A stretch of 24,000 bases of DNA from Kordiimonas lipolytica (GCF_042651265.1 NZ_JBHSCR010000003.1:529838-553837); one strand, 5' to 3'; positions 1 through 24,000 are shown, counted from the first letter of the stretch. The notes: a model not told the origin generated them from the letters alone. Made by a program: numbers and translations.

Positions 1-1069
1 TGATGGCCGTGTTGCCCCAGGCCGACGCCACCGCCGCTTCGCCAGCATACTCGCCGCCCACGAAGCTATAGTCCGCACCGCTGTTGGTGAAGGCGTTCAG
101 GAAGGCGGCCGGGTTGCTGCTGGCGGACGAGCGCGAGCGGTTGCCGCCATAAAGGTCGGCGATATACCAATTGCGCTGGTCGGTGCCCACGCGGCTTGAG
201 GCCGCCTTCAGTTTGTCTGCGAACACCGGCTTCGCATAGCGCAGCAGGTGGGCCTTCATATCGGTTTCAAAATCAGGGAACAGGGCGGCGTTGACCTCAT
301 AGAACATGGAGGTGCGGATGATGCGTTCACGAACAAACGCCCCCCGGTTGGAGTTGATGAACTCGCGCGCGTTGGCTTCAAGCTGATGCCATACGCGCAC
401 GCCGGTATAGGCCTCGTCGCGAATGTTCGGCCCGCCAATGAAGCCCTGAAACAGGCCATACATGATCAGCGGATTGCGGTATTTCGGGATCAGGATCTTG
501 TGGTGGATGTCGTTCAAGGACAGCGGAATGCCTGCGACAGTCAGCACCTTTTCGTCCCAGAGCTGCGGGTAATGTTTCTTCAGGTTGGTTTCAGGGAAGA
601 CCTTGGCGATCTGGCTGATTACCGTGAGGTTATAGAGATTGAGCCAGTAAGCCAGCTGCTCCTTGCTGCTGAATTGGTTGAGTGGTACGGCGCTTGGGAC
701 TTTCTCAAGGTCGCGCCTGAGGGCCACCAGCACATCGAGGTTGTCACCCAGGAAGGCATGGAAGTCGATGCGGTTGCCTTCGGTTCTGGTGCTGCCGCGT
801 GAGCCTGTTGAGATACGGGAACCCGTACGTGGCACTGTCTTGCCCGCGGTTGACCTGTCAGAATGGCCGGTTTCCCAAACGGTCTGGCTGAGGATCGCGG
901 ACAGGTCCTTATAGTCGATCGACATGGGCGAGTCCGGCGTGTCGCCCTTGAAGGCTTCGATGGCTGTGTCCGGGGTGACTTGTGCTTTTGCGGCGGGGGC
1001 GGGAGGAAGCGCGAGCGAAAGTGTGGCGGCAAGCAGGGCAGCAGCCCGTGAAAAATGTCTCTTTGTCAT
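1..1069 (-). CDS. DUF547 domain-containing exported protein (C-terminal end runs off the window)
   Basis: Absent from the ORF track because there is no in-window stop. My translation of the minus strand from ATG at 1067-1069 (GAGGGGG RBS just upstream) gives MTKRHFSRAAALLAATLSLALPPAPAAKAQ..., a signal peptide, and stays open to position 2. Internal ...KEQLAYWLNLYNLTVISQI... and ...IHHKILIPKYRNPLIMYGLFQG... resemble the DUF547 signature (AFWIN.YN). The listed ORFs 248..802(+) and 619..1032(-) are wrong-frame or antisense artefacts. Confidence 0.7.
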   Translation of the reverse strand, partial: MTKRHFSRAAALLAATLSLALPPAPAAKAQVTPDTAIEAFKGDTPDSPMSIDYKDLSAILSQTVWETGHSDRSTAGKTVPRTGSRISTGSRGSTRTEGNRIDFHAFLGDNLDVLVALRRDLEKVPSAVPLNQFSSKEQLAYWLNLYNLTVISQIAKVFPETNLKKHYPQLWDEKVLTVAGIPLSLNDIHHKILIPKYRNPLIMYGLFQGFIGGPNIRDEAYTGVRVWHQLEANAREFINSNRGAFVRERIIRTSMFYEVNAALFPDFETDMKAHLLRYAKPVFADKLKAASSRVGTDQRNWYIADLYGGNRSRSSASSNPAAFLNAFTNSGADYSFVGGEYAGEAAVASAWGNTAI

Positions 1070-1284
1070 GATTATTCCCCCTCTAAAGCGTTTTAACTCC
1101 CGGATACTCGCAATGTTGGAACTACACGAACTTGGACAACCAAAGATTACACTTACCTCATCAAAAGTTTGAATTTTTTTACTTTAGTCACGAAAAAGCC
1201 CGCAAACACTTGGTAATACCCCCAATATTTAGCGGTACTCAAAAGTAGAATTTTCTCGTAATGAACACGGAGGAGATTTTACGA

Positions 1285-1551
1285 ATGAAGAAGTCACGTT
1301 ATTCCGACAGTCAGATCATCAGCATCCTGAAGCAGGCGGAGGCGGGTGCGCCTGTGCCTGAGCTTTGCCGGGAACATGGCATGAGCAACGCCAGCTTTTA
1401 CAAGTGGCGTGCAAAATACGGCGGCATGGATACCTCGATGATGGCTAGGCTGAAGGAATTGGAAGCCGAGAACGCTCGTCTGAAGAAGATGTATGCTGAC
1501 GTCCAGCTCCAGAATGATGTCATCAAGGAAGCTATGGCAAAAAAGTGGTAA
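1285..1551 (+). CDS. IS3-family transposase OrfA (HTH / leucine-zipper part)
   Basis: [49 protein letters not shown]...[20 protein letters not shown] is the classic IS3/IS407 OrfA pattern. GGAGGAG RBS lies 9 nt upstream of ATG 1285; the ORF track starts at an upstream ATG, 1261. Confidence 0.9.
1539..1545 (+). other. Programmed -1 ribosomal frameshift site A-AAA-AAG joining OrfA to OrfB
   Basis: In the orfA frame the codons are gcA AAA AAG tgg taa. A -1 slip puts the ribosome in the frame of the 1545..2384 ORF. This is the canonical IS3-family slippery heptamer, 4 nt before the orfA stop. Confidence 0.8.
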
Positions 1552-2384
1552 AGCCGTCCCGCCGACGTGAGATGGCAAAAATTGCTGTCTGCAAGGGGCG
1601 GCTGAGTATTCGGGCAGCCTGCCGTGCTTTTACGATCAGCGAGACCTGTTACCGCTACGAACCGAAGCTTTGTGACGAGAATGCCGAGATAGCGGACTGG
1701 CTGATTGGTATCACGGGCCGCCAGCGAAACTGGGGCTTCCAGATGTGTTTCCTGTATCTGCGTAACGTCAAGGGCTTCAAATGGAACCACAAGCGCGTTT
1801 ATCGCATTTACAGGGAACTGGAGCTCAATCTGCGGATCAAGCCGAAGAAGCGCCTGTACCGGGAGAAGCCTGAGCCTCTGGCGGAACCTGAGCAGATCAA
1901 TGACATCTGGTCCATGGACTTTATGCATGATCAGCTCAGTGATGGCCGTAGCTTCCGGGCCTTCAATGTGATTGATGACTTCAACCGTGAAGCCCTGAGC
2001 ATCGAGATCGACTTCTCCCTGCCAGCAGGCCGTGTCATCAGGGCTCTTGATCAAATCATTGAATGGCGCGGCAAGCCGCTTGCCATTCGCTGTGATAATG
2101 GCCCCGAATATGTAGGTCATCAACTGGCAGCATGGGCTGAAAAGCATGGCATTGGCCTGCAGTTTATCCAGCCAGGTAAACCACAGCAGAATGCCTATGT
2201 GGAACGGTTTAATAGGACGGTCAGGTACGATTGGTTGAACCAGTATATCTTTGAAACCATCGAGGAGGTGCAGGAAGCTGCCACAAAATGGATGTGGACT
2301 TATAACAACGAGCGGCCGAATATGGCGCTCGGCGGCATCACGCCGAAACAGAAACTGGCCATGGGCATGCCCATGGCTGCATAA
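1545..2384 (+). CDS. IS3-family transposase OrfB (DDE / rve integrase core), expressed as OrfAB fusion by -1 frameshift
   Basis: Contains ...[11 protein letters not shown]...(D), ...[12 protein letters not shown]...(D), ...[22 protein letters not shown]...(E), the retroviral-integrase-like DDE triad context typical of IS3/IS407 OrfB. It overlaps orfA in the -1 frame. Confidence 0.9.
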
Positions 2385-2481
2385 AGCTTCTACTTTTGAA
2401 GCCCCCTAAATATGGGGGTATTACCACTTGGCTGCGGGCTTCCGAAAGTTGGTTGGGGAATGGACTGTTGCCAAGAAGGGA

Positions 2482-3255
2482 TTACTGCGGGTCTTCCTCT
2501 TCCAGCTCATCCTCAAGGTCGTCGAAGAAATCATCCTCGCCTTCAAGGGGCGGTGGGTCGCCGTCATAAATTTCATAGCGGCGGTTCTGCCAATAGACAG
2601 TGCGGGCAAAGACATAGGGGTCGTCTTCCAGATACAGCTCCTTCAGCACATCGTCATACTGGACACGCAGGTCCCAGGCGTCGACGGCGGTACGTGCGAG
2701 GCTTAGGTCCCAGAACTTGCCTTTTTTATCAAGCGCCATTGCCGTGGGATCATAGAAAACATAGGTGGCGAAACCTGTGGTATCCCGAAGGTTGGATGGG
2801 CCAAGGAACGGCAGCACGATATAGGGGCCGTCTCCAAAGCCCCAGGTCGCCAGGGTCTGGCCGAAGTCTTCGCTATGATACTCAATGCCCATTCGGTCTG
2901 ATACCTTAAAGAGGCCGGCGATCCCGATCGTGCTGTTGATGACGAATCGGCTCAGCGTCTTACCCGCGCGCTTGAACTTCAACTGAAGGATATCGTTGAT
3001 AAAGACCCAAGGCTCGCGCAAGTTACGCATCGCGTTCGATATGCCGTCGCGGGGCGGCTTGGGTACGACGGTCTTATAGACAGCAACCGCCGGACTGATA
3101 ACCGTTTTGTCGGCTGCCTCATTGAAAGCGAAGATGGCGCGGTTCATTGGCTCCAGCGGGTCGCTTACGCTGGCGGAGGGGCCGTTCTCTGGCGTTGAGG
3201 CACACGCAGCGGTCAGTAGCAGCAGGCCCAGGGCAATAAACTTGCGAGCTGTCAT
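2482..3255 (-). CDS. mlaA: MlaA/VacJ family outer-membrane lipoprotein (phospholipid asymmetry maintenance)
   Basis: Lipobox LLLLTAAC near the N-terminus. DPLEPMNRAIFAFNEAADKTVISPAVAVYKTVVP...NLREPWVFINDILQ...INSTIGIAGLFKVSDRMGIEYHSEDFGQTLATWG...GPYIVLPFLGPSNLRD matches the VacJ family core. Confidence 0.9.
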   Translation of the reverse strand: MTARKFIALGLLLLTAACASTPENGPSASVSDPLEPMNRAIFAFNEAADKTVISPAVAVYKTVVPKPPRDGISNAMRNLREPWVFINDILQLKFKRAGKTLSRFVINSTIGIAGLFKVSDRMGIEYHSEDFGQTLATWGFGDGPYIVLPFLGPSNLRDTTGFATYVFYDPTAMALDKKGKFWDLSLARTAVDAWDLRVQYDDVLKELYLEDDPYVFARTVYWQNRRYEIYDGDPPPLEGEDDFFDDLEDELEEEDPQ

Positions 3256-3468
3256 ATGGGTTTCCGTTCAGGCGTTTCCATAAGGGCCGTTCTGGCGCGG
3301 CCATTTGTTATAAAATTTCGCGCTTTTATGCGCAATACCGCCGCAATGTGGCAACACGCGGGCTGTCCTTCAAGTCTATAGCCTAAAAAATCCATTTGCA
3401 TACAGTCACAAAATGCGGAGCGGATTTAGAAAATGACGCGCGAAGCGTAAGAATTTCACGCCTTTACA

Positions 3469-3490
3469 AATATAAAGAAATCTTTATATT
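3469..3490. promoter_or_regulatory. Perfect 10-2-10 palindrome AATATAAAGA-aa-TCTTTATATT; candidate ArsR-type operator
   Basis: Read directly from the sequence. Both 10-bp arms are exact reverse complements. It lies in an AT-rich promoter region and ends 2 nt before ATG 3493 and 41 nt before the alternative start at 3532 of the ArsR-family gene. Confidence 0.6.
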
Positions 3491-3492
3491 GC

Positions 3493-4458
3493 ATGCAAAC
3501 GCCACCGGATATTCCAACAGGGAAGCAAGGCATGGATGAACTTTTGGCAGCGCTTAGAGCCGTCGGGGAAGCAACCCGGCTTCGCATTCTGGCCCTTCTT
3601 GGGCGGGGCGAGCTGACTGTGGGTGAGCTTGTCCATATCCTAGATCAAAGCCAGCCCCGTGTCTCGCGTCATCTGAAATTGATGGGTGAGGCCGGTATCC
3701 TTGACCGCTTCCAGGAAGGCACTCAGGTGTTCTACCGTCTGGCGGATCGGGGTGTCGGGGCAAGGCTCAATGACGCGCTTCTGCCGCTTGTGGCTGATGA
3801 TGATGACAGCCTTGAGGCGGACCTGAAGGCACTTGATGCCATCCGGACTGAGCGGTTCGAACGCGCCCAGGCTTATTTTCGTTCGCACGCCGAGGAGTGG
3901 GACCAGATCCGGTCGCTCTATGTGGCGGAAGCGGAAGTGGAGCAAGCGCTGCTGGACGTTCAGGGTGGCGGCAAGGTTGGTCGGCTGCTGGATGTCGGCA
4001 CAGGTACAGGGCGCATGCTGGATGTGTTTGCGGCGCAGGCTGAGCAGGCGCTGGGCATCGATGTGTCCCGAGACATGCTGGCGGTGGCGCGCGGTAACCT
4101 GGCCCACAAGGGCCTGCAGAACTGCCAGGTACGGCTGGGCGATATGTATGACCTGGGCCTAGACGATGGCAGCCAGGACCTGATCATTTTTCATCAGGTG
4201 CTGCACTTTGCCGATGACCCGGCCAAGGCGATCCGCGAAGCTGCGCGGGCGCTTGGCAAAGGTGGCAGCATCCTGATTGCGGATTTCGCGCCGCACACGG
4301 AAGAATATCTGCGCGACGAGCAGGCGCACAGGCGCCTTGGCTTCGCGGACGAGGAAATCACGGCCATGGGCGAAAGCGCAGGGCTGAGCCGAACTGATCT
4401 CCGCCATCTGGACGGCGGTAAATTACGAGTAACAATCTGGCGGTTCGACAAAGTTTAA
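3493..4458 (+). CDS. ArsR/SmtB-family HTH regulator fused to a class I SAM-dependent methyltransferase domain
   Basis: N-terminal ...ATRLRILALLGRGELTVGELVHILDQSQPRVSRHLKLMGEAGIL... is a winged-helix ArsR motif. C-terminal ...RLLDVGTGTGRML... is SAM-binding motif I, followed by ...LIIFHQVLHF.... The real start may be ATG 3532 (MDELLAAL, preceded by AGGGAAGCAAGG), given the palindrome abutting 3493. Confidence 0.85.
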   Translation: MQTPPDIPTGKQGMDELLAALRAVGEATRLRILALLGRGELTVGELVHILDQSQPRVSRHLKLMGEAGILDRFQEGTQVFYRLADRGVGARLNDALLPLVADDDDSLEADLKALDAIRTERFERAQAYFRSHAEEWDQIRSLYVAEAEVEQALLDVQGGGKVGRLLDVGTGTGRMLDVFAAQAEQALGIDVSRDMLAVARGNLAHKGLQNCQVRLGDMYDLGLDDGSQDLIIFHQVLHFADDPAKAIREAARALGKGGSILIADFAPHTEEYLRDEQAHRRLGFADEEITAMGESAGLSRTDLRHLDGGKLRVTIWRFDKV

Positions 4459-4565
4459 AATGATGGGCTCTGAAACAAGTTCAGGGTGACGAATTTAGAA
4501 ACTGGGAAAAGTACCAGAGGCGAAGCCGAAGGACTTTTTCTGAAGGTTAGTTGAGGAGTAGGGCA

Positions 4566-5474
4566 ATGGCCCAGCGTTATAATCCACATGGTCTGCATTC
4601 GCTTTTCGAAGAAGCGGTGAGTGACGTGAATGTTTCTTTCGAATTCTTCCCGCCCAAGACGCCAAAGATGGAAGAAACCTTGTGGAATTCCATCAAGACG
4701 CTTGAAGAGCTGAACCCGAAGTTTGTTTCCGTCACTTATGGTGCGGGCGGCGGCACGCGGGAGCGCACCCACAATACGGTGAAGCGGATGGTTGAGGAAA
4801 CGAGCCTCGCGCCCGCCGCGCACCTGACGTGCGTTGGGGCGACAAAGGCCGAGATCGACGAAGTCGTGCGCGATTATTACGACGCCGGTGTGCGGTCCAT
4901 CGTGGCGCTTCGGGGCGATCCACCAGAGGGCACCTGCCGTTATGAGGCGCACCCGGGCGGCTATGCAAACGCGGCTGAGCTGGTTGAAGGCATCCGGAAA
5001 ATTGCCGATTTCGATATCTCTGTTGGCGCATACCCGGAAAAACACCCGGACAGCCCAAGCCTGGCAGCGGACCTTGATAACCTGAAGCGCAAAGTGGACG
5101 CGGGCGCGAACCGGGCCATCACCCAGTTCTTTTTCGAACCCGACCAGTATTTCCGCTTCCTGGATCACTGCGATTCATACGGCATCAATGTGCCGATCGT
5201 GCCGGGCATTTTGCCCGTGACCAACTATACAACGCTGAAGAATTTTGCCAAAACTGCGGGCGCCAGCGTGCCCAAGTGGCTGGGGGACCTGTTTGATGGG
5301 CTTGATGACCGGCCGCAGACGCGCCAACTGGTGGCTGCGACGGTCGCCGGCGAGATGGTGCGCAGGCTTTATGCGGGCGGTGTCCGCGATTTCCATTTCT
5401 ATACGCTCAACCGGGCGGAACTGACGTACGCGATTTGCCATATGCTGGGTATTCGCGCCGGACAGGAGGGTTAG
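4566..5474 (+). CDS. metF: 5,10-methylenetetrahydrofolate reductase
   Basis: ...[10 protein letters not shown]...[17 protein letters not shown]...[14 protein letters not shown]...[13 protein letters not shown]...[11 protein letters not shown]...AITQFFF... are hallmark MetF motifs. GAGGAG RBS precedes ATG 4566; the track ORF begins at an upstream alternative codon, 4551. Confidence 0.95.
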
Positions 5475-5478
5475 GGTT

Positions 5479-6546
5479 ATGACAGACCGGACAGCACTTC
5501 TTGAGAAACTCGCAAACGAGCGCATCCTGGTGATGGACGGTGCCATGGGCACCATGATCCAGAAGCACAAGCTTCAGGAAGCCGACTATCGCGGTGAACG
5601 CTTCAAGGACTGGCCGTCGGACCTGAAGGGCAATAATGACCTTCTGGTGCTGACAAACCCGGACGTGATCGCGGGCATCCACGCTGCCTTCCTTGAGGCC
5701 GGTGCGGATATCATTGAAACCAACACCTTCAATGGTACCACCATTTCCATGGCGGACTATGACATGCAGGAGTTCGCTTATGAAATTAACCTTGAGGGCG
5801 CCAAGCTTGCCCGCCGGGTTGCGGATGAGTGGACCGAGAAGACGCCCGACAAGCCGCGTTTTGTCGCGGGCTCTGTGGGCCCTACCAACAAGACGCTTTC
5901 TGTGTCGCCGGACGTGAACAACCCTGGCTTCCGCGAAGTGAATTTCGACGACGTGGTCAAAGCCTATAAAACGCAAGTTGAAGGCCTGATGGACGGCGGC
6001 GTGGATATCATCCTGATTGAAACAGTGTTCGACACGCTGAACGCCAAGGCGGCGATTTTCGCCACGCAGGACGTGTTCGAGGAACGCGGCACAGAGCGGC
6101 CGATCATGCTTTCCTGCACCGTTACCGATATGTCGGGCCGGAACCTTTCGGGCCAGACCATCGAGGCCTTCTGGTATTCGGTGAAGCACGCCAAGCCGTT
6201 CACCATCGGCCTCAACTGCGCATTCGGCGCGGAGCACCTGCGCCCGCACGCCGTGACGCTTTCGGCCATTGCCGATACGCGCGTCGCCATTTACCCGAAC
6301 GCGGGCCTGCCGAACGAGATGGGCGAATATGACGAAAGCCCGGACGTGACTGGCGCGCACCTGAAATCATGGGCGGAAGAGGGCCTCCTCAATATCGTGG
6401 GTGGCTGCTGCGGCACCACGCCAGAGCATATCAGGGCCATCGCCGACGCGGTCGCGGGCATTCCGCCCCGCAAAGTGCCGACCATTGCGCCTGCCATGCG
6501 GCTTTCCGGCATCGACCCAATTTCAATCATCAACGCGGCTGAGTAA
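5479..6546 (+). CDS. Homocysteine S-methyltransferase domain protein (N-terminal module of a split methionine synthase)
   Basis: ...[13 protein letters not shown]...[32 protein letters not shown]...IGLNCAFG...IYPNAGLPN...[14 protein letters not shown]... carries the Zn-binding Cys pattern of the MetH Hcy-binding barrel. It stops at 6546, 5 nt before the next gene. Confidence 0.9.
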
Positions 6547-6551
6547 GTATC

Positions 6552-9182
6552 ATGAGTAAACCAACGGCCCAGTTCATCAATGTCGGCGAACGCACAAACG
6601 TCGCCGGTTCCGCCAAATTCAAGAAGCTGATTTTTGAAGGTAACTATGAAGAAGCTGTCTCCATCGCCCGCCACCAGGTGGAAGGCGGTGCGCAGATCAT
6701 CGACATCAATTTCGATGACGCCATGCTGGACGCCGAAGAGGCCATGGAAACCTTCCTGAAGCTGATTGCAGCAGAGCCTGATATCGCCCGCGTGCCGGTG
6801 ATGATCGACAGCTCCAAATGGAGTGTGATCGAGACCGGCCTCAAGTGTGTTCAGGGTAAGGCGGTGGTGAATTCCATCAGCATGAAGGAAGGCAAAGAGC
6901 CATTCGTTGCGCAAGCGAAACGGATTATGCGTTATGGCGCCGCCGTGGTTGTAATGGCGTTTGACGAAAAAGGCCAGGCCGACAGCATCGACCGCAAGTA
7001 TGAGATCTGCAAAAAGTCCTACGACATCCTGGTGAACGAAGTGGGCTTCCCGCCGGAAGACATCATCTTCGACCCCAACATTTTCGCGGTGGCGACCGGG
7101 ATTGAAGAGCATGATAACTACGGCGTGGACTTCATTGAAGCCACTCGCCTGATCAAGAAAAACCTGCCGCACGCCAAGGTTTCCGGCGGTGTGTCGAACG
7201 TGTCCTTCTCGTTCCGGGGCAATAACCCGGTGCGCGAGGCCATGCACAGCGTGTTCCTCTATCACGCCATCAAGGCGGGGATGGACATGGGTATTGTGAA
7301 CGCGGGCCAGCTGACGGTTTATTCCGATATTCCGGATGACCTCAGGGAGCGGGTCGAGGACGTGATCCTCAACCGCCGGCCGGACGCCACGGAGCGGCTT
7401 CTGGAAATCGCAGACGACTATAAAGGGCAGGGCGCCAAGGCGCGGGTAGAGGACCTTTCGTGGCGCGAACAGCCGGTTGCAAAGCGGCTTGAGCACGCGC
7501 TGGTGAAGGGCATTGCCGATTATATTGAGGAAGACACAGAAGAAGCCCGACAGCAGTTTGACCGCCCGATCCAGGTGATTGAAGGCCCGTTGATGGACGG
7601 CATGAATGTGGTGGGTGACCTTTTCGGTGCGGGCGAAATGTTCCTGCCGCAAGTGGTGAAATCCGCGCGCGTGATGAAACAGTCAGTGGCCTACCTTCAG
7701 CCGTTTATCGAGGCCGAAAAGGAAGAGGGCAGTAAGGCCAAAGGCCGCATCGTGATGGCGACCGTGAAGGGTGACGTGCACGACATTGGCAAGAATATCG
7801 TCGGCGTGGTGCTGCAGTGTAACAATTTCGAGGTGATCGACCTTGGCGTGATGGTGCCGTGGGCGGATATCCTGAAGGCGGCGAATGATCATGACGCCGA
7901 CATGATTGGCCTTTCCGGCCTGATCACGCCAAGCCTTGACGAGATGGTGACCGTGGCGTCCGAGATGAAGCGCGCCAAGTTTGATATGCCGCTGCTGATC
8001 GGCGGTGCCACAACCAGCCGCGTACACACGGCGGTGAAGATCGCGCCTGAGTATGACGGCCCTGTAACCCACGTGCTGGACGCGTCCCGCGCGGTGGGTG
8101 TGGCCAGCCAACTGGTCAGCGAAGACGGCAAGGCGGCCTTTGTCGAGAAAACCAAGGCGGAGTATGACGAGATCGTGCGCAAGCGCCTGGCGAAGCCGAA
8201 ATCGGACCGCCTGGTGGGGCTTGAGGACGCGCGCAAGAACAAGGCAACGCCTGATTTTGACGCCTTCACCCCGGTGCGCCCAAGCTTTACGGGCACGCGT
8301 GTGTTCGACGATTTCCCGCTTGAGGACCTCATCGAGCGCATCGACTGGACACCCTTCTTCCGCACCTGGGAACTGGCGGGCACATATCCCGCGATCCTGG
8401 AGGATGACGTGGTGGGCGAAAGCGCGCGCAGCCTGCTCGCTGACGCCGAGGCCATGCTGAAGACCATCGTTGAAGAAAAGTGGCTGACCGCGAAGGGCGT
8501 GGTGGGTTTCTGGCCTGCGAACGCAGATGGTGACGACGTGGTGCTTTATACCGGCGATAACCGGAATGAAGAGCTCAGCCGCGTGCATTTCCTCCGTCAG
8601 CAAATCCAGAAGCGGGAAGGCCGCGCCAATGACTGCCTGGCCGATTTCATTGCGCCCGAGGGCACCAAGCCTGACTGGATGGGTGGCTTTGTTGTAACGG
8701 CGGGCCACGGTATTGAGCCGCATCTCGCGCGCTTCCAGGCCAATCACGACGACTATAGCGATATCATGCTGAAGGCGCTGGCCGACCGGCTGGCGGAAGC
8801 CTTTGCCGAGAAGATGCACGAGCTGGTGCGCACGGAGCTTTGGGGCTTTGCGGCTGATGAGGACCTGACGAATGAGGAAATCATCAAGGAGCGCTACACG
8901 TCCATCCGCCCCGCGCCCGGTTACCCTGCGTGCCCGGACCATAGCGAAAAGCCAGAGCTGTTCCGCCTGCTGGATGCAACCAACGCCACCGGCGTGGAAC
9001 TGACCGAAAGTTTCGCCATGACGCCGACAGCGGCTGTTTCGGGCTATTATTTCGCGCACCCGGACGCGCACTATTTCGGTGTGGGCAAGATTGGCGAAGA
9101 CCAACTGGCGGACTATGCGAAGCGCCGCGGCGTGGATATCGAGCAGGCAGCCCGGTGGCTCAGGCCCAACCTGGCTGACTGA
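6552..9182 (+). CDS. metH: Cobalamin-dependent methionine synthase, pterin-binding + B12-binding + AdoMet-activation modules
   Basis: ...[15 protein letters not shown]... is the pterin-binding module. ...[34 protein letters not shown]... is the DxHxxG B12-binding motif. ...[13 protein letters not shown]... and C-terminal ...[12 protein letters not shown]...[10 protein letters not shown]... are the reactivation domain. Confidence 0.95.
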
Positions 9183-9193
9183 CCCAAATCGTC

Positions 9194-9270
9194 ACTCACC
9201 GGCTTGACCGGTGAGTCCATGTTGCGCGCTCGTGGGTGTACCACTGGATTCGCCGATCAAGTCGGCGAAT
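9194..9270. terminator. Two 9-bp-stem hairpins between convergent metH and the MBL hydrolase gene
   Basis: ACTCACCGG-cttga-CCGGTGAGT (9194-9216) and ATTCGCCGA-tcaag-TCGGCGAAT (9248-9270), both perfect stems. Neither is followed by a U-run, so terminator function is only inferred from position. Confidence 0.4.
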
Positions 9271-9280
9271 GACGAGCGGT

Positions 9281-10189
9281 TCAGGGCGTGAACACGTCCA
9301 GGTCACTGGCGGAAATGATCGCGCCTTTGTATCCCGCGTCGCGGATTTCCTGCACCAGATCAGGGTCTGACGTGCCCCAGTAAAGCTGGTGCGTCAGCAC
9401 CAGAAGCTTGGGCTTGGCTTTGCCGGCGAGTTCAGCCAGCTCAGACGCCGATGTGTGGAAGCTTTTGTGATACTTCTGCCAGACGGGCTCGCGCCGGCGC
9501 CAGCCCGCGTCGGAATAGACCTCATGCACCAGAATGTCTGCGCCCCTTGCGGCTTCCAGCAGGCGGCCGCTCGGGCGCGCATCGCCGGATACCACTATGG
9601 TTTTTCCGCCCGCTTCGAACTTGAAGCCGTAAGCTTCATCCCAGCTGCCGTGTAGCACCGGGATCGCGCTGATTTTGATCGATGGCGTGTCGACAAGCAG
9701 CTTGTTCTGGCCAATCTCATGCACGGTCACCTTGAAGCCGTCAGGGTTGGCGGGCTCCAGCCCGTTCAGCCGCATCGCCACATCAACCGCATAAGCTTTC
9801 GACAGATGTGCCACCATATCTGCGCTGCCAGTGGGGCCATATAGCGTCAGCGCGTGGTCGCGCTCCAGCACCCAGGGCGTGAACATAAGGTCAGGCAGGC
9901 CAAGCGTATGGTCGGAATGCAGGTGGGTGATGAACACATGATCCAGGTTCGGCTGCGCCAGTTCCGGCACGCCTTTTTGCTGTGCTGCGGCGGCACGGCG
10001 CACAACGCCCGGGCCCGCATCCACCAGATAGGCTTTGCCCCCAAAGGTGACGGCAAGCGCAGGTCCTGACCGGGCCGGGTCCGCGTTCGGTGTACCGGTG
10101 CCCAGCATCACAAGCTTCATGGCGTCCTCAGAATAGGCGCTGGCGGTGAACAGGCTGATGGTCAGAATGAAAATGGCTATCCGGCGCAT
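9281..10189 (-). CDS. Secreted MBL-fold metallo-hydrolase
   Basis: Signal peptide MRRIAIFILTISLFTASAYS. ...LVMLGTGTPN... and the HxHxDH motif ...FITHLHSDHTLGL..., then ...VLTHQ..., are typical of the metallo-beta-lactamase / RNase Z-like fold. Confidence 0.8.
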   Translation of the reverse strand: MRRIAIFILTISLFTASAYSEDAMKLVMLGTGTPNADPARSGPALAVTFGGKAYLVDAGPGVVRRAAAAQQKGVPELAQPNLDHVFITHLHSDHTLGLPDLMFTPWVLERDHALTLYGPTGSADMVAHLSKAYAVDVAMRLNGLEPANPDGFKVTVHEIGQNKLLVDTPSIKISAIPVLHGSWDEAYGFKFEAGGKTIVVSGDARPSGRLLEAARGADILVHEVYSDAGWRRREPVWQKYHKSFHTSASELAELAGKAKPKLLVLTHQLYWGTSDPDLVQEIRDAGYKGAIISASDLDVFTP

Positions 10190-10270
10190 GAATGTCCCCG
10201 TTTGTTGCAGTGCCGGGAACTATGGCATGGATGCCGCGCGCGGGGGAGGGCTAATTGCCGGGAAGCAGGA

Positions 10271-10804
10271 TCAGGAAGAAAAGGGGTGGAACATGATGCC
10301 ATACAGGATCATGTCTACCGTATCGCCGTCCTTGGAAAGCGGCAGTGCCAGCACGGAATAATGGTGGAAGTTTTTGGGTGCCCATTTGGCCTGGATGTTG
10401 GTGGCATAATAGGGCTGCAGGTTATGGGTGAGCGTGACGGCCCGCTTGATCACGTCGTCTGAATTGGGGAATTGGCTCCAGGTTTTGCCCGTCAGGTCCA
10501 CGCCGCTGTCTTCGGCGATCTGGGTGCCGCACAGGCGGAACGTGAACTCAGGGCTGTGGCCTTTGGTGTCAACATCCACCAACGCGATATGAGGCAGCAG
10601 GCGGGTCAGCTCAAGGGGGCTGAAGTCCCCGCGGCAGGGAAGTTTCCCCAGGCTTGATTTCTTATCTATCCAGAACTGGTAAAGGGCCGCCAGCTCCGAC
10701 TGGCGGATTATGGCCTCGGCGTTATCCTCATAAAGAACGCCAGCGCTCGGCGCACCTGCGGAGCCGCCGGACACAAGGTCCCTCAAAATTGAAATGCCAG
10801 CCAT
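10271..10804 (-). CDS. PAS_5 (DUF1457-type) PAS-fold protein common in Alphaproteobacteria
   Basis: ...LYQFWIDKKSSLGKLPCRGDFSPLELTRLLPHIALVDV...FTFRLCGTQIAEDSGVDLTGKTW... matches the pattern I associate with the alphaproteobacterial PAS_5 family (LP.R.D..P..L..LLP...L.DV...F..RL.GT). Assignment is from memory of the family. Confidence 0.6.
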   Translation of the reverse strand: MAGISILRDLVSGGSAGAPSAGVLYEDNAEAIIRQSELAALYQFWIDKKSSLGKLPCRGDFSPLELTRLLPHIALVDVDTKGHSPEFTFRLCGTQIAEDSGVDLTGKTWSQFPNSDDVIKRAVTLTHNLQPYYATNIQAKWAPKNFHHYSVLALPLSKDGDTVDMILYGIMFHPFSS

Positions 10805-11038
10805 GGTGGCGCAACCTTTAAAAACTCGAAACTGGCTGCTGTTTACCTGAAAATACGATTTGGTTAAAGAAAATTTACCTAAAATTTGAAGGAAAAGTGC
10901 GGGTTACAGCTGGATTGTGGGGAACAAAGCACGAATGAGCAAGATTGTGTCGGCATACCCGCCAGCGCCGCAATTTACCGCGCTTTTCTTGCCTGCAAAG
11001 CGGTGGTCCGGCAACCGTGCCGCCGGACCATGTGGTTG

Positions 11039-11992
11039 TTATTGCGCCTGCTGCTGAGGCGGTGCCGCCTGTGCCGGGGCCTGTGCCTGGGCCTGCGCTT
11101 GCTGTTCCTGCGCCGGGCCGTTCTGGCTGGCGGTATAAGTGGACAGGAGCACCTTCAGTTGTCGGTCAACCTCCTGGGCAATCATGGTTCGGATGGTTTC
11201 GGCAAACTCCTGCGCCAGAATCTGATTGGTGGATAACTGCTGCCCCGGCATACTCGGTTGGCCCGGCATGCCAGGTTGGCCCGGCATGCCTTGCTGGCCC
11301 TGTGGGGCTGCGCCATACGCCATCTGTCCCTGCTGGTTCATGGGGTAGTTTCCTTTCTGCTGTTCGTAGGCGGCCTTGGTGGCGGCCATTTCCTGGGTGG
11401 CCGCGTCGCGGCGCTCTTTCACACCGTGGGCGATGGTGGCCCGTTGAAGCTCGAATGCCCGCCGGATTGAATTCTGCTGCGTGTCCGACGCCGCGATGAC
11501 ATCCATGGCCTGATTGACCACGTTGGTCTGGGCTGATGTATCCGGTGTGACGGAAGGTGGTTCCACATGCGGCACCTGATGTTGTGGTGGTGCGGCTGTC
11601 ATGCTTGGGTCCGGGATGGGCGCAGCCTGCGGGGGCATATGCGGGGGCGTTTGGGGTGCTGCCTGCGGAGCCGCGGCTTGCGGAGCAGCCTGAGGCGCTG
11701 GTTGTTCAGGCACCGCATTCACTGTTGGCTGCGGGGCGGCCTGCGTTTGCGGGGGCGCCACTGTCTGGGTTCCCGGCTGCGCGCCCTGCTGGGGCGCTGA
11801 AGCAGGTGCTGTCTGCGCGGGTGATGCCCCGGTTGCTGTGGTTGTTGTGGTTGCTGTGGTTGCTTCCGCCACCTCCGCTGCTGCTTCTGGTGCAGCTTCC
11901 GGTGCTGCCGTGTCTGGCGCGCTCTTTTTCCTGGCCGCGCCCTTGCCGGACGCGGATGTTTTGGCTGTTTTCTTGCTGGTTGCTTTGGTCAT
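11039..11992 (-). CDS. Hypothetical low-complexity protein: Lys-rich N-terminal head, A/P/Q/T-rich region, central helical segment, MPGQPG repeats, Q/A-rich tail
   Basis: GGAGG RBS 6 nt upstream of ATG 11992. It is co-oriented with, and 39 nt downstream of, the 12032..12724 gene. The non-repetitive core (...NVVNQAMDVIAASDTQQNSIRRAFELQRATIAHGVKERRDAATQEMAATKAAYEQQK... and ...ILAQEFAETIRTMIAQEVDRQLKVLLSTY...) argues that this strand is coding. I recognise no family. Confidence 0.6.
   Translation of the reverse strand: MTKATSKKTAKTSASGKGAARKKSAPDTAAPEAAPEAAAEVAEATTATTTTTATGASPAQTAPASAPQQGAQPGTQTVAPPQTQAAPQPTVNAVPEQPAPQAAPQAAAPQAAPQTPPHMPPQAAPIPDPSMTAAPPQHQVPHVEPPSVTPDTSAQTNVVNQAMDVIAASDTQQNSIRRAFELQRATIAHGVKERRDAATQEMAATKAAYEQQKGNYPMNQQGQMAYGAAPQGQQGMPGQPGMPGQPSMPGQQLSTNQILAQEFAETIRTMIAQEVDRQLKVLLSTYTASQNGPAQEQQAQAQAQAPAQAAPPQQQAQ
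11256..11291 (-). repeat. 18-bp in-frame tandem repeat x2 (GGTTGGCCCGGCATGCCA / GGTTGGCCCGGCATGCCT) with a degenerate third unit upstream
   Basis: Read directly from the sequence. It encodes the (M)PGQPGMPGQPSMPGQ repeats of the 11039..11992 protein. Confidence 0.7.
11831..11866 (-). repeat. 9-bp in-frame tandem repeat x4 (GGTTGCTGT GGTTGTTGT GGTTGCTGT GGTTGCTTC on + strand) encoding a Thr/Ala run
   Basis: Read directly from the sequence. It lies inside the 11039..11992 CDS and encodes the ATTATTTTTAT segment. Confidence 0.7.
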
Positions 11993-12031
11993 GATTGCCT
12001 CCGCTTGCGCCCCATGGCCCGGGGCGCAGAG

Positions 12032-12724
12032 TTAGCTTTTCTTCTTCGGGGCCGCTTTGCTGGCTCTGGCCTTTTTGCCTGCCCCCTCCTTTGAGCTTGT
12101 GCCCGTGGATGACCGGGGCGAAAGCTCTGCCGTTCGGACAGAGGCTGTGGCGGTCTCTTCGGCTTCTTTCAGGACTTCTTCTTCCTCTTTGCGGACCTCT
12201 TTTTCTTCTTCCCGGACGGCTTCTTCTTCCGCTTTCACTGCTCCTTCCGCTTGCGCAGCGGCGCGGGCTTCCTGTTCTTCAAGAGCACGGGAATAGAGCT
12301 CAACGTCTTCTTCATAGCGACGGACATTTTCTTCAAAGCGGCGCACATTTTCCTGTTCGCGGGTGGCTTCCTCGGCCACGGCTTCGGCAGCTCTGTCGCT
12401 CTCGCAGTCTGCGTGGTCGGCCCGCATCAAGCTGGCCTGATAGGCAAGGGTTTCTTCCTGAAGGCGCTCTGCTTCGGCCTGGACAGCCAGATACGACAAA
12501 TTCTGACGTTCCACATAGCAGCTATAATTCAGGACTTGCTCTTCCTCCGCACGTGCTTGCGCCTCAACCGCTTCGGCATCCCGGTAATAGCCCGGATCGT
12601 CCCAATAGGAATTGCAGCCTGCACTTGAAGAGCCGTCATTGTTGGCATCGGTGTTGGAACTGCCCGAGGAAGTGACGACGACTGTCAGGTCTTCCTCAAT
12701 TTCAACTGTCTCGCGTTCATTCAT
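12032..12724 (-). CDS. Hypothetical highly acidic coiled-coil protein with Lys-rich C-terminal tail
   Basis: AGGAAG RBS upstream of ATG 12724. 230 aa with long E/A/R-rich heptad-like stretches (...REQENVRRFEENVRRYEEDVELYSRALEEQEARAAAQAEGAVKAEEEAVREEEKEVRKEEEEVLKEAEE...), four Cys in the N-terminal half, and the tail ...GAGKKARASKAAPKKKS. It is preceded by a TCAC-N16-CGTC motif. I recognise no family. Confidence 0.6.
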   Translation of the reverse strand: MNERETVEIEEDLTVVVTSSGSSNTDANNDGSSSAGCNSYWDDPGYYRDAEAVEAQARAEEEQVLNYSCYVERQNLSYLAVQAEAERLQEETLAYQASLMRADHADCESDRAAEAVAEEATREQENVRRFEENVRRYEEDVELYSRALEEQEARAAAQAEGAVKAEEEAVREEEKEVRKEEEEVLKEAEETATASVRTAELSPRSSTGTSSKEGAGKKARASKAAPKKKS

Positions 12725-12849
12725 GGCGTTGCTTCCTGATTGACGGCAAACGGGGGGATTGCCTGCGTAAATAGTCGCGACCAGTGACGGAAATAGCGGA
12801 GCCCCGTAGTTGACCCGCCATGAAACAAAGGCCGCTCTCCGATCGTCTG

Positions 12850-12873
12850 GACGGAAGAGCAGCCCCTCTGTGA
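12850..12873 (-). promoter_or_regulatory. ECF-like promoter motif copy P8: TCACAGAGGGGCTGCTCTTCCGTC (minus strand)
   Basis: Same TCAC-N16-CGTC geometry as the seven plus-strand copies. It lies in the 167-bp gap upstream of the 12032..12724 gene, about 125 nt before its ATG. Confidence 0.5.
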
Positions 12874-12891
12874 AAAAGAAATTTGGAAGAT

Positions 12892-13179
12892 CTAGCTGCC
12901 GCCGCTATCCGAACCGGTGTCGGATCCCGTGGGCGGTGTGTTGCTCTTGATGATCTCAATCGTCTTGTCGATCATGGTCTGCTGCAGCTTTTTCATGTCC
13001 ATGGTGACATCGGGCGGCACCACATTCTGCTTCAGCAGTTTCTGGATCTCGGCGTCCGCTGCCTCGACGAAATCGACAATGCTTTTCTGAATGGCGGCCT
13101 CGACTTCCGCGGTGCCCTTGAGGCCTTCATCGATCATTTTCGCGATATCCTCGGGGCTTGGGCTTTCGCTGTCTGCCAT
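12892..13179 (-). CDS. Hypothetical small acidic protein (95 aa)
   Basis: Strong AAGGAGG RBS upstream of ATG 13179. Helical acidic sequence with a Ser/Gly/Thr/Asp tail (...TPPTGSDTGSDSGGS). It is divergent from the reb array. I recognise no family. Confidence 0.6.
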   Translation of the reverse strand: MADSESPSPEDIAKMIDEGLKGTAEVEAAIQKSIVDFVEAADAEIQKLLKQNVVPPDVTMDMKKLQQTMIDKTIEIIKSNTPPTGSDTGSDSGGS

Positions 13180-13316
13180 GGTGGCCTCCTTTCGCTGGGT
13201 GATTTGACCTAAGACGCAGCGGCGGCGGAATTGGGAAGTGAAATCACGGTTTTTTGCCGAAAAGGGCTGAAAGACGTGCTATAAGTGTATTATCAATATC
13301 AATAGGAGAATATTCT

Positions 13317-13814
13317 ATGGTTGATAAAAAGTCTGCCAACCAAACCCCATCCGGGGAACCACAAGACCAGCCAGAAGACCATGTCGATGCCCTGTCACAG
13401 GAAATCGCCAAGCTTTTGTCCAGTCTTGTGGGTACAGTCAAGTCCGCCTCCGGTGACGGGGAGGGCAAAGCTGGCCAGGAAGCGCTCTATGTGGTTATAG
13501 AGCTCATTCAGGCGCTTTTGAATGACATCAAGGCGCATGAAAAACCAACGCTTGCTGACCGCATCCTTACAGTGATTGCGGAATGGAAGCTGGTTATGGC
13601 CGCGGGGAACACCCTCGATATGTCAACTGTCTACAGCCAGTCCGAGCACTTGATGAAGAAGCTCGATAGCGTGGCTGAAGGAGCAACCAAAGCGGGCATT
13701 GTTGATATCTATGCCTATGGTGGCACAGCTGCCGAAAACGCGATGGCGGTGCTGATGGAAACAGTCCATCTGAAGCCTAAACCCATCGTGGTTCCGAAAA
13801 CAGAAGCCCACTAA
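13317..13814 (+). CDS. Hypothetical protein (166 aa), first plus-strand gene of the reb region
   Basis: AGGAGA RBS upstream of ATG 13317; the track ORF starts earlier, at 13254. Acidic N-terminus followed by a helical body. A hairpin AAGGGGG-N20-CCCCCTT plus TTTC follows the stop (13829-13864). I recognise no family. Confidence 0.6.
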   Translation: MVDKKSANQTPSGEPQDQPEDHVDALSQEIAKLLSSLVGTVKSASGDGEGKAGQEALYVVIELIQALLNDIKAHEKPTLADRILTVIAEWKLVMAAGNTLDMSTVYSQSEHLMKKLDSVAEGATKAGIVDIYAYGGTAAENAMAVLMETVHLKPKPIVVPKTEAH

Positions 13815-13945
13815 AAGCGGGTAATGGCAAGGGGGTTTATGGTTGGCGGACGAGGCCCCCTTTTCATAGAATAGTCTTTTGGTCATGCATGCGGGCCTCA
13901 AAGGCACGCAACACCAGCTAAAAGCTTGGCATCATTTTTATTTTC

Positions 13946-13969
13946 TCACAAACCTGAGGTTGGGTCGTC
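13946..13969 (+). promoter_or_regulatory. ECF-like promoter motif copy P1: TCACAAACCTGAGGTTGGGTCGTC
   Basis: TCAC-N16-CGTC, 76 nt upstream of the ATG of rebB paralog 1. Confidence 0.55.
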
Positions 13970-14045
13970 GTATGCGGGAGACGTATTCGTGCCCCTGCCG
14001 GGGTGCCTGGTCTCACCCCAATTTAGTTTTTGAAGGAGAAAAGAC

Positions 14046-14375
14046 ATGGCAATGCCAACCGCGGTGAACAGCCAAATCACAGATTCAGTGTCACAGGCAA
14101 ATGTGGAAGTATTGGGCAGTTCGCCTGCGATGGGGATGGGGGCGATGTATCAATCGCTTGGCCATTCGACGGGAATCCTGTTTGAAAACAGTGTAGGCGC
14201 CCAACAGCAACTGGCGATCGCCGCTCAGTCTGCTGCCAACCAGGGTGTGATCCAGATCTACAGCGTTAATACCATGGCCGGTGCGACCGCCGCGGCCAAG
14301 ATCGCCAACAGCGACACGTCTGAGACCATGATGTCTCTGATGACAGCGCTCAAAGGTGTCGAAAGCGTCAGCTAA
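14046..14375 (+). CDS. rebB: RebB-family R-body protein, paralog 1 (109 aa)
   Basis: MAMPTAVNSQITDSVSQANVEVLGSSPAMGMGAMYQSLGHSTGILFENSVGAQQQLAIAAQSAANQGVIQIYS... carries the VNSQITD.VTQ.NVKVLG..PA.A.G..YQ signature of the RebB / 'killing trait' family (Caedibacter R-body subunits). AAGGAGA RBS. Confidence 0.85.
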   Translation: MAMPTAVNSQITDSVSQANVEVLGSSPAMGMGAMYQSLGHSTGILFENSVGAQQQLAIAAQSAANQGVIQIYSVNTMAGATAAAKIANSDTSETMMSLMTALKGVESVS

Positions 14376-14456
14376 CCTTCCCCCGCCTTGGCGGTAGGCG
14401 GGCTCCTTTTCTTATCTTGGAAGGTCATAGGCACTGGGTTTGAGACTTGAGAACCA

Positions 14457-14489
14457 CTGGCGGCGCATTGCGTCGCCAGTTTTCGTTTT
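14457..14489 (+). terminator. Intrinsic terminator after rebB paralog 1
   Basis: CTGGCGGCG-cattg-CGTCGCCAG (one mismatch) followed by TTTTCGTTTT. A weaker CCCGCC...GGCGGG hairpin plus a T-rich run lies at 14382-14412. Confidence 0.65.
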
Positions 14490-14541
14490 GGCCCGATGCG
14501 AACCGCTAATGCCCTCATTGAGAAAAAACAAACACGCCATG

Positions 14542-14565
14542 TCACAAAATTTTACGTGCGGCGTC
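14542..14565 (+). promoter_or_regulatory. ECF-like promoter motif copy P2: TCACAAAATTTTACGTGCGGCGTC
   Basis: TCAC-N16-CGTC, 78 nt upstream of ATG 14644. Confidence 0.55.
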
Positions 14566-14643
14566 TAAAGCCTGAAAGCGATGTCGGCAAGCGGATGGTA
14601 CGCTGCCAAGGCGCGTAACAAGGATCAGGTCAGGAGACAGGTC

Positions 14644-14970
14644 ATGGCGTATCCAACACTCGTAAACGATCAGATTACCGATGCAGTCACGCAGTCCAAT
14701 GTGAAAGTGCTGGGCGACGCGCCGGCAATGGCGATGGGCTCGATTTTCCAGTCGGCCGCGCACTCAACGGGCATCCTTTATGAAAATGCAGTAGGCAGCC
14801 AGCAGCAACTGGCAATCGCCGCGCAGGCCGCGACGAACCAGGGTGTTATCCAGATATATAGCGTCGACACGATGGCTGGTGCGGTGGGAACCTCGAAAAT
14901 CGCCAACAGCGACACTGCAGGCACCATGATGTCACTGGTAATGGCCCTGAAAGCCGGCCAGACGGCATAG
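14644..14970 (+). CDS. rebB: RebB-family R-body protein, paralog 2 (108 aa)
   Basis: MAYPTLVNDQITDAVTQSNVKVLGDAPAMAMGSIFQSAAHSTGILYENAVGSQQQLAIAAQAATNQGVIQIYSVDTMAG.... AGGAGA RBS upstream of ATG 14644; the track ORF starts at 14581. Confidence 0.85.
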   Translation: MAYPTLVNDQITDAVTQSNVKVLGDAPAMAMGSIFQSAAHSTGILYENAVGSQQQLAIAAQAATNQGVIQIYSVDTMAGAVGTSKIANSDTAGTMMSLVMALKAGQTA

Positions 14971-15173
14971 GGCTTCACGCTGCCATAAAAGCTGCCCACA
15001 GGGGGCGCCAACACTTTGCCTCGATACTCGGATGCGTCCCCCATCAAGCGCCATGCGCGGACCGAACCCAACCAGCCTTTCCCCCAGGCAGCAGTGGTTC
15101 CGTGCATGGCGCTTCCTCTTTTCCGGTCGCGTAAGGCGCACCTGATTTTTCCTGTTTTTTTTCGTTTCAAACC

Positions 15174-15197
15174 TCACAAACACGGCGGCTTTGCGTC
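15174..15197 (+). promoter_or_regulatory. ECF-like promoter motif copy P3: TCACAAACACGGCGGCTTTGCGTC
   Basis: TCAC-N16-CGTC, 82 nt upstream of ATG 15280. It is preceded by a long T-rich tract (15146-15168) that probably ends the previous transcript. Confidence 0.55.
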
Positions 15198-15279
15198 GTT
15201 ACCGCGAGTGCCGCGTGGCTGATATGAAAGCCAGATGCGCAAGCTCACTTGGTATATAGGCTCACAAGGAGAACTCGAT

Positions 15280-15606
15280 ATGGCTATGCCAACCCCCGTA
15301 AACGGTCAAATTACTGACGCTGTTACCCAGGCTAACGTCAAAGTGCTTGGTGATGCGCCAGCAATGGCGATGGGCTCGATCTTCCAGTCGCTGGCTCACT
15401 CCACCGGTATTCTTTATGAGAATGCTGTTGGGTCCCAGCAGCAACTGGCGATCGCATCGCAGGCTGCGACCAACCAGGGCGTGATCCAGATTTACAGCAT
15501 CGACACGATGGCTGGTGCGGTTGCGACCAACAAAATCGCCAACAGCGACACGGCAGACACGATGATGTCGCTGGTGATGGCACTGAAGGCCGGCCAGACT
15601 GCATAA
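15280..15606 (+). CDS. rebB: RebB-family R-body protein, paralog 3 (108 aa)
   Basis: MAMPTPVNGQITDAVTQANVKVLGDAPAMAMGSIFQSLAHSTGILYENAVGSQQQLAIASQAATNQGVIQIYSIDTMAG.... AGGAGA RBS upstream of ATG 15280; the track ORF starts at 15235. Confidence 0.85.
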   Translation: MAMPTPVNGQITDAVTQANVKVLGDAPAMAMGSIFQSLAHSTGILYENAVGSQQQLAIASQAATNQGVIQIYSIDTMAGAVATNKIANSDTADTMMSLVMALKAGQTA

Positions 15607-15621
15607 TCTGGTTGTGCCAAG

Positions 15622-15668
15622 AAAACTGGGGTTGCGCGGGCTTCGGCCGCTGCGCAGCCCCATTTTTA
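15622..15668 (+). terminator. Intrinsic terminator after rebB paralog 3
   Basis: GGGGTTGCGCGG-gcttcg-GCCGCTGCGCAGCCCC stem (with G-U and minor mismatch) followed by ATTTTTAT. Confidence 0.65.
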
Positions 15669-15716
15669 TGCGGATTTGATTTTCTTTATTTTTTGTCCCG
15701 AGATCGATTTTTTGGA

Positions 15717-15740
15717 TCACAAACCAGGCGCCATCGCGTC
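15717..15740 (+). promoter_or_regulatory. ECF-like promoter motif copy P4: TCACAAACCAGGCGCCATCGCGTC
   Basis: TCAC-N16-CGTC, 76 nt upstream of ATG 15817. Confidence 0.55.
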
Positions 15741-15816
15741 CATTAGGTAAGCAAGGCGGCGGCTTGCTGAACCGAATGAAGTCAGAAAAAAGAGAGCAAC
15801 TCGAAGGAGAGAAACT

Positions 15817-16146
15817 ATGGCTATGCCAACCCCCGTGAACGGCCAAATTACTGACGCAGTAACCCAAGCGAACGTCAAGGTGCTCGGTGATGCACCAGCC
15901 ATGGCGATGGGTTCCATCTTCCAGTCCCTGGCACACTCCACAGGCATCCTGTATGAAAACGCAGTTGGGTCCCAGCAGCAGCTGGCAGTAGCGGCCCAGG
16001 CATCCACCAACCAGGGTGTTATCCAGATTTACAGCATCGATACGATGGCTGGCGCTGTGGGCACTTCCAAGATCGCCAACAGCGACACGGCCAGCACAAT
16101 GATGTCTCTTGTGACAGCGCTGAAGGCTGGTCAGGGCGTTTCCTAA
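15817..16146 (+). CDS. rebB: RebB-family R-body protein, paralog 4 (109 aa)
   Basis: The first 57 residues are identical to paralog 3 (MAMPTPVNGQITDAVTQANVKVLGDAPAMAMGSIFQSLAHSTGILYENAVGSQQQLA...). AAGGAGAG RBS. Confidence 0.85.
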   Translation: MAMPTPVNGQITDAVTQANVKVLGDAPAMAMGSIFQSLAHSTGILYENAVGSQQQLAVAAQASTNQGVIQIYSIDTMAGAVGTSKIANSDTASTMMSLVTALKAGQGVS

Positions 16147-16322
16147 GCCCGGTGTGGCGCACGGGTCTTCGTGAAGTTGTCGCCCGCATGAGAAGAAACA
16201 ACCGGCTGGTGCGCCACCGGATATCAAAGTTCCGAGTTCCCCTGAGGCCCTGTCGAGCAATTGCCCGGCAGGGCTTTTTGCAGGGGTTGCCTGGCCTCGT
16301 CGGATTTTTTTCACTTTTCTGT

Positions 16323-16346
16323 TCACATCGGTGATCCGCCCGCGTC
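16323..16346 (+). promoter_or_regulatory. ECF-like promoter motif copy P5: TCACATCGGTGATCCGCCCGCGTC
   Basis: TCAC-N16-CGTC, 98 nt upstream of ATG 16445, at the head of the tightly spaced distal reb genes. Confidence 0.5.
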
Positions 16347-16444
16347 CAAACCCCAGAAGGATAAAAACTGTTTGGCGGCCTTCGGGTTTCCAGGTCAGTT
16401 CAGTGAGGTGCGTCACGAAAACCCCGTTTGGCAGGAGCGAAACA

Positions 16445-21221: not shown

Positions 21222-24000
21222 TCAATATTTGTTGAGGGCGCTGGTGTTCGCCAGTGCATATTCGCGCCCGAAAACGGATTTCTTGCAGGTGTTGCAAACC
21301 TTGGTGATTGGCGGTTTTACCGTCATGTCAAACATCAGGCAGTCCACCTTGGCGCGGACATTGTGGTTGTCCACCAGGTCAGCGAAGTTCGTGAAGCCGC
21401 ACATGCAGTGGGGCCCCTGGCCAATGCCCACAGCGATATTCTTCAGCGTGGTGAGATCGGTATCCAGGTAATAGGTTTTGTCTGACGTGCCCTGATACCA
21501 GTATTTGTTACCGGTTTGCGCAGCCGTGGGTAAATAGAGGGGAGTCAGCCCAAGGAAGTGGCCCACTTCATGGGCCGCGGTGGAATAGACTTCATCCCCT
21601 GCGGACGGTCCCAACTGTTCCGCATAGCGGCAGGCTGTCATGACGGCCGGTTCCTTGTTCACAGACAGGCCGCAGATGATCTGCAAGTCGATCAAAGTGA
21701 TCTTGACCCAGAGGTCTTTGATGTTTTCACCGTGCTTGTTCACATTCTGCAGGTCAATTTCCAGGTTATAGCTGCCGTCTGCATTGTCCGTCAGCTTCAC
21801 CTTGTTGTCGGGGATGTTTTCGGTCCAGCGGTGAATGAATCCCAGGGAATATTTCTGCAGCGTGGCGGAGCCGGGCACCATGAAGCGGCTGCTGGTTGAC
21901 GTGTCGAAGCGCCGTTTGCCAAGGCTTGCAACAAATTTGTTGCCGTTGACCACGGGCTTTGAAAACCATTGCTCGCGCTGAGTGGTGGCCCATGCCACAT
22001 GCTCGATGAACATCAGGTTGAAGGCCCGGTCTGTATAGTCCGGCAGCGATCCATCGAGGATACGGGCGTCGATCCAGTCAGAATACTGCGGGGTACGGGG
22101 GCTTTTGCTGGTGTAAAGCGCTGGCACATTGTCCACTTCCGTTACATCGGGGCTGGTTGCCAGTTCCAGGAAGCTTTCGGCAAAGGTGTTCTGAAGCTTG
22201 CCGCGATTGAACAGGTCTGAATAGTTGTCTTGATACGACAGGACATCGTGGCGCTTCATGGCAGCCACACTATAGTTGATCTTGCGCCACGCCGTGACAG
22301 GTTTGGTCTTGTAGCTTACAGGGGCCTTGGTGGCGTCAGCCCCAAAGGTTGCGGCGCCGGTTGCCGCGTCGTCCGTAAGGAAAGAAACCCCGGTGAACTT
22401 GAGGCCACCATACCGGCCGATCTTCAGCCGGGTTGATGCCTTGCCGCTGCTGTTGGTTGAGGCGGGCAGGTGGGTATCGAGCTTCATGGATTTGGTTGCC
22501 GCGGGTATATCGCTGGCGTTGCCGGGGTCGGCCCACAGCATGAAATCGATTCCAATTCCTTTGACGGCCGGTTCAGTGGTGGCTGTGACCAGCATGTTCT
22601 GACCGGTTTTGGCCTCGTCCTGGTTGGTGTTGGCCGTTTGGCTGAAGTCTATCGGCTGGTTGGTATATTGACGCCAATTGTCGATATTGGGGGTGAGGCT
22701 GGCAATCTTGACCACTGTTGCAGCTGCCCAGTCCCCGTTTCTAGCCGGCTTGATGCTGTCAGGCGCGCCCTGGAAGGCGGCGTCATCCTTGTCCTTGCGG
22801 TCCATGCCAAGCGACAGGTGAATGTCGCGGGCCTGTGTGCTTGGGTCTGATCCGTCAGATTGCAGCCAATAGGTTTTGTCCGACCCCAGGTCAGACTTTT
22901 TCAGCGTCAGCGGCTGGCCTTTTTTGCTGACAATCCTGCCGTTGGTTGCAGCGTCCCAAACCGACGCCTTGTCGCTTGAGACATCCAGCGAAATGACATG
23001 CTCCCCGGCGTCACCAGGCCAGGTGTCTGTCGCCACCTTGCTGACGACCAGTTTTGCCCGGCCAAACAGCGTGCTGTCCTGCAGGGGCAGGAAACGCCCG
23101 GTCTGCCATTTGGCTCTGTCGGTCATTGCCACAGCCTTGATCGGCGATTGGGTGCCGTCGTCACGGAAGACCTGTAGCGTCAGGGCTATCACGCCCAACT
23201 GCTTGGTTACCGGGTCTTTGACGACGAAAGGTGGCTTTGTTCCCAGGTCGCTAGGGGGCTTTGCCAGCGACAGGGTCAGGCTGGTCTTGCCCGTTTTTGC
23301 GCCGGAAAGGTAGTAGGTCTTGTCTTTTTTCAACAGGTCGGCGTTCGGGATGGTTGCCTTGTTGCCGACAAATTGTATCTCGTCTGTGCAGTCCTTGTCG
23401 CGGAAGATACGGATGCCCGCATTGTCGCGTGCCAGCGTGCCGTCGCCTTGATAGCCGATCTGCGTGTCTGACTGGGTGCAATAGAAATGCGCCAGGGTCG
23501 GGCTGGTGGCGTTTTTCTTGTCGCCGTCGTCGAAGCCGCGGGATTGCAGAACCAGATCATAGTCTGTTTCAATCACCGGGGTTACGGTGTTGGTTTTCTC
23601 AACCACAAGGGGTGGTTCGCCCACCTCATTGATAGTCGCCAACTGGCTGGAAGGGTTGGTGACGATATAAGGGTCACTCGCCTCTGCGGGGGTGAGCTTC
23701 AGCGATACCGTGTCCTCTGGCACCGTGTCGCCAAGCCATTGAACCGTATATTCATTTTTGGTGTTGGTGATGGCCTCGTTTGAAAGAGTCACGGACAGGT
23801 TATTGCCGGAAAAGAGCGGCCGTTTGTCACTTTTGTAGACGCCCAGAAGTTTGTCTGAGCGGGTTAGGGTCGCGGTGCCCGTGAAATTGCCGCCGCCGCT
23901 GGTTTTCTGGGTAATATAGGCGCGCACCGGCGTGCCGTCGCCTGCCTGGCTTTCCGGCAGAATGCGGATCGCGGTGGATTGCCAGTCCACGTGCGAGACC
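21222..24000 (-). CDS. Large (>920 aa) multi-domain protein with C-terminal HEXXH zinc-metalloprotease-like domain and Cys-rich tail; N-terminus off-window
   Basis: ...DEVYSTAAHEVGHFLGLTPLY... is an HExxHxxG motif. The tail ...GPHCMCGF...VDCLMF...KVCNTCKK has 6 Cys. The N-terminal ~600 aa look like repeated beta-rich modules (recurring ...KDKTYYLSGAKTGKTSLTLSL... / ...SDKTYWLQSDGSD...IHLSLG...). The track 'start' at 23990 is a GTG, and the frame stays open to the window edge (codons at 23991-23999 read V-S-H), so the gene is probably 5'-truncated by the window. Confidence 0.7.
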   Translation of the reverse strand, partial: VSHVDWQSTAIRILPESQAGDGTPVRAYITQKTSGGGNFTGTATLTRSDKLLGVYKSDKRPLFSGNNLSVTLSNEAITNTKNEYTVQWLGDTVPEDTVSLKLTPAEASDPYIVTNPSSQLATINEVGEPPLVVEKTNTVTPVIETDYDLVLQSRGFDDGDKKNATSPTLAHFYCTQSDTQIGYQGDGTLARDNAGIRIFRDKDCTDEIQFVGNKATIPNADLLKKDKTYYLSGAKTGKTSLTLSLAKPPSDLGTKPPFVVKDPVTKQLGVIALTLQVFRDDGTQSPIKAVAMTDRAKWQTGRFLPLQDSTLFGRAKLVVSKVATDTWPGDAGEHVISLDVSSDKASVWDAATNGRIVSKKGQPLTLKKSDLGSDKTYWLQSDGSDPSTQARDIHLSLGMDRKDKDDAAFQGAPDSIKPARNGDWAAATVVKIASLTPNIDNWRQYTNQPIDFSQTANTNQDEAKTGQNMLVTATTEPAVKGIGIDFMLWADPGNASDIPAATKSMKLDTHLPASTNSSGKASTRLKIGRYGGLKFTGVSFLTDDAATGAATFGADATKAPVSYKTKPVTAWRKINYSVAAMKRHDVLSYQDNYSDLFNRGKLQNTFAESFLELATSPDVTEVDNVPALYTSKSPRTPQYSDWIDARILDGSLPDYTDRAFNLMFIEHVAWATTQREQWFSKPVVNGNKFVASLGKRRFDTSTSSRFMVPGSATLQKYSLGFIHRWTENIPDNKVKLTDNADGSYNLEIDLQNVNKHGENIKDLWVKITLIDLQIICGLSVNKEPAVMTACRYAEQLGPSAGDEVYSTAAHEVGHFLGLTPLYLPTAAQTGNKYWYQGTSDKTYYLDTDLTTLKNIAVGIGQGPHCMCGFTNFADLVDNHNVRAKVDCLMFDMTVKPPITKVCNTCKKSVFGREYALANTSALNKY

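What the first reader, a model, noticed from the sequence alone, without database searches (positions are those of the whole stretch)
11039..13814. Divergent block of four unrecognisable low-complexity proteins linked to the reb array by the shared promoter motif
Immediately upstream of the reb genes lie a 166-aa plus-strand ORF and, on the opposite strand, three others. These are a 95-aa acidic protein, a 230-aa extremely acidic coiled-coil protein with four Cys, and a 317-aa P/Q/A/T-rich protein with MPGQPG repeats. All have good RBSs, and I recognise no family for any of them. The 230-aa gene carries motif copy P8, so it is predicted to be co-expressed with the R-body subunits. In Caedibacter, non-RebB factors (RebC) are needed for subunit modification and assembly. 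These proteins are therefore candidates for novel R-body assembly, scaffolding, capping or pH-trigger factors, or for cargo.
Basis: inference. Interest (0 to 1): 0.7.

Follow-up and report, generated by a model that had tools for sequence, protein, structure and literature searches.

The report
Accessory gene block beside R-body genes
Four unannotated genes next to the R-body (reb) gene array of Kordiimonas lipolytica are real, conserved with reb loci and carry the same dedicated sigma-factor promoter, so they are probably R-body helper or control proteins, of a kind partly noticed before but never named or tested.

Summary
The window is Kordiimonas lipolytica. All four ORFs are real genes (dN/dS 0.11-0.15 against a close relative) but evolve far faster than Reb subunits.

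The shared motif TCAC-N16-CGTC occurs 8 times (0.72 expected). It sits upstream of reb genes, of the ECF sigma gene and of the 230-aa gene. That copy is conserved in five genomes, and a variant precedes the 95-aa gene in six.

The four genes differ in spread:
- The 317-aa protein belongs to a family with two long helices and a disordered linker, found once per locus in 51 of 76 reb loci.
- The 95-aa family (25 of 76) usually overlaps the start of that gene.
- The 230-aa and 165-aa families are confined to Kordiimonas-like lineages.

None matches Pfam, NCBIfam, PHROGs or PDB sequences. None is RapA: the known R-body-associated protein corresponds to a different gene, at 18223-18654.

Membership of the reb/ECF regulon is well supported. 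The specific role (assembly or scaffold versus sigma control) is inferred only. Conserved hypothetical proteins in reb synteny were already reported in 2013, so novelty is moderate.

The parts
11039..11992 (-). o317: 317-aa protein. It has a basic K/A/S/T N-terminal tail, a ~120-aa P/Q/A/T-rich disordered region, a conserved long helix (about residues 152-215), a G/Q/P/M linker (MPGQPG x2), a conserved second helix (about residues 255-290) and a Q/A tail.
   Evidence: ORF. Composition. Family alignments. The A4 profile hits one ORF per locus in 51 of 76 reb loci. AlphaFold of the core gives two helices with pLDDT about 70-90 and a disordered linker below 50. dN/dS is 0.15. No Pfam, NCBIfam, PHROGs or PDB match.
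12005..12029 (-). GC-rich hairpin in the 39-nt gap between o230 and o317. No U-tract follows it on the coding strand, so o230 and o317 are probably co-transcribed.
   Evidence: Inverted repeat listed and seen in the sequence. No promoter motif lies in the gap. Co-transcription is an inference.
12032..12724 (-). o230: 230-aa acidic protein (pI 4.5) with heptad-like repeats (ENVRRFE/ENVRRYE/EDVELYS, EEEVLKE...), 3 non-conserved Cys and a basic C-terminal tail (GKKARASKAAPKKKS).
   Evidence: 21-nt DNA repeats. Homologues in L082, L080, L002, L005, L003, L006, L012 and L017, with the N-terminus MNE(R), the repeats and the basic tail conserved. pN 0.28 against pS 0.75 versus L082.
12850..12873 (-). 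ECF-type promoter copy ('P8'): TCACAG-N14-CGTC, preceded by a T-rich tract, 126 nt upstream of the o230 start codon.
   Evidence: Exact motif hit. The boxes keep their position in L082 and L080 (exact) and in L002 and L005 (CGTT), while the spacer diverges.
12892..13179 (-). o95: 95-aa acidic helical protein with the conserved core ...VVPPDVTMDMKKLQQTMIDKTIEII...
   Evidence: Homologues at 79%, 49% and about 40% identity in L082, L080, L002, L005 and L003. The A7 profile finds it in 25 of 76 reb loci, usually overlapping the start of the o317-family gene. dN/dS is 0.13.
13212..13236 (-). Variant promoter TCCCAA-N14-CGTCT, about 33 nt upstream of the o95 start codon.
   Evidence: One-mismatch hit to the motif. 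TTC..AA and CGTC(T) keep a fixed spacing upstream of the o95 orthologue in six genomes. The pattern TCNNAA-N14-CGTCT has 2 hits against 0.11 expected.
13317..13814 (+). o165: 165-aa predicted all-helical protein with the conserved C-terminal half ...DM.TV(Y/F).Q.E....G(I/V)VDIYAYGG.AAENA(M/I)AVLME. It is transcribed divergently from o95 and lies immediately upstream of the first reb promoter. It has no ECF motif of its own.
   Evidence: An exhaustive search of 1.84 billion representatives found only 4 hits. The 44%-identical homologue sits in the same block beside RebB genes. Kordiimonas 103-aa ORFs at the same position align at 22-23%. dN/dS is 0.11. Not detectably Reb-like.
13946..18914 (+). 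Context that defines the regulon: seven motif copies on the + strand. Six lie within the reb array (first at 13946-13969) and one (18891-18914) lies upstream of the sigma gene. The span also holds nine RebB genes (14046-18162) and the RapA-like gene at 18223-18654.
18966..20072 (+). ECF-type sigma factor (368 aa, with a long N-terminal extension), presumed to recognise the shared motif.
   Evidence: Sigma70_r2 and Sigma70_r4_2 domains. TIGR02937. An ECF group neighbouring RebB genes (ECF237) is described in PMC7826278.

Best explanation
The block is an accessory module of the R-body (reb) locus of Kordiimonas lipolytica.

Two transcription units, o95 alone and o230-o317 together, are read from promoters of the same type as the reb genes and the locus's own ECF sigma factor gene. 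Their products are therefore made together with the Reb subunits when that sigma factor is active.

The conserved core is the pair o95 plus o317. In many genomes the two genes overlap, which suggests the proteins are made in fixed proportion and work as a complex.

o317 offers two long amphipathic helices joined and flanked by disordered low-complexity segments. o230 is a lineage-specific acidic repeat protein with a basic tail, inserted between the pair.

I infer that these non-Reb helical proteins act on R-body biogenesis. They could bind Reb subunits or the growing ribbon as a scaffold, chaperone or coat, rather than forming the polymer itself.

o165 is a narrowly distributed protein at the head of the reb array with a different promoter. 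Its role is the least clear.

Shown here: the genes are real, they are inherited together with reb loci, and the promoter motif is conserved. Inferred: co-expression, complex formation, and any role in assembly.
For: Promoters:
- TCAC-N16-CGTC is 11-fold enriched.
- It lies upstream of reb and sigma genes in most of the alphaproteobacterial reb loci scanned and in some betaproteobacterial ones; the Lysobacter/Xanthomonas-type loci lack it.
- The o230 copy is conserved in 5 genomes and the o95 variant in 6.
- In other taxa a motif copy also precedes the first gene of the equivalent module (L021, L049).

Inheritance with reb:
- The four-gene block is syntenic beside reb in L082, L083, L080, L002 and L005; L003 keeps the three minus-strand genes, with a Reb-like ORF at the o165 position.
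- The o317 family occurs in 51 of 76 reb loci, always as one copy.
- The o95 family occurs in 25 of 76, typically overlapping the o317-family gene by 4 nt.
- Homologues retrieved without reference to reb (P0036, P0103, P0058, P0056) all lie beside RebB arrays.

Real genes under purifying selection.

Structure of o317: two confident long helices and a disordered linker.

Precedents for non-Reb locus proteins acting on R-bodies:
- RapA co-purifies and co-localises with R-bodies (PMC8322103).
- AZC_3784 is essential for R-body formation (PMC5527310).
- Hypothetical proteins confined to reb-bearing taxa were reported earlier (PMC3583457).
Against: - No expression, interaction or localisation data exist for any of the four.
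- Sigma-plus-reb loci L004 and L007 have none of these genes nearby.
- The first 6 kb of the Caedibacter plasmid, which holds its reb genes, has no match. Wang et al. report only rcgA, fecI2 and rapA as conserved reb-cluster genes in pseudomonads. The proteins are therefore not generally required for R-body formation.
- The proteins evolve 10-50 times faster than Reb subunits (57-87% against 99% identity over the same distance). This fits regulators or adaptors as well as it fits structural partners.
- In most alphaproteobacterial loci the o95/o317 pair lies directly upstream of the sigma gene, which fits a regulatory role equally well.
- o165 lacks the motif.
Confidence: 0.45

Rival explanations
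1. The o95/o317 pair is the missing regulator of the reb-linked ECF sigma factor. It would act as an anti-sigma factor, alone or with a partner: the two long helices of o317 would clamp the sigma domains, as the short two-helix anti-sigma factor NepR does. Being in the sigma regulon, it would give negative feedback on a costly and possibly lethal structure. Under this reading the block controls when R-bodies are made, not how they are built.
For: - In the alphaproteobacterial loci where both genes are present, the order is usually (o95)-o317-sigma on one strand.
- The ECF group next to RebB genes (ECF237) has no assigned anti-sigma factor (PMC7826278).
- The two-helix-plus-flexible-linker architecture and the fast sequence evolution are both compatible with anti-sigma factors.
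- The genes are dispensable in principle for polymer formation, since loci without them exist.
Against: - In the window the pair is about 7 kb from the sigma gene and on the other strand.
- In beta- and gammaproteobacteria the counterpart sits between the RapA-like and reb genes, not beside the sigma gene.
- The sigma gene has its own promoter copy, so it is not co-transcribed with the pair.
- L004 and L007 keep the sigma gene without these genes.
- There is no similarity to any anti-sigma domain in Pfam or NCBIfam.
- The long P/Q/A-rich and basic tails are unusual for anti-sigma factors. This last point rests on general knowledge and was not tested.
Confidence: 0.25
2. The proteins are cargo or effectors (toxins or adhesive factors) delivered when the R-body extends. 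Alternatively they are unrelated lineage-specific genes that merely sit beside the reb array.
For: - R-body killing needs unidentified partners besides the Reb proteins (PMC3583457).
- o230 and o165 are restricted to a few lineages, as effectors and strain-specific genes often are.
- The gene preceding the o317-family gene varies widely: a 513-638-aa protein in Thalassospira, and unrelated acidic proteins elsewhere.
Against: - No enzymatic or toxin domain, signal peptide or transmembrane segment is evident (sequences).
- o317 and o95 are too widely and too regularly co-inherited with reb loci to be bystanders.
- The conserved sigma-type promoters argue against chance adjacency.
Confidence: 0.12
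3. o165 (and the 103-aa ORF at the same position in Kordiimonas MAGs) is a highly diverged Reb-family subunit, so the array has an extra, unrecognised structural gene at its head.
For: - It lies immediately upstream of the first reb gene.
- In L003 the ORF at that position is a detectable Reb relative (E 5.6e-6).
- The one segment aligned by profile comparison matches the Reb core (VYSQSEHLMKKLDSVAEGATKAGIVDIYAY against LFENSVGAQQQLAIAAQSAANQGVIQIYSV).
- The predicted secondary structure is all-helical.
Against: - Profile-profile probability is only 2.6% (E 0.018).
- Pfam RebB and a locus-wide Reb HMM give no hit.
- The structure model is too poor to compare (pLDDT 43).
- o165 lacks the reb-type promoter.
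Confidence: 0.15

Closest known systems
HP2.1 / HP2.2 of the 'Group 2' reb synteny pattern (Raymann et al. 2013, PMC3583457)
   Same: These are hypothetical proteins without known domains, found only in Reb-bearing taxa, next to reb genes and often next to a sigma factor (HP2.3) and a Crp-type regulator (HP2.4).

In loci with that layout (Luteimonas L087, Ruegeria L079) the two about-200-aa genes are a RapA-like protein and a protein of the A8 family. The A8 family is the beta/gamma counterpart of o317.
   Different: - The paper gives no sequences that I could compare, so the equation A8 = HP2.x rests on size and position only.
- The link between the alphaproteobacterial o317 family (A4) and A8 is weak (hhalign E 0.004, probability 8%; one cross-hit at 1e-4).
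- o95, o230 and o165 are not described in that paper.
RapA (PA14_27680), R-body-associated protein A of Pseudomonas aeruginosa (Wang et al. 2021, PMC8322103)
   Same: It is encoded in a reb cluster governed by an ECF-type sigma factor (FecI2), is not a standard Reb protein, and is physically associated with R-bodies.
   Different: None of the four is homologous to RapA (best BLASTP E 0.85). The RapA homologue in this window is a different gene, 18223-18654 (E 7e-8), at the end of the reb array.
RebC of Caedibacter taeniospiralis
   Same: A small non-Reb protein of the reb operon, implicated in modification or assembly or in regulation (as cited).
   Different: RebC has no homologues outside Caedibacter (PMC3583457). 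No ORF in the first 6 kb of plasmid pKAP298 matches the o95, o230 or o317 profiles.
AZC_3784 / AZC_3785 / AZC_3787 of the Azorhizobium caulinodans reb operon (Matsuoka et al. 2017, PMC5527310)
   Same: Non-Reb genes embedded in a reb operon. AZC_3784 is essential for R-body formation. This shows that such accessory genes can matter.
   Different: That operon is controlled by PraR and the Crp-type activator RebR; the paper never mentions a sigma factor. I could not obtain the sequences, so homology to any of the four is untested.
Granule-associated amphipathic-helix proteins with basic tails (phasins such as PhaF/PhaM); analogy only, from my own knowledge
   Same: Long amphipathic helices combined with a lysine/alanine/proline-rich basic tail, associated with an intracellular inclusion. 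UniRef labels the K. lipolytica RapA-like protein and one A8-type protein 'Phasin domain-containing'.
   Different: No significant Pfam Phasin match for any of the four. The best is E 0.033, for a RapA-like protein of another locus. This is a resemblance of architecture, not of sequence.

Membership tests
RebB / 'Killing trait' (Pfam PF11747) | Match to the RebB profile (about 68-aa conserved helical core, motif ...VN.QITD.VTQ.N...NQGVIQIYS) | tested here: not met
   o317, o230, o95 and o165 give no PF11747 hit even at E<=1, while four Reb ORFs scanned in the same call do. hhalign of o165 alone, and of its family, against the Reb alignment gives probability 0.2% and 2.6%. A locus-wide Reb HMM gives no hit.
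RapA (PA14_27680) family | Sequence homology to P. aeruginosa RapA (motif DTSALN.Q(V/I)VQAV..(S/T)NS...) | tested here: not met
   BLASTP of RapA against the four: best E 0.85 (o95) and 5.0 (o317). The neighbouring gene at 18223-18654 matches at 1.5e-6 / 7e-8.
RapA (PA14_27680) family | Physical association with R-bodies (SDS-insoluble fraction, co-localisation with a Reb protein) | not testable with these tools
   Needs proteomics or microscopy in Kordiimonas or a heterologous host.
Reb-synteny hypothetical proteins (Raymann 2013, Group 2 HP2.1/HP2.2) | Found next to reb genes and only in Reb-bearing taxa | tested here: met
   The o317 family (A4) occurs in 51 of 76 reb loci and o95 in 25 of 76. 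The two homologues first found through the protein database, independently of reb, lie beside RebB arrays. The homologues of o165 do too. 'Only' was not tested exhaustively: the database searches are word-limited.
Reb-synteny hypothetical proteins (Raymann 2013, Group 2 HP2.1/HP2.2) | Sequence homology to the published HP2.1/HP2.2 proteins (about 205-220 aa) | tested here: inconclusive
By position and size, the A8 family (Ruegeria 207 aa, Luteimonas 195 aa) fits. Its link to o317 is weak (hhalign E 0.004; L076 1e-4).
Regulon of the reb-linked ECF sigma factor (ECF237-type) | Promoter of the type found upstream of the reb and sigma genes (TCAC-N16-CGTC), in the right orientation and distance | tested here: met
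   o230: exact copy 126 nt upstream, conserved in 5 genomes. o95: one-mismatch variant conserved in 6 genomes. o317: presumably co-transcribed with o230 (39-nt gap; inference). o165: no copy, so not met for that gene.
Regulon of the reb-linked ECF sigma factor (ECF237-type) | Sigma-dependent transcription demonstrated | not testable with these tools
   Needs RNA-seq, reporter fusions or in vitro transcription.
ECF anti-sigma factors | Anti-sigma domain (for example zinc-binding or RskA-type) or a NepR-like motif recognisable by profile | tested here: not met
   No anti-sigma family in Pfam or NCBIfam for any of the four, nor for 25 o317-family and 24 o95-family members.
ECF anti-sigma factors | Gene adjacent to, and co-transcribed with, the cognate sigma factor gene | tested here: inconclusive
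   The o317-family gene is adjacent and co-oriented with the sigma gene in most alphaproteobacterial loci, but with a separate sigma promoter between them. In this window it is about 7 kb away on the opposite strand.

The most novel reading that the evidence does not exclude
The overlapping pair (small acidic protein plus two-helix protein, here o95 and o317) may be an undescribed, widespread two-component module of ECF-controlled reb loci. It would couple R-body production to its own sigma factor.

One version: a soluble anti-sigma/partner pair of a new type, which would explain the stochastic on/off expression of R-bodies. Another version: a coat, with basic tails, that holds the acidic ribbon in its coiled state.

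Either way it would define two new protein families, with no Pfam entry, covering alpha-, beta- and gammaproteobacteria.
Probability: 0.2. Interest if true: 0.65.

Novelty: new variant of a known kind. Interest (0 to 1): 0.45.

Why it matters
R-bodies are pH-triggered protein ribbons that extend to many times their coiled length. They are implicated in killing of eukaryotic hosts by Caedibacter, Pseudomonas aeruginosa and Azorhizobium, and they are of interest as engineered actuators.

What besides the Reb subunits is needed to build, restrain or regulate them is largely unknown: RebC is unique to Caedibacter, and RapA is the only other partner with experimental support.

This analysis gives concrete, testable candidates. 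The conserved o95/o317 gene pair is present in most reb loci that carry the ECF sigma factor. It comes with alignments, a conserved promoter and defined helices. The analysis also separates that pair from lineage-specific additions (o230, o165).

It assigns the window's 143-aa gene to the RapA family, extending RapA from pseudomonads to alphaproteobacteria.

The gain is incremental rather than surprising, because reb-linked hypothetical proteins were already known to exist.

Tried and rejected
1. A database search with the whole 230-aa protein found nothing, not even itself. The exact sequence is not in that collection, and low-complexity words probably swamped the candidate list. The result is uninformative rather than negative.

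2. Equating the o317 family with RapA: rejected once the RapA sequence was recovered from the supplement of PMC8322103. RapA matches o143 instead. PA14_27675, the other reb-cluster protein found in R-body preparations, starts MAYFKLEEPVRFHRYPFDFHSHFAG (only that N-terminal stretch was shown) and looks unrelated, judging by eye.

3. o165 as a Reb relative: profile comparison was not significant.

4. AlphaFold of o165 with 4 sequences gave pLDDT 43, which is unusable. No fold search was run on either model, because the o317 model is just two isolated helices (pTM 0.30).

5. PDB sequence searches found only a biased hit to ribosomal protein L34a and weak coiled-coil hits.

6. A search of plasmids with o317 found no match.

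7. The Rfam scan of the block gave only a sub-threshold isrG hit inside the o317 coding sequence (25 bits against a cut-off of 100). I dismissed it.

8. A structured RNA in the conserved 126-nt leader of o230: it folds no better than shuffles (z +0.73) and shows almost no covariation.

9. Extending the o230 family to the acidic 'EREA-repeat' proteins of L021, L024, L049, L067 and Nisaea: the HMM finds none of them even at E<=1. They are positional analogues at most. The Thalassospira 513-638-aa protein at that position is unrelated in composition.

10. My first iterated o317 profile merged the alpha and beta/gamma groups (64 loci). A non-iterated test shows that this link is weak, so I report the two groups separately.

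11. My iterated profile of the 143-aa protein absorbed all Reb proteins. I read this as distant Reb relatedness of the RapA family, not as a family count.

Full report
**What is there.** The window comes from Kordiimonas lipolytica (assembly GCA_001550065.1, contig LRUB01000036.1). The four ORFs of the finding are present:
- o317 at 11039-11992 (-)
- o230 at 12032-12724 (-)
- o95 at 12892-13179 (-)
- a plus-strand ORF ending at 13814

The conserved start of the plus-strand ORF is the ATG at 13317, giving 165 aa. The compositions are as described: o317 is 60% A+Q+P+T with two MPGQP units, o230 has pI 4.5, and o95 has pI 4.2. The 230-aa protein has three cysteines, not four, and they are not conserved.

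Downstream lie nine RebB-family genes, a 143-aa gene, and a 368-aa ECF-type sigma factor. None of the four matches Pfam, NCBIfam or PHROGs. PDB sequence searches with o230 and with the o317- and o95-family profiles gave nothing usable. RefSeq calls o95, o165 and the 143-aa protein 'hypothetical protein'; the exact o317 and o230 sequences are not in the collection searched.

**Are they genes?** Yes. A marine-sediment metagenome contig (L082) carries the same locus at moderate distance.
- Differences fall mainly on third codon positions.
- dN/dS is 0.15 (o317), 0.13 (o95) and 0.11 (o165).
- o230 has pN 0.28 against a saturated pS of 0.75.

This also settles which strand codes in the low-complexity stretch, where long ORFs exist in several frames. 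The proteins evolve fast. Over the distance at which Reb1 stays 99% identical, o165 is 87%, o95 79%, o317 71% and o230 57% identical.

**The promoter motif.** TCAC-N16-CGTC occurs 8 times in the window against 0.72 expected, and no shuffle reaches 8.
- Six copies lie within the reb array, most of them directly upstream of a reb gene.
- One precedes the sigma gene, which suggests autoregulation. I take the motif to be the promoter read by the locus's own ECF sigma factor. An ECF group, ECF237, is known to neighbour RebB genes (PMC7826278).
- The eighth copy is at 12850-12873 on the minus strand, 126 nt upstream of o230, with the same T-rich upstream tract.

The same motif precedes reb and sigma genes in most of the alphaproteobacterial reb loci scanned and in some betaproteobacterial ones; the Lysobacter/Xanthomonas-type loci lack it.

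The o230 copy is conserved in place in L082 and L080 (exact boxes, diverged spacer). In two Kordiimonas MAGs it appears as TCAC-N16-CGTT.

Its TTC..AA and CGTC(T) boxes keep their spacing in six genomes.

o230 and o317 are 39 nt apart, with a hairpin but no U-tract or promoter between them, so they are probably one transcript (inference). o165 has no copy of the motif. Its upstream region keeps a TGCTAT(AAG) element that could be an extended -10 of a housekeeping promoter. That reading is by eye and was not tested.

**Co-occurrence with reb loci.** I fetched 76 reb loci from one-per-species genomes, using the window's Reb paralogues as query. I then searched their ORFs with profiles.

*The whole block.* It is syntenic in this arrangement: PAS_5 gene, o317, o230 and o95 on one strand, then o165 and the reb genes on the other.
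- It recurs in L082/L083 (o165 86% identical) and in L080 (44%).
- Without the PAS gene, it recurs in Kordiimonas MAGs L002 and L005. L003 keeps the three minus-strand genes, but the ORF at the o165 position there is a Reb relative.

*o317.* It belongs to a family defined by two conserved helices...HLYDAV..QR..V...F..QR.A...AV..QR.AAM and ...V...IV..LR..IA.EV..QL, separated by a variable low-complexity linker.
- A non-iterated profile of 25 alphaproteobacterial members finds exactly one ORF per locus in 51 of the 76 loci.
- AlphaFold with 30 database homologues predicts two long helices (pLDDT about 70-90) and a disordered linker, with no fixed tertiary packing (pTM 0.30).

*The beta/gamma counterpart.* A second, internally well-conserved group (alignment A8) occupies the equivalent place in 15 beta- and gammaproteobacterial loci and in Ruegeria pomeroyi.
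- Its relation to the alphaproteobacterial group is only weakly supported (hhalign E 0.004, probability 8%).
- In both groups the gene is preceded by a small acidic ORF that overlaps it.

*o95.* Its family is robust in about nine loci. By profile it extends to 25 of 76, nearly always immediately upstream of the o317-family gene and often overlapping it by 4 nt.

*o230.* It has detectable homologues in only six of the 76 loci, plus the metagenomic relatives. Other taxa have unrelated proteins at that position.

*o165.* It is rarer still. An exhaustive HMMER pass over 1.84 billion representatives gave three credible hits and one repeat-driven spurious hit. Two Kordiimonas 103-aa ORFs at the same position align at 22-23%.

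*The converse test.* Proteins found by database search with the family profiles, all 'hypothetical' and without Pfam domains, lie beside RebB arrays and an ECF sigma gene in both new places examined. A third turned out to be a locus I already held.

*Exceptions.* Two sigma-plus-reb loci flanked by housekeeping genes (L004, L007) have none of these genes. The first 6 kb of the Caedibacter plasmid, which holds its reb genes, has no match.

**Relation to what is known.** Raymann et al. (2013) reported two reb synteny groups defined by hypothetical proteins found only in Reb-bearing taxa. Group 2 has two about-205-220-aa proteins (HP2.1, HP2.2), a sigma factor and a Crp-type regulator. Loci with exactly that layout (Luteimonas L087, Ruegeria L079) contain a RapA-like protein and an A8-type protein. 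The o317-type gene is therefore most likely one of those HP2 proteins, but I could not compare sequences.

RapA of P. aeruginosa co-purifies and co-localises with R-bodies. I recovered its sequence from the paper's supplement.
- It matches the window's 143-aa gene at 18223-18654 (BLASTP 7e-8, shared DTSALN..(I/V)VQAV..(S/T)NS).
- It matches none of the four.
- The 143-aa protein also aligns to a Reb profile. This agrees with a 2026 survey that places RapA among 'secondary' Reb groups.

RebC has no homologues outside Caedibacter. In Azorhizobium a non-Reb gene of the operon, AZC_3784, is essential for R-body formation. Its relation to the present genes is untested.

**How it most likely works.**

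Well supported: the block belongs to the reb system. This rests on co-inheritance, on conserved promoters of the reb/sigma type for o95 and o230(-o317), and on purifying selection.

Inferred:
- The products are made together with the Reb subunits.
- The overlapping o95/o317 pair forms a complex.
- These amphipathic-helix proteins, with disordered and basic tails, act on R-body biogenesis as a scaffold, chaperone or coat.

The main rival is regulation. In alphaproteobacterial loci where both genes are present, the order is usually (o95)-o317-sigma, this sigma group has no known anti-sigma factor, and a two-helix protein could clamp a sigma factor. Against the rival:
- The pair is far from the sigma gene here, and it is not adjacent to it in beta- and gammaproteobacteria.
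- The sigma gene has its own promoter.
- No anti-sigma domain is detectable.

The existence of reb loci without these genes means they are accessory under either reading. I give about 0.85 to 'part of the reb/ECF regulon'. I give about 0.45 to the assembly or partner role, 0.25 to sigma control, and the remainder to cargo, bystander or other roles. o165 as a cryptic Reb protein is not supported.

**Verdict.** The finding is a real, conserved and unnamed accessory module. Its core (o95 plus o317) is widespread, while its other two genes are lineage-specific. Similar reb-linked hypothetical proteins were already on record, and no function is demonstrated, so novelty and interest are moderate.

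Noticed in passing
window 18223-18654 (+): The 143-aa gene at the end of the reb array has no Pfam hit. It is a homologue of P. aeruginosa RapA (PA14_27680), the experimentally R-body-associated protein (BLASTP 7e-8), and it aligns to a Reb profile. RapA-like genes occupy this last position in many alphaproteobacterial reb loci, and they are strongly conserved in beta/gamma loci and in Ruegeria.
   Followed up: yes
L059 7754-8194, L061 7758-8198 (also L057, L062, L068, L070): Beta-proteobacterial reb loci carry a 146-aa phage-type lysozyme (PF00959, E 3e-47) between the RapA-like gene and the A8-type gene. This suggests programmed lysis to release R-bodies. No such gene is present in the window.
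   Followed up: partly
window 20249-21181 (-) and 21222-23990 (-, runs off the window; 1352 aa in the genome): Two large ORFs next to the sigma gene on the opposite strand have no Pfam or NCBIfam match. They are conserved at the same place in the relative L082/L083. Whether they belong to the R-body system (for example as cargo) is unknown. No promoter motif copy was seen within the window.
   Followed up: partly
window 12725-12849 (-): The 126-nt leader between the promoter copy and the o230 start codon is about 90% identical to that of L082, although the o230 protein is only 57% identical. It does not fold better than shuffled sequence (z +0.73) and shows almost no covariation.
   Followed up: partly
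window 11915-11992 (-, o317 N-terminus) and 12032-12080 (-, o230 C-terminus): Both proteins carry short lysine/alanine/serine/threonine-rich basic tails. For o230 the feature, but not the sequence, is kept in the homologues of L002, L005, L003, L080 and L082. The tails resemble the histone-like tails of some granule-associated proteins. That resemblance is from my own knowledge and was not tested.
   Followed up: no
window 10271-10804 (-): A PAS_5 / MopJ-like gene lies directly downstream of o317. It keeps that position in L080 and L082 but not in the Kordiimonas MAG L002, so it is probably a neighbour rather than part of the module.
   Followed up: partly
window 18966-19550 (+): The ECF sigma factor has an N-terminal extension of about 195 aa, rich in P, E, G and D, ahead of region 2. 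The extension is absent from the 183-aa sigma factor of the Luteimonas reb locus (L087). It may be a built-in regulatory element.
   Followed up: no
L034 6102-7769 and other Thalassospira loci: In Thalassospira a 513-638-aa acidic, S/T-rich protein without Pfam domains abuts or overlaps the o317-family gene (gap 0 to -3 nt). It has a promoter motif copy near its start. This is another lineage-specific member of the accessory operon.
   Followed up: partly
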